Assembly (NCBI GenBank): GCA_009859145.1 | Contig: VRVR01000043.1 | Coordinates: 184,392 to 248,391 of the forward strand | Reading direction: 5' to 3' | Length of the DNA stretch: 64,000 nt | Source of the DNA: Andalucia godoyi And28 | Lineage: Eukaryota > Protista > Jakobida | In this document: in pieces, positions 1-64,000 of the stretch | Numbering within the stretch: position 1 is the stretch's first letter | Layout: each line of letters begins with the position of its first letter | The notes under the pieces: model-generated | The model's database searches: none | What the model was told of the DNA's origin: nothing | What the model saw: only the letters and a program-made list of their open reading frames with translations | Position numbers and translations under genes: made by a program

Positions 1-2000
1 CGCAAAAGGCGACAGCCAGCAGAATGAAAAAAAACCAAGGAGAGGAAATAAAACAGGAACTGCCAGGAGGAAAAAACAAGAACCAGCGCTCGTTGTTCGG
101 CGAACAATTTGCTTGCAGATCGCTTTTGCGGAGTCATTCATTCCATTTGCTGCTTCCAAAGCATTTGTGCTCGGCTCACCCGGTTCAACAGATGTGCATA
201 TGTAGGTGAGTCGTGATGCGAGCAAAGCAGGGACAGTTACAACGAGATGTCGGCAAAGACTACTGTTTCGACCGCGACAGGAAATGAATGGCCATCTCGA
301 ATCCTGAAGTCGTTGAAGCTCGGTACTAGAACGGGGGTTACTGCATTCAGCCCATTTGCTGCGAGTATGCTCATACACCGTCGTCGGTTGGTGTCTGCTG
401 TCGGAGCACCCATAGCGATTCCAGTTCGATCATGATTGACGAAGCCATCCCCGGAAGTTTTGCAGCTTCAGTCGCTGATCCGTGAATTGCGAGCGGCTCG
501 GAAGTGCATCGCTTCATCTGCTTACACCGTCGACACGATCACAAGTGGTCACACTGGAACCGCCAATTCGGAACGTCAAGAGCAGCAGCAAATGTTTCCC
601 AGCGCTTCCTCCTTTTTCAGCCTGTCCTCCTTCCCAATTCCGGGCAGCCGCCCCAGCAGATGCGGCTCGCTACATTTTTCGGCGATTCGCGCAACAGATG
701 AAAATCCGAAAAAGTCTCCTTTTGCATCCCATCTTCGCTTGAAATGCTTCCATCCTGATGCTTGGTTTGGAGCGTCCCCGGTCCTCCACGTTCTATCGCC
801 CCTGCTCGTGCTCGTTCTCCTTCGTTGCCTCTTTTGGAGGTGCGTTTTGTCCACGTGTGATCTGCTGCGGTAAATTCCACTCACAGATTCCCTCCCACAC
901 GCCTCTCGTAGGGGGTGGTTCACTTTGTTAACCTTCTTGGCGACTTTGCGGAACAACTGATCCGATTCCCCCACCTCTCTCTTTCCTGGTGGTTGGAACC
1001 CGCATCAATCGAGCGAAATGTCTCTCTCTGCGGAAGATTCTTGCGATTCCACCCGGTAGCCACACCATGCGCCAAAATAGGCGCTCTCCGAGCGCACTGT
1101 AGAAGCAGACCGAGCTACGTTTTTTTTTTCAAAATAAAAAAAATTAAACATTGAATCGTCCACCCCACCTTCCCCTACCCCCACCAACTCGTTGTCGGTT
1201 TTGAGAAACGCATTCGCAAGCAGTCGGCATCACACATTTTTTTTTTTTGCTTCTTCGTGTACTTTTTCCCGCGGACGCGATCGTTTTTTTTCACTTCATG
1301 GACGAAGGATCCCGAACTCTGCGTCCATGCGTATTTTGACGCAAAATGGCCTTTATTCGCTGTTGAAACAAGCAGGATCGGCGACGTCGCCAATGTCAGT
1401 GCGTCTCACGTGACGGAAACGCTGCGCAGAACATTCCTTCTTTTCTCCCCGTTTATTTGTGGCTCGGGCTTTGGTGCGAGCGAGTCTGGCAAAAAACCAA
1501 CAAACAACAAAAAAAATAAAGCAATCATTGATTCAATCTTGTAAGACAGCCTTTCTCGTCGCCATCCCCATCCCATTAGCGGTCTTGGTTCCATGCTCTT
1601 CGTGGTTGCAAAAAGTATCGACCGTAAAGATCGCTGACCCGCCATTTTTTGAATTGGCGCGAATGGACACGCGCCCAAAGGCCTGAAATTCATGCATTCA
1701 GCACGACTCAAACTCGCCCCACAGACCAAACCACGTGTCTCCACATTTTGAATTTCGTGATTGTTATTATTTTTATTATTATTTTGTTTTCTTATTTTTC
1801 GTTGTTTTCTGTTTTTCGTCTGTTTTGTTCAGCTTTCCTTCTTGTTTCTTCTCACACAAGAATAACAACAACAACAACAACAACAGTAACAAAACAAAAC
1901 AAAAGACAACACACACAAAAAAAAAAAAAAGAAAAAAAAGAAAAGAAAAAAAGAACGACAAAGGAGTGAAGGGGGGCGGGGAAAAGCAAAACAAAAGGAG

Positions 2001-5000
2001 ATGATTCCAAACAAGTTTCCTTTGCTTTGTGTTCCCGATGTGCTTTCCACCGTCGACGTCTCTCAACTTCCGGCTCTGAATGCACCGTCTGTCACGGACC
2101 TGTCTGCGCACTCCGAGGTCGTCTTGCATCTTACTGCTTCTGAAGTCGCCTTGCTCCAAGCATCTCTTTCAAAAACAGAGAGTGTGGCAGAGCGCATCGC
2201 GTCCGACATCTCGCTCACTCCAATGTCGGACCACGAAAAGGCACGCGCTGTCTTGCAGTCCGGTGCGGACAAGACAAGCTTATGGATGGCCGTGTTGCCA
2301 GCTCCCAGCAGTAGTTCGTCTGGCTCATCAGAACACAAAAGCAACGAGCCGGCGACTCCTTATACGCCTTCCGACGCCTCTGTCTCGGGTGTTGTAGGCG
2401 CAGTCCCTAAATCCCGTGTTTCTGATTCGGTGAAGCGAATGCTGTTGGCAGACGAGGAAGATCAAGCTTTGAGGAATGCGGGAGGGCACATTCCAGCGGA
2501 GATTGTCGTGGCTTCGGGGCAAGGAAAATGTAAGAAGACGCGCACTTCAAAGCGTCCAAAGCCCGAAAAAGAAGATCCCGCGAAAGAGCTGCGAAACGAT
2601 ACGCTTCAGGTTGCTTCGCTCCCGTGGGATCCAAGCATTTCGACAGAAAAGAATTTTATGCAGCACGAGGGTTCGCTGCGCAAATGGATCAGCGGCACAG
2701 AGCAAGCCCTGCAAGATCTGGCCGTGGCGGCGACAGTAGAACACGACCTGTGGAGCAACATCAGAACGTCGTGCGTGGAACTTCTTACGCGATTCGAGGA
2801 TTTTGTCGAGAAGCTCACAGACTCGTGCACCCTTCTCACGGTTCGTCTGTGCACATTGCTGACCTCTGTGATCAAGTTTCAGATTTTGCACGGCAATGCA
2901 GTTGTTCTCGACCACGAGCTGTCCGTTTTGTTCTCCTCGACGTCAAAGATCTGCATTTTGGTTCGAGAGTTGTGCAGTCTGCCCGAGGAAGATGACAGGA
3001 ATACCGTTTCCCTGAATGATGATGGCCTTGGACCTCCTCCGGCGAAAAAGAAGCGGACAAGTGGACGACCTACCAAGAAGCCTCGTAGTGTTTTTCGCAG
3101 TGACAAGGGTCTCAAGGACATGGCTGCAAGTTTTGAAATTTGCATTGAATCCCTCTGTTTTATTGTCAAATCATGCGCCACTTCCTGGGATAGTTGCATT
3201 TCTTGGCTGGCTTTGATCGACGGCATTGTGTCTCTGTTGTCCATCCCAGACGCATTGTCCTCGCAGTCGGTTCAAACGTTTGTTTCGCTCGTGTCGGAAC
3301 TTCTCGGGAAGTCCTCCGATGAAGAAACACTCGGCTACGCTTCTTCTAAAATTGGACTGGCATGTGCGAGTAGCCCGTCTCCGAAGAAGATACTGCGACC
3401 GATTGTCATCACAACATTCGATGGTCCCGGCAGCATCCAGGTTTTGACAAGCGTAATTCTCCGTTGTATATCGAGCTTTCAACCGACGTTAAGCGATTCC
3501 ACCGTGCATCGTGTGCGCTGTGCAACTATGGACACATCATCCTCTTTGGCGCCAGCCTCTTCACAATCTCCTGACGTCGACACGGTAATGCAGTCATCTG
3601 CTGCATTCCGGGAAGTGTGGCATGATATTTGCTTTTCTCAAAAGAAGATCGTCCAAGTCGCGACCACTATTATCGGATCCTTTTTCGACACTTGCTGGCG
3701 TGAGACCGGGGAAAGAGACACATTGCTTCTTGTTCGGGCGTTCGTTGAAGACGTCTTGGCATGTTTCCGGAGCACCGAATTTTCGGGCGTGTACGTTGCT
3801 CTGCTGACCTGCAATACACTCTTCATGAGCTCTTTTTCGTCCCTGGCACTCGCCACCCGCTTGAGTTCATCTCTGGACATGCTTGCTTTGATACAGTCCA
3901 GCCTATCTCAACTCTCGTCTCGCCTGGATTCGCTGTTCCATCTGCCGAGCTTTTGCATCCCGCGCGACTTTTACATCTCCTCCGCACCCGTATCAACGGA
4001 GACGAAAGAGGATAAACACACGATGTGCCCGGTTTGCCGGTTGAGCCATACGTCCTCTGTGATGGTGCAGTGTGCGGGACCCTGCGGTCGCTGGTACCAC
4101 GGATCGTGCGTGGGTATTGGGGGTGCCATTGTGGACAGTTCTTGGAGCTGCACAGATTGCGCCTCGGTGTCGATCTCCAGGAAGACGCTGCACTCGTTGA
4201 CGAACAGCTCCAGACTCGTGCTATCAAGCCCTTCTCATGTCCGTTTCGGATGCGCATTGGTTGGCACCGTGTTTTCTGCGAGCGACAGGCTGCTGGGACT
4301 GCAGTCTCGTGTGTCGTCGCGGTCGTCGGTACTGGCTGCGCTGACTCAAATGATTGATTTGGATGGCGACGACGCAGCATCCACCGGCGGCAGGGACTGC
4401 ACAGACCACTACGCATCCCATCGACCAGGCAACATGTACCTTCATTCCTTCATGTCCCCCGGCGCGATTGTTCGGGCATTTGTCGATTGTTTCCCCGACA
4501 GCTCGAAGACCAGTGGAGTTGCTTTTTCCAGCGCATTCACGTGGCCCGTTGGTATTCTCCTGCCTTTCTTGGTTTTGAACACCCACGGCTCCCCTCTGCT
4601 GCTGCAAGAATCAGTCATTGACATTTTGATTCGAGCATTCCTGACGGAGGAGCTCAAGAACGTTCGTGTGAAGGCGTTCGAGGCTGTGCGGGTCATTGCA
4701 TCGGCGAATCCTTCACTCTTTCGCGCGCCCAAGGTTGTCAATGTATTGGAGAATGGGCTCAGGGATAAGAATGCGCATATTCGCCGATCCGCGATTCACT
4801 TCCTCAATTCGCTATTGGATTCCAATCCTTCGTTGCTGGAACTGTACTTGAAACAGCTCTTTGTGTTGATCGAAGATGACGGTATCTTGGTCCGGAAGAC
4901 GGGACTCTCCATTCTTGCCGCTGCGCTCGCGCGCTCAAACTTGGAAGATGCGCGAATGACGGAGATCCTTTCGCGGCTGTGCTTGATTTTATCGATGAGT

Positions 5001-7496
5001 GATCGACGCGTTCGAGGAGTGTCAGCAGTGTCTGCTGATCACACATATGGAAATCTTGTTTTGGACATGTTGATTCTTGTTTTGTTTGATTGCAAGACGG
5101 TCGAAGGCAATCCAGGTCCTCGAACCTTTTCCCGTGTCCTGCTTGCGGTCACCGAGACTGCAGACTCGATCAAGATGTGGAAAGGAGAGGGGCAGTTAAG
5201 ATCAACTTGGATCTACAGATTGTTCGAGGCAGTGGTCCGAAAGAATGAGTTGTTCCTTGTTGGCTTGAAGGCCGATGCTCTCAAGTGCGTCTCGCAAGCC
5301 ATCAAAAACGGGCTGACGCGAGCCGAGGACGATTGCAAGACGCTGCTTCATGTGCTGCTTATTCTTCAGTACAGCGTTATTGCCTCGCCCCGGTTATGCA
5401 CCGTCGCAGATGCCGAAGTGCTCATTCAGGCTCTTGATCGCATCACCCCTTCCAAAGGCAAATCGAGAACAGAAAATCCAGACGGAGTCATCAGCAACGC
5501 CGTTCGCGACTTGACAGACAACACAGTGGCGCTCATTTGCTGCATGCTTCACAGACTATTCAATTCTGTTCCGATTGATCAGCCTTTAGCCCAGCGAATC
5601 CAGTCGATTCTCCAACGAGTCATCCTCTCTTCGGGGCATCCGGACGTTTGTCTCCCTGCGGTTCGTGCGTTTTCTGTGCTGTTGAGAACGTTTCCGTCTC
5701 AATTCTATGGTACCGCACGAGGACTTCTGGAGCAGTTTGGAGGTTTCCTGAAGAACAGTGTCGGAAAACACGATTCCAAACCTGTGACAGTGATGAGATG
5801 TCTCAGCACACTCGGGTTGCTTGTACGGCACATCGATTTCGACGATGAATTTGCCGCACTGTGGAATTCGCAAACTGTTTCCAATTCTCCATTTGTGCAA
5901 GGCAGCGTGCTTCCTATTTCGCTCCATCTCGTGCGTCCATTTGTGAAGGACCCCAGACCGGGGGTTCGAGCCTATGCGATTCAAGCACTCGGTGCATTCT
6001 TGATTCGCTCGCCTCGCAGTTTCGTTCAGTCCAAAGAACACTGGGATTTGTTCTCGAGCGGCTTTGCAGATCCAGATGTCCATGTGCAAAATGCGTTTAT
6101 CTCGTCTCTTCACGACTTTTTCTGTGACGAGGATGATAAGATTTTCGCCCATCATGCAGATTTTGGAGGAGGCGAAGAAGTCGGGGAGCAGGAGCTGCAG
6201 CACTCCCGTGTCAACAGTGAATCCGGAGTGTCTGTGTCGATTATGAACAGCTGTCTTCCGCATGTGCTGTCCTTCATGCTGCACAAAATTCCGCAAGTTC
6301 GGTTGTGCGCGTTCCAGTTGATGAAAACTGCTGTGGAGCAGCGGCTTGTCATGCCGCAGAAATGTGCTTCGCACTGCGTTGCTGCACTGTGCGATCGACT
6401 GGATCGCATTGCCGAGTCAGCACCAAGAGTCGTGTCCATGCTTCCTGAAGATGCTTTCCACCCACAGAGTCTCGTACTTGGAGTGGAGCTGGCTTTCAGA
6501 ACGCACTGGGCTGCATGCGAGCCGAAGAAGCTGGTTTCGGGGTTTCGAACAGGCAACACGCCTCAGCCGCTATCTCTGCTCGACGTCCTCTTCCAACCGG
6601 GATTGAAGGACGTCGTTTTCAAACGAAAGCAGCTCTTGAAAAGCTTCTTCTCGATGTACATCTCACGCTTGTCGTCGATTTGCCAGGAGTCGCCAAATGC
6701 GTGTTCCCCCGACGAGGCGTTCAATCGTGTTCTGTTCATGATGCACATCTTGTCGTACCTTCCGTTCAGCTCAATGGAAGAGCCCATTCATATTTTGCAC
6801 GAAGTACAGCACGTCTTCTCCGCGCAAGTGGTCGAAGCACTTGAGCTTTCGGATGGCTCGGAGTGTCTCGATCGCCTGGACACTCCTGGCAAGCTGGGTC
6901 TGTTGGTGAGATTGGTATGCACTTCTGTCGTATTACACGGCGCATCCGCGCTTCGTTCCCGGTACGGTGTTTCCGTGGAGCAGATTGAAGTGTATTCAAA
7001 CTCGAAGTCACTAGTCGGACTAGAGAAGATACCCTCGTTGAATGTTTCCTCTAGCATCCTTTTTCACCTGGGAGGGCTCGAAAAGTTTGTCGCATTCTTT
7101 GGCCACCAGCAGCCGGCTTCCGAGCTTGCGAGCGCAGATCTTTCCGAACTGCTTTCCAATGCACACAGTCTTCTTGATCGATTGCAAACGGATATGCTTA
7201 TTGGCCGCTCTGATTTGTCGTTTCATACGCATGGAATTGCTCTTCGAAAACTTCCAGTGCGCAAGCGATCTGCTACAAATCGACGAAAACGCAAAATTCG
7301 GCAAATCAAAGAAACAGCAGAATACGACGACGACGACTACGAAGACGATGACGACGATGATGATGACGACGACGACGACGACGACGATGATGATGAAGAC
7401 GGCAACGACGGATATCCAGATGAAGATGGCAAAGCTGCAGAGGACGCCAACGACGACGAAGAAACGTCTTTTAATGACAACGGTAAGCGAACGTGA
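2001..7496 (+). CDS. NIPBL: Cohesin loader Scc2/NIPBL (HEAT repeats, Nipped-B C-terminal region) with internal PHD finger and acidic C-terminal tail
   Basis: Uninterrupted 1831-aa ORF from ATG 2001. HEAT-like segments (VRVKAFEAVRVI..., LRDKNAHIRRSAIHFL). ESGVSVSIMNSCLPHVL...VRLCAFQLMKTAVEQRLVMPQKC parallels NIPBL DSGIASSIMQLYLKQVL...GLIHPVQC. C4HC3 finger at 4026-4160. Confidence 0.92.
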   Translation: MIPNKFPLLCVPDVLSTVDVSQLPALNAPSVTDLSAHSEVVLHLTASEVALLQASLSKTESVAERIASDISLTPMSDHEKARAVLQSGADKTSLWMAVLPAPSSSSSGSSEHKSNEPATPYTPSDASVSGVVGAVPKSRVSDSVKRMLLADEEDQALRNAGGHIPAEIVVASGQGKCKKTRTSKRPKPEKEDPAKELRNDTLQVASLPWDPSISTEKNFMQHEGSLRKWISGTEQALQDLAVAATVEHDLWSNIRTSCVELLTRFEDFVEKLTDSCTLLTVRLCTLLTSVIKFQILHGNAVVLDHELSVLFSSTSKICILVRELCSLPEEDDRNTVSLNDDGLGPPPAKKKRTSGRPTKKPRSVFRSDKGLKDMAASFEICIESLCFIVKSCATSWDSCISWLALIDGIVSLLSIPDALSSQSVQTFVSLVSELLGKSSDEETLGYASSKIGLACASSPSPKKILRPIVITTFDGPGSIQVLTSVILRCISSFQPTLSDSTVHRVRCATMDTSSSLAPASSQSPDVDTVMQSSAAFREVWHDICFSQKKIVQVATTIIGSFFDTCWRETGERDTLLLVRAFVEDVLACFRSTEFSGVYVALLTCNTLFMSSFSSLALATRLSSSLDMLALIQSSLSQLSSRLDSLFHLPSFCIPRDFYISSAPVSTETKEDKHTMCPVCRLSHTSSVMVQCAGPCGRWYHGSCVGIGGAIVDSSWSCTDCASVSISRKTLHSLTNSSRLVLSSPSHVRFGCALVGTVFSASDRLLGLQSRVSSRSSVLAALTQMIDLDGDDAASTGGRDCTDHYASHRPGNMYLHSFMSPGAIVRAFVDCFPDSSKTSGVAFSSAFTWPVGILLPFLVLNTHGSPLLLQESVIDILIRAFLTEELKNVRVKAFEAVRVIASANPSLFRAPKVVNVLENGLRDKNAHIRRSAIHFLNSLLDSNPSLLELYLKQLFVLIEDDGILVRKTGLSILAAALARSNLEDARMTEILSRLCLILSMSDRRVRGVSAVSADHTYGNLVLDMLILVLFDCKTVEGNPGPRTFSRVLLAVTETADSIKMWKGEGQLRSTWIYRLFEAVVRKNELFLVGLKADALKCVSQAIKNGLTRAEDDCKTLLHVLLILQYSVIASPRLCTVADAEVLIQALDRITPSKGKSRTENPDGVISNAVRDLTDNTVALICCMLHRLFNSVPIDQPLAQRIQSILQRVILSSGHPDVCLPAVRAFSVLLRTFPSQFYGTARGLLEQFGGFLKNSVGKHDSKPVTVMRCLSTLGLLVRHIDFDDEFAALWNSQTVSNSPFVQGSVLPISLHLVRPFVKDPRPGVRAYAIQALGAFLIRSPRSFVQSKEHWDLFSSGFADPDVHVQNAFISSLHDFFCDEDDKIFAHHADFGGGEEVGEQELQHSRVNSESGVSVSIMNSCLPHVLSFMLHKIPQVRLCAFQLMKTAVEQRLVMPQKCASHCVAALCDRLDRIAESAPRVVSMLPEDAFHPQSLVLGVELAFRTHWAACEPKKLVSGFRTGNTPQPLSLLDVLFQPGLKDVVFKRKQLLKSFFSMYISRLSSICQESPNACSPDEAFNRVLFMMHILSYLPFSSMEEPIHILHEVQHVFSAQVVEALELSDGSECLDRLDTPGKLGLLVRLVCTSVVLHGASALRSRYGVSVEQIEVYSNSKSLVGLEKIPSLNVSSSILFHLGGLEKFVAFFGHQQPASELASADLSELLSNAHSLLDRLQTDMLIGRSDLSFHTHGIALRKLPVRKRSATNRRKRKIRQIKETAEYDDDDYEDDDDDDDDDDDDDDDDDEDGNDGYPDEDGKAAEDANDDEETSFNDNGKRT
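7324..7400 (+). repeat. (GAC/GAT)n coding microsatellite giving the poly-Asp tail of Scc2
   Basis: Run of gac/gat codons translating as DDDDYEDDDDDDDDDDDDDDDDED. Confidence 0.9.
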
Positions 7497-8338
7497 TTCT
7501 CGGATGACACCAGCGCCGCGTCGCTTTCTGTGAAACCTGTATAGTGAAAAGATTATCCTTCACCCGCGCGATAGCCCCTTGCTTTTCCATTCTTCTCCAG
7601 TTCCTTGGATGGATGCGACTGTGCGATCCGCCGCCAGCAGGCTCGGACCTTTCCCCACGCTTCCACGTGTTTTTGCTTTTTTTGCGGGATGCAAGCTGAT
7701 TTTGAATCCAGCGACAGCCAGGCTGGACTGTGCGGGTGGTGTCTGCGCTTGGATCCTGGAGGAGCATTCGTTACCTCAATGCGTGCAGATTCCTCGTGGA
7801 TACAAGCAATGTTTCTAGCGACGATTACCAGACGCCATCACTGGCCATCAGTGCTCTTTCAGTGCTCTATCGCTTCCTCGTTGCGACTTCTCCATGTTCC
7901 AGTGTGGTCGATTGCCTGCTGCGACGACGTTTGCTCGGTGTTGCCACCAAGTGGATAAACGATGTGGTCCTGCTCGCATGCGGACCAATCGACGCGCCAT
8001 CGGAACGAGTCGACGGAATTGCGTGCAGATTGGAGCACCCTGTGGTCTGCTGCTCACCCTCCCCCCCTCCCCCCTTCCCCTCTCCCCCCCCTTCTCCCCC
8101 TCTCCTCTTCCTCTGATTGAGGTGACATGTTTTGGGAGATTTTCCACCTCGGGGGAAAAACCGAAAGCAAAACGAGACGTGCCGTATCCCCAGATTCGCC
8201 TTCGTATCTCCTGCCGTCCTCCTTTCGTCCTTCACCCTTCTTTTTTAAAAAATAATATTAACGCGTCTTTCTGCTAGCGGAATTTCTTCGTCTGTATTGT
8301 CAATAACGGAATTTCCAATCTTGCGGGTTGGTTAGCAA

Positions 8339-10664
8339 ATGTCGTTTCCTCCACTGGTATGTTTCGTGTTGTTATAATTCCAACGCATTTTCGTCACAAC
8401 CGACTTTCTTCTCGTTCTTTCGGGGGAAGAAAGGAAAAAAAAGAAAAAAATTATAATTATGATAAGCCAACTCTCATTCTCATGTACTCTCACTCGCTCA
8501 CTTCCTCTCTCTTGTTTTTGTCCATATCCAGGGTATTAATTTGAATTTGCTGCAGCCCAATGCGAGCTCTTCTTTCGGTCTGAGCCCAGCGGACGGCGTG
8601 TCGAACTCGCCTCACCAGGATACCACGGGTTCAGGAACACCGATTTGGCAGCGGCGGTTGTCGGCATCTGTGCGAAGCAATGAGACTTTTCTGAAGCTGA
8701 AAATTGACTCGGATGAGATGGAGGTTCCGCCACCTCAGCCGCAGCACCATCACCATCACCAGCACCAGCACCAGCACCAGCACCAGCACCAGCACCAACA
8801 GCAGCATCAATATCAGCAACAAAATCAGCATCAACATCAGCAACAAAATCAGCATCAACATCTGCATCCGCATGGGCATCCTCTGTCGTCCATCGTGTCA
8901 CCAGGAAACAACACCTCCATCGGGGTCAATGGCGCCGTTCTGCATAATAGTAGCGCGTCTGCAGCACATGCGCATTTGGGCTACCAATCTCCTACCACCG
9001 CTGCTGGACTGCAGTTTCTGAGTCCGAAACATTTTGCAAATCTGTCTCTGTGCTCCCCGACCGGTTCCGACTCGTCTGTGGATTCCGTCGGGTCGTTCCT
9101 TTCTCCTTCTTCATTCCAAGCGGCCAGTTTGCTCAACCCTATGAATTCTTGGTTTATTGCAGGGTGGGATCGATCCGAAGCGGTCTTTTCGCCGCAGCAA
9201 GGCCATTCAGGTGTTACAGATGCACATGCAGTGCAGTGGATGCAGCTAGCCGCAGCAGTCCAGCAGCAACAACAACAACAGCAACAGCAGCAGCAGCAGC
9301 AGCAGCAACAACAACAGGAACAACAGCAGCAACAACAACAGCAGCAATATTATCAGCGTCAGCATGAACAACTGTTGCAGCAACATGTTCCGCAGCAGGT
9401 GCAGCAACAAGCACAGCAAGAGCAGTATCATCCGACAATGCAGAGTCGGTTGTCGCGTGATTCTGCAGTGGAGGACGAAGATGCATTTTTGAACATTCCG
9501 GAAGCGACTCCACAAGGAGGTCCGACCACTGAGCTGTTTGTTCCTCCACTTTCGAGCCTAGAGTACGGATTACCCGGGTCTGAGCCGATGCATCCAGCGC
9601 AGCAAACGGACTCGTTCCAGAGTTTTTTCGACACTCTTGCTTCTTCCCATTTAGAGATTGACTCGCAGCGCGAAAGCTTGGTGATTCCTCCTGTGCTGTC
9701 CGCACAAGCTCGCGCAAGATCAAAGTCCGGGGGATCGCGGATGGTCACGTCTGCTTCTGCACTGGAAGCCATGCAGGATGTGCCGCAGGTCGCGGAAAAT
9801 GCAGGCAGCTTCCATGAAACAACTCCTTCGCGCCGGGCCCATTCAGGGCCAGCTTTGGATCGCGCAAGTTCGGAAGACGGAATGGCGACGATGATGCATC
9901 ACGATACACACACGAGTTCCGTGTCCTTCCAAATTCCTGCGTCCACTTCGTCCCATTCTCCGGCAAGCGGGGTGTTTTCCAACACGCGACCGTCTTCCCA
10001 GTCCATCGGAGGCCGAGTCTGGCGCGTCGAATTCAGCGTACCAGACTTTGATGCCTCAAAGTACCTGTATTTTGAGCTGCGCACTCTGAAGTCGCTGTTC
10101 CCCGTGTTTCCAGACGTCCTGTACACCCGACGACGGTACAAGCTCTCCGTGTCGATCACGCTTCCGAACTTCGGCCGCGTTCCAAACCTCGTCATGCTGT
10201 TTGGAATTGTCGATTCAACTGTGAAGTATACATGTGATGACATTATTCCCCGAACAGGCGCGTATGTCGATGAGCATGGAAGCGCCTGTTTTAAGCTCTT
10301 TTTACGCAAGAAGAAGTCGTCTCTCTCTGGCAACGCGTCGACAGCCACCACCATCTCTTCTTCTTCAGCCGCATCCACGGCAACGAACACTCCCGTTACG
10401 AATGCTACTAATTCTTCGTCAATGCCAACTGCGACCACCGGCTCGAATCCCAGCATGTCGCCTGCCGCCGACGTTTCGCCAATCCCCGTCAGTCCGACTT
10501 CCATTGCAAGCACCGAGTACCGGCTGTACATTGCCCTCGGCTTTGCTCGGCCTGAAATGCCGCTCACCGAGCAGTGTGTCCCCGCCGTCAGCGAACTACA
10601 GTCCGTCGCAGCTCTCGCCACCTCTCCGCCATTTCGCATCGTCCAAGCCCTCGTCGCCGAGTAG
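8339..10664 (+). CDS. Gln/His-rich protein with C-terminal beta-rich domain, putative transcription factor; predicted exons 8339-8356 and 8532-10664
   Basis: The listed ORF starts at a TTG (8541). Upstream ATG TCG TTT CCT CCA CTG is followed by GTATGT (8357). A pyrimidine tract ends in CAG (8531) and joins in frame (MSFPPL|GINLNLLQP). Poly-Q/HQ tracts are followed by a globular C-terminal ~200 aa. Without the intron, the first in-frame ATG is 8718. Confidence 0.75.
8357..8531 (+). other. Predicted spliceosomal intron (175 nt, phase 0)
   Basis: GTATGT donor, AT-rich body with an in-frame stop (TAA 8463), CTCAC branch-like motif, pyrimidine tract and CAG acceptor. Removal gives an in-frame ATG. 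Confidence 0.7.
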
Positions 10665-11097
10665 CAGCGGCACCACGCCGTACATATGCGCTTCCCCCCG
10701 GTGTCACAACTCCCAGACTACTGCTACATAAAAAACATAAATACCAAATAATAAAATAAGTTAAAAACATGGAGAGAGAATAACTTCTGTAGTGCGGAAG
10801 TTGCAAAAAATAAAGTAAATTAATTACACAAAAAACGTGTCACTGAGTGTCATGTCACCACCACCCCTTGCATTTTTTTTTTTGGCTCAGTCAGTCATAC
10901 TGTCAGTTCTGTCATTCCTTGAGTCGCCCTCTGTTTTCTGAAATTGTCGTGTCTCCGCATTTTTCCCGGTTTTTCCAACTTTTCCGCTTTTTCCGTCTTT
11001 GCTTTTTCTTCATCTTGTTTTTCTCGTCTTGATGATTTCAGCGGCTCGCTACTTGGTAAAAAGACGGGCTGCAGGTTTCGCGGGTCACTAGTAAGCG

Positions 11098-11554
11098 ATG
11101 GCACAGTACAGTACGACCGCGGGGTACTTGGCGGTGGTGACGGCGATTCTATTTTTCGGGTCTTTTGCGACGCCGCTGAAGAGAAAGTCGGTTGTGAAGC
11201 TGCATGTGGACCCGCTTGTGATGCAGCTCTACATGATGGTTTCGATCTTCCTGTGCAACTGGCTGTCGCTAGCAGCCGACCCCAACTTTGAGTTTTCCGT
11301 GTTTGGCTTCTACTCGGCAGCAATGTGGGTTCCGGGAAACGTGTTTGCAGTGCTCGCAATCCGATTTCTCGGTCTCGGAGTCGCCCAGGGAACCTGGTCT
11401 GGGCTCATCATGCTCGTGTCGTTTGTCTGGGGAGTCACGGCCTTTGGACAAACTGTCAAGTCAGTCGTAGGGGCAGTATTTGGCCTGTTTCTGCTGGTTG
11501 CCGGTGCCGCTGGTCTTGGCATGGTTCCCTCTGACCCGTCCACATCCTCATCTG

Positions 11555-11621
<67 letters not shown>

Positions 11622-12219
11622 CTCGAATGGATACGGTCATGACCGTGACCAAGGTTCTGAGGCGTCAAAGTTGCTACTTCCGAGTACTGCTGCTGCTGGT
11701 ATTGCGTCTAAGCAGGATGCAGCTGCCGTTGCTGGTGCAAAGAACAAGGTGATTGGAGCGTTTTGCTGCTCGATGACGGGGCTGCTGGCAGGTACAACAA
11801 TGATTCCTGCGCGATTCAATTCAGACGCGTCCATCAACTTTGTTGCGTCGTTTGGGATTGGAGTGCTGATTGTCACGCCGATTGTGGCGATAGTGTGGTT
11901 CACAACGCGGTACATCATGCTCAAGAAGAAGGGACAGGCACACTTGTTTAAAATCGAATTTCACCCCAAGGAAGCTGCGTTGCCGGGCTTGTTGTGCGGT
12001 GTGCTGTGGAGCATAGGAAATGCAGGAGCGACGATTGCCGTGATGTCGCCGTTGGGACTCACCATTGGTTATCCGCTATCCCAGGTTGCCATGGTGGTTT
12101 CAGGGCTTTGGGGAATCGTGGTCTTCCGAGAAGTGCGCGGCTGGAAGCACATTTCCATGTTTGCTGTCTTTGCCATGGTCGTCCTTGGAGGAGCTGCATT
12201 ATTAGCCCTGTTTGGATGA
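11098..12219 (+). CDS. TMEM144: TMEM144-like drug/metabolite-transporter superfamily membrane protein
   Basis: 373 aa with ~10 hydrophobic segments in two halves. Motifs GYLAVVTAILFFGSFATPLK, GLGVAQGTWSG, GLLCGVLWSIGN and GYPLSQVAMVVSGLWGIVVFREV are typical of the TMEM144/GRP sugar-transporter-like family. Confidence 0.82.
11551..11622 (+). repeat. Perfect (TCTGGC)12 coding repeat giving an (SG)12 linker in the central loop
   Basis: Twelve exact hexamer copies counted in the sequence. Confidence 0.95.
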
Positions 12220-12323
12220 CAGCGCTTTTCCGGCCCCTTCATGTACCATGTTGTTTATTGTTCTCTGGCGCATGTACGTTTGTCTTTTCTTTTAATATTA
12301 ATATCATTATTGTTTTGCTGTTG

Positions 12324-15300
12324 TTATTCGGGATTCAATGGCTTCCGGCGATGCATGATGATCTTCCTCAATGTTGTAAAGATCATCGCTGCAACAGTAA
12401 TCAGACCCACCAGCACATTGACACACACGGCTCCCGCTTGCGCGATCGAAATAATGTAGATGGTCGTCTCCATCTGTGCCGAGGTTCGGCCTAGATAGGC
12501 CACTGGGAATGTCGCCATGAGCGTTCCAAGGTCAAAAATCGAGTTGAAGAAGAAGAGATACTTATCAGTGGCATCGTGAAAAGGCTTCTTCACGGCAGCG
12601 AGCCCTATGCGCAAGAAGTCAACAAGACAGACGAGAGACAGCTGGAGAACAGGGTCGATGGCACAATAGTCACCGACGACCACAATGCAGGCATCCAGGA
12701 GTGTGCACAAGATCATCCATGCATCGAACCACAATGCATGCGACGCATACGGCTCAAAATACAGCGCGGTGAAGGAAACCCGTTTTTGACACTGCTCTGC
12801 CGTCGTTGTCGTTACATCGCTGCTGGATTTGGCGGCCTGCATCCGATGCCAGACAGGCATGGCAATCAAGAAGCCAATCAGCGCTGCAGCAAGGCACACC
12901 AAGCTCAAAAACGACTGAAATACGGCAGACGTGTTGAACAGCAGTTGCACAAGTCCAGTGACAAAGAGTGGAAAGAGAACAGCGGTCAGCATGCTCAGTG
13001 TGATCATGTACAGTAGTCGGTACATGAACCCCAGCACAAGTGCTCTTCGTCGCGAGCCCTCCGATGATGTCTTGTTGCTGCCATCGGGAGGAGCAGCAGT
13101 AGCGGTGGTAGTAGCAGCAGCAGTTGTCGTTGTTGCGGTTGGGGTATTACCGTGTTCACTCTTGGGCATGCTCCCCATCGCACAGTCGTCTCGCACAATG
13201 AACGATGATTCATATGACATCGTGGAAGAAAGCGATGTCGGCTCGTCAAATCGGAGCCTGTCTATGATGTCTCCATTTCCATCACGACCACTAGTGTGAT
13301 CAGTGTCGTCCGTCAGCTCACAGACTGCATATGGATTATCATGAAATGTGACCCGCGAGCGCTCTTTGAGAAACCCCCGCTTTGCAAAAAGCCTTCCTTT
13401 CTGCGTCTGAGCGTTTGCAATCTCTTCCAGCACCGCAGATAGCCGTTTCATGTCAGCTGGAGAAATGCCAGAGCTCGTTCGAGATCGTGGGGGTTGAGTT
13501 TGGGGTTGAGTCTGAGTTTGGGATTGAGATTGAGAGTCTATGGAGCCCGAGTCGGCGCTGCCCTGATTCAGAGGAGAAAGCCTCGGAGTGCATCCACCTT
13601 GTCGAGCGACGCTAGGGGACGCAGGTGGAAATTGTGTGGCAAAGAGCTGAGATGGAGACTGAAGATAAGCGCCTGGAAGCTTCGACGACGCACCATCAAG
13701 GATCATCGGCGGAAGACGGTTTCTCGTACGTACGCCAATGAGCGGGGAGTCCGAGACGTGATCGAAAGACTCCGTCCGCACATCAACCAGTAGTCCTGGG
13801 CGAATCGCGGACGCCTCGCGATGCAGGGTCCGTTGCATTGGCGTCTGATCCTCAAGATCACCTGGTGCATTTTCGACTGGAGTGCTCGATTCGATAGGTG
13901 ATCTGGAGTGCATTAAAGGCGTAACAGAGGTCGACTTTCGCCCGAACGTCGCGCCTAATCGTAAGAAGCTCCTGAGCTTGGTTCGAAGGAACGACTGCCG
14001 GCGAGCGAGTTCTTTCACCAAGAATCCCTGAATGATGCGCATGATGAGAAACAAATTGAAAATAACAAACATCGAGAACATAAACGCAAGGAACAGCGAT
14101 TCAAACGACTCGCTAAAGGTTCCATGCGCGTTCTTCAAGAAGATCTTCAGGCTGGAATCCGTTTCGTAGTCCACTTCCTGTGTTGCATATCCAATTGGAT
14201 CCCCGACGTCTCGGAGGAATCCGATTTGGAAACCAAACAAGATCACGCTGAATCCTTGGACAAACACCTCGATGTACCACAGCGGAAACTCCACTCGCAG
14301 ACATGCAAAACGAACAAGGTTTTGAATTGCGTCCAGGACTTGCAGCGACGAGCCGGATGCAGAGGACGACGCTACGGCTGACGATGCGGCAGCTCCCGAA
14401 ACCGCTTGCGATGCATCTCCGTAGGAATCTCCGCCCACGGGAGGCAGCTTATCCGGGATAGTTGGAGGAGGCGCAGGAAGCGGAGGAGGAGAGGGAGTTC
14501 CCTGCGGAGGATCACAGGACGGTAGCGTCGCATTGTCGTTGTTGCACACATCACACGCTTCTCCCTTGAATCGTGGGTCGCATACACACAGGCCCAGAGG
14601 CGAACAGTAGCCGTGCCCGGAGCACGTCGTATTCGACTGGCAGAATCTTGAACACTGACTCACGCCATCACTGTTGTTCATAGAGGATACTTGTGGAAAC
14701 AGATTAGCCCGACACACGTTGCATTGGCTGCCGGTAAAATTCAAAGAGCACTTGCACGAGCCATTCAGGTTGCAGATCCCGTGACCTGAGCAATTGCTGA
14801 CGGGATCACAGTATACATTGCAAATCCCACTCGGGTAGCGATTTGAAAGACACGCAGTGCAGTTCGACGACCGAGCGGAAGTGGCCGTACCAAAGCCTTC
14901 TGGGCACGCGATGCATGTGAAATCCGTTTCAATTCCATTTGAATACGTGTTCACAGGACACTCAATGCATCTACTCTGGTCGTCACTCGGAGCAGTGCCG
15001 GGTTCGCACAGATGACACTGTGGCAGCGTCTGATTCGATATCGAGCCCAGTCGACATTTTACGCACGACGTCCTGTTCACGTTCGGTTCAAAGCCATCGG
15101 AACAAGAAACGCACCCTCCCACCATGGTCTCATTTCTCACCTTTCCAGATTCGCAAGCAGCACATCCGTCTCCCTGGCTGGAAATCTCCGTTCCAGCAGG
15201 GCATTGCAGACACAGACCTTTGAGATTCAAGTCCGAGCCGTTGTAGTAGTACGAATGTTCTGCACAGGGCACACAAAACGACTGGTTCAACGACGGTTCA

Positions 15301-18300
15301 AATCCAAATGAGCAGAACGTACAGTTGAATTGCGTTGATGCATTTGAATAAGTGTTGGTCGAGCAGCGAACGCACGAACCATTCGGCGCATGTCCAAAGC
15401 CGGAGTTGCACAAAACAGCAGCAGCAGGAACACTGCAATTCGAAGCACTACAGTTTTGCAGCGCCTCCGTTGCACTGGTAATGTTGCACGCACTACGATC
15501 TTCAATGCTTGACCAACCATCGGGGCAACGAGCACACAAGAATCCAGTGGAGGTATTCGAATAGAATCCTTGCGCGCACGCCATGCATCGAGATTGGTTG
15601 GCGGACGGCTGCTGTCCAGGTCCGCAGACACTGCAAATGAACGACGTAGAAGAGTTCGAATACGACCCGGCTGGGCAGGACACGCAGTCTGCTCGCTCCA
15701 TATTTGGTTCCGTACCAGAAGCGCAAGGAGCACATGACCCGTTCGACTGTGTGTGGCCAAGAGCTGAAAACCTCCCAAGGGGGCATGCTACGCACGATGT
15801 TGAGTACAAGGGCATGAATCCTGCTGGACAAAACGAACAAATGGGCACTGTTTCATTGGAAAACATGTTATCAGAACAAGAAACGCAAGCATCGTTCACG
15901 AGTTCTTTGCCAGCAGGACACCGGCTGCAAAGGATTGACGACAAGTTGAAGAATTCATGAGCACCGCAAACAACGGGAACACAGCGGGCACGATCTTCCG
16001 TGGCCAGGCTTCCGGGTTCACAAACGGCGCACACGTATCGGGATGACGCATTTGAGAATGAATTACCATCACATCTTTCGCACACGGATCTATCTGCCGA
16101 CGACTCGTGTCCATCTGGACAAGAAATGCAAAGGCCATTTGTGGATGAATTGGAGTACGATTCTCGCCCACAGAGAACACAAGCACTGTTGTCAGGCATA
16201 GGTTGGTGCCCCGTCGGACACTGAAGGCAAGAAAACGACGTGGTCGAATTGGAGTACATATTCGATGCACACGCGATGCAAGAACTTTGATTCTCGGAGG
16301 GCTCATATCCAGCAGAGCAGTAGTCGCAAACACCATTTGCAGAATCGTTAGAAAACATGCCTCTTGGACAACGTATGCAGTATGACCTGTCCAATTCGGG
16401 ATAAAGGCCCGGTGGACATCCCAAACAGACGAAACTGGTCGACGCATTGGAGTACATGTTGAGTGGGCAGACGGCACACGATGTGCGGTCGTCGCTCGGC
16501 TGGTTCCCCGGAGGGCATGCTGTGCAGACACCAGACGTTGATGCATTGGAGTACATGTTGAGTGGGCAGACGGCACACGATGTGCGGTCGTCGCTCGGCT
16601 GGTTCCCCGGAGGGCATGCTGCGCAGACACCAGACGTTGATGCGTTGGAGTACATGTTGAGTGGGCACACGGCACACGATGTGCGGTCGTCGCTCGGCTG
16701 GTTCCCTGGAGGGCATGCTGCGCAGACACCAGACGTTGATGCGTTGGAGTACATGTTGAGTGGGCACACGGCACACGATGTGCGGTCGTCGCTCGGCTGG
16801 TTCCCCGGAGGGCATGCTGTGCAGACACCAGACGTTGATGCGTTGGAGTACAGTGGTGAGTGGGCACACGGCACACGATGTGCGGTCGTCGCTCGGCTGG
16901 TTCCCCGGAGGGCATGCTGTGCAGACACCAGACGTTGATGCGTTGGAGTACATGTTGAGTGGGCACACGGCACACGATGTGCGGTCGTCGCTCGGCTGGT
17001 TCCCCGGAGGGCATGCTGCGCAGACACCAGACGTTGATGCATTGGAGTACATGTTGAGTGGGCACACGGCACACGATGTGCGGTCGTCGCTCGGCTGGTT
17101 CCCCGGAGGGCATGCCGTGCAAATAAAACTGGTAGATATATTCGAGAATAAATTGCTTGGGCACGGTTCGCAGAATTGCTGACTGGAGCTAGGCTGAAAG
17201 CCAGAGTCGCACAATGCGCATCGATTCATTGTGGACGAATTGGAGAATTGATTGGACGGACATGAGACGCAAGAGGATGCTCCAGCGGAGGGCTCTAAAC
17301 CATCTTCACAGGTCATGCAAATGCCGCTGCTAAGGACAGAATTGGAAAAACGTCCAGAGGGACAAGTCGAGCACGAAGATCGGTCTGCAGTAGGCTCTGA
17401 GCCGTTGACGCAGTATGTACAGACAAAGCCAGTGGAAGCATTGGAGTACTTGCCCAGTGCGCATTGCAAGCATGCTTCGACGGGAAAGAAAGAGACGGTT
17501 GACCCGGACGGACAGTCGTTGCTGCAGTCTCCTGTTGGATACCTGGCCAAACTGCACAGCGAGCAGTCGTTTGCTCCAGAGTGATTTGGATCGCACACAC
17601 ATTGTCCTGAGGCATTGCAAACACCGTGCGAGGAGCAGCTAATCTGTGCATCGCAGAACACATCGCATGATGCGCCATAGTAGTGATTCGAACACTGGGA
17701 GCAGTTCGCTCCCGCATATCGAGCTGGGCACGTAACCGAGACGACTTTGGTGTCGATGCTGACACCTGTAGGAAACCATTGGATTTGCGACCCCGATACG
17801 GCACGAGCAGACAGCGATGCCGTTCCTTGGCTGAGCCCCAATACCGGCACACTAGCAACCTTGTTTGTATTACTGATTGTCACAGATGGCACCTGAAACG
17901 TCGCCACTGTTGAATTCGACGATGCAAGCGAGAGAACAACCGTGCACGGAGCGAACTCGACAGAGCACGGAGACCGATACAGGGATATTTCGACAGTGTA
18001 TACAGATGCCTGGCCAGAAAGAGAGAGCACTCCTGCATTCACCGTCATGCTGATGATGTTTGTGACTGTGAGTTGGAGCACAGGTCGCAGCGACGCAGAT
18101 GCCAGCGGACTCCAGATAGACGCTGTGGTACTGCTCGCCGAGTGTATCCTCAATCCAAAATTGCGATTCGCAGATACAGTCCAGAACATTGCGGACGGCG
18201 TAATGTCCACAGTGATTGGAATGTTTGCAGTAGGAGACCCCGGAAACGCAGGAAGATTTCCCGGCAAAGCAGTGGCGGAAGGCTGGTTTGACCACGTTAT

Positions 18301-18681
18301 GCTTGACGAAGTCCAGCTCGATGTTACGTTGTACAACGTAAACGGCCCACCGCTGTTGTTTTCAAACGTAAAGATGAGCGATGCCGCCACGATGTACGAC
18401 GAGCTTGCAACACACTCAAACACATTTCGTACGCGGAAAACACTCCGAAGCTCGCTTATCAGCAGCGCACTGTCTCGCGCCTGCATCCTCGTCGTAATCG
18501 TGCTGCTCGACAGCAGCCCGTCGTCCACCTGCGCAAAGTCCATCGCAGATTGATCCAGCGGGAACTGGACCGTCGTCGTCGACTGAGCTCTTACGCAGTC
18601 ATGCATCAGCACCAGCAGTAGTACAGTGCACACAACACCGCAGCACCCAGTGCGGCTGTTCCGCTTCATTATCGCCACCAT
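12324..18681 (-). CDS. Large Cys-rich cell-surface protein (~2118 aa once corrected): signal peptide, DNRLRE/CBM96-like N-terminal domain, laminin/EGF-like and GCC2/GCC3-like CxxC repeats, multi-pass TRP/GPCR-like C-terminal membrane region; one +1 frameshift at ~16853
   Basis: ORFs 16348-18711 and 12324-17072 overlap within the 99-bp tandem array and encode the same repeat in different frames. First ATGs are at 18681 and 18669, followed by a hydrophobic signal (VVCTVLLLVLMHDCVRA). The C-terminal region has several TM segments with LYFEPY..WF and KKPF motifs. Confidence 0.85.
16447..17122 (-). repeat. Tandem array of ~7 near-identical 99-bp units encoding C(T/A)ACPPGNQPSDDRTSCAVCPLNMYSNASTSGV
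   Basis: Unit starts (ttggagtaca) at 16447, 16546, 16645, 16744, 16843, 16943 and 17042. All spacings are 99 except one of 100. Confidence 0.95.
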
Positions 18682-19426
18682 TATTCCATGGCCTTCGACT
18701 TTCTCGTTCACTTTTTTTCACTTCTTTTCCTTCTTCTTCCTCTTCTTTAGTGGATGAACGTGGTTTTTGGAGTCTGCGGGTTGTGCAACCCCGGGGTTCC
18801 CGAGTCCAGTCTGTTCTCAACTAGAAAGAATGAGGACCCAACAGTCAACACCTAACAGCGAATGCCGCGTCTGACTGCATCTCCACACCCACTGTGCCCG
18901 TGCAGTCGCTCACCAACAACACGTCCGACGATGCAGACCTGGTTTCCCTCGCTTACGACGCTCGAAGCATTCCGTCAGCACTTTGCCTGGACGTCGGTGG
19001 ACAAGCGATGCGACGGACTGACGACTATGTTTTGCAAAGTTTCCTCATTTCAGCATTCTTGTTTCAGCAGCAACCTCCGCTTTGCTCGGACGCACACTTG
19101 AAAAAGCACCTTACGGTAGGAATGACAACGGAGGAATGACAAATGACAACGGAAGAATGACAAATTGATGGAGGAGTGCTTTGTATTCTGCAATAGCATT
19201 TTGAAAAAACCCTGGGCGCACTTCGGGATAACTAACCCCCTGCTGCTGCAAATCAAACCAATGCAATGCACACTGGAGCGACCATGGACTTTTCAAGCGG
19301 TTTTCCCCCTCCATTTTCAATTATACGGATTCTTGGTACAATTCAACACTTATTATTATTATTAGAGCGTCGAATTCTGATTTGCTGTTATTATTATTAT
19401 TTAAATTTAGATTTGATTGTGGAATA

Positions 19427-20890
19427 ATGAGCTTGACGCGCGCAATCCGATCTGTTCGCGCATCGCGGCTGTCTTCGCTGTCCAGACGACCGGCGCCTTC
19501 ATTCTTGCACGGCACCAATGCCGTGATTTCCGATTCTCGTTCGTTTTCCACATTTCCATGTTTTCGCTCATTTCCGTTTTTGCAGGCGTTTTCAAACGTC
19601 GTTCCGTTCCTGATGGCAGACATCGGCGAAGGAATCACGGAAGTGGAGGTTTTGCAGTGGTATGTGAAAGAAGGAGACAAGATCTCGCAGTTTGATCGCG
19701 TGTGTGAGGTGCAGTCCGACAAGGCAACAGTGGAAATCACGTCGCGATACGACGGAGTTGTTTCTAAATTGCATTATAAAAAGGGGGATCTTGCGAAAGT
19801 CGGAAAGCCGCTGATTGATGTACAGGTCGAAGGGGCCGTGTCCTCGGAGCCATCTGCGTTTGATAGCAAGCCGGGGTCGTCCGCTCCAGCGTCGACAGCT
19901 CCAGGAGCGGGAATGCAGCAGCAGGAGGAGGAGGTGGCCGCAGAGAAGGGAAAGAAGGGTGAGATTGCCGGTGTTGGGAAGGCACTTGCAACTCCTGCAG
20001 TTCGTCGAGTTGCACGCGAGAAGGGCATTGATCTGAGCTCGATTCGTGGATCCGGACCGAATGGACGGGTTTTAGTAGAAGATTTAGAGTCGGCATCATC
20101 ATCATCATCATCATCATCATCGCCGGCGACGGCGGTGGAAAGCGGCAATGGTGCATTGTCGAGTGCGTTTGCAGCGTCGGCAGATGTAGTGATTCCAGTC
20201 CGTGGAATCACACGAACGATGATCAAGACGATGGAGTCGTCGCTTTCGATTCCTCATCTTGGATACTCGGACGAGATTGTCATGGACAAGTTGATTTCGG
20301 TCCGTTCTCAATTGAAAGATGCATGCCTGGAGCGAGGCGTGAAGATTACATACATGCCGTTCTTCATCAAGGCTTGCTCACTGGCCCTCTCCAAGTATCC
20401 GATTCTGAATTCGTCATTGACTGGATCGACAGAAGGCGAGCGAGTGATTGTGCAAAAGGCAGCCCACAATATTGGAATTGCAATGGACACACCCTCGGGA
20501 CTTCTGGTCCCCAACATCAAGAACTGCGAGTCAAAGTCCATCTTTGAGATCGCTCGGGAACTGAACGATCTGCAGGCGCTTGCCAAGGCCGGAAAACTGT
20601 CGTCGGCGTACTTAACCGGAGGGTCGTTTTCCATCTCCAACATTGGTGCAATTGGCGGCACGTATGCCCGCCCCGTGATTGTTCCGCCCGAGGTCGGCAT
20701 TGGCGCCATCGGCAAGATTCAGACACTGCCGCGCTTTGATGCGACCGGAAACATCGTCAAGGCTAACATTCTCAATATTTCATGGTCCGCCGACCACAGA
20801 ATCGTCGACGGCGCCACAATCGCAAAATTCTCAAACGCAGTCATTGGATTCATTGAAAACCCCGAAACCCTCCTCGTCGACCTCAAGTAA
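19427..20890 (+). CDS. DBT: Lipoamide acyltransferase E2 of branched-chain 2-oxoacid dehydrogenase, mitochondrial
   Basis: Lipoyl domain (ADIGEGITEVEVLQWYVKEGD...CEVQSDKATVEITSRYDG), E3-binding ATPAVRRVARE and catalytic SADHRIVDGA. Arg/Ser-rich presequence from ATG 19427; the listed 19382 start is non-ATG. Confidence 0.95.
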   Translation: MSLTRAIRSVRASRLSSLSRRPAPSFLHGTNAVISDSRSFSTFPCFRSFPFLQAFSNVVPFLMADIGEGITEVEVLQWYVKEGDKISQFDRVCEVQSDKATVEITSRYDGVVSKLHYKKGDLAKVGKPLIDVQVEGAVSSEPSAFDSKPGSSAPASTAPGAGMQQQEEEVAAEKGKKGEIAGVGKALATPAVRRVAREKGIDLSSIRGSGPNGRVLVEDLESASSSSSSSSSPATAVESGNGALSSAFAASADVVIPVRGITRTMIKTMESSLSIPHLGYSDEIVMDKLISVRSQLKDACLERGVKITYMPFFIKACSLALSKYPILNSSLTGSTEGERVIVQKAAHNIGIAMDTPSGLLVPNIKNCESKSIFEIARELNDLQALAKAGKLSSAYLTGGSFSISNIGAIGGTYARPVIVPPEVGIGAIGKIQTLPRFDATGNIVKANILNISWSADHRIVDGATIAKFSNAVIGFIENPETLLVDLK

Positions 20891-21143
20891 AAAATTTGCG
20901 CAAGTCTCAACCCGCAAGTCTCAACCCGCAACATCTTTTCCCCATTTTTTTTCGGGCACTTTTTAATTTTTACAGTCGAGTTTCAATGTGTCTCTTTGAC
21001 GGATCGCAAATTCTGAAAATCTCCTATCTCTGCATTTCGTTTCTTCACTAAAAAAAATATTAAAAATCAAATTATTTTCACTGATTTTATTTGAATTGTT
21101 TTTGATATATTTTATTGTTAATTGTTGTTTGAAGGGTTTTTGG

Positions 21144-21172
21144 GAAAGAGAGAGGGGAGAGAGGGGAGAGAG

Positions 21173-21251
<79 letters not shown>
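21144..21251 (+). repeat. (GA)n microsatellite abutting the start codon of the BTB gene
   Basis: Long GA run ending immediately before the ATG at 21253. Confidence 0.95.
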
Positions 21252-21252
<1 letters not shown>

Positions 21253-21258
<6 letters not shown>

Positions 21259-24192
21259 TCGCACTGCGTGCTGAATCTGCCCGCGCTCAGTGCAAAGTAC
21301 GTGTGGCTTCCGACATGTACGCTTCCTACAGCAGGCAGCGGGGCGTTCTTGTTTGAAGCTCGGGCGCATAATGACATTCATGTAGCGCTACACTATTCGT
21401 GCTCGGAATTGGCGTCGCAGCGAGACTCTCGGTATCCGGATGCTGCGGCAGCGTACGAATTCCTGTTTGGCGGATACACAAACACAAAGAGTTTGATTCG
21501 GCGATTTGGAAAGCAGGTCGCGCTGACGTCGTTCAAGCTGACGACAGGCGCGGCGATTCCGCAGGGCATATTCACACGATTTTGGATCTCAATCAGCATC
21601 GACGGTGTGCTGGCGATGGGTTATGGATCCGTCGGCGAAAATGTTATCCTTCGATGGCAGGATGCAGAGCCGGTCACGACGGTCATGTATGTCGGACTTT
21701 CTTCGTGGGACTCGCCAGTCCAGTACCGCAACTTCTACACGACACCGTCATCGATTGTGACGGGGTTGCATTCCGGCGCAGGACCTCGAAGAACAGCGGT
21801 GACTCGATCCGCTTCCAATGAACCCTATTCACCAGCATCCGCATTCACATCAATTGCACCTGGTCAGTCCAGCAGCAACAGCAGCGGCAGCAGTAGTAGT
21901 AGCACCAGCAGCAACAGCTTCTCCTCCTCCTTGTCAGGGAACTCAATATCGAGCTTGCAAGCGACTGCACTATACGAGTCTTCGCTGGCGGACTCGCTGT
22001 TGACGCCTTCCTCGGGTGCTGTAACAGGACCGTTGGCATCGTCTGCTTCCTCTCCAGGAGCAATTACCAACACCTCAAACTCGAGGAGGTTTTCAACACC
22101 ACGGTCAGAATCCGTGTCATCGGCGGGGGGTGCTGTGTCAACAGAGGTTATCGTCGACGCGTCGTTCGTCAGTGTCGTGTCGAATGATTGGAGGTACAAT
22201 CTCTTCTCGCTGCAGCAATCTGGAATCTTTTGCGATGTCATTTTGAACTTTGCGGACGGCTCGCAGTCGGCTGTGCATTCTTTCGTGCTCGCCGCTGCGT
22301 CGCCGCTGTTCGCTCTGAAATTCCGACAGCTGCGCCAGTCGAACCCGCAGCATCTTGTGCAAGAAATGAACTGTTTCTTGTCGGACGCGGACCTGGACTG
22401 CGATGTTACGGGGTACGAATGGGAGGTGCTGATGGTGGCAATCTACACGGGACTCTTGTACGGGATCCAGTCTTTGGATGTTGATCGGTATATTGCAATA
22501 TCGAGAGGTCTGCAGTTGGCAAACATTTGCGACGCCCTCGTCGCGCAGCGGTCCAATCTGATGAGTCAGCCGTTTGCGCATTCACAGTCTAGCTTGGCTT
22601 GCGAGCAGACGTTGCTGCGGTTTCGCGAAGTGCTGCTCGATGCTACGACACCGGACGACGTCGAGGTGTACTACGCAGAACATCTGGAAGGATCCTTTGG
22701 GGATTGCCAGCTTATTTGTGACAACATGCGGTTTGCATGTCACCGCGCCGCTCTTGGTGCGCATTCCAATTTTTTCTTTCGCATGTTCTCTGGCGGATTT
22801 CACGAGTGCATTACTCGAGAGTGCGATCTGACGGACATGATTTCTGCTGATGTACTCCGGCAGGTCCTGGAGTACTGCTACTCGGGTGTTCTGCCTCCGT
22901 CGATTGCTTGCGACTCGCGGAAGCTGGTCGATCTGATGACGGCCTCTTCGGAATTTATGCTTACGATTCTGAAGCGCGAAGTGGAACGTCGCCTCTGCGA
23001 AGTCGTGCAGTCTCCAGGCTTTGCCGCCGACTTGGTCTCCTTGGCGGATGCGTGGGACTGTCCCGTATTGCGCGATCGCTGCATTGATGTTCTGCAAGTG
23101 CAGTTTTGCTCACTTCCGACGGACAGCGTGCAGAACTTGTCGATAAGCGTAGTGGAGGAACTGTTGCAGCGTGAAGATCTACATGCCGACATAAGCCAAA
23201 ACGACATTTTCCTGTTTTCTCTCAACTGGCTTGCGTCGTCCGTCAGCAATCTTCCCACACAGGATGTGGATGTAGTCAAGAAGGGTTACGAAACTCGTGT
23301 GTTTCCATCGCTCCGAATTCACCTCCTGTCTCGCGACTTTCTTGATGGGCTGATTTCTGATACCCGCTATGCCGCTTTGCTGCCACCCGTGTCGTTTGCG
23401 CGACTGCAGCGCGCAGCCTCGGACCTTGCAGAATCGATTGCAGCCTCTGCTGCAGCCTCTGCATCGGCCTCTGCCTCTGCATCTTCGTCTCAACTCGCAT
23501 TCTCACTGCATCCTCTCGCAAAGAGCCTTTCAGAGATGCTTCCGTCCAATGTGAAGATCCCACGTCTCTCCGTTGCTCTGGCCTTCGTTCGGCCTGGGGA
23601 TGACAATGGCGTCTTCTACTACATCGGATCGAAGGGTCATACACACCCTTGGACGAATCCGCATTCGAACGGGGACGTCGTTGTATCGTGTTCGTCGCCC
23701 AGGAATCGTTTCTCACACTCTGAATTTGTTGTGGATCGACGCACTCATTCGACTGTTTTCTTTACCTCGCCTACGCACCAGCCGTGGGTCGCAGTGGACT
23801 TGGGAGAGAAGTATCGTCTCCTGTGCACGCGATACACGCTTCGCCACGACTCCTCGGCCAGCAACTTCTTGCGGTCTTGGGATTTCCAAGCGTCGGATGA
23901 CGGACAGAGCTGGAGCTGCCTTCGCACTCACCGAAACGACACGAGCATTTCCCATTCGCGTGCCTGTATTTCTTTCTTGGTTTCCACAAGCTCCCAAGGG
24001 CATCCGTTGCCACAGGACGCGCAGCAACTGCGTGAATCGACGTGCCGTCCGTACCGGCACTTTCGAGTGATCATGCGAGATTGCTCCAGCTCCGGCTCCG
24101 ATCAAATGGTCCTCAGCAATCTCGAGTTGTACGGCTTCCTCGTGCTCCGTACGTTGACCCAAGCAGCTCCAACTGCGCCTCCTGCGCTTTGA
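21253..24192 (+). CDS. Farnesoic-acid-O-methyltransferase-like domain + 2x BTB/POZ + BACK + F5/8 type C (discoidin) protein, resembling Arabidopsis At2g30600
   Basis: N-terminal FEARAHNDIHVAL...YVGLSSWDSPVQYRN. Two BTB motifs (CDVILNF...HSFVLAAASPLF; CHRAALGAHSNFFFRMFSGGF). C-terminal DDNGVFYYIGS..WTNP and YTLRHDSSASNFLRSWDFQASDDGQSW...YRHFRVI...ELYG. Confidence 0.88.
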
Positions 24193-24230
24193 GTTCTGTC
24201 CTCAGTTTTCTTTTGCTGTTCCCTCCTCTT

Positions 24231-24233
<3 letters not shown>

Positions 24234-24264
<31 letters not shown>
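24234..24264 (+). repeat. (CA)n microsatellite
   Basis: Direct read of the sequence. Confidence 0.95.
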
Positions 24265-24266
<2 letters not shown>

Positions 24267-24400
24267 TATTTATGATTCACTCTACCAGTCGTTTGTGCAA
24301 ACCTATCGAGGTTTTCTCTGAAAAACTGCATCGTCCATTGCGCCTCTTCCTTTTCCTCATGGATTCCTTGTTCTTTGTTGCCTCTTTTCCCCCTCCCTCT

Positions 24401-25324
24401 CTAAAGCACGATCTTGCACTGCGAAGGACCGACGTGTTCCTTCATATTGCGGTACCATTTTGAGATGCGAGACTTGCTGGTCACCTCTGGCCACAGTTGC
24501 AATGGTTCAACGGCCCTGAGCACACCAAAAACAGAGGCATCTGTGACGTTCGGCTGTTTCCCTCCTGCAAATCCGCCTCGGGAATCCACGAATTCGGACC
24601 ACTCGTTCAGCCGGTCCACCAAGGCTTGTCGTTCGTCTGCGAATCCGTATTTGCGCTTGAGCATCTTGCCAATCACATACATCACCACAGTCCCCACAAC
24701 CTGTGCAGCCCGCCTCTCCATCGCGGAGAACTTGTGATGCTCGGTCATGTACTCCAGCGAATCCCATGCCTCGGGAATCGTCCGGTAAATGTTCGGCGGC
24801 AGTGTTTTGACAAGCGACGTGTCCACCCATGCTCTCCACTTTTCAGACTCGCTGTCCCTCAGAAAATCATCGTTTCCCGTCATTCGTACTTCCAGCGTTT
24901 CAATGATCTTCGACGACTCGATAAGCCGCTCGTACGCCGGCATCGCAATCACGATCGGCACTTTGGTGTAGTCCACCGACCACTTCAGCTCAGTCTTTGT
25001 CAGTGGATTCACCTCCACTGCCGTATATGCAATCTGCCGCCAGTCCAAATACGCCTTCACCTTGTTGCAGAACGGGCACGACGAATACTGGTACAGCAGC
25101 ACGCCAGTTTGAAACTCCGGATGGGCGCCACCTGTTGTAAACACCCGCTGTCCTCCGCCCGCTGTACTGGCATCGGCATGCAGGCTGCGGTCGACACGAG
25201 TCGACTCCGGGAGCGCAGACGACACCACAAGCGACAGCGGTCGATAGCTGACCGCGGTCACGGCTGCCATCGTGCAGAATGCTCCTGCGAATAGCCTTGC
25301 TCCCGTCCTGAACGCATGCTCCAT
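24401..25324 (-). CDS. PTGES2: Prostaglandin E synthase 2-like (glutaredoxin/GST fold)
   Basis: LYQYSSCPFCNKVKAYLDW..EVNPL..Y.KVPI, W..W.D..LV..L.PNIYRT..EA and GG..PN.TD..VFGVL motifs. First ATG is at 25324. Confidence 0.92.
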   Translation of the reverse strand: MEHAFRTGARLFAGAFCTMAAVTAVSYRPLSLVVSSALPESTRVDRSLHADASTAGGGQRVFTTGGAHPEFQTGVLLYQYSSCPFCNKVKAYLDWRQIAYTAVEVNPLTKTELKWSVDYTKVPIVIAMPAYERLIESSKIIETLEVRMTGNDDFLRDSESEKWRAWVDTSLVKTLPPNIYRTIPEAWDSLEYMTEHHKFSAMERRAAQVVGTVVMYVIGKMLKRKYGFADERQALVDRLNEWSEFVDSRGGFAGGKQPNVTDASVFGVLRAVEPLQLWPEVTSKSRISKWYRNMKEHVGPSQCKIVL

Positions 25325-25437
25325 GCTTGTGTCAACCTGCTGTGCTTTTCTCCTCTCGCCAGCACGAATGAAAGATGGGGAGAAAAAGAAAGGCGGAAAA
25401 TAAAAAAGAAAACCCCGAAAAAAGGAAAACGGAGTCA

Positions 25438-25872
25438 TCAAAAGTCGAGGACCAAGACGGGGTCTACAGCAGATGCGGCAGAATGGGCAGTGCAGAAGGC
25501 TCTAGCGTGGATGGCAAGGTCGCGCATGGCGTCGAGAGCGAGATGGGCATAGACGACCCTCGACTCGTCGGTGTTCGGTCTTTTGATGCGCACGGGCCTG
25601 CCGGACCACGCAAGAATGTATGCAGGGACAGTCTCGATGTCAAACAGCCGTAGTGCGTCCACGAGGTCCTTGGGCGACGCATCCAGCGACACGACCACCG
25701 TGGAGTCCACCAGCATTTGATGCTTTGATGCTAGCTGCTCCATTTTGGCGCGTTCTGCGAGCGACGACGGGTGAACTCGCGAGACGAACAGCACGAGAAC
25801 GAGCGATTGCGGTCGTTGGGAATCAAGAAACGAAGACAGCTCCGACACGCGTACTTCGTGATGACTCGCCAT
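25438..25872 (-). CDS. Divergent thioredoxin-fold protein of the Dim1/TXNL4 (U5 snRNP) family
   Basis: 144 aa from ATG 25872. LVLVLF...FDIETVPAYILAWSGRPVRIKRPNTDESRVV aligns by eye with TXNL4B VLVLRF...[31 protein letters not shown]. No CxxC. Confidence 0.6.
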   Translation of the reverse strand: MASHHEVRVSELSSFLDSQRPQSLVLVLFVSRVHPSSLAERAKMEQLASKHQMLVDSTVVVSLDASPKDLVDALRLFDIETVPAYILAWSGRPVRIKRPNTDESRVVYAHLALDAMRDLAIHARAFCTAHSAASAVDPVLVLDF

Positions 25873-26290
25873 GACTCTCTCTGCTGCTGCGTGTTCTTCA
25901 GCTACGAGAGGGAGAGAGAGGGTTTCACGCTTTTCATTTGCTTTCTGAACGCCAAACAACCCCCCAAAAGACAGACGGGAAATGTCCGTCAAGCCACTAC
26001 GATGGGCAGTGACATGACATCTGTTTCGCTCTTACATTTTACCTCTCCAAAAAGGGTCTTTTGGTCTTTTAGAGTTTTCTTATCCGTGTGCGTTCTCTTT
26101 CTTCGACTCCTCTTCCTCTTCCTCTTCCTTTTCCTTTTCCTTTTTACTTCCCCAATGCAAGACAAGTCGCGCTTCTTTTTTTAAAAAAAAAATTATTAAA
26201 AAAGGGGCGAGGTTCTGTCTTTCTATCATTCTGTGTGTGTTTTTTATTTAAATTTTAAATTTTAAACTTCGTTATTCAGTAATTTAGGCG

Positions 26291-29200
26291 ATGAGTGCGG
26301 AACTTGCTGTTTACTCGGTGCTTGAGGCACGGAACCATACACAAACCGGCCCATGGGCATTGTGCAAAGTCGTGCTGGCGGCGATGAAGGACTCGATTGC
26401 ATCGCGCGGCCTGACGGAATCTGCTACTGCATACTTTGCCGCACTCATGGACGCTGTGGAATCCGGCCTGGATCGATTAGACCTTCATGCGCTCGAAGCG
26501 ACTCTAAAACTTATTGAAATCAATATGCAAGAGTATGTTTGTTTTTTGTTTGGTTGTTTGCTCTTATTCTTGTGTTTGTTCTTGTTGTTTTGCTTTTTCT
26601 TGTTTTGTCACTGCGGCGTGTTTTTTTTTAAATTAAAAAACAATGCTTATCCTTTGTGTTTTACCGTTGGAAAAATCTCTAGTCTTTCGGAAAACGTAAT
26701 CCGTTCCTCGTATGCTAATACGATAAAGTTGATGGGGACCCTTATGGACCGATACAGCGAAACTGCGGGAATCGTAAAGATTCTTCTGCGCATCTTGTCG
26801 TTTTTGCCGCTGAGTGCACATCATATGCAGTCTCTCTTGTTTCCGGTCTTGCTAGACACGCGAGGAAAGGTTCGAAAGGAAGCACAGGATACGCTGGCGA
26901 CGATTGCGCAGTTCAAGCTCGATGGGAATGGCGCAATCGCAGTTGGCGATGCATTCGGAGCGTTCGCCTCCGCTATTCTCAGCGGAGAGGCAAAGCCTAT
27001 GGCCGCACGGCAAACTGGGAAAAGAGCGCACGTGGAGGATGAGGAGCATTCGGAAAAGCCACAGCATGGCGTTTCCAAACACAGCGTTGCAGACAGCGAG
27101 CAGCTGGGTGTACTGTACATACTGCATTTCTTGGAGAGCAAGCCGATTGCTGCACTGATTCGATCTCCGTCCATTCTCAGAAGTATCGTAGGAGTGCCGA
27201 TTCGGTTCTCAACATCTCCTACATGCGTACTGCACGCGTTCCGAGCACTGCTATCGCTGATCGAATCCGGTGCGTTGGATGTAGCAGTGCTGGATGGCTC
27301 GTCTCCGTTGGCTCGACAGCAGCTCGTGGAGACTCTCTGTTCTTTCGTGCCTGTTGAACTTACGTCGTCTGCAAACGCATTCTCTTCCAAAGTTGTTGGA
27401 AAAGTGTACGTCATTCCGTGTTTGATGGCGCAGTTGCGACAGAACCACCCTATTGTGCCGCTGCTCTCTTCGCTGCTGATGGCGACAGCCTCTTGGAATT
27501 TCGACGATGCTGCCCAGTGGACTTGGAGAGTCCTGGCTTCCATCTTCACTCGAGGAAACACAATCTCTGGTGGTGACGCAAAAGCCAGCTCTTTTGCGAA
27601 CGAATTTCATGCAATGACTCCGTCGCTCCTGAGCGCTCTAGAGTCATGCGTGTCCAGGCTGGCACTGAACCCGGTTCTGATTTCTGAATTCGAAAAATTC
27701 TGGATGACCGGGTTTTCCGCTCTGAAACTGCGATCGCTTGCGCCATCTGCACTGTCGAGACTCTTCAAGTCCATCGCGAAACATAACCGTCCGTCGCGCG
27801 AAATGCTCTTGTGGCTCGACTCTCTCTGTCGGGCAAAGGCCACGCAGCAAAAGGGCCTTGATGAAGACGACCTTTTCGACTGGCAAGAGGAGGATCACCT
27901 GAAGGGCGGTGCAGTCAAAGTACTTGAACAGATTGTCGAGACACACGGAATGCACGTTGTTTTGTCGGAACTACCACTTCACACCAAGCCAATCTCTGCC
28001 TTGGTCCCAGCCAAGCCGTCCAAGCAAACCAAGGGTACTGCGGAGGAGTCTCTTGTGATTTCTCAGGAGAGGGATTATCTGTTGCCGATTATTGTTCGTG
28101 CCTGTGATCCGTCAACGTCTTCCCTGGCCTTCTACCTCGCAAACTTGTATCCGCTGAGAAGGATTCTCCTCCATCGGATGCGTGTTGCTGCGGCGCAGTC
28201 TCTTCAAGTCCGAGCGAAGAATCTCGGAATCTATGCATTTCAGATTCTGTCTGTGTTTCCGCGTGTTGCCTCTTCTGCTCTCCAGACAACGAGCTCCGTC
28301 TCGGACGAAGCATTGCGGTTGATGATCACGATGATGTCGAATATGAAGGATGATAGCGAGTTTCTGGCAGACGTTCCTACCAACTGGGAAGACGGCGTTG
28401 ATGTACTTTTGAATCGCTCCGAGCAGACCACTGTTTTTTCGGCGTGGAAGCAATTTGTTTCTGTCCCGGTTCACTTTGAAACTCTTTTACAGCACTCTCG
28501 CTCTGCTCTTCCAGTGATCATGGATCTTGCGGCGCATGGAGACTCGAGCGCCATGACTGCGTTCCAGAAAACTATTGGAGCCCTTGTGTCGTCAAAGTTC
28601 ATCTCTCACAGCACCGACAATTCTGTCCTTGCTGGAGGATCTTCCATAGTCACCGAACTGTTGTTCCGTGTTCTGCAGCGAATTGTCCAGTTGACCTCGG
28701 ATGTTCACGGGGCGAGCAGTAGCGCGGGGTCGGAGCGCATGCAACGGACAACGTCTACGGCCACGGACGTTGCCGCATTGTTGCAGCTACTTTCTGTCAT
28801 GGTGCTGCCGGATGATTCGTGTTTGTTGGTGCTCCGTGTTCTGGAGCCATTTTTTGTCATCCCTACGTATACGTCTCAACCGTCGATTGTGAAGCGTGCT
28901 TTGCGTCTTGTGCGAAAAGTAGTCTCTGCATTCTCGCCGCTTGGAGGAAATCCAGCTGCAGGAAATCTTGATGCCAAACGACAGGAAGTGTGGAGCGCTG
29001 TGCAGAGTGGTGCGCTGCGGGTCTTGGAGAAGTCTGCAGATATCGCGCGAGCCCCGTCAGTGCGCTCCGCAAGACTTGATCTTCATGCAGTTCTCTTTTC
29101 CACGGAGTCCTTCAGCGCTGCCCAGTTCGCCGAGCAGATGGATGCGATTGTCGTGGACGCTGTTCTTGCGACCCGCGACTCCAACACGAAGACTCGTCGA

Positions 29201-30763
29201 TCAGCGTGCCGAGTTTTGGATGCAGTGTTGGCAAATCGCCCGTTTTCCTTTTTGATCAAGGCACTCGTTGGCATCCTGGCGGCGCGGACTGCTACGGCTG
29301 TCACGGCTGCGTTGAAACTTGTTGCACGCATTGTTGCTGCATCATCAGCATCGGTTCAGCCTATTTATCGTGTGGTTGCGCTTGCGGATCCGCGTGAGCA
29401 TTTCCAAAACCCACTGGGAGAAGCACAGGCGTCGGCTTTGCTCAGTATCCTCTTTTCTTTCTTGGAGGCTCCGTCGATCGATTTGGAAATTGTGAAGGGC
29501 GCAATCCATGTTCTTCTCAGCATGTTCACCGTTGTGTCGAAGCACTCCGATGAAGTGTTTGAGTTTGCTTCGTATGCCTTCGACGAGACCTCGAATGGCC
29601 TGCTGGATGAGGATGATGATCCGGACCTGGATTTCGAAGATGTCGGCGAGGAAGTGGACGATGACGCATCGGATGGCGAAGAGGAAGGCGCCGAAGACAT
29701 GGAAGCGGACAGCAATGTCGGATCTGCATCGCACGCGTCTTCCTTTGCCTCGTCGTTCGCCTTGGATCGCGGAATTTCGCGGGAGCTTGCAAGGACACCG
29801 ATTCCAAAGTTGGAGTTTTCGTCGCTGATTGCTCCTCGCATGCACAATGTGAAAGGATCTGCAGTTCGTGCCGTGGACGAAGGCACGCCGCTGGAGCGTC
29901 TCGTCCCCGCCCTGCTTCGGTGGTCGTCGAGAAAGGAGTCTACGTCGACTGTGCGTCTTTTGGCTAAGCGCTTGTGGGCTCGACTGATGCGAGCGTACTC
30001 GTTCGACGTTATCTCGCGCATGGTTGGGACGGATCATCACGCGCTTCTGGTGAACATCCGCAAGGCAGATGAACGGAAGAGACGCAATAAGGACAAGGGC
30101 CAAGCCAACAGCAATGGGGCGTATGACTCGGACGAAGTCAACACTGGAAAGCTTGCCAAGAAGAATGAGCACAAACAGCGAGTTGCCGGCTCTGCCAACC
30201 AGAAATCCGTTTCCAAGGACGATGGCATGGTTCGGTTTCGGAACGTCGAAGGCGATCTTTCGGAAGCCATTGCGCTTTCCAAGCCCCGCAAGCGAGGGTT
30301 CAATGACATTTCTCACGACGCGCTTGGCTACACAAATGACAGTGATGAAGAAGAGCATGACCAACGGCATGAACCACATCAGGCGGCAAAGAATCTGCCG
30401 TCGCGTCTCAAACGATCGGTTGTTCAAACGGAACGCATGGGCGACCGCGAAGCTCACGGGGATGAAGAAGAAGGAGAAGGCGGCGATGGCGACGGCCGAA
30501 GTTCTCGTCACATTCCGGACCACCTGCTCCGAGCAAAAGAAGCCCGCAAGCAGAGTCGCCAAAAGATGCTGTTTGGCGATGTCCACACCGGCGAAGAGTT
30601 CAGCGCCGCCAAGCGTTCGCGAGGAGACATCAAGAAGCCCGGCAAAGTGGATCCGTACGCATACGTCCCTCTCAATCAGCGGTTCCTCAACAAGCGCTAC
30701 CGCCATCGATCCGAAGAGCGATTCACGCGCGTCGTCACCAACAGCAACCACAATCAAAAGTAG
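26291..30763 (+). CDS. RRP12: RRP12-like HEAT-repeat ribosome biogenesis factor; predicted intron 26533-26682
   Basis: Long helical ORF. The C-terminal TGEEFSAAKRSRGDIKKPGKVDPYAYVPLN matches the RRP12 G.EY.AKKA.GD.KK.G..DPYAY.PL motif. A T-rich low-complexity insert near the N-terminus is bounded by GTATGT...TAG. Confidence 0.88.
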   Translation: MSAELAVYSVLEARNHTQTGPWALCKVVLAAMKDSIASRGLTESATAYFAALMDAVESGLDRLDLHALEATLKLIEINMQEYVCFLFGCLLLFLCLFLLFCFFLFCHCGVFFFKLKNNAYPLCFTVGKISSLSENVIRSSYANTIKLMGTLMDRYSETAGIVKILLRILSFLPLSAHHMQSLLFPVLLDTRGKVRKEAQDTLATIAQFKLDGNGAIAVGDAFGAFASAILSGEAKPMAARQTGKRAHVEDEEHSEKPQHGVSKHSVADSEQLGVLYILHFLESKPIAALIRSPSILRSIVGVPIRFSTSPTCVLHAFRALLSLIESGALDVAVLDGSSPLARQQLVETLCSFVPVELTSSANAFSSKVVGKVYVIPCLMAQLRQNHPIVPLLSSLLMATASWNFDDAAQWTWRVLASIFTRGNTISGGDAKASSFANEFHAMTPSLLSALESCVSRLALNPVLISEFEKFWMTGFSALKLRSLAPSALSRLFKSIAKHNRPSREMLLWLDSLCRAKATQQKGLDEDDLFDWQEEDHLKGGAVKVLEQIVETHGMHVVLSELPLHTKPISALVPAKPSKQTKGTAEESLVISQERDYLLPIIVRACDPSTSSLAFYLANLYPLRRILLHRMRVAAAQSLQVRAKNLGIYAFQILSVFPRVASSALQTTSSVSDEALRLMITMMSNMKDDSEFLADVPTNWEDGVDVLLNRSEQTTVFSAWKQFVSVPVHFETLLQHSRSALPVIMDLAAHGDSSAMTAFQKTIGALVSSKFISHSTDNSVLAGGSSIVTELLFRVLQRIVQLTSDVHGASSSAGSERMQRTTSTATDVAALLQLLSVMVLPDDSCLLVLRVLEPFFVIPTYTSQPSIVKRALRLVRKVVSAFSPLGGNPAAGNLDAKRQEVWSAVQSGALRVLEKSADIARAPSVRSARLDLHAVLFSTESFSAAQFAEQMDAIVVDAVLATRDSNTKTRRSACRVLDAVLANRPFSFLIKALVGILAARTATAVTAALKLVARIVAASSASVQPIYRVVALADPREHFQNPLGEAQASALLSILFSFLEAPSIDLEIVKGAIHVLLSMFTVVSKHSDEVFEFASYAFDETSNGLLDEDDDPDLDFEDVGEEVDDDASDGEEEGAEDMEADSNVGSASHASSFASSFALDRGISRELARTPIPKLEFSSLIAPRMHNVKGSAVRAVDEGTPLERLVPALLRWSSRKESTSTVRLLAKRLWARLMRAYSFDVISRMVGTDHHALLVNIRKADERKRRNKDKGQANSNGAYDSDEVNTGKLAKKNEHKQRVAGSANQKSVSKDDGMVRFRNVEGDLSEAIALSKPRKRGFNDISHDALGYTNDSDEEEHDQRHEPHQAAKNLPSRLKRSVVQTERMGDREAHGDEEEGEGGDGDGRSSRHIPDHLLRAKEARKQSRQKMLFGDVHTGEEFSAAKRSRGDIKKPGKVDPYAYVPLNQRFLNKRYRHRSEERFTRVVTNSNHNQK
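26533..26682 (+). other. Predicted stop-free 150-nt (3n) intron
   Basis: GA|GTATGT ... CTCTAG|T. Splicing gives MQDLSENVIRS. The unspliced insert reads as implausible F/L/C-rich sequence. Confidence 0.75.
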
Positions 30764-30913
30764 TAGAAGTAAGAAGTTTTATTTTTTTCGGTGGTGATGG
30801 CGGTGGTGGTGGACTGCATGAACGAACGAGCCTCTCTCTCTTCTATCGCAACCCCTCCCACGAGCCCACAACAGAAAGATGGGAGAAGAAGAAAAAGAGA
30901 GTAGGGAATTTTC

Positions 30914-31227
30914 TCACTCTTTTCCTTCCAGCGCCTTTTTCTGCTTTTCTCGCATGATTGCCGCATCACTACCCTCACCCAATGTCCGCAGTCCACAGTC
31001 CACAGTCCACAGTCCACAGTCCAATGTTCACAGTCCGCGACAAACAGGTTAAACCGTTAATAAAGGAAACACGAGCGGTCATAGTAAAAAACACGTGTAC
31101 GCTGCACATACCGTTCTTTGCGCTGGGCCATCGAGAGGCCGCTGTCGTCTGCGCCCTTGGGAGCATTCTTTTCGCGACGGTTCATCGCTCGAGCGCGGTC
31201 AATCTCTCTCTGATTTCCACGCGTCAT
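30914..31227 (-). CDS. SERF: Small EDRK-rich factor (SERF/4F5 family), 56 aa; exons 31227-31112 and 30968-30914
   Basis: Spliced product MTRGNQREIDRARAMNRREKNAPKGADDSGLSMAQRKERDAAIMREKQKKALEGKE closely parallels SERF2 (MTRGNQRELARQKN...DGLS...RKQRDSEIMQQKQKKA). Intron 31111-30969 has a GTATGT donor and TAG acceptor. Confidence 0.92.
30989..31023 (+). repeat. (CAGTCCA)5 heptamer repeat inside the SERF intron
   Basis: Five consecutive copies read directly. Confidence 0.9.
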
Positions 31228-31514
31228 CTGGTCCTTTCCCTCAACCAAATCAAAAACAAGAATTCATAAGCATAATGCGAGAGGAAAAAAAGACGACTAA
31301 AAGGAAAACGACGACGGAAACAAAATCCAAGAAATGAAAACAGTCGAGCGCAGTCGAGTCTTCCGTCTCCCATCCTCTGGCATCCAGCATCAACCAACGG
31401 GCAGCGGATCGGCTTTCTCCTCAACTGAAAAAATCATCGAGTATGGATGCTGTTCTATGTCCCGCTTATTAAAACATAGATCATTAATTGATCATCGGCT
31501 AAGGTGTCGTCGAC

Positions 31515-31699
31515 GACAGATCCAAGCCACGTGTTTTATTAATTGCGGGGGGCGAGCACCACTTCTTCTTCTTGCTCTCGGCCTCCGACGAGCGGGTCGG
31601 GCATGGCCGGTTTGAGTTTGTTGGGAAGACCCCTCTTTGGAGCCATGAGATGTTTTTCGTCTTTGTCTCTGACGAGGTGCTGCTTGAGGGGTTCGATTA
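31515..31699. repeat. Dispersed element, copy 1
   Basis: Core 31556-31656 matches 50390-50490 at 93/101 positions by manual alignment. Flanking boxes GACAGA.CCAAGCCACGTGTTTT(T)ATTAATTG and CTGCTTGAGGG..T.GATTA are also shared. Confidence 0.9.
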
Positions 31700-32340
31700 A
31701 AAATATAGTTAATAAAATAAATAATAATTAGTTTAAAATTAAAATAAAAAACCGAAAAGAACAGAAAGATTAAAAGTACCCGTTGGATTAGATCAACAGA
31801 CTTGCGCCTACATTGCACACGAACCCCGGATAATCATCGCTGATCACCCATAATCAATGTTGCAACCCAGCAACATGCATAATGCAACGCGGCGGCGTGT
31901 TTATAGGGATGTCATGATCAAAATGGGGGCGAAACGAATCAGGCATCGTGTGACGGAGTTGCTGAAGCAATAAGTGGCAACGGTGAGATATTGCTTCGAT
32001 GCTTTTCATCGAGAAAACGGCCAACCGTACTCGTCTGCTTCTTCCCAGTTCGCAACCATCCTTCCCTCCTCTTCTTCATCTTGTCTCTTCTTTTTGCATG
32101 TTGTTTTCATCATTGCAGGAGTATTGCAATTCGGACTGATCGTTTCTATTAACATTGCTATATTATTATTGGGAGTTGGGGTTTTTTTTGGGGGGGGTTG
32201 ATTTTTGTTTTTGGGAAAGGGTACTAGGGGTTTCTTGTTCCTATCTGCACATACACATACACATACACATACACATACCGACACCTGGACGTACGGAGTG
32301 TTGTGAAAGGTGCGATTAGAAGGTTAAGAGTAGGGGAAGT

Positions 32341-35300
32341 ATGGAGTCGTCAGATCGTCGGTCGTGGCGAGTTCTTCCTTCGCCGGATACTGCGCGGCCT
32401 GGAATCTATCCATTGCCAGAGCCGCCGCTGCTTGCTCGGAGACCGACAAAGATTGAAGCTGTGAAGAATCCGCTTTTCCCGCCTGCCTTTCCGCTGAATG
32501 AGCCGCAGCCACAGAGCCCGTCAAGAAGAGGCGGAGGAACGGGCGGAGGAACTGGTGCCGGTGGTGCACTGGATCCGCTGTCTTCCACTGCGTTTGGGGA
32601 CTCGCGGAACCTGGACCGCTTCTTGAATGAGGAGCGCCGCAAGAGCAGGATCGTGTACTGGGTCATGGGAATCCACATTCTGATCCTGTGGGCCGTGGTT
32701 GCGCTGCTCTTGTACAACACGACGAAGCTGCAGCAGCTGGCTGGAGAGTCAAATTATGATGTGGCCAAGGTGTCTGCGAACTCGGTGAGCGCAAATTCGC
32801 TGCTGGTCTCTTCGAATGGGCCCCAGCAGGTCTCTGTGGAGTCGAAAAACGCAGCAGCTTCACTAGCGGTAAAGTCACACGCGGGAACGGCATCCCTTGT
32901 GCTGGAGGACAGCACGTCGCCCGTGTCCATTGCGTCGGCGAACGGCGTGCTGGTTGTCCAATCGGGAACCCAGCCCGCAATGAAGGTCTCTGCCTCAGGA
33001 AGCAGTTTCAATGGTAGCGTTTCAACGTCGTCGCTGATGGCGAACACCATTAATCTTTCTGCAGGCGAAGCCACGACATTTTCGTTCTCAAGCGCACGTC
33101 ATTCATTCGATCGCATTGCAGCAAGGATCGCAGTCGACACGCAGCATTCTCTGTCGTTCAGCCCGACCGAAGGCTTCTCTTTGAGCAAGGGCAGCGATGC
33201 CATGCTGCAAATCCGCGACAGCATAGTGTTGCGATCTGCGTTGGGCGCGGTTGTGAACATCAACAATGTGCGATTTGACAATCAGACAATCAGCATGCCT
33301 GGTCTGCTGCTGTCAAACAGCGGCATCGCGGCGAGCAATGGATCCTTTGGAATTTCAGTGTCATCTGGAGATGTCACTATTTTCGCCAGTCAGGGTAGGA
33401 TTTTAGCACAAAGCGATCTTGTCGTTGCAGCGGGCGGACACGTATTCGCTTCGAATGTGCATTCTTTGCCGTCGGAAGACCTTCGGATTCACTCACACAC
33501 AGGGCTCATGACCATCAATACTTCAAGGCTTGTTATTGGTCCTGCAGATGCGGTCAACGTGTCTGTTACAGGAAAAGTTCAGGTTGCCGCTGGAGATGGC
33601 ACGCCTGGCTCCTCGGCAACAGGGTTCGGGGCCGGAGGAGATGGATCCAAGGGAGGGGACATAACGCTTCGTGCTGGTACGGGGGGTGCTGGAGGTTCCT
33701 CTGGAGGCTTTTCTGGTGCGGGGGGAGACGGAGGTGCGGGCGGAAATGTCTTCCTCGTACCGGGCACAGGGGGCGCTGTTGCGGCTGTGGACGTCCTCCA
33801 TGCTTCTGCACCCGGCATCGACGGAGAGGTCATCGTATCTCCGTCCTGTGTTTTTTCTGGGACAGGCTGCCCGTCGAGCTCTGCCTCTCGATTGCGAATC
33901 TCCACTCCCACTCCAACCTTGTCATTTGGAGATAAGGGGTCGTCATGGGTCTTCCTCGCCAACAGTTCCACCAGTGGATCCTCATCGTTTCACATGTTTT
34001 CAGACGTCTTTGGATGCAATGTGATGAGTTGGGGCTCGTCTTTGCGGAATGGCCTGTCGAACTCCCGCCCTTCCGTGGAAGTAGAACAGGGGATTTTCCG
34101 CGTTCATCAAGGTGGCCTGGATCACGCAACTATTTCTGTTTCTCCACTGTTCACGAGTTTTACGCTGCTGTCGCAATCCAATAATGCATCTATTTCGTTC
34201 GCGGATCGGTTTTTCATCTCTGCAGATGGAGATTCGTTGAATATATACTCTTCACAAAACACCAGCAGGAGATTGGAGTTCCTTTCTCCGCGACAAGAGC
34301 TGGTTTCAACAGGACTCCCGTTGTCATTCGTCGAGTCTGCTAATGGCTCGCTGCAGCAGGTCATAATCAGTTCCCGTACCGTACTCGCCGCGAATGGGTC
34401 GACAGTGCAGGTTGGCGAGGCGGTTCTGTCATTCTCAAATGGTTTGAACATCCGTTCCAAAGGATCACAAATTCAGTTCAGGGATTCTGCGGATGTAATT
34501 TCTATATCTGCAAACAGGTATCTTACAGTAGACTCAGTAGAGCCTACAAGATTCCTCGCCGGTGTTGCGTTGTGCACCTCTCCTCCAAACGTCGATCCGA
34601 CGTGCACCAATTCCATATTGCTGAACGGTTCGTCGGCTTCCATTTCGTCTTCCTCGCTGTCTCTGGATTTCGCATCTTCCAGCATTACTGCCGACAGTCT
34701 TCATGGTCGAAGCATTTTGTTCCTCGACTCTTCCAGGGGTGTTTTCGTTGATTCGACCAGACCACTCTCCGGAGTCACAAGTTCAGCTGCTTCTGGCGTG
34801 TTTTCTGATTTGCAGATCTTCTTCTTTAATTCGACAGTGCTCAGTCAGAATGCTTCCATTTACATCAGTCCTGCCGATTCCTTGATCATTTCCGGGTCTC
34901 GAGTGATGAAGATAGGCGCTGTTGTCCTATCCGGACAGACGAATGCGCTGACCGGCCCAGGAATGGTCCTGGATTTTTCTGGAAACTCCTTGAAGTCCAC
35001 TTCGGGCAGCGGCCTATCCATCGTGTCCCACAGCTCCTTGCTTTTGTCATCGCTTGCTGCGGACGTTCTCGTGTCTGCCCCCGAGGGCCGACGAATGTTC
35101 CTTCAAGCCGGGGCTCGTGTCGTTGATGGTTCGACCATGGTTTTGAATTTCACGGCGGCGTCCGTGCGATCTTTGGATGTTCTGAATCTGAATCCGTATT
35201 CGAATGTTGTTGTTCAAGGCTCCTCTGGAGCAACGGTTGTCGTACTGGGAGATGCTTCGATCGCAAGCAACATCCGAATGACGCCCACGTCTGTTACGGG

Positions 35301-38115
35301 CTCCTCGCTACAGATCAAGTTTGCCGACTCGGTCGGCGTACCGGGAACCACAGGCTCCATCAAAGACACTGCGCGGGATCTTCTTCTGAGTTCTGTGCAC
35401 AATCGCGTCATTCTCGCAACAGGGACGCAGGGAGTTATGGTGGAGGTGTCTCCGGAGGCTTTCACAGGAAGCGGCGGAACTGCGTCGCCCCTGATGTCCA
35501 CTTCGGTATCCTCATTTTTCTTGGACTTTGGACGCCGAACAGTTGGAACTTCTGTGGGCACAGAGAGTCTCGTGTTGCGTGGAGGCAATGACGTGCAGAT
35601 TACGGGATCTAACCGGATTGTCTTCGGTTCCGTTGTGACTGCCCAATCCCTCACGGTTTGTGGGTCATGCGGCGCCTCGTTCGATCAGTCTTTTATTTCC
35701 GGATTGCAGCTGAAGATCGACTTTGTTGGATCGTCGGTGGAGTCTCAGACGGGAGATCTCATCGTGTCTTCTCCTGCAGCTGGAGGCGTGATCTCTCTGC
35801 GATCCAATTCTGGCATTCGCTTGAAGTCGTCAACGGGGTCCACTGGTCTGAACATGCGAGACGAGAATTCCAACCTTGAGATTGATTTCGCGGCTCGGCA
35901 GCTGCGCTCCATGACTGGAGAATTGATCATCAAGGGCGAAGCATCCACTCGCATCATTTCTGGAGACGCTGGACTGTTCCTCGTTCCATTGGGAACCGGG
36001 CCAGCGAAACCGCTGAAGATTACCGCGGGCGCAGCAGATAGCACGCTGTATTACCAACGCCCTGTTGCGTCCTGTGGAAGCGGGATCTTCCCCACGCACT
36101 TTACCGGGCAAAATGCAGCTGGTGGATGTGCGTCTGCCGGGGGCTCTGTCACTGTTGCTGCTGGATCGGCTTTCCAGGGGGCTGGCGGCGATGTCTCGGT
36201 CATCGCTGGCGACAACACGGCAGCGCCTGGAACGGCCGGGAATGTGTATCTCATTAGTGGGCAAAACATCGGAGGAAACATTGGAGACACGCTTGTACAG
36301 ACGCGCCAGATGAATGTGTATTTCAGAGGTGCAGAGTGGAAAGTCCTCAGCGTCGGTACGAGTACTGGAGATGGCGATTTCGTCTACGTTGGTAATGCGA
36401 ACTCGACGTATACGTTCGACACAGATGCGTATACGGATGCGATTGTGGCCCGTTCTCGGATGCAGAATCTCATTGCGGCAGAGACCATCACGATTTCGAA
36501 CGAGATTCCCGTATCCCGCAACATTCTGACTTCCATTCAGATTGGACATCCCACGGACATGAACATTTACACGCAGCTGATTTATGCGCGGGCATTGCGG
36601 TATCGCTTCGTGGATCACAACATGTACACTGGCTTTTTTATGGATCCTGTCAGTATCCTCCTGAACCGTTCCCACACGATTGACCTGTATACCACCAACT
36701 TGACGGCGAGGTCGGAAGGGTTCCTGGATTTTCAAACGGGGACGCAAGGAGTGCGCATGGGGCCGATCGACACGCTGCGCACTCTGATGGTGGAAGTTGG
36801 ATCTGTGAAGGCAGCTGTTGAGATCTACCGCCCGCAGTCAAATGGGGTTCCTGCGACGTACACAAAGCTGATTGGCCAGCATGCATGTTCATTGTGTGGT
36901 GCTGGTGGAGCGGTGTCGATCTATGGAGGTTCTGCCCACAGTGCAAGCAATGCCGATGTGGGTGGTGCGGTGAGTCTGTACGCCGGTGACGGACTCTCTG
37001 GCAGTTCTGGTGGCGCGATTTCGATCGTTGCCGGGTCGGCTGCGGGTGCTGGGTCTGGTGGTTCGCTGACCATCCAAGCGGGTACTGGTGCTGCGACGGC
37101 TGCGTACGGCGGTATTGATGTTCGCACTCGGTGGTTTGACGTTCGAAAGGTCTCTGAAACGTATTCGCTGTTGCACATTGACACGCACACGGACGACACG
37201 AATGGCGACTATGTGAATGTCGGAAATTGGGACCTTGGAATCCTGTACTCGGATGCACGGTACACGAACAAGGTGCAAATTCGAGCGACCGAATTTAATT
37301 CCGAGGTCGGGTCGAAGATGAGCGTGGTTCCAGCACAGACGTCGTCTTCGCAGTTTCTTGTTGGTTCTGCATCGCTCTTTTTCAACACGATTGAACTGCG
37401 CTCCACGCTGACGACGATCTACGACAATGCGAATGTGGCGGCACTGACGATTACGACGACGACCGCAACTCTATTTCGCTCCACAACGCTGGATCTGAAG
37501 ACGTCTGGGGGTGCTGGAACGACGATTAATGTTGGCCAGAGTGGCACACTGACAGAAAATGTGAACCTTCGGGGAACGAACGTCAAGATCTGGAATGCAG
37601 GAACGGCGACCGTGACTGTGCAGCTGAACGGCGACATGCTCATCGATGTTGGTGCCTCGTATGACCTCAAGATCGTCACGGGCGACTTGGATGTCCAGGC
37701 TGGGAAAGTCAAAGAGTATGGCAACAGCATCATGCCTGCCGGCTCCATCATCATGTATCGTGGCTCGTCATGCCCGCCCGGGTTCACTGCCGTTTCGGAG
37801 GCCCGCGATCGTGTTCTTGTCGGTCTTCCAAGCTCGGGATTCAGCGCCGGAGCCTCCATTGGCCCTGGCACAGGCGTCTCCACATCGACCTTCCAGCTAA
37901 CCACAACGGCCGGCGCAGCCACCGTCCCCCTTCCCGGCCACGGCCATGGAACCTCCAACTTCTGCTACTCTGCCTCTGGATGCAGTGTCTCGAGCGCATA
38001 TACGGGAAGCACCAGCGCCTCCACGCTTACCGTGAACACCTTCAACACCGACTCGAGAAACATCAACGGCATCCTTCCCGGCGTCTACTTCCTCGTCTGC
38101 GAAAAGACCCTGTAA
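32341..38115 (+). CDS. Uncharacterised 1924-aa type II membrane protein with beta-rich/Gly-rich fibre-like ectodomain and C-terminal phage tail-collar-like domain
   Basis: Intact ORF. Pro-rich N-terminal ~100 aa, one TM helix (IVYWVMGIHILILWAVVALLLY), ~1800 aa of Ser/Gly/Thr-rich beta-type sequence with GGxVxIxAG repeats. C-terminus MPAGSIIMYRGSSCPPGF...RVLVG...LPGHGH...LPGVYFLVCEK. Confidence 0.88.
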   Translation: MESSDRRSWRVLPSPDTARPGIYPLPEPPLLARRPTKIEAVKNPLFPPAFPLNEPQPQSPSRRGGGTGGGTGAGGALDPLSSTAFGDSRNLDRFLNEERRKSRIVYWVMGIHILILWAVVALLLYNTTKLQQLAGESNYDVAKVSANSVSANSLLVSSNGPQQVSVESKNAAASLAVKSHAGTASLVLEDSTSPVSIASANGVLVVQSGTQPAMKVSASGSSFNGSVSTSSLMANTINLSAGEATTFSFSSARHSFDRIAARIAVDTQHSLSFSPTEGFSLSKGSDAMLQIRDSIVLRSALGAVVNINNVRFDNQTISMPGLLLSNSGIAASNGSFGISVSSGDVTIFASQGRILAQSDLVVAAGGHVFASNVHSLPSEDLRIHSHTGLMTINTSRLVIGPADAVNVSVTGKVQVAAGDGTPGSSATGFGAGGDGSKGGDITLRAGTGGAGGSSGGFSGAGGDGGAGGNVFLVPGTGGAVAAVDVLHASAPGIDGEVIVSPSCVFSGTGCPSSSASRLRISTPTPTLSFGDKGSSWVFLANSSTSGSSSFHMFSDVFGCNVMSWGSSLRNGLSNSRPSVEVEQGIFRVHQGGLDHATISVSPLFTSFTLLSQSNNASISFADRFFISADGDSLNIYSSQNTSRRLEFLSPRQELVSTGLPLSFVESANGSLQQVIISSRTVLAANGSTVQVGEAVLSFSNGLNIRSKGSQIQFRDSADVISISANRYLTVDSVEPTRFLAGVALCTSPPNVDPTCTNSILLNGSSASISSSSLSLDFASSSITADSLHGRSILFLDSSRGVFVDSTRPLSGVTSSAASGVFSDLQIFFFNSTVLSQNASIYISPADSLIISGSRVMKIGAVVLSGQTNALTGPGMVLDFSGNSLKSTSGSGLSIVSHSSLLLSSLAADVLVSAPEGRRMFLQAGARVVDGSTMVLNFTAASVRSLDVLNLNPYSNVVVQGSSGATVVVLGDASIASNIRMTPTSVTGSSLQIKFADSVGVPGTTGSIKDTARDLLLSSVHNRVILATGTQGVMVEVSPEAFTGSGGTASPLMSTSVSSFFLDFGRRTVGTSVGTESLVLRGGNDVQITGSNRIVFGSVVTAQSLTVCGSCGASFDQSFISGLQLKIDFVGSSVESQTGDLIVSSPAAGGVISLRSNSGIRLKSSTGSTGLNMRDENSNLEIDFAARQLRSMTGELIIKGEASTRIISGDAGLFLVPLGTGPAKPLKITAGAADSTLYYQRPVASCGSGIFPTHFTGQNAAGGCASAGGSVTVAAGSAFQGAGGDVSVIAGDNTAAPGTAGNVYLISGQNIGGNIGDTLVQTRQMNVYFRGAEWKVLSVGTSTGDGDFVYVGNANSTYTFDTDAYTDAIVARSRMQNLIAAETITISNEIPVSRNILTSIQIGHPTDMNIYTQLIYARALRYRFVDHNMYTGFFMDPVSILLNRSHTIDLYTTNLTARSEGFLDFQTGTQGVRMGPIDTLRTLMVEVGSVKAAVEIYRPQSNGVPATYTKLIGQHACSLCGAGGAVSIYGGSAHSASNADVGGAVSLYAGDGLSGSSGGAISIVAGSAAGAGSGGSLTIQAGTGAATAAYGGIDVRTRWFDVRKVSETYSLLHIDTHTDDTNGDYVNVGNWDLGILYSDARYTNKVQIRATEFNSEVGSKMSVVPAQTSSSQFLVGSASLFFNTIELRSTLTTIYDNANVAALTITTTTATLFRSTTLDLKTSGGAGTTINVGQSGTLTENVNLRGTNVKIWNAGTATVTVQLNGDMLIDVGASYDLKIVTGDLDVQAGKVKEYGNSIMPAGSIIMYRGSSCPPGFTAVSEARDRVLVGLPSSGFSAGASIGPGTGVSTSTFQLTTTAGAATVPLPGHGHGTSNFCYSASGCSVSSAYTGSTSASTLTVNTFNTDSRNINGILPGVYFLVCEKTL

Positions 38116-38333
38116 CCCAAACTGTGCCAACTGTAAAAAGTATATATGTATAAAATTAGCAAAAAAACAATAATAATAAAATGTCGCTTGTCTCACGTGA
38201 TGCCACACCTCCCCACCCCGTCCCCCCTGCCACAGGTCCGTCTTGCTTTTGCTTTTGCCTTCTTAAGTGCAGCAATAAAGACAAACCAAAAAGACATCAA
38301 CAAAAAGAAAACGTTGTCGTTCAGTCCGGAAGA

Positions 38334-40991
38334 ATGGACAGCGGAGTGCCATCAGTGGGCACAGCTCCCATCCCAATGCCTTCCGTCGCCGCTCCCAACA
38401 ACAGTAGTAGCAGTACTGGAAATAGCAGCAATAGCAATAGTGGAGGCACTACGGCCACGTCGAGTTCGAGGGTGATGGAGGACGAGGGTGAGTTCCAGCA
38501 AAAATCCGCGTCTGCGAATGCGTTCTACAAGGCGTCGTACGAACGGACGCGCGCGGAGAATCGTGCGCTGTATGCTCGAATCGCGGCACTGGAGTCCGAT
38601 AATGCCGCGCTGCGAAATGCACTCTTTGAATCGCGGATGGCTGTTCTGGAGGCCAAAAGTTCCCACTCGCAGTCGCAATTGCAGCCGCAGCCGCAGCGGC
38701 AACGACAGCCGCAACCGCAGTCGCAGCTGGGAAGTACTGCTGGCGGAGGCGCTAGTGGTCAGTTGATCCATACGAGTAGCGGTGTCAGTGTCGGTGGTGG
38801 CGGTGGTGGCGGCGGTAGGATGAATCCTGGACACTCGAAGAACCAAGACTCAATGTCGATGCCGCCGCTTGCAGTCATGACGACGGACATGCCACTATCA
38901 CATGTCAGTGCGTCCCCGTCTGTTCCGCTGCACTTGTCATCGATTGCGCGAAATGCAGCGCCAAGTGCTGCACCACCGCTACCACCATCACTACCACCAC
39001 CACCACCACCACCATCATCATCATCATCCTCTACCTCTGCTCCTGCATCTTTTTCTTCGTTTGGTTTTTCGCATGCAGTTCCTGCTTCGGCCTCTGGCTC
39101 CTGTGGCCCCTCTGCGTCTGCTGGTGCAGCGGCCTCTTCCGGTTCTTCCAACTCTGGTTCTGCTTCCACGTCTGGCACTGGCACTGGTTCTGCGGTTGTA
39201 CCTCTGCAGACATCGCCTACGTCGGCAACGACGCCGTTTTCGTTTCCGTACACTTCGGATGCGTCGCAGGCAGTTCAATCGGCGCCGATTCCTCTGCATT
39301 TGCAATCAGTGGGGACATTTGCAAACCACGGCGGCGCAGTGTATTCGACGTGTTTTTCGTCGGATGGCCGCATTTTGGCGTCTGCGTCGTATGACGGGTA
39401 CGTCCGACTGTTCAATGTCGATCACCTGCTGTCATCATCCCAGAATTCTGCTGCTGCGTCGATTCCAATTGCTGCAAAGGCTGTACACTCGGCGCATGCC
39501 GTGCACTGCGCATTCAACGCTTCCGACAAGCTTGTTGCCTCGTGCGGATTCGATCATTCATTGGTGATTTCAGATGCATCCGTCGCGTCATCTGTCGCGT
39601 TTGCGACGCCAGCATCCAATCCCGGATCAGGCGCTGGACAAGCCTCGGGACCGGCGCCAAGTCAGGGGACCGTGTCAGGCCAGGGGGGTTCTGCATCCAG
39701 CGCGCTCAGTCGAGTGTCGTCGCTGGTGCTCAAAGGTCTCGCGCAAAGTGTGGAGTTCAAGGTGAAAGGCCACGAAAACACCGTTCTGTGCTGCGATTCT
39801 AAAGGCACCGTGGTGATGTGGGATGTCAGAACACCGGCTGCCGAGGCCGTGCATATCCCGCATCCGGCAATGGTCAATTGCCTGGCTGCAATTTCAACCG
39901 AAGAAGGGATGTGGGTGTCTGGAGATCGAACGGGTTGCGTCAGGCTGTATGATATCCGAGCGATTGGCCAGGGCATCCCAACCACCAGTGTGAACAACGC
40001 TGGGATGGCCGGAGTTGTCAGGAGCGCCGTCGTTGGCATCTCTGGAACCCCCATCACCTCCATTCGATATACTGCAGATTATGGAGGGTGGATCGCTGTC
40101 AATTCGTATGATAATTGCATTCGTGTTCTGGATGCAGGTGGATTTTCGAGGCTCGCATCCGCTTCTGGTCTCGCAGCATCGTCGTCGTCGTCATCATCTG
40201 CTGCGTCGTCCTTGTCAAGTTCGCCCTCTGCTCCTTCCTTGTCTTCTTATTCCGCGACATCTACTACAGCATCCGCTGCAGATTCAGATTCGCTGGGGTC
40301 GCTGTCGTTTTCTTCGTTGTCTGTGCGCAATGCGTCGAGCGGGGAAATGTCTTTGCGGGTCATGGCTGCATCCAGTCGAGGTACCGTCCGGATCAAGCAC
40401 TGGCCGATCCGCGGCAGCTGGGTGCCGTCCTTGTGCTTCTCTGGCTTCTCCCACCCAGCCGCAGCCGCAACCGCAAACTTGTACCAATCTCAAGGCTCCG
40501 TGTTTTCGCTGTCGGAACCGTCCGCAAGCGTCATTGATGGTGGACTGTACTATGCCACTGGTTCTGCCGATGGTCTGCTGTCGCTTTTTCGATTTGATCC
40601 TGCATCAATCGCGGTCTCGTTTGCGACAAACGAGAAAATGCTTCCAATTTCTGGCTTGCCGTGTGTCGCTCAATTAGAGGCCTTTTCAGGAGACGAAAAG
40701 TGCTTTGCTGTCGATGCAGTCTCGTTGCAAATTCCGTTGTTTGGAGCACGGGCCGCAGCACAGCAGCAGCCGCAGTCCCAACAACAACAGTCTCAGCAAC
40801 AACAATCTCAGCAACAGCAGCAGCAGTCACAGCAACATCAGCAGCAGTCACAGCAACAACAACAACAACAACAGTACCCGTACAGCAGCATTCTTGGCCA
40901 GCCACTTGCGTCCACCAAAGCACTCGTTGCGGCGTCTGGATCCGATGGTTGTGTTCGGCTATGGACCATCGAACCACGTCTTCGCAGATGA
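38334..40991 (+). CDS. WD40-repeat protein with N-terminal coiled coil and low-complexity inserts
   Basis: HGGAVYSTCFSSDGRILASASYDGYVRLF, VLCCDSKGTVVMWD, WVSGDRTGCVRLYD and AASGSDGCVRLW. Coiled coil YERTRAENRALYARIAALESDN. Start 38334 is preferred; an in-frame ATG also exists at 38181. Confidence 0.85.
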   Translation: MDSGVPSVGTAPIPMPSVAAPNNSSSSTGNSSNSNSGGTTATSSSRVMEDEGEFQQKSASANAFYKASYERTRAENRALYARIAALESDNAALRNALFESRMAVLEAKSSHSQSQLQPQPQRQRQPQPQSQLGSTAGGGASGQLIHTSSGVSVGGGGGGGGRMNPGHSKNQDSMSMPPLAVMTTDMPLSHVSASPSVPLHLSSIARNAAPSAAPPLPPSLPPPPPPPSSSSSSTSAPASFSSFGFSHAVPASASGSCGPSASAGAAASSGSSNSGSASTSGTGTGSAVVPLQTSPTSATTPFSFPYTSDASQAVQSAPIPLHLQSVGTFANHGGAVYSTCFSSDGRILASASYDGYVRLFNVDHLLSSSQNSAAASIPIAAKAVHSAHAVHCAFNASDKLVASCGFDHSLVISDASVASSVAFATPASNPGSGAGQASGPAPSQGTVSGQGGSASSALSRVSSLVLKGLAQSVEFKVKGHENTVLCCDSKGTVVMWDVRTPAAEAVHIPHPAMVNCLAAISTEEGMWVSGDRTGCVRLYDIRAIGQGIPTTSVNNAGMAGVVRSAVVGISGTPITSIRYTADYGGWIAVNSYDNCIRVLDAGGFSRLASASGLAASSSSSSSAASSLSSSPSAPSLSSYSATSTTASAADSDSLGSLSFSSLSVRNASSGEMSLRVMAASSRGTVRIKHWPIRGSWVPSLCFSGFSHPAAAATANLYQSQGSVFSLSEPSASVIDGGLYYATGSADGLLSLFRFDPASIAVSFATNEKMLPISGLPCVAQLEAFSGDEKCFAVDAVSLQIPLFGARAAAQQQPQSQQQQSQQQQSQQQQQQSQQHQQQSQQQQQQQQYPYSSILGQPLASTKALVAASGSDGCVRLWTIEPRLRR

Positions 40992-41357
40992 TTCTTGTAC
41001 ATATTCTAGAGATAAAGAAAGGGAAGGGGGGGAAAACGCCTTTGTGCGCGTTTCTCTTATTTCGTCTGTTTTCTTCTTCTGCATTTTTTCTTTGACGGTT
41101 TTCGTCAAGGCGACTCGGGAACCTCTGCAGCTGTTCCGTCATCGATTATTATGGTGGTGATGGTGGTGATGTGCGACAAGTTGGACGCAAAACCGACGGT
41201 CAGAAAACAGAGCGTCGATTGACAGACGGCCAAATTGTTCAAGTCTGGGTTTGTATCCCCAAAACTGTCCTTTATGTTCGAAGCGCGACAACGAGCCATG
41301 CCATTTTTAGAGATGGGCCGTATCAGAGCCTCGGTTTATTAAAGAAAAAAGAAAAAA

Positions 41358-41413
41358 GAAAAATAGAAAAATAGAAAAATAGAAAAATAGAAAAATAGAA
41401 AAATAGAAAAATA
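41358..41413 (+). repeat. (GAAAAATA)7 tandem repeat in a convergent intergenic region
   Basis: Direct read of the sequence. Confidence 0.9.
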
Positions 41414-42034
41414 AAGGAAGAGAAGTAAAAGGAGAAATTAAAAGATAAAAACAAGCCAAGGCATATGAGAAATTGGGATTTGAAAAAAGGAAGCGGAGAC
41501 ACGAGAATGTGCGAAATTTCAGAACTGCCAGCTTTTTGAATCAGGTGCCTACTGTAGTGTTGAGCTGTTTCCTTTAAAGCTGTTTTTTTACAACAGACGG
41601 GGGGAGTGGAGCGAGGATTATTGGGCGTCTACGTTATACACTGAACATGCATATATATATATGAATAGACATGCATACTCAGTCTTGCATCCCGATGCCG
41701 GGAAGGGGATAGGCCCCAACACGCCTCACGGCGTTCTTCAGATAAATGTTCCGCGCTCCGTTCCCATTCTCAATCAATCTGTGAGCCACTTTCTCAGCGT
41801 GACACATTACTCCTGAGAAGAGTGCATTTTGATTCTGACGGCCCTAGCAGCAGGCGTAGTGACACATGGTCTCTTAGTAGGTCTGCGGGACCTAGGAGGC
41901 CCTGTATCACGAATTCTTGTGAAACAAGCGTGCTAGTGTCGGCCAGTATTGACGGTGTCTGTTTATGTATACTTCCGTTTATGCATGACAATGACGTGTT
42001 ATTAATCAACGGTTCAGGACACTCTGGTGAGAGA

Positions 42035-43849
42035 TTATTGGGCGGCGCACCACAGCTCGTAGAGAATGCGACATTCGCGCTCTCGGACAAGCTGTGCAGC
42101 GTACTTTTGCCACAACAGCGCATGGCTGGCAGCAATCGGCGCGTCTATGGACCGGCGCTGTTGCTGTTGTTCCTTGATCCACTCGGGCGATGCGAGCATG
42201 TCTTCGAATGGTTGCTGGCGGATTTCAGAGAGTGAAAAGACAAGGTGGTCGGGAACCGTTTCATATTCAACAAGGCGCGAAACACACAATTGTGCAATCG
42301 TTCTCTGCACAAGCCCGCGGATCGACAATCGTCTCGAGGCTTCGTCTCCAAACATTTCGGAATACATCAAGACAAGTATCCGAATCACGCTTGCACAGCT
42401 GTTTCCAGATATCTCCATTTCCATTACTCCTTCTCCTGCCCACTCCTCTTCTCCGTCTTCTTCGTCTTCTCCCTCATCACTGTCACCGTGATCATGACCA
42501 TGGTTGGCCGGTGGAGAAGAGAGAACGGAATCGTCGCCGTCGAGAAACTTCTTCAAGACGAGGTGGTCTGCAAGGACGAATTCGCAGGGTGCAGCAGGAT
42601 CCCAGTCCGCACACTCGCTGTTGTGCACCGCCTTTGTGTTCCAAACATGGGCAACCAACTTGGAAATGGCATCGCCATCCTGCTTCTGGTGCTGTTGCTT
42701 CGACTGGCTGTGACGCATGAACGACTTGTATTCAGCAGTAATCTGCAGAATGCACTGCACCAGAAGCATTCGGTCGACCGTTACGGACTCGTCTTCCCAT
42801 GGATTGGAAGCATCGACGAAGCCGTACTTGCGCAGAAGCTCGCTGTTCGCCTGCCTGCCATATGTATTGAAGATCTGCTCGCCCGCATGGATGTCCTTGA
42901 TCGCCACCATTGCCACTGAATCGCGCTCCCAAAACAGCGATGCATTGTGCTTTACACTGCAATGATTCAGCAAATCCGCCAGCGGGACCATGCTCATCCG
43001 GCTGCAGCCTCGCCTCCTTTTTGCACGTCCTACGTGGTCCCAGTCCCAGTCCCTGTCATTTTCACTGTCGTGGTGATCATGCTCGGTAAAGCTGTAGGCG
43101 GCAGCCCACGACCCGATGCGCAAGTATTCCTCAAAGGATGTAAAGTCCGGGTGGAAACACTCGGGGAACAGTTCTGTGAACGGCGCAATGTTGTTTCCAT
43201 ACTGCTGCTCCATCTCTGCACATCCAAGGTTCCGCCCCACAGATGTCATTCCAAGCATGCTTGCGCGCTCGTCCTTGTTCCAATAGATCGGGAACCTCTC
43301 GTATCCTGGCGGCATTGGCGGTGGTACTGACATCTCGTGTGCATGAGCTTCGCGTTCATTCCTCGGTCTTCTTTTCGGCTTCGGCAACACCGATGCAAAT
43401 GCATCCAGATACGGCTTCCAATGCGAATTCTCTCGCTTCGAGGTCTCATGCATCACCCCAAGACACAATCTCGCCCAATCATTCGACCGGAAATCCTGCA
43501 TGACGTGCCTGTGCGTCGAGCTCCGAGATCGCTGGAAACACATACACCGAACCTCCAGACCACTCGTCCGAGAATTCAAAAATGCCGTCCGCGGAACCGA
43601 AAACAGCACTGTGCCGCGACGAAGCACTCCATCACTTGCGCTGCCAGTGGTACCCATCTTGCAATAAAGTCCCCACTGACTCCCGTCCGATCCGCCATGC
43701 GAGATCACGACTGCAGGATGTGTCTGTACTCCGCGTGAGAACAGCCACGACGAAAACTCCCGCATAACTGCCGTACTGCGAGCACCATCATTGTTGCTGC
43801 TATTCTCAATCACCGCGAGCGGTGCACGTGATGCAACTGCTGGATCCAT
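42035..43849 (-). CDS. SETD6: SET-domain protein-lysine methyltransferase, SETD6/Rubisco-LSMT class
   Basis: MVPLADLLNH...HNA...MVAIKDIHAGEQIFNTYG..ANSELLRKYGFVD parallels SETD6. Also F..WL...GV and VLFSVPR...L, S.WKPYL motifs. Confidence 0.82.
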   Translation of the reverse strand: MDPAVASRAPLAVIENSSNNDGARSTAVMREFSSWLFSRGVQTHPAVVISHGGSDGSQWGLYCKMGTTGSASDGVLRRGTVLFSVPRTAFLNSRTSGLEVRCMCFQRSRSSTHRHVMQDFRSNDWARLCLGVMHETSKRENSHWKPYLDAFASVLPKPKRRPRNEREAHAHEMSVPPPMPPGYERFPIYWNKDERASMLGMTSVGRNLGCAEMEQQYGNNIAPFTELFPECFHPDFTSFEEYLRIGSWAAAYSFTEHDHHDSENDRDWDWDHVGRAKRRRGCSRMSMVPLADLLNHCSVKHNASLFWERDSVAMVAIKDIHAGEQIFNTYGRQANSELLRKYGFVDASNPWEDESVTVDRMLLVQCILQITAEYKSFMRHSQSKQQHQKQDGDAISKLVAHVWNTKAVHNSECADWDPAAPCEFVLADHLVLKKFLDGDDSVLSSPPANHGHDHGDSDEGEDEEDGEEEWAGEGVMEMEISGNSCASVIRILVLMYSEMFGDEASRRLSIRGLVQRTIAQLCVSRLVEYETVPDHLVFSLSEIRQQPFEDMLASPEWIKEQQQQRRSIDAPIAASHALLWQKYAAQLVRERECRILYELWCAAQ

Positions 43850-43963
43850 TTTCCATTTCCCAGCGGTAGTCAGCCTTGCAATACAAAAGACAGCACCGGA
43901 GGAAAAAACCGAAAAGAAGAAAGAAAACTAGCCTTTTTTAAATAAAAAATAAAAAATTAATAC

Positions 43964-43998
<35 letters not shown>

Positions 43999-44273
43999 AA
44001 TAATAATTATAATTATAATATCAAAAGGAACAGAGAAAGCACCCGGTCTTCACGCTTGAGACTTGAGACATGATCCGCTTGAGACTTGGACAACACTTTT
44101 ACGAAGCACTCCCGAAAAATCAAATATGAAATAACAATCACGACAAAACGAAACAAAAAACAGAATAGAATAGAATAGAAAATAAAACAAAAATACGAAA
44201 AAAGAATGCGCAGTTGGTGGCGACACCAGGTAGACGGAGGCATCACTACCAGACACCACACGATACCACATAC

Positions 44274-46046
44274 TTAGCAACCGATTGGGAGTTTCTCGTA
44301 CTTTGTGGGCATGGCAGCGCATCGCTCGTTCATGTGCGGATACGGTCTCTCGGACGCAAAGCCGTCTTCTTCGAGATTGAACCAGTACTTGCCCATGATC
44401 TGGCAGTACCTGTATCCCATCTTGTCGTTTCCGGCACGAGTGCAGGCTGCAGGCTGTTTCCAATTGGTGTCAAAGATGTTGAGCTGGTAGACATCTCGAG
44501 GGACAAACTCGGTAGCCTGGAGCTCGATTCCCGGGAAGAGCCCAGCCTCGATGTACATGCGCATGACAAACACGTCGCAGACATACGAAGGACCGTCGGG
44601 GTATCTCCACTCATCCAGCTCGGGAGCGCGCATCACGTCCATAAAGGCGACTCCGGCCTTCTCCATCTCGGCGTACACACACTCAATCGACGAGCATGCG
44701 CCACTCATGTTGAAGTATGCCTCCAGACGCTTGTTGATGCCCATCGTGAAAATCGAGGTGATGTTGTCGTGCATCAGACGGTCCGCAATCGGCAGCGCAA
44801 CCATCAGCAGCTGTGCCGACAGTGGCGGCGGAAGATTCGAGTCGGCAGTGTCCAGCCATCCAAACACAAAGTTGTGGTATCCATACGGCGTGTTCGTCAT
44901 CGTCAGCGAGCGAATCCACTGTGCAAGATGCGTCTGCGCAGCCGGGGAGGTAAACTGCTGCAGATTCGACGGCGAAAGCGGAGCCATCGCCACCAGGAAC
45001 TGGGCCTTCAGCGCTTCCTTCACCCAGTCGTCATACAGACGGCATCCAATGCCGTAGGGCGGCGGGAAGTATACCGGTCCAAACGGGTTCTTGTCCGTCG
45101 ACTCGCACACGTACAGCGTCTGCGGATCCTCGTTCTTGTCCATGTACGGGCCCTTTCCGTCGGCAAAGCGGACTGCAACAGCCGTGTGGCCTGCGCGCGA
45201 GCCAGTTCCAAAGATCACCATAGGATCCAATCCATCCAGGCGCGTGATTGCCAGGTAGGTGCCGGACGGGACATCTGCGGCCGCAGGGGCAAACGGATCC
45301 ATTGACGCAAGATCACGTGGGGCAAACGTAATGTTTGCCTGGTCATGCAAAAACGCCACATTGTCCTCTGCCATGTGGTGAGCAGACAGGAACAGCTGCA
45401 GTGTATCATACAGCGCCTTGATCTCTCCGAGCGTCGACAGCTCAATTGAAAAGATCCGCAGACCCGCAAGCGTCAGATCTGCCGCCTCGGCCGCAGAAAA
45501 CGGCGCGGTCAGCGTCACCTTGTGTGTGCCGCGTGTTGCAAACGAGTGCAAAAAGAACCGCTCGGCAGTCGCAAACAGCAGCGTCTCATGGCACAGCAGC
45601 GACTTTGGAGCCGACAGCGTCAGACTCAGCGTTGCCGCCGTCGCGCCCAGTGACGCCGAGGACGAGGCGAGAGGAGAAAGCGTGGCAGAATTGTCGGTAA
45701 AGCACCGCCCAGTGGTGAACTTGACCGTGGGGCCGCCGGGAAGCGGGCTCGCAGCAAAGAGCGGCACAAACTCAAAGTCGTCCGTCTTGAGCGCAGTGGA
45801 CGGCGTGTACGTTGATGCCAGAAGCGCAGACCACTCGGGAAGCGTCAAGGGCCGCGCAACGGACGGGTTCGACAGAACGACAGCGGAAGACTCCGGCTGT
45901 GTGTATGCCGCGCCGAAGATCGTCGGCATGTGGGTCCATCCATTCGCCACGAGCGACGCATGGTCCGACCCAGAATCCACTGACGAGGCACAAGCCAGAG
46001 CCAGTACCGCAGCGCACAACACTGCAATCCCAAACACTGTCCGCAT
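44274..46046 (-). CDS. Secreted conserved protein of the plant/protist At1g70160/At4g27020-like family; probable permuted papain-like (NlpC/P60, YiiX/C92-type) fold
   Basis: Signal peptide MRTVFGIAVLCAAVLALACA. Motifs SGTYLAITR.DG.D..., AGHTAV, PYGYHNFVFGWLDT..NLPPPL, YPDGPSYVCDVFV..Y..AGLF, EFVPRDVY, CQIMGKY, PY.HMNE.C...P..Y. Confidence 0.8.
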   Translation of the reverse strand: MRTVFGIAVLCAAVLALACASSVDSGSDHASLVANGWTHMPTIFGAAYTQPESSAVVLSNPSVARPLTLPEWSALLASTYTPSTALKTDDFEFVPLFAASPLPGGPTVKFTTGRCFTDNSATLSPLASSSASLGATAATLSLTLSAPKSLLCHETLLFATAERFFLHSFATRGTHKVTLTAPFSAAEAADLTLAGLRIFSIELSTLGEIKALYDTLQLFLSAHHMAEDNVAFLHDQANITFAPRDLASMDPFAPAAADVPSGTYLAITRLDGLDPMVIFGTGSRAGHTAVAVRFADGKGPYMDKNEDPQTLYVCESTDKNPFGPVYFPPPYGIGCRLYDDWVKEALKAQFLVAMAPLSPSNLQQFTSPAAQTHLAQWIRSLTMTNTPYGYHNFVFGWLDTADSNLPPPLSAQLLMVALPIADRLMHDNITSIFTMGINKRLEAYFNMSGACSSIECVYAEMEKAGVAFMDVMRAPELDEWRYPDGPSYVCDVFVMRMYIEAGLFPGIELQATEFVPRDVYQLNIFDTNWKQPAACTRAGNDKMGYRYCQIMGKYWFNLEEDGFASERPYPHMNERCAAMPTKYEKLPIGC

Positions 46047-46562
46047 GATTCACAGACCTTCTTTTTCCCTCTTTTGTTGAATTTAAAAAGGGCGAAGGAT
46101 TATTAATTAATTAAAAATGAACAGCAACAAAAACAACAACAACAAAAACAAAAACAAAAACAAAAACAAGAAACGAGAATTAAAATTAAAGAAAGAATAG
46201 AGGAGAAAGGGAAAAGGAAATACAAGAAAAAGGGGGAAAACAACCAGCAGCGGAGACACGGACATTGGGGCCAAAAGGGGTTTAAAAAGGCGGAGCGGAC
46301 TGAGTGTTGGGTTTTCCCCCACTCGACAGTTGAGACTTTCGACTCGAGCTGTCCAGCGGGGAATTCCAGTGTTTGATGGATTTGGGTTTCGATAAAGCGA
46401 CTGTAGTATAGATTGTTGCAAAAGCCGCGCAATTTTTTTCCCGCGAGATTTTTTCCGGGCTGGAATTTGCAATTCTTTTCAAATCGCATTTTCTCTTGCA
46501 CTGAAACATAGAGAGGGGAGAGAGAGGAGAGAGGGGAGAGAGGGGAGAGAGATTGATGAAAG

Positions 46563-47693
46563 ATGGAAGACGAGTTAATGTCGTTTTTATGCGACAGCGA
46601 GCGGGGATCGGCGGTTATGGAGCGATCCAAGTCTCAGTTTCTGCACCCGACTTCGAACAGGCTGTTGTGCGATGCGTATCCAAGCGGCGTTCCAGCGGGT
46701 GCTGTGCTTGAGATGTACGGCAATGTGGACTGTCCGTTGCTTGATACTGCCTATCAGCTGATTGCTTCGTGCGTGATGCCGCGGACGGTGCGCGTGCAGA
46801 CCGGCGGGAGTGCGACGGCGTATGCGCTGGACATCCAGGGCGCACAGTCGCGATGCACCGTGATTGATACGGACGCGGAGTTCAATGTGTTCCGCTGCAT
46901 TTCGATCATGACTGCGGACCTGCACAGGAGAATCGAGCAGCATTCCATGCACCATCCGCAGCTGGCGCATGCAGACGAGCTGACGCTGCTGGATGATGAC
47001 TACGACAGTGCGGTCAAGGCGTGCTTGTCGCGCATCACGATCCACCGCGCGGGGCGGCCAGAGGATCTGCTGGTCTTGCTGCGGACTCTGTCCTCCACGG
47101 CGTTTGCTTCCACGCGGCTCCTTTGCATTTGCCCCCTCATGTCGGCTAACATCCAGGAAGCAGCAGGCGCGCCCAGCGGCCAGACAATCGCAAGTGCGTC
47201 CGCTGCGGCGCATGGTGAACAGGAATTGTACACGCTTGCGTGCATTGCCAGAACAGTCCGCGAGCTCATGAAGAGGTATCGGTTTTCCATCGTCGCCGTC
47301 AAGCGAGCGTACCATGTGCTGTCCTCCCAGATTCTGACGCTCGGTCCAAACGTCGGCCAGTTTGGGCATCGCGAGACAGCTTCCTCGGACTGGGGCTCGC
47401 TGGTGTCCATGCGCATCTTCTTCAGCAAAAGCATCCTTGCTCCTCCGCAAGATCTTGTGTCGCAGCAGCACGATGGCAGCCCCGTCGTCCCTCTCGGGTG
47501 GGTGGCGCGAGTGCAGGTCCTCGCTCCAAACAGCACTCGCTCCACGCACACAGCAGCTGGATCACGGCAAAATTTACAAGTATCGGATTCAACGGATGCC
47601 ATTGCGTCTGCCATACCCTCCGGTACCAGGTATTATATTACATATTTGACCTCCTTTGACCACGGACCCATGTACATAAAATGGACATTGTAA
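46563..47693 (+). CDS. XRCC2: RAD51 paralogue, XRCC2-like, with degenerate Walker A
   Basis: GAVLEMYG...AYQLIASCVMP...G....VIDTDAEFNVFRCISIM parallels XRCC2 GDILEFHG...LYHLTARCILP...GG....FIDTDYHFDMLRLVTIL. Confidence 0.75.
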   Translation: MEDELMSFLCDSERGSAVMERSKSQFLHPTSNRLLCDAYPSGVPAGAVLEMYGNVDCPLLDTAYQLIASCVMPRTVRVQTGGSATAYALDIQGAQSRCTVIDTDAEFNVFRCISIMTADLHRRIEQHSMHHPQLAHADELTLLDDDYDSAVKACLSRITIHRAGRPEDLLVLLRTLSSTAFASTRLLCICPLMSANIQEAAGAPSGQTIASASAAAHGEQELYTLACIARTVRELMKRYRFSIVAVKRAYHVLSSQILTLGPNVGQFGHRETASSDWGSLVSMRIFFSKSILAPPQDLVSQQHDGSPVVPLGWVARVQVLAPNSTRSTHTAAGSRQNLQVSDSTDAIASAIPSGTRYYITYLTSFDHGPMYIKWTL

Positions 47694-47776
47694 GACGCAC
47701 GCGTGGTTCATGATGAAAAATTAATTAATTAATTAATTAAAAAAATAAAATAAAAAGAAGAAGAAGAAGAAGAAGC

Positions 47777-47817
<41 letters not shown>

Positions 47818-47955
47818 AATAAATAATGAACCAAAAAAACCCTACAACATCGGCCGGACGCGGCAACCACTTGCGCTCCACATCGAGGTTTGCGAGAGCA
47901 GGGAAGAGTCGGGAATGCACAGTGATCAGTTACGGGACTTCTCTGAAGCAAAGTG

Positions 47956-49944
47956 CTACTTGTGGCGCAGCTTCAACAAATACTTGATCTTCGACACGAT
48001 TTCCATCGCGGTTCGTTTGCTCGTGACGATGTAGTTCAGTACTTCTCGTCCAGACGCCGATTTTGGATCCCGAAACAGAATAGAGAACGAAAACTCCGAA
48101 GGCGGTTCTTCGAGATAGGCGTCCATGATGTCGACCACAGGGCGCAGCGGATGCTTTGTCTTTGACTGTTTTGCCTCCTGTCCCTTGGGCACCATGTTGT
48201 ACAGGTTATCACGATCGATTCCAAGGCGGCGTTCCTGGTGCTGACCGTACTTGTTCACCTTGACAACACGATACTCGGAATATTGGGAAGCAGTGAACTC
48301 GGAGAAAAAGAAGTCCATATCAAAAGGCGTGTCTTCTGGGATGGCGGCTCCAGGCTGCGAGCCGACAAAAGAGTGTCGGCTGACCCCGGCAGGGGCTCCG
48401 CTTGACAGCGATGTCCCTTCGAGCACAACCGATCGAGTGGACAGGACACCCATTGTCACTTCCAGCTTCGGGCCAGTCGGTTCAATGCTCTGACCGGAAA
48501 TGGGATCCGTAACCTTGAGCAAATAACGGTGTCCGTCATTCTCCAAACCGAGCTTCGTCACGAGCACGTCTCTCAAATCCTTCAGCATCAAATCCGGCGA
48601 AACATACACGTTGCGAAGTCTGTCTGGCAGAATCGAGACTTGGACAAGCACGTCTTCGAGTCTCTTATAAATAGGCCTGGCCAGCAACTCCGCAGACGCT
48701 TCCAGCGCATCCGCAGGATTTCTCTTTGTGCTCCCCGCGTTTCCCCCGTGACCATTCGATGTCCCGTTTGGCACACCCGCAGTTCCCGACGAGAAGTTTG
48801 CAGCCCGCACGCTCGGTTCCGAAGCCGCAGCGTCTGCAGCTGGTCGAGCGGACCTGGGAGCCGTGACCAGGGTCTGCTGGGTGTTTCGATTCACGCCTGC
48901 TCCATCGATGTTTGCTACGCTGGCACGTCGCATATTCACATTTTCCGAAATGCACAGAGTAAACATATCGAAGCCAACCTTTTGCACTAATCGCGCATAG
49001 TCCAGTGCCGGGAGATCTTCATCTGCACATCCGTCGTCGTCTGCAATTCGGAGAACATAGTAATGGACGTCGTTTGAAGGCAGCGCTTGCATTCCTCCCG
49101 ACGATCGGACGGCTGCAAGCGTAAGTCGAATAGACTGTTCGACGGTCGCCGTTTCCGGGATCTTCACACGAAACTTTTGTCCATTCAAGAATGCCAGAAA
49201 CACCGTAATGGGAAACAGTCGTCCCGTCAAGTTGATCACATCGCCTTGCAAATGCGATGTCAATTGGGACACACGGGCGGGACGATTCGCATCGACGGGA
49301 GGAACTGCAACACGCTCAAATACAATCTTTGAACCGTCCAGATTCCCGCTTGCGCCATTCGAGCCATTCTGCGCCCCACTGGCGTTCTGATGCGTGAGTT
49401 GCGCATGCATCGGCGGTGCAGCCTGCTGCTGTTGCAGCTGCAATTGTGGTTGTGGTTGTGGTTGTGCAGCGTCCAGCATTCCGCCTGGATTGTTGGCATT
49501 CATGTTTGCCGCATGATTACTCGCAAGAGTCAATGGCCTCGCAATCCTCGGTCTTCTTCCATGTCCGCGCGCTCCATAGAAGTGAATCCTGCCGTCTCGT
49601 TCGCGGTCACCTCGCGGAGCCACATTCGGCGCGGCCTGCGCTTGCTGGACCGTGTGATGATGACTATGATGGTGCTGGGACTGGGACTGGGACTGGGACT
49701 GGCCGGACTGACTGGACTGACTGGACTCCGGATACGAAATGTTTGCATGGACTCTTCGTTCCGTGTCTGCGACTGTCTTTGCCCGCTTCAACTGCGCCAG
49801 GTGAGATGCAGAAAACGCTCGTTTGGACGCAGACTTGTCGCATTCGGCGCGAAAATCGTCGTATTCTGCAGCAGAAACCACGTCTGGCGGGGATTCGGCC
49901 GGTTGCACAGACCTCAGAGGCGGAGGCGGATTGTGACAAAACAT
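47956..49944 (-). CDS. SIN1: TORC2 subunit SIN1/Avo1/MAPKAP1 (CRIM, Ras-binding ubiquitin-like, PH)
   Basis: CRIM (TVEQSIRLTL...YVLRIADDDGCADEDLPALD...V.K.GFD.F.L) and C-terminal PH (YSEYRVVKVNKYGQHQERRLGIDRD..YN...EIVSKIKYL). A short upstream exon near 50145-50175 is possible but unproven. Confidence 0.9.
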   Translation of the reverse strand: MFCHNPPPPLRSVQPAESPPDVVSAAEYDDFRAECDKSASKRAFSASHLAQLKRAKTVADTERRVHANISYPESSQSSQSGQSQSQSQSQHHHSHHHTVQQAQAAPNVAPRGDRERDGRIHFYGARGHGRRPRIARPLTLASNHAANMNANNPGGMLDAAQPQPQPQLQLQQQQAAPPMHAQLTHQNASGAQNGSNGASGNLDGSKIVFERVAVPPVDANRPARVSQLTSHLQGDVINLTGRLFPITVFLAFLNGQKFRVKIPETATVEQSIRLTLAAVRSSGGMQALPSNDVHYYVLRIADDDGCADEDLPALDYARLVQKVGFDMFTLCISENVNMRRASVANIDGAGVNRNTQQTLVTAPRSARPAADAAASEPSVRAANFSSGTAGVPNGTSNGHGGNAGSTKRNPADALEASAELLARPIYKRLEDVLVQVSILPDRLRNVYVSPDLMLKDLRDVLVTKLGLENDGHRYLLKVTDPISGQSIEPTGPKLEVTMGVLSTRSVVLEGTSLSSGAPAGVSRHSFVGSQPGAAIPEDTPFDMDFFFSEFTASQYSEYRVVKVNKYGQHQERRLGIDRDNLYNMVPKGQEAKQSKTKHPLRPVVDIMDAYLEEPPSEFSFSILFRDPKSASGREVLNYIVTSKRTAMEIVSKIKYLLKLRHK

Positions 49945-50271
49945 TCTCCAACAAATGAAGAAACGAAGAAGAAAAATGATATATATATATATGTATATTA
50001 ATAAATCAGTAAAAATTTAAAAAAACAGAAAACGGAGACACAAGGTGTGCCTGAAAAAGCAAGTGGGAAAGGGGCAGGATGGATGATGATGGGGAAAAAA
50101 AAATGCGTGTGAAACCATTAACAGTGAAACAAAGGCTGACAAAACGGATGCGTACGTTGATCGGAGATTCGAGGCGATTGACATTTGTCGAATTGCAGCT
50201 GCATTGCCTGCTGTAGTGTGCTCGTTTTTTCCTTTCGTTTTTATTGGTCATTGGTTAAGCTGTCACCGAAA

Positions 50272-50511
50272 GACAGAGCCAAGCCACGTGTTTTTATTAA
50301 TTGGGGAGGGGGAGGGGGAAGGGGAGGGGGAAGGGGAGGGGGTGGGTTGAACACCAGCTCTTCAATGCAGATTGCTCTGCATCAAAGGGGCACCGCTTCT
50401 TCTTCTTGCTCTCGGCCTCCGACGAGAGGGTCGGGCATGGCCGGTTTGGGTTTGCTGGGAAGATCCCTCTTTGGGACCATGCGATGTTTTGTCTGCTTGA
50501 GGGTTTGATTA
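50272..50511. repeat. Dispersed element, copy 2 (carries a G-rich/hairpin insert of ~90 nt)
   Basis: See copy 1; both copies have the same orientation. Confidence 0.9.
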
Positions 50512-50717
50512 TTAAAAAACAAACTAACAGAAAATAATAGAAAGAGTAAAAAAGTGAAGACTGAAGAATGAAGAAATACTGGGACTTTGACTACGGTAAG
50601 AATTCGCGTCCCCATATAGGTTTTAGAAATAAACACACTTCCGGTTTAATGTTGCTTGTTTGATGTTCATTGTTGATACACAAAGCTGTCAACCGTCGGA
50701 CTGTAGAGGACCGGGGG

Positions 50718-51944
50718 ATGTCCAGTGCAAACGAGCTGCCATGCAGACGGCCCATGTCCGGGAGACAGATGGTTTGCATGACTTGGGCCGCGCCCGCATC
50801 ATTGACGGCGATGGATACGGCGCAGAGTACGACGGTTGGAAAGACGATGCGGATCGTGTCGTACAATATCCTTGCACAGAGCCTTGTGAAACACGGCCCG
50901 TTCCAGCACGTTAGGCACCACTTACGGGCGTTGAAACACCGGGTTGCGAGCCTCGTGTCGGAACTGTCAAGCTACGACGCGGACGTTCTATGCTTGCAGG
51001 AAGACGACATGTCTGACTCCATGTCGCGCTTGCTGTCGTGCGTGGACACCGGCAGCGGGACGTCTCGGTCGTATACGATCGTCAATTCCCACCGGCCTCG
51101 CAAGGCGGACGGCTGCTCTATATACTATGACGACACTCGGTTTTCGCTTGCTTCTGCCTTTTCGCTGTCCTTTGACATGATTGCGCCGTACGTTGTCCAA
51201 GCCTGCCGGCCAAAGTACATCCGACATAACATCGGGCTTGGCGTGGTGCTCAAGGAGGAAGCATCAGGGTGCCTCATGCTGGTTGCCAACTGCCATATCC
51301 AATGGAGCCCGGCTTTGACAGAGGTGAAGCTTGCGCAGGTTGTGTGGATGGCCACTGTGGTCCAGCAGCTGGCAAACGAAGTGTACCACTGCCCCGTTCT
51401 CTGGGCCGGCGATTTCAACTCCCTGCCCAATTCATCCGTCTACTCATTCCTTGCTTCGTCGGGCGTTTCTTTGCGCGGTTTCCCGGAATTTGAAAAGTAC
51501 CTGTCTCTTGATTTTGCCATCGAGCACCGGGCTTTGCATGCTGCTGAAGCACCGTTCCTTCCACACCCTCCTTTTGCTGCAGACATACGCTCCGTTGGGC
51601 TGCGGTCTGCAATGTCTGCATACCGCACTGTTTCCAGCCCTTTGCTGCTTCCGCAGTCCCGCTCGAATCTGCCTCCGCGCTACCACATGAACCACATTCT
51701 ATCTCGGGAAACTGCAGCCAAGGAGCATGCGCGTTTGGGGGATAACGAGCCAGAATATACAAACTTCTCGTCGGACTTTGTGGGAACGCTCGACTACATC
51801 TGGGTCAGTCCCGCAAACGTTTCGGTGTGCGCGGTTGCCGAGTTGCTGCCTGAAGCATTCATCAAACTGCACACTGCATTGCCTTTACCACAGTTCTCCT
51901 CGGATCATCTTGCTTTGGTGGCGGACGTGCGTATCCACTGGTGA
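50718..51944 (+). CDS. EEP-superfamily nuclease/phosphatase of the CCR4/Angel/nocturnin group, no LRR
   Basis: SYNILAQ, LCLQE, DGCSIYY, NCHIQW, GDFNSLP, GTLDYIW and SDHLAL motifs are intact. First ATG is at 50718. Confidence 0.88.
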   Translation: MSSANELPCRRPMSGRQMVCMTWAAPASLTAMDTAQSTTVGKTMRIVSYNILAQSLVKHGPFQHVRHHLRALKHRVASLVSELSSYDADVLCLQEDDMSDSMSRLLSCVDTGSGTSRSYTIVNSHRPRKADGCSIYYDDTRFSLASAFSLSFDMIAPYVVQACRPKYIRHNIGLGVVLKEEASGCLMLVANCHIQWSPALTEVKLAQVVWMATVVQQLANEVYHCPVLWAGDFNSLPNSSVYSFLASSGVSLRGFPEFEKYLSLDFAIEHRALHAAEAPFLPHPPFAADIRSVGLRSAMSAYRTVSSPLLLPQSRSNLPPRYHMNHILSRETAAKEHARLGDNEPEYTNFSSDFVGTLDYIWVSPANVSVCAVAELLPEAFIKLHTALPLPQFSSDHLALVADVRIHW

Positions 51945-52340
51945 GAAATTCGAGAGGACACCGTCTTTCAGAACGGCGTTTTCTCTCCTTATTTTGGTGC
52001 TGTTTTTCGTTTCGGCGTTTCAACTGATTATCAAGGTGGTTGCGCGAGAGATTTCGATTGTACGAGTAAAATAGAACACGACACTACCAAATCAAAGAAG
52101 AAAAAACCGTGGCATCAGAATTATGTACATCAACGCTGCAATGATGCAAGTCAAACAATAGCATCAGAGATTGGAGCGGGATTTTCGTCGTCGTCGTCTT
52201 TTTTCTTTTTTTTTTCTTCCCCTTCTTTCTTTTCTTTTTTTCTTCCCCTTCTTGTGTAGAATGTGTTTCCGTTTCCCACCACCCACCACCACGCAATAGG
52301 CCCCGAGCAGCCCGTGCTCACGCCGGCAAGATCACACAGT

Positions 52341-53690
52341 CTAGTCCATCTTGTGCCCTGCAGTCAAGAACGAGAATCGAGAGTTAGTGTCCTTGGACCG
52401 AAGCGCGTCATCGGGGTTCCAAAACGATTCATAGCGAAGTCGTTCCTGTTCGGAAGCCTCCGGGGAGAGAATATTAGAACGAGAAAACACTGCTGATTCC
52501 GGGTTTGACGAATGCAGACTAAACGGCGTGGGCTCGACCTCGATTGTCGACGGGAACTGCACCTTCATCGTCTTTGGTGTGAACGGAAACACAAATGACG
52601 AGAACATGTCTCCTGAGAATTCGACACAATGCACGCTGGACGAATTTCGTGGAGAAGGAGGAGTCGAAAGCGCGTGCTTCGGAGGCACCGAATCACACGT
52701 CAGACTGAACTCTTTCAATGAGTCTGAAAGTGAATACTGAGATGGGGTCGTCGCTGCACCAGGCACGTCCGAAGCAGCGGCACTTGTCCACGGCACGAAG
52801 CCACGAGAATCAGATGCCAGTGAGGAATCCGTAGCAGTCACCTGACCTGTGTTGCCAAACGCTACTTGCGATTCGACCCATGTCGGTGGATCTGACGTCA
52901 CAGCCGGGGTGCCCTTCCCGCCTCGTTTCTTGTCCTTTGCATACGACCGAGGTGCCGAGCCCTTTTCAGAATTGGCTCTACGTCTTCGCTTCATTGTGAC
53001 ATCCAGCGGCCCACAGCCAGCACCCTGAGAATTCCCAAATGGAATGCACACGGGACCGGTCTGCTTGGTTCTCTCTTCAAAAGTCACTGCAACATCCGAG
53101 TGGGGCGACGAAAACAATGTATTTTCTCTGCCACTGTGTTCGGTGCTTTGACATCGGTACGGGGATGGAGCCTCAGTTGCAGTGGGAACGTCAGTTGACG
53201 TGGGAGTTGGCGAGGGCATGGAAGCATCCGAGCGAGGTGTATCCTGCCCCCCAACACTCACGATTGAATGCAGTGTCTGTTCTTCCTGTGCCGTCGAAAT
53301 AAGCAAATTGGACGGTTCGTACTCGAGAGCTTCAGTCCGGGGATCCGTGGACTCGCCGGACGGCACAAACAGCGGCAGCGTCTGTGAATCGGCCGCATGC
53401 AGCAGCAGCGAGCAGCTAATGGGCCACTCCATCATTCGGTGCTTCCACAGCAACGACAGCGAAAATGGATGCTGGAGAGGAACCAAGAGTGTGTGGTACG
53501 GACCCGAATCCTTTTGGAAACCCACGGCGGTCGCAGGACGCGGGCTCACTGCATGCGACAGCGGGAACGACTTCACAAAGAAGAAAAACCGGCATAAAAG
53601 TACCGAAATCGCGAACAATGCCAAGATGGTCATTACCATATACACTACAGATGAAGGCTCGTAAGAAGAAGCCATGTATTCGTCCATCAT
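52341..53690 (-). CDS. Hypothetical protein with N-terminal TM/signal anchor and S/T/P-rich disordered body
   Basis: 449-codon ATG-initiated ORF with hydrophobic VVYMVMTILALFAISVLLCRFFFF. No recognisable domain. Confidence 0.6.
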   Translation of the reverse strand: MMDEYMASSYEPSSVVYMVMTILALFAISVLLCRFFFFVKSFPLSHAVSPRPATAVGFQKDSGPYHTLLVPLQHPFSLSLLWKHRMMEWPISCSLLLHAADSQTLPLFVPSGESTDPRTEALEYEPSNLLISTAQEEQTLHSIVSVGGQDTPRSDASMPSPTPTSTDVPTATEAPSPYRCQSTEHSGRENTLFSSPHSDVAVTFEERTKQTGPVCIPFGNSQGAGCGPLDVTMKRRRRANSEKGSAPRSYAKDKKRGGKGTPAVTSDPPTWVESQVAFGNTGQVTATDSSLASDSRGFVPWTSAAASDVPGAATTPSQYSLSDSLKEFSLTCDSVPPKHALSTPPSPRNSSSVHCVEFSGDMFSSFVFPFTPKTMKVQFPSTIEVEPTPFSLHSSNPESAVFSRSNILSPEASEQERLRYESFWNPDDALRSKDTNSRFSFLTAGHKMD

Positions 53691-53787
53691 GCTTGCTTCT
53701 TTTTTTCTTCTTCCTCTTCTTCTTTCGTTTTGCTTTCTCTCAACCCAGTCGAAGCAAATGGTAATGGTGAAAGCGAGGCAGAACGAG

Positions 53788-53796
53788 CGAGCGAGC

Positions 53797-53868
<72 letters not shown>
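53788..53868 (+). repeat. (GA)n microsatellite
   Basis: Direct read of the sequence. Confidence 0.95.
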
Positions 53869-53871
<3 letters not shown>

Positions 53872-54243
53872 AGAAACTGAATAATTGGCAAAGGCGAATT
53901 GGAAAAAAAATAATATGATTATCACTGTTTTTTAAATTAAAAAAAGAAGAAGAAGAAAGAAAAAAGAAAAAAGAAAAAAGAAAAAAATGAAAAAATCAAG
54001 GAGAAATGATAATGATACAAAGTAATGATACAAAACGAACGCAGAACAACAAAAAGAAAAAGGAAAAAGGAAAAACGCTGTACTGGTTTTAATGGAGTTT
54101 CATAGACTAAAGGCGGATGACGGATGGCGGATGGGAATTTTGGCAAGTTGGAAGGACCGAAATAGAAGTGTCACACGTGTGAGTCTTTTTTTTTTATTAT
54201 GGGAGGTGCAAATTCCTTTTTTGGTAAATTCCGACAAAAGAAG

Positions 54244-54244
<1 letters not shown>

Positions 54245-54283
<39 letters not shown>
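54245..54283 (+). repeat. (TAA)n microsatellite
   Basis: Direct read of the sequence. Confidence 0.95.
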
Positions 54284-54285
<2 letters not shown>

Positions 54286-54332
54286 TAATTAATTCATTCA
54301 TTGATTGATGAAGCAGCTGTTGTTCGTGGTTG

Positions 54333-56972
54333 TTATTCCGGAGATGGCGCGGTGCTCAGGCTGCACAAACCAGAGGAGAGAAAGTACTGGAGAAGTGCAT
54401 CGGAGCGGTCGATATCAAGACCGCTCACTGCTCTCATATGCCCTCTGCTCATTTCTGGGCTGTTGATGACATGGTTCTTGACGTGCAAGAACAGCATGGG
54501 AGATACATGGTTTCGCTGGCACCACGCGGACTCTTCTGCATTGAGCAGCTCTGTCCGAGGAAGCGATGAAACATCCATGATGCCGCCCCACTCGGCCTTG
54601 CGTCCAACGAACTCCGACAGCACCATCAACCACGCTTCGTAGTCCGGTTCGGATTCCGCAACAACGTCAAGCGACCGTTTTCCGCCCTCGTAGATCAGAG
54701 AAAAGGACAAGTAGAACTCTGCGCTGGCCTCCAATGCTCGATTCCGAGCAAACACCTTGGTGTACTGACCACGCTGGAACTTTTCCACGTCAGAAAACAA
54801 GAGACTGTCAGGCTCCAAGCGACCGCTCTCCCCGTGCTTTGGGTCAAACCATGAGATGCGGTCGTGGGACGCAGGAATGAAAAAGTGTCGGGGATGAGGC
54901 TGTCCGTATCGGCCGTGTTTCATAAGCACGCAGCCGTGCTCGAGATAGCGAATCACATCATTTAACAGATTCTGGCGGTTGAAAATCTCCTCTTGCTGCC
55001 TTCGAATCGCAGCCTCGACGGACTCTGCAGATCTCCCGTCTTGCAAATCAGCAAAATCGACGGAGGCATCCTGGAGCTCGCCGTCGTTTTCCTCGCGATC
55101 GTCCTGTCCCGGCAGCGGGGCCTCGATATCCCCCGAGACTGCAGATCGGAAAACATCTGCAAAGATCCCTTCGCAGACCCAGTGAGCCTCGGACTCGGAT
55201 CGCTTTGCTTGCAGCTCTTGCAACTTTGCTTCCTCGGTCTTGAGCTCCGCGTCTTTCTTCGACAATAGCTTGCGGGCTTTGCGGATCTTTTGAAACGCGT
55301 CCCAAATCTTCTTTTCGATTTCCCAATGGCTGTTCTCCTCCTTCCACTGTTTATCTTCGCGGTCGAATGCGGCTGTCCATTGTTCAAATTCCTTCGAGAC
55401 TTCCAATTCCCGATTTCTAATTTCATCATTCAGCAAATCTTCTTGCCGCTCCAGCAGCGCCACTTGCGCCTGCAGCGCAGCCACCTCATCGCCGACAGCA
55501 GCGCGAGCAGTTTCAGCCTCTCTAATGCGTCCATACAGCTCGTCCACAACAGCCCCGCGAGAACTCTTTTGCTTCCCGACCTTCTCCTCGAGCTCCTTCC
55601 GCGTTTGCACAGCCAGCTCGAGCTTGTCGTTCAAACCTTTGCACAGCTGCTTCTCGGACTCTGCAAGAGCATCGACCCCCTGCTTCACTTTCAGCTTCAC
55701 ATGCTGGCGGTCCTTTATCTCTTGATCGGACGCTTCTTTCGCGCGCCTTTCTCTCGCGTCCACAAGCATGGAGCGGAGAGCATCGTCAAAATTCGGAGCG
55801 CCTACCATGCTGTCCGTGAATCGGAAGGAGTATCCATGGACGGCCTGCACAAATCGCAGATTGGCAACGAGTTCTTCATGCTCTTTCGCGACACGCAAAT
55901 ATGCTGCCTCTGCTTCTCGATCTGCTGGATTCACTTGCTCTGCCTTCATTTCCTTGACGCGATCCGCGAACCTCATCGTGGACAGGGATTCGTGGACCGA
56001 CAGTTCCGAAGGAGACAGATTCGCAATGAGCAGCACCTTGCAATTACCCGAAAACGAGTTTTTCAGCAGCCTCGTAAGCTTTGAGTCTCGGTACGGAATA
56101 TGCCCACGGCTCATGAACAGCGCATTGACCACCATGCCAAGCGCCGAGAGAGACTTGTTGATGAACTGGGCCTCTTTCAAGCGATCTCCTTCCACGCCGG
56201 AGCGCTTGATCCTCTCCGATCCTGCCAAGTCCACAAGCGTCAGCCTACTCGAGACGACTTTTGCCGACGCTCTGTCCTTTTGCGAAATGTCAATAAAAAA
56301 CAGCGCGTGCGAACGGGAAGATCGATCGTTCATGTGCGTGGATGACGTTGCACGGTTGTTGTTTGCCTTTGTGAACAAGTTGTGCACTTGCATCACATTC
56401 GAGACAGCAAACGACTTGACGTTCTGAATGAACACATTATCGCGATCTTCCTTGAGCACTGGTTCTGGATCTCCCTTCTCGGACAGCAAATCTCGCACCA
56501 TTTCATTATAAATCTCAAGAATCGACAGCTCAACCGCCACATCCAGGTTCCGTGCATTCCGTCTCTGGTATGTAAATATGTCCACCAGAGCGCGCAAAAA
56601 GAGGCCAGAGTCTTCTGTGAGCAAATTCTGTGCATCGATGACATCGCTACGCGTCCATTCCGACGTGTCTCCCAGCACCGTGTACGTCTTTCCGGATCCT
56701 GTTTGCCCGTATGTGAAAATCGTGGAGTGGAGTCCCTGCAGCGCGGCGTCCACGAGATCCACCCCGCTTTCTTCATACACATGCTCCCCGGTGTTCGAAT
56801 GATCGAACACAGCATCGACCGCAAACGTGTTTGTCTTTTTGTCCTCTGGATTTACAATCAACACCGTCGTTTCATTGGCTTTCTGAACTGCATCAACATC
56901 GAACTTTTCACCAAGGCGAGACAGTCTCGGCCGGATCCGCACAGCGACGCGAACTTTCGAATCATCCGTCAT
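54333..56972 (-). CDS. Kinesin with N-terminal motor, coiled coil, PH domain and C-terminal SWIRM/HTH-like domain
   Basis: VRVAVRIRP, GQTGSGKT, NDRSSRSH, LVDLAGSER and HIPYRDSKLTRLL motifs. PH: GCVLMKHGRYGQPHPRHF...SFSLIY...RSLDVVAESEPDYEAWL. ATG at 56972. Confidence 0.92.
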   Translation of the reverse strand: MTDDSKVRVAVRIRPRLSRLGEKFDVDAVQKANETTVLIVNPEDKKTNTFAVDAVFDHSNTGEHVYEESGVDLVDAALQGLHSTIFTYGQTGSGKTYTVLGDTSEWTRSDVIDAQNLLTEDSGLFLRALVDIFTYQRRNARNLDVAVELSILEIYNEMVRDLLSEKGDPEPVLKEDRDNVFIQNVKSFAVSNVMQVHNLFTKANNNRATSSTHMNDRSSRSHALFFIDISQKDRASAKVVSSRLTLVDLAGSERIKRSGVEGDRLKEAQFINKSLSALGMVVNALFMSRGHIPYRDSKLTRLLKNSFSGNCKVLLIANLSPSELSVHESLSTMRFADRVKEMKAEQVNPADREAEAAYLRVAKEHEELVANLRFVQAVHGYSFRFTDSMVGAPNFDDALRSMLVDARERRAKEASDQEIKDRQHVKLKVKQGVDALAESEKQLCKGLNDKLELAVQTRKELEEKVGKQKSSRGAVVDELYGRIREAETARAAVGDEVAALQAQVALLERQEDLLNDEIRNRELEVSKEFEQWTAAFDREDKQWKEENSHWEIEKKIWDAFQKIRKARKLLSKKDAELKTEEAKLQELQAKRSESEAHWVCEGIFADVFRSAVSGDIEAPLPGQDDREENDGELQDASVDFADLQDGRSAESVEAAIRRQQEEIFNRQNLLNDVIRYLEHGCVLMKHGRYGQPHPRHFFIPASHDRISWFDPKHGESGRLEPDSLLFSDVEKFQRGQYTKVFARNRALEASAEFYLSFSLIYEGGKRSLDVVAESEPDYEAWLMVLSEFVGRKAEWGGIMDVSSLPRTELLNAEESAWCQRNHVSPMLFLHVKNHVINSPEMSRGHMRAVSGLDIDRSDALLQYFLSSGLCSLSTAPSPE

Positions 56973-58036
56973 ATTGTGCACATTAATCGCCACCTGCTCC
57001 CTCGAAGTGCCTCTCTTTGGCTTCGAAAAAAACAACAAAAACAAAAACAAAAACAAAAAAAGTCGTCGAGAGAGTCGAAAAAACACTCGTCTGTAAGGCA
57101 ACATCGATAAAATTTCAATTCGGAAATTCCGGCATTTCCAACCTTGCGATTTCTTTCCGTCTTTCCCATTTGTCCGTTTGTTTTTTCCGTTATCCGTCTT
57201 CTTCTTCTTCTACTTCTACTACTACTACTACTACTTCTTCTTCTTCGTCGTCGTCGTCTTCGTCGTCGTCTTCGTCTTCGTCTTCGTCTTCGTCTTCGTC
57301 TTCGTTTGGGTTGGATTTTTAATTTAGTTGCTGTTGCTTGCTTGCTTTCTTCGTCTCTTATTATGTTTTCGTGACCTGATGGTGCATGTTGTGAAAACTG
57401 ACATTCGGCGACGCGTCGTTTGGCCCCACCGGTGTGAGAGGTGAGCGTGCGGTGCCTGTGTCCCTCCATCCGACGAGCACTGCACGAACAAGAAGTGATG
57501 CGCATGCAGATGCTCGAGAGTCCGGCGTTGCGTCGTGCGCGTTTTCGTGCCCCAGGGGGGAAGTTTGAGACATTTTACCACAGTGAGCTGTCCATCTGAC
57601 CGCCGCTGCGTGGGCCGCGATGACCGTTTGTCGGTCCGGCCGCCGTCTCCCTGTATCGGAATCCATCAGGGCATTCCTAGTCCAAGCGAGTTGGAAATCT
57701 CGCGTAGAGAGCACTCATGAAAATTACGTTTATGACGGTGAATGCGGATAAAGCGCATGAAAGGATGTCGGACATTTCGAAGCGGGAAAAGAGCGAGTAA
57801 AAACATTAAAATGCGTTGAATCAAGTGATGCTTCTTCGCATCATCGTCAATCACAGACCATCAAACTCGCCGTTACTGGGGAATTCTTCCGACAATGCAA
57901 AACTACAAAACTCCAAACGGAACATGGTTGCAACCATCATTGATCCTGCCGAGGTTGATAGTTGAAATCGATAGTTGACAGCAGCTAAAAAAGAATAATA
58001 AGAATAATAAGAATAATAATAATTATTGGACGATAT

Positions 58037-61000
58037 ATGGCGAAGCGGGTGCAGCTTGACAGTGGGTCTCGTGTTCTGCAAGAGTACTTTTTGAATCCGT
58101 CGCAGGTATGGGACAAAGAAGACAAGTGCGAGGTAGTCATTCTGTCGAGCTTCGGCATGTCGACGTTTCTCAAGGACTCCTTTATTTTTCGATTCAGTGC
58201 GCTGAAAAAGCTGGACATCTCGAAAAACAGACTCCAGTCGCTGCCCCCTGCTGCATGCTGGCACTTCTTAGGTTGTCTCGAAGTCCTGTTTCTGCATGAG
58301 AACTACCTGTCGAAGTTCTCGGACGTGTTCAAACTGGGCGCACTGCCGAAGCTGCAGTATCTTACGTGTTTTGAGAATCCGATTGCACTGCATCCGGACT
58401 ACAGACCGAAGATCGTATCTGCGTTACGATCGCTGCGTGCATTGGATGAGCACGTCATCTCGGATGCAGAGGCAAGCTCCGATTATGCGTCTCTCGACTA
58501 CAGAGGCCACTTTTCGCCGCTGTCGAGCGTTTACCGCATTTTGAAGCCGTCTGAAAGGGCGTCTGTTCTATTTGGGGATGCTGCACTGGGTGGAAGCGGA
58601 GCGGACCAGTGCTTCTTGATGGACGTCGAGCTGAAGGAGGTCAGCCAAATCTTCGCAAAGCAAAACCCGTCTTCCAAGGTCCAGAGATCGTGGAAGCATC
58701 TGCGGCAAAAGATGATGAAGTCGAGAATGGAGCAGGTGCTCAAACGGTCCGTGCTCGACATACAGAGGGTGTTTCGAGGATACAAATGCCGAAGGGAAAA
58801 CAAACCAGTGATGAGCGATTCAAAGGCCGTGCTGCTCATTCAGAAGCTGTTCCGTATCCGACGCGCCAAACGGCTAGCAAAGAGTTTCAAATGTGCCAAT
58901 TTGCCGTTTTCATTCTACTGCGCGGAAGAGGACATGCAGCTTGTTGTGTCCTTGCTGGACAAGTCGCTGCGAATTTTGGGAAAGCACAATGTGCGACAGT
59001 TGACCATAGGCCAAGCCTCCACAAATTCATCTTCTTCCCGTGACGAAAGCGCCGACGACGAAAGACTGGAGAACAACGAGCAGGACCAGCAGCCGTTGGA
59101 TCGCGAAGACCCAAATTTTCTGGATGATCACGAGTTCCAGTCCGGGTTTTCGAGTTTTGGCCCCTTGAAATCTCCCATCATGCTCTCGAATGCTGCCGAC
59201 GACCGCCTGGACCTGGCCCCGCCGTCTTTGCAAAGCTCTTTTGCAGCGCTAAAGCTGGACCACGATCATAAGAAGACGGTTCATTACATCGTCAAGTCAA
59301 GCTATATCTTGTCCCTTCGAAAATCCACTTCAGTATCCCACAAGGGCATCTTCCAGGACACATTTTCTGATGGCAATTTTGTTTGTCGGCGACTGCTTTC
59401 CATCAAGCCCCTTCGAGAGTATCTCGCAAATTGTGGCTTGGTCATGGATCGAGCGGCAATCATCCGGTATGCCACGACGTATCTCCGCCCTCGCTATCGC
59501 TTCAGCAGCCGAAGAATCGCGGAGTTCATGCAAATTATCCGTGAAGAGATCGAAAACGAACAGTATCGCGAGTTTCTCAAGGAAATACAGTTGCCGGATT
59601 CGAGACTTGCGGGATACTTCCTGTCCCTGGTTCAAGAGCACAACCAATCGATTCTTTCCCGTATCCCCGGGAAGCCCTCTTTGCACGACATGACAGATGC
59701 AAATCGACTGCTGGTTTTGTACGATGTAGGCATGACGAATCGTGTCTGCAATGCTGTCAGCGTGCAGTCCTCCTGGCGTGGCCACGTTGCACGTCAAAGC
59801 ATGGACCCTCCACTGATTGATGGTATTCTACGCAATCGAGGTGCCATGCTGCTGCAGGCGCACATTCGTGGTTTGCTTGCGCGAGTTCGAACGACAATGC
59901 TCCTGGAATGCGTGAAAATCATCCGCAAGTTCCGTAATGGCCAGTCCATAGTCTTGCGAGAGGAGGTGGACATGGAGATGTGGCAGTGGGACCACATACA
60001 CGATCACTCCGTGTCCTGCATCCCGGAATCCAATCTGCAGTTTGGATTTTCTCTTTCCAACTGGCTCCTGCTTCGTGATAATTCCATGCTGCCGTTTTGG
60101 CTTCGAGCCTGGCTTCCGGAAGCGGCGTCCGGCGAATTGGTGTACGATGTCTCGCGGTCTGTCCGGCAAACCTGGTGGGTTGCACGATTTAGGGCTTCTC
60201 GATGCTTGCTGGAGGATGACGATGGGGTTCGATATGTCATGTATACATTTGAATCCATGCAAGAAGCAGTGGCGCGTGCACTCATGTTCACGATTCGAAC
60301 GTTCTTATTCCACACGTCGTCAGGGCTTCCACTTCTCGCGGTCGACGAAGTACCCGATTCTGCGCTTGTTCGCCGCAGTCAGATTCTGTTCCGTAGATGC
60401 ATTGAACGAAGAAAGCGAATTCGATTGGCGCTGTCCAGGATTCCAATCCAGCCGAATCTGAAAAGACAGACTTCGGCAGGCGTAATTGGGAAGGATGCGC
60501 CGGAAGCAGAACGGAATCCTCGATCGGAAAAGGTCTCCTCTTTGGATCTCGGAAAGCTCCTTCGGGATGTGCGCTCGGGTACTGGCGCACCGGTGTCGCA
60601 TCGCTCGTCAAAAGTTGCAGCGTCGTCAACTGATCGCGAATCGCTGACGTCTTCAAGAGCCCGTGACTCCAATGCCGTGAACACCCGGTTGTCTGCTGCA
60701 GCCCCTTCGGGATTCTCTGTGTCGCAGCTCACGTTTGCAGATGATGATCCCTCCACTTCGGACATGGCGCTGTCATCAGACGCTTTGGAAAAATCGGTTG
60801 ACCTGCTTGTGCAAGGGAGGGAAGCTCCTGTGGTAGCAGACATGGCCTTGCGTCACACCAACGATCTCCGCGGAAGGGATCTACTTTGCACGGATGCGCT
60901 GTATCCTTCCACAGACGATGCAGAGCAGCGAAATCGGGCCAGAGAGCACCGCCTTATTGAGGATCAGAAGAGGCGAGAGGTCCGCGAGAGGCTTCGCTTC

Positions 61001-61945
61001 CTGGATACGGGCCCCAGTTCCGCGTTTCGTGATGCACCCACCATTCCGCCGCACCTGATAAATTCGGATGAGCGTGCGTGCGAAATGAAGGATCGCGTGT
61101 CCGTCCGCAGAATATCCATGAAGAGTGCAGTGCAGACGTCCCGTCAAAACGCGAACGCTCGGAAAGCGCAACTGGGCAGTCAGGTTCGCCTGGAAAGCGG
61201 GGCGATGCGCAAAACGGTGGCTTCACTGCAGCGGGTGTCCAAGCCTCGCAGCATCCCATGTGCGAGCCGCGCGTCGGATCGAAAGACGAGTCCAGTGTCC
61301 TCTTCTTTAGGATCTGCAGCTGTCGTCCAGTTTGCACAGATGAGAAGTTTGCTGAGCCGGCACGCCATCAGCTCCGAGTTTGCCCAAATCAAGGAAGCGC
61401 AAGTCACTGCCAATCGAGAAAAGGTTGCTGCAATACGGTCTTCTCTTTCTTCACGCAGCGGAAGCAGACCCACGCGCTCGGACGTGGAACAGGTGTCGAA
61501 TGAGCCTTCCACCCAGCCAAGCTCCGCTCGAAGCGTGTGGGTTGCAGCATCGTCCATTTCGGATGTTGATGTGGACGCAGACCTTCCTGTGCATTTCCAC
61601 GTGTCAGAGGAGACGGAATGCTTGCGGATCCGAGAGCGCGACAGAGTACCGTCTCTTAGTTCCTCCGTTTCTCCCGATGAGATTCCTCGAAGAGGGAGTA
61701 TCGCTCTACTGTCTGTGCAGGTTCCTCTGTTCGACGGACCTCCGTCGCTGCATTCTATCAAAGGATCCGTGTCTCCACCCTCGTTACCCGTCATTCCAAG
61801 ACAGAATTCCTTGAAAGTTACTCGTCCATCGTCTTCTAATTCTCGCTCACTTCGGCACGACTCGAGCGACCCGCTTCCAGACTTGCTGTTGTTTGGAAAT
61901 TCAAAAACCGGCTCCGATCGTCCCTCCGTCAGTCCCTTCATTTAA
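58037..61945 (+). CDS. Leucine-rich-repeat and IQ-motif protein (LRRIQ3-like)
   Basis: N-terminal LRRs with LRRcap (LTCFENPIALHPDYRPKIV..LRSLRALD). IQ motifs IQRVFRGYKCRR, VQSSWRGHVARQ and LQAHIRGLLAR. Disordered C-terminus. Confidence 0.82.
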   Translation: MAKRVQLDSGSRVLQEYFLNPSQVWDKEDKCEVVILSSFGMSTFLKDSFIFRFSALKKLDISKNRLQSLPPAACWHFLGCLEVLFLHENYLSKFSDVFKLGALPKLQYLTCFENPIALHPDYRPKIVSALRSLRALDEHVISDAEASSDYASLDYRGHFSPLSSVYRILKPSERASVLFGDAALGGSGADQCFLMDVELKEVSQIFAKQNPSSKVQRSWKHLRQKMMKSRMEQVLKRSVLDIQRVFRGYKCRRENKPVMSDSKAVLLIQKLFRIRRAKRLAKSFKCANLPFSFYCAEEDMQLVVSLLDKSLRILGKHNVRQLTIGQASTNSSSSRDESADDERLENNEQDQQPLDREDPNFLDDHEFQSGFSSFGPLKSPIMLSNAADDRLDLAPPSLQSSFAALKLDHDHKKTVHYIVKSSYILSLRKSTSVSHKGIFQDTFSDGNFVCRRLLSIKPLREYLANCGLVMDRAAIIRYATTYLRPRYRFSSRRIAEFMQIIREEIENEQYREFLKEIQLPDSRLAGYFLSLVQEHNQSILSRIPGKPSLHDMTDANRLLVLYDVGMTNRVCNAVSVQSSWRGHVARQSMDPPLIDGILRNRGAMLLQAHIRGLLARVRTTMLLECVKIIRKFRNGQSIVLREEVDMEMWQWDHIHDHSVSCIPESNLQFGFSLSNWLLLRDNSMLPFWLRAWLPEAASGELVYDVSRSVRQTWWVARFRASRCLLEDDDGVRYVMYTFESMQEAVARALMFTIRTFLFHTSSGLPLLAVDEVPDSALVRRSQILFRRCIERRKRIRLALSRIPIQPNLKRQTSAGVIGKDAPEAERNPRSEKVSSLDLGKLLRDVRSGTGAPVSHRSSKVAASSTDRESLTSSRARDSNAVNTRLSAAAPSGFSVSQLTFADDDPSTSDMALSSDALEKSVDLLVQGREAPVVADMALRHTNDLRGRDLLCTDALYPSTDDAEQRNRAREHRLIEDQKRREVRERLRFLDTGPSSAFRDAPTIPPHLINSDERACEMKDRVSVRRISMKSAVQTSRQNANARKAQLGSQVRLESGAMRKTVASLQRVSKPRSIPCASRASDRKTSPVSSSLGSAAVVQFAQMRSLLSRHAISSEFAQIKEAQVTANREKVAAIRSSLSSRSGSRPTRSDVEQVSNEPSTQPSSARSVWVAASSISDVDVDADLPVHFHVSEETECLRIRERDRVPSLSSSVSPDEIPRRGSIALLSVQVPLFDGPPSLHSIKGSVSPPSLPVIPRQNSLKVTRPSSSNSRSLRHDSSDPLPDLLLFGNSKTGSDRPSVSPFI

Positions 61946-62298
61946 GCCGAGGTTTTCATTCTCTTTTTTTATGATTTAATTTGTTACATATGTAAAATAT
62001 ATATTTTTTTTCTGCAGAAAATGCTAAAGCTCGGCGGCTGTAATGTAAATATAGGAATGAAAACACAAAATTCCAAGTCTCGGGGACAGGGACCGTTGAG
62101 GGTTAGCAGGCCTCCAATCACAAAAAAAAAGAAAAAAAAAGGAGGACCTCATTCTGCTTCTGCTTTGGGTTTTATTATTATTGTTATTTTACTTTCGTTT
62201 TTTTCCATGGAGATTCGTATGTTTTCAAAAATTATCTATTCATATCCATTCATATATTCCAGGCTGTGTGCATATATTTCCGCTTCTCTAGGTTTGTG

Positions 62299-64000
62299 AT
62301 GACGGAAGTTTACACTGAGGATGACAAGCGAAAAGCGACGGAAGGAGTGAACAATCCTATTGTTGCTGAGCTACTTGAATCTAATGGGATTTCAAAAGAG
62401 TCGTTTGTTGCGGGGAAACGCAAGAAACACCTGGAGATGTTCATGTACAACTACCCCCGCATGAGTGGCTTGCAGTTCTTCGATGGGCTATCATCTTTAT
62501 CGATCATTCAACAAGACGTCGAAGTGATTGAGAACTTGAATCGATGTACACAGCTTGAAAAACTGTGGCTTTGCGAGTGTCGAATCAAGGCCATTCAAGG
62601 TTTGGATGGCTGCATCTCTCTCAAAGAGCTGTACTTATATTCCAATAACATTTCGAAAATCCAGAATCTTTCCAATCTCAAGCAACTGGAGGTTTTGTGG
62701 CTGAATGAGAACAGGATTTCCGTCATCGAGGGACTTGATTCCCTGCGTGCCCTGCGTGTCTTGTGGCTTTCCAAGAACCACATAAGTCAGATAGGGACGT
62801 CGCTGGACAACAATGAGAATCTGGAAGAGCTCGACTTGTCGTGTAATAATATTGGCAATTTCAAAGATGTACCGAACCTGCAGCGACTTGCAAGGCTGCG
62901 AACGGTGTTCTTCTCCAATCCGATCTTTGGTGATAATCCGATCTGCAAGCTGGGGAACTACCAAACGTTTACTCTGTATCATCTTCCGCAGATCTCAATG
63001 CTGGATGCCTGTCCAGTGTCTGAAGAGGCTCGTCACCTGGCAGATGCGACCTTTGTGAAGAAGAAAATGTACTACAATATGCGAATCAAGACGATGAAGA
63101 GGAATGCCGCCGTGGTGCAACGCTTGGTGTCTCAGAAGCGAACGCAGATTTCAAGTGAGATTTCGGCTTCTTTACATTCCTTGTTGCTGGAGAAGGCTTT
63201 CAGATTAAAGGACTATGTCGAGCTCAGAGGCCCCGCTGCACTGGGTGTCTTTTCCGCCGTTGAGAACTTGGATGACTTAGCCGATGTTGACGGCGATCCT
63301 TGCGAAGTGAAAGCTGATGATGCGGAGTCTGTTGCCGTCTTTAACACGATTGTTGCTGGAATTCGCTTTCGAACGCGTCAATTACGTGATTTGGATGCTT
63401 CCATCGAGTTTTTCAAAGAGCGTGTCGCGGAGGCATCTTCCTTGAATTATCACAGACTCATGGTGGAACTCGAATCGGGAGGAAACGTCCGACTCGAGGA
63501 AGGTCGACCGAAAGATATTTGGTTCACATCTTGTGTCGACTTGGTTCGATCTCGATTTTTCAGTTCCGACTACGCGGATCCGACGCTGGGAGTGCGCGGA
63601 ATCCGTGTGTCTCGTGTCTGCCGTATCCACAATCGCTTTCTTCGAAACCGATTTGAAGGCAAATTGGAGCAACTTGTCGACACCAGCGACATGTCGTACA
63701 AGAAGTCTTTAGAATATTTGTTTGTCGGTGAGAATCCAGCAGACCGGAATGAGCTGTTGAGGTTCGCTGAAGATGGCGTGGACGCCAGAAGTCCAGAAGA
63801 TGACAGCATCGTGCTGACAAATAGCGTCAGCCTTGCGGACTTTAGACGAGTTTCGTCTCGCAAGTTTTCTCGTCACAAAGAATTTCGTCTTGGCTCGCTT
63901 TTGATTTGCAAGGTTTACTCGGGAAGCAAATACGGAACCGAGGAAGTCCGGTTTTCCAATCCGTACTTGGCTTCGGCAGGACGACCCGATCGCCCGTTCT
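62299..64000 (+). CDS. LRRC9: LRRC9 (5' part; continues past the window end)
   Basis: Not in the ORF track because there is no stop in the window. Translation from ATG 62299: ...HLEMFMYNYPRM.GL..F..L..L.IIQQD...EKLWLCEC.I..IQGL...YLYSN.I.KIQNL...KKKMYYNMRIKT and GNVRLEEG....WF.SC.DLV.SRF, matching LRRC9. Confidence 0.92.
   Translation, partial: MTEVYTEDDKRKATEGVNNPIVAELLESNGISKESFVAGKRKKHLEMFMYNYPRMSGLQFFDGLSSLSIIQQDVEVIENLNRCTQLEKLWLCECRIKAIQGLDGCISLKELYLYSNNISKIQNLSNLKQLEVLWLNENRISVIEGLDSLRALRVLWLSKNHISQIGTSLDNNENLEELDLSCNNIGNFKDVPNLQRLARLRTVFFSNPIFGDNPICKLGNYQTFTLYHLPQISMLDACPVSEEARHLADATFVKKKMYYNMRIKTMKRNAAVVQRLVSQKRTQISSEISASLHSLLLEKAFRLKDYVELRGPAALGVFSAVENLDDLADVDGDPCEVKADDAESVAVFNTIVAGIRFRTRQLRDLDASIEFFKERVAEASSLNYHRLMVELESGGNVRLEEGRPKDIWFTSCVDLVRSRFFSSDYADPTLGVRGIRVSRVCRIHNRFLRNRFEGKLEQLVDTSDMSYKKSLEYLFVGENPADRNELLRFAEDGVDARSPEDDSIVLTNSVSLADFRRVSSRKFSRHKEFRLGSLLICKVYSGSKYGTEEVRFSNPYLASAGRPDRPF

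Follow-up and report, generated by a model that had tools for sequence, protein, structure and literature searches.

A membrane-anchored protein of the jakobid Andalucia godoyi ends in a phage tail-fibre tip-like domain

Bacteriophage T4 gp10, gp11 and gp12 have a common fold (PMC3004832), and the receptor-binding domain of gp12 is described as a 'knitted trimeric metal-binding fold' (PMC3004832). Tips of this gp10/gp11/gp12 type (Pfam PF21939 and PF07484; solved chains 9qgo, 9nxk and 9cuy) are among the closest described systems to the jakobid protein reported here, and the two have a C-terminal domain in common that is homologous by way of sequence intermediates. In both, a neck of the pattern GKV[KR]E.G..L[IV]PAG[SA][IV] is followed by P.G[WFY], GR..VG, P.H.H and a terminal hydrophobic strand, the domain forms the very C-terminal end of an elongated protein anchored through its N-terminus, and the tip is presumed to be trimeric with a metal site. 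Another close system groups prokaryotic collar-type proteins with the collagen-collar fibre proteins of giant viruses. Its prokaryotic members include 'microcystin-dependent protein' MdpB-like proteins and collagen-stalked MAG proteins with the same Cys-type tip as the jakobid protein; the tip often follows a trimeric collagen stalk, and the proteins are probably secreted or surface-located. Unlike the jakobid protein, these prokaryotic and viral proteins span 150–600 aa, have a signal peptide or short anchor and lack the jakobid stalk modules.

Jakobids are a key lineage for reconstructing early eukaryotes, and the way in which free-living heterotrophic flagellates recognise and hold bacterial prey is, to our knowledge, barely understood. 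Here we describe a eukaryotic membrane-anchored protein that ends in a phage tail-fibre tip-like domain, apparently a eukaryotic cell-surface fibre that has incorporated a recognition module of phage or bacterial type.

Gene setting, membrane anchor and stalk

We analysed a 64-kb stretch of A. godoyi DNA (the window) that contains, at positions 32341-38115 on the forward strand, a gene whose existing annotation reads only hypothetical protein. The open reading frame proposed in the earlier note is exact in its coordinates, and its 1924-aa product has the same length and sequence as a protein in public collections (P0001). The gene and the parts of its product up to the tip are as follows.

32341..38115 (+): complete coding sequence, 1924 aa plus stop, intron-free, ATG start
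32341..32649 (+): cytoplasmic N-terminal tail, aa 1-103, Pro/Gly-rich, with a basic cluster RRKSR at its end
32467..32478 (+): NPLF motif, aa 43-46, in the cytoplasmic tail
32650..32715 (+): single transmembrane helix, aa ~104-125, from hydropathy and family alignment
32716..36060 (+): proximal and middle stalk, aa 126-1240, Ser/Thr/Gly/Val-rich
33598..33780 (+): first Gly-rich segment, aa ~420-480, GAGGDGSKGGDITLRAGTGGAGG...
36061..36888 (+): stalk module M1, aa 1241-1516, a Gly-rich GGxVSxxAG run and a conserved core at aa 1316-1516
36889..37662 (+): stalk module M2, aa 1517-1774, a diverged M1 repeat followed by a beta-rich connector

The neighbours of the gene are RRP12, WD40, BTB, SET, Sin1, kinesin and Nipped-B genes, and the 64-kb window holds no phage, viral or mobile genes; the locus is therefore neither a prophage, as the earlier note had already argued, nor contamination. 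An E2 protein encoded in the window is ANDGO_08307 of A. godoyi, identical over the residues shown, and codon usage of the whole fibre gene follows that of its neighbours (r=0.91). The fibre gene is a native nuclear eukaryotic gene of this bacterivorous jakobid.

Bacterial or phage contamination, or a chimeric join that set a prokaryotic tail-fibre end behind a eukaryotic reading frame, would fit the codon usage of the tip, whose 150 codons correlate with the pooled neighbours at r=0.19, lower than all 159 size-matched control windows, with a GC3 of 0.73 (top 4%). However, aa 601-750 of the same gene are nearly as deviant (r=0.21), so the tip statistic is noisy given biased amino-acid composition. 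Because this other segment deviates likewise and all paralogues have the fusion, we rejected deviant codon usage as a decisive sign of recent transfer or chimerism. A join is further opposed by the single uninterrupted reading frame across the stalk-tip junction, by the same fusion in four more A. godoyi proteins and one protein of another organism, by eukaryotic tips that are each other's closest relatives, and by eukaryotic genes on both flanks in a window that matches the published ANDGO_08307. An artefact is thus effectively refuted, and we give it almost no credence.

Kyte-Doolittle hydropathy (19-residue window, threshold 1.6) exceeded the threshold only for windows starting at aa 102-110, which places one transmembrane helix at ~104-125. 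The segment NEERRKSR directly precedes this helix and the 1924-aa protein has no N-terminal signal peptide; the topology is therefore type II, in agreement with the earlier reading. Within the helix, His, Trp and Tyr are invariant in six of six family members (IHxxxxW...Y), and an NPL(x)F motif is kept in the cytoplasmic tail of four of the six. From its sequence, NPLF is a candidate NPxF/NPF-type sorting or endocytic motif.

The protein is rich in S (14.7%), G (11.5%), V (8.5%) and T (8.2%) and poor in E (2.2%) and K (1.8%). Its description as beta-strand-like is borne out indirectly, by composition and by two AlphaFold2 (AF2) models built almost entirely of strands, the second of low confidence; because this stalk-module model reached only pLDDT 48, the word fibre rests on composition and analogy. 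A phmmer search of the full protein against the PDB returned only Gly-linker low-complexity matches, which trace to the segment at aa ~420-480, similar in style to the Gly-rich heads of M1 and M2. The two modules match each other over ~130 aa in profile comparison (hhalign, 89%, E=2e-6), a duplication visible to profile methods only, as BLAST self-comparison found no internal repeats.

The abundance of N-x-S/T sequons remarked on earlier stands as a count and falls as an enrichment: the protein has 19, and composition alone predicts 20.4. Their positions are nevertheless conserved: a paralogue with 64% identity keeps 13 of 19, where 35% would be expected (binomial p=0.003). Sixteen of the 19 fall in aa 126-1240, which also holds closely spaced conserved Cys pairs at 503/510, 745/755 and 1107/1110. 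Conserved sequons and close Cys pairs are sequence features that favour extracellular exposure of the stalk.

The C-terminal tip domain and its relatives

The C-terminal fibre-tip pattern pointed out in the earlier note proved real and far beyond chance. A phmmer search with the 150-aa tail against 1.84 billion representative proteins returned 103 relatives at E<1e-3, many matched end to end. Its motifs place the tip in a short subfamily marked by an HxH motif and two invariant cysteines, laid out as follows.

37663..38112 (+): neck (GDLDVQAGKVKEYGNSIMPAGS) and C-terminal tip domain, aa 1775-1924
37771..37773 (+): Cys1811 in the CPxG[WFY] motif, invariant in 152 of 154 domains
37939..37947 (+): H1867-G-H1869, the HxH motif, from the family alignment
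38098..38100 (+): Cys1920 in the LVCxK terminal strand, invariant in 152 of 154 domains

The jakobid tip keeps the near-invariant residues P1799, C1811-P-x-G, R1824, H1867-x-H1869, P1913, C1920 and K1922. The HxH motif had been singled out before and holds up across the family: its histidines are present in 129/154 and 125/154 domains, and the motif aligns with the P-x-H-x-H of proteins annotated as Collar or Gp10_C; family member P0003 lacks it. By analogy with phage tips, HxH is a candidate metal site on a three-fold axis, and Cys1811-Cys1920 is a predicted disulfide pair. The domain ends three residues or fewer from the C-terminus in 132 of 153 proteins, and relatives with several copies never carry more than three (11 have exactly three).

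The earlier note had pointed to Collar (PF07484) and to PDB folds as comparisons for the C-terminal end; these gave no direct Pfam match and nothing significant in the PDB. Scans of the protein and its tail with Pfam, PHROG and NCBIfam models produced no meaningful direct match. Collar did not match the full protein or its last 250 aa even at E<=1, nor any of 40 tip relatives at E<=0.01, and the jakobid protein has no match to Gp10_C (PF21939, gathering score 27 bits). The AF2 model of the tip monomer is of moderate quality (pLDDT 68) and consists almost only of strands. In Foldseek searches it had no PDB match at E<0.1 (top 6ov6, E=0.67). Against BFVD the best match reached E=0.016 (probability 0.97), with all viral matches at E>0.01 and TM ~0.3, and the top named matches are nearly all collar, tail-fibre or Gp10_C proteins at that TM.

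The connection to known fibres runs through relatives. Gp10_C scores 27.8 bits in P0077, 30.9 in P0136, 36.0 in P0158 and 34.2 in P0159, and P0077 is itself a direct phmmer match of the jakobid tip (E=2.7e-4 among 1.84 billion proteins). Proteins matched by the tip profile carry PF21939, PF07484 or the name 'microcystin-dependent protein'; the Pfam matches sit within the region matched by the tip profile, and several exceed the gathering score. In profile-profile comparison, a tip profile built from eukaryotes only (A5) matches the Gp10_C/Collar-annotated set (A6) over 125 columns (hhalign, 98.6%, E=1.2e-15). That set in turn matches solved phage chains at E=2.3e-9 and 1.1e-7, and the chains it matches (9qgo_A, 9nxk_A and 9cuy_c) are named tail fibre or short tail fibre protein in their depositions. 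This path upholds the earlier proposal of a membrane-anchored protein with a fibre-tip-like end, and it shows that the tip is homologous to the Gp10_C/Collar tail-fibre tip superfamily, by way of intermediates and at superfamily level only.

Compared with canonical Collar, the jakobid tip has the first half of the motif (G-x-I-x-x-[FWY]-x-G...P-x-G-W) as PAGSIIMYRGSSCPPGF, lacks the CDG...TPDLRGRF segment (CDG...PDL is absent, and only R-D-R-V-L-V-G remains, aligned to GRFIIG), and has the two invariant cysteines; Pfam models do not match it directly. The family profile can be aligned with P0160, a canonical Collar protein, over positions 6-137. The Cys-type proteins define an unannotated short branch of Gp10_C/Collar that Pfam, PHROG and NCBIfam models largely miss.

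Cys-type tips are widespread in bacterial and DPANN MAGs, and some relatives carry the tip directly after a collagen triple helix. A pattern scan found the domain in structural modules of IMG/VR phage contigs, in one example four genes after the tape-measure gene. A tblastn search with the tip and one bacterial member against 50,697 deposited phage genomes returned no match. Over the branch as a whole, CPR bacteria, DPANN archaea, predatory bacteria and uncultivated phages are common carriers. At the two loci inspected, bacterial relatives proved to be cellular genes outside prophages; ligand binding is a presumptive role even for these proteins.

The paralogue family and the origin of the tip

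A. godoyi encodes at least five paralogues with one common plan, the present protein included. ANDGO_04149 is 64% identical over its full length, and ANDGO_02946, ANDGO_07176, ANDGO_02922 and one protein of another organism have the same tail, transmembrane helix, stalk modules and tip. We compared these six proteins (the protein itself, four further A. godoyi paralogues and the one from the other organism); a word-indexed full-length homologue search, saturated by low complexity, had returned a single paralogue. The paralogue gene numbers are non-adjacent, and we judged the paralogues to be dispersed. Conservation within the protein peaks in M1, which is 80-94% identical in ANDGO_04149; it is lowest, at 36% between paralogues, in the C-terminal half of the knob.

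What the protein has in common with prokaryotes and phages is confined to the neck and tip, starting at aa ~1745-1775 and covering the last ~150-180 aa. No relatives of the ~1650-aa stalk were detected outside the eukaryotic family, in searches whose module-profile (A7) arm missed even the jakobid protein itself; by sequence comparison the stalk is lineage-specific. The earlier note had proposed a phage- or bacteria-derived fibre domesticated as a glycosylated surface filament. That proposal stands for the last ~150-180 aa but not for the stalk, and because the stalk has no detectable outside relatives, the tip was grafted rather than an entire fibre domesticated. For each eukaryotic tip the best matches are other eukaryotic tips, which suggests that the tip was acquired once. 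Its source would be a bacterium or phage, and its fusion to the eukaryotic stalk would have preceded expansion of the family.

The tip could instead descend from a giant virus or virophage formerly integrated in the jakobid genome, as a remnant or domesticated gene whose source was not a bacterium or phage. Giant viruses do encode collar-domain fibre proteins, and the best BFVD matches include collar-domain proteins of Terrestrivirus, CroV, Fadolivirus and Orpheovirus. Yet the closest relatives by phmmer and BLAST are Cys-type proteins of prokaryotic MAGs and tailed-phage contigs, the 64 kb hold no viral hallmark genes, and the dispersal of the paralogues, as read from gene numbers, also speaks against an integrated virus. 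We regard this origin as improbable.

The earlier note had weighed against its own reading a missing fibre relationship, a chimeric join and membership in a known eukaryotic type II family such as the sarcoglycans. None of these is what we found. Descent from such a family would make the resemblance to phage fibres convergent. Sarcoglycans and the jakobid protein are both type II single-pass proteins with a beta-rich ectodomain, and Pfam Sarcoglycan_1 (PF04790) matches aa 294-420 weakly. We rejected membership: the match reaches 13.9 bits (E=0.035) against a cut-off of 32.5, recurs in none of five relatives and is joined by no sarcoglycan chain when a profile of the N-terminal ectodomain is compared with PDB sequences, as expected of a chance signal. 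With the statistically strong homology of the tip also against it, sarcoglycan-like descent is barely credible.

Proposed assembly and role, and comparison with known systems

By analogy with phage fibres, the protein most likely forms a homotrimeric fibre on the cell surface, whose distal knob binds a ligand. A cytoplasmic tail of ~100 aa and one transmembrane helix anchor the N-terminus, and the ~1800-aa extracellular part would form a long, beta-rich, partly N-glycosylated stalk of repeated lineage-specific modules. Three chains would assemble into one fibre whose C-terminal knob nucleates folding and holds the register, with HxH histidines from the three chains coordinating a metal on the three-fold axis and the Cys1811-Cys1920 disulfide stabilising each subunit. 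Hints of a trimer come from relatives, in which the tip follows a collagen triple helix, occurs in at most three tandem copies and lies at the extreme C-terminus, and from the trimeric fold described for gp12. As in a phage fibre, the type II orientation would put the N-terminus at the anchor and the C-terminal tip outermost, and would therefore present the variable knob loops tens of nanometres from the plasma membrane. These loops would bind an external ligand, likeliest a surface polysaccharide of bacteria or substrate, which would make the protein an adhesin or prey-capture receptor. Prey capture is a plausible candidate role. We consider it probable, if well short of certain, that the gene is a native paralogue encoding a type II anchor, a trimeric stalk and a phage-type distal knob that serves as such an adhesin or receptor.

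The same conservation pattern can be read in two ways. We counted the variable knob half (36%, against 80-94% in the modules) toward a ligand-binding tip, since loop variation over a conserved scaffold typically marks a binding surface. If the proteins instead formed a passive coat or glycocalyx, protecting or spacing the surface of the cell or flagellum and recognising no specific ligand, the knob would be a foldon-like trimerisation or folding nucleus and selection would act mainly on the stalk, because its modules are far better conserved than the knob loops. Such a registration or trimerisation role would suit a domain that sits C-terminally in 132 of 153 relatives and is fused to collagen stalks, and the five paralogues could be mere coat variants. 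Against a coat stand the homologous phage domains, which occupy the distal, receptor-contacting end (PMC3004832), and the NPL(x)F motif and invariant polar transmembrane residues, which suggest signalling or trafficking. We hold a passive coat to be rather unlikely, though a serious contender.

Returning to the ligand-binding fibre, a further possibility, about as unlikely as the passive coat and offered tentatively, is that the family comprises phagocytic prey-recognition receptors, each with the receptor-binding tip captured from a phage or bacterial fibre on the lineage's own trimeric stalk and with paralogue loops suited to different bacterial envelopes. The NPL(x)F motif and polar transmembrane residues would then couple binding to uptake. 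If so, a eukaryotic feeding receptor would have been made from a phage host-recognition module.

Set beside a phage fibre, the jakobid gene has eukaryotic neighbours throughout its 64 kb instead of a virion gene module, a cytoplasmic tail and transmembrane helix replace the N-terminal baseplate-binding part, and the stalk is, as far as detectable, unrelated to known phage fibre shafts. The locus offers a clean example of domain-level transfer from a prokaryote or phage to a eukaryote followed by a new architecture, and, with a phage module in the correct polarity, a eukaryotic anchor and an amplified family, a testable candidate for recognition of prey or substrate. In overall layout it would work like the class A scavenger receptors (SR-A, MARCO), which have a short N-terminal tail, one transmembrane helix, a trimeric fibrous stalk and a C-terminal bacteria-binding head. 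The likeness is one of working plan only, with no sequence or fold relationship: the animal receptors combine coiled-coil or collagen stalks with SRCR heads, whereas the jakobid protein combines a lineage-specific stalk with a head that is probably phage-derived.

Tip domain and its link to phage fibre tips

We examined the fibre gene and the tip formed by the last ~150 aa of its product, a protein already present, identical in length (1924 aa) and sequence, in public protein collections (P0001).

32341–38115 (+): fibre gene, uninterrupted ORF, 1924 aa

Pfam, PHROG and NCBIfam models gave no direct match to the query protein, and the Pfam Collar model (PF07484) matched none of 40 relatives. 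Searches of 1.84 billion representatives recovered 103 relatives of the tip with E<1e-3, typically aligning end to end, and the domain occupies the extreme protein C-terminus in 132 of 153 relatives. Judged by these matches, the tip is a bona fide and widespread domain family despite the absence of a direct model match, with the signature P.G[AS][IV]..F...CP.G[WYF].E...GR..VG...H.H...P[YG]...L.C.K. Across 154 domains, the two cysteines of this signature each recur 152 times and its HxH histidines 129 and 125 times, and the query retains all four residues (C1811, H1867, H1869 and C1920), bearing out the collar-like HxH pattern that the earlier note had read at the C-terminus.

A profile search connected this family to ~15 proteins annotated as Gp10_C (PF21939), one annotated as Collar and one named "microcystin-dependent protein", and a re-scan placed the Gp10_C matches within the profile-matched region, seven of them above the gathering score. 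The canonical Collar protein P0160 (...GKVREGGFALVPAGSIIMWTGTIAPNGWALCDGDNGTPDLRGRF...) also matches the family profile, and comparison with it shows the query subfamily to read as a shortened Collar version that lacks the CDG...TPDL insert. A profile built from five eukaryotic tips only aligned with a profile of the annotated proteins only at 98.6% probability (E=1.2e-15) over 125 columns, a stretch that begins with the neck motif GKVKE..N...PAGS and ends with the terminal LVCEK. A search of solved structures with the annotated set matched entries deposited as "Tail fiber protein" (9qgo_A, E=2.3e-9; 9nxk_A, E=1.1e-7) and as "Short tail fiber" (9cuy_c, E=2e-3), upholding the proposal of a phage tail-fibre-type tip. 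The T4 tail literature describes gp10, gp11 and gp12 as superimposable and descended from a single primordial fold, and calls the receptor-binding domain of gp12 a "knitted trimeric metal-binding fold" (PMC3004832). An AF2 monomer of the tip (pLDDT 68) had no significant Foldseek match in the PDB (top 6ov6, E=0.67), and in BFVD the best named matches were almost all collar, microcystin-dependent, tail-fibre or Gp10_C proteins (best E 0.016, probability 0.97), including collar-type domains of giant viruses. These model-based comparisons are weaker than the sequence evidence and point in the same direction. The fibre relationship anticipated by the earlier note thus stands through profile–profile intermediates, and the query itself has neither a direct PF07484 match nor a significant Foldseek hit in the PDB. 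We assign the tip by profile similarity to the Gp10_C/Collar superfamily at the level of homology; the query falls outside direct membership of both Pfam Gp10_C and Pfam Collar. A sarcoglycan identity was separately rejected on a membership test.

Genomic setting and origin of the tip

The fibre gene is surrounded by genes for RRP12, a WD40 protein, a BTB/F5-8C protein, SET, Sin1, kinesin, Nipped-B, GST and an IQ/LRR protein.

19424–20890: branched-chain transacylase E2 ORF, assigned by sequence match to ANDGO_08307
12324–17072 and 16348–18711 (span 12324–18711, −): pair of long ORFs with Cys-rich repeats, overlapping in different frames

The E2 ORF is identical to ANDGO_08307 over the ~160 residues compared (Table S1, PMC7050145), which identifies the window as A. 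godoyi nuclear DNA, and the window is consistent with the description of the A. godoyi genome as compact, ~20 Mb and mostly without introns (PMC7050145). The 64-kb window contains no integrase, capsid or other viral genes, and no tRNAs. Whole-gene codon usage of the fibre gene correlates with that of its neighbours at r=0.91, the best agreement of any gene in the window. Together, the eukaryotic neighbours, absence of viral genes and matching codon usage rule out contamination, a prophage or an integrated virus for practical purposes, in agreement with the earlier note's placement of the gene among ordinary eukaryotic genes. Between the fibre-gene stop and the first ATG of the following ORF lie only 65 bp (38116–38181), in keeping with the dense gene arrangement described for A. 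godoyi; this ORF encodes a WD40 protein of 936 aa in which long tracts are rich in Ser, Gly or Gln, and its true start may lie further downstream. Elsewhere in the window, both Cys-rich ORFs carry Ephrin_rec_like/NCD3G/TNFR-like repeats, the upstream one with a CBM96 carbohydrate-binding module, and they probably represent one giant Cys-rich surface protein split by an intron or frameshift, which would make it a second large surface protein in the window. A 979-aa protein (21253–24192) displays an unusual mix of a farnesoic acid O-methyltransferase-like domain (Methyltransf_FA), two BTB stretches and an F5/8 type C (discoidin) domain.

A prokaryote pattern scan with one genome per species identified 74 tip loci (L011–L084) in very diverse MAGs, among them bacteria (Elusimicrobia, Patescibacteria/Saccharibacteria, Myxococcota, Bacteriovoracia, Solirubrobacterales and Chloroflexota) and DPANN archaea (Woese-, Pace- and Aenigmatarchaeota). 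The Cys-type tip, a subfamily without a named model in Pfam, NCBIfam or PHROG, is remarkably frequent in small-celled episymbionts (Patescibacteria/Saccharibacteria, DPANN) and in predatory Bacteriovoracia and Myxococcota, lineages that attach to other cells. Two bacterial tip loci examined lie in ordinary cellular neighbourhoods. Deposited phage genomes yielded no tblastn match to the tip domain, and six IMG/VR contigs encode it: in two, its gene is found between those for the major head protein and for tail proteins, and in another it follows the tape-measure gene at a distance of four genes, where fibre genes typically sit.

Prokaryotic proteins resemble the jakobid protein only from aa ~1745–1775 onwards, each eukaryotic tip matches other eukaryotic tips best, and the stalk–tip fusion is common to all paralogues. 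The simplest history would have a neck-plus-tip module acquired once, from a bacterium or phage, and fused to a eukaryotic stalk, either pre-existing or newly evolved, before duplication. Codon usage in the 150 tip codons (37663–38112; GC3 0.73) is deviant, with an RSCU correlation of 0.19, below the lowest value among 159 control windows (0.23). Since aa 601–750 of the same gene are nearly as deviant (0.21) and the fusion is old and shared, we treat this as noise and not as a sign of recent transfer.

Membrane anchor, ectodomain and gene family

Hydropathy analysis of the whole query reveals one segment above the transmembrane threshold, at aa ~104–125. Because NEERRKSR directly precedes this helix and an N-terminal signal peptide is absent, the predicted orientation is type II with ~1,800 aa outside, as the earlier note had it. 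The composition is mostly S, G, A, V, L and T, with E and K very scarce. The many N-x-S/T sequons of the earlier note amount to no enrichment (19 versus 20.4 expected from composition), but 13 of 19 sequons are kept in the 64%-identical paralogue versus 35% expected (p=0.003). Five closely spaced Cys pairs are conserved, and kept sequons and Cys pairs fit an extracellular, partly glycosylated and disulfide-bonded ectodomain.

The nearest relative, ANDGO_04149 (P0002; 64% identity, full length), is a paralogue and not an orthologue because the window is itself A. godoyi DNA. An exhaustive HMMER search started from the C-terminal 150 aa added ANDGO_02946, ANDGO_07176 and ANDGO_02922 from A. godoyi and one 2061-aa relative on Logan contig SRR15116022, assigned to another organism on its differing base composition (GC 59%). 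This 6623-nt contig (L001), essentially one gene, holds the sole family member found outside A. godoyi, with 3–4 stalk modules and a tip without the HxH motif.

All six proteins share a hydrophilic N-terminal tail, a transmembrane helix, a very long ectodomain and the same C-terminal domain, and four of the six tails contain NPL(x)F. His, Trp and Tyr within the helix (IHxxxxW...Y; 32650–32715) are invariant in all six (query, P0002–P0005 and P0025), an oddity for a plain anchor that suggests that helices pack together in a trimer or that the helix contacts a partner. A repeated module of ~135–200 aa, each copy following Gly-rich GGxVSxxAG runs, occurs in the distal third of the ectodomain, twice in the query (aa ~1241–1516 and ~1517–1774; hhalign 89%, E=2e-6) and as many as four times in its relatives; among 161 proteins fetched, the module occurs in none outside these eukaryotic proteins. 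Between the two closest paralogues, identity is highest at aa 1050–1500 (80–94%) and drops to its minimum, 36%, over the C-terminal half of the tip.

A proposed trimeric fibre

Several relatives carry the tip domain directly after a collagen triple helix, and multi-copy relatives have a maximum of three copies, with exactly three in 11 (P0006, P0019, P0022, P0027, P0031, P0036, P0056, P0079, P0099, P0102 and P0106). These three-copy chains, bacterial MAG proteins from Chloroflexota for example, probably represent pseudo-trimers in which one chain supplies all three copies of a knob that is normally trimeric. On the indirect evidence of the collagen-stalk relatives, the three-copy limit and the solved homologous domains, which we take to be trimeric fibres, we propose a glycosylated, disulfide-bonded homotrimeric fibre tens of nanometres long, in which a candidate HxH metal site would lie on the axis of the distal knob and variable loops of the knob would bind an external ligand. 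The main rival is a purely structural coat in which the knob is a trimerisation nucleus only. Since A. godoyi feeds on bacteria and phage-type tips ancestrally bind bacterial envelopes, prey or substrate adhesion would be the most attractive role, and the conserved NPL(x)F candidate motif of the cytoplasmic tail might link such adhesion to uptake.

Collar-type domains in eukaryotes are known sporadically, as in a 191-aa secreted Plasmodiophora protein (PMC9530463), and our literature searches turned up no account of the query family, nor of any eukaryotic fibre that is anchored in a membrane and ends in a tip of this type. Judged by genomic context and N-terminal anatomy, the query is not a phage tail fibre. 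Phage fibres are fixed to the particle by their N-terminus, and trimer folding starts from their C-terminal domain, which is also the part that touches the receptor; the type II anchor of the query matches this polarity exactly.
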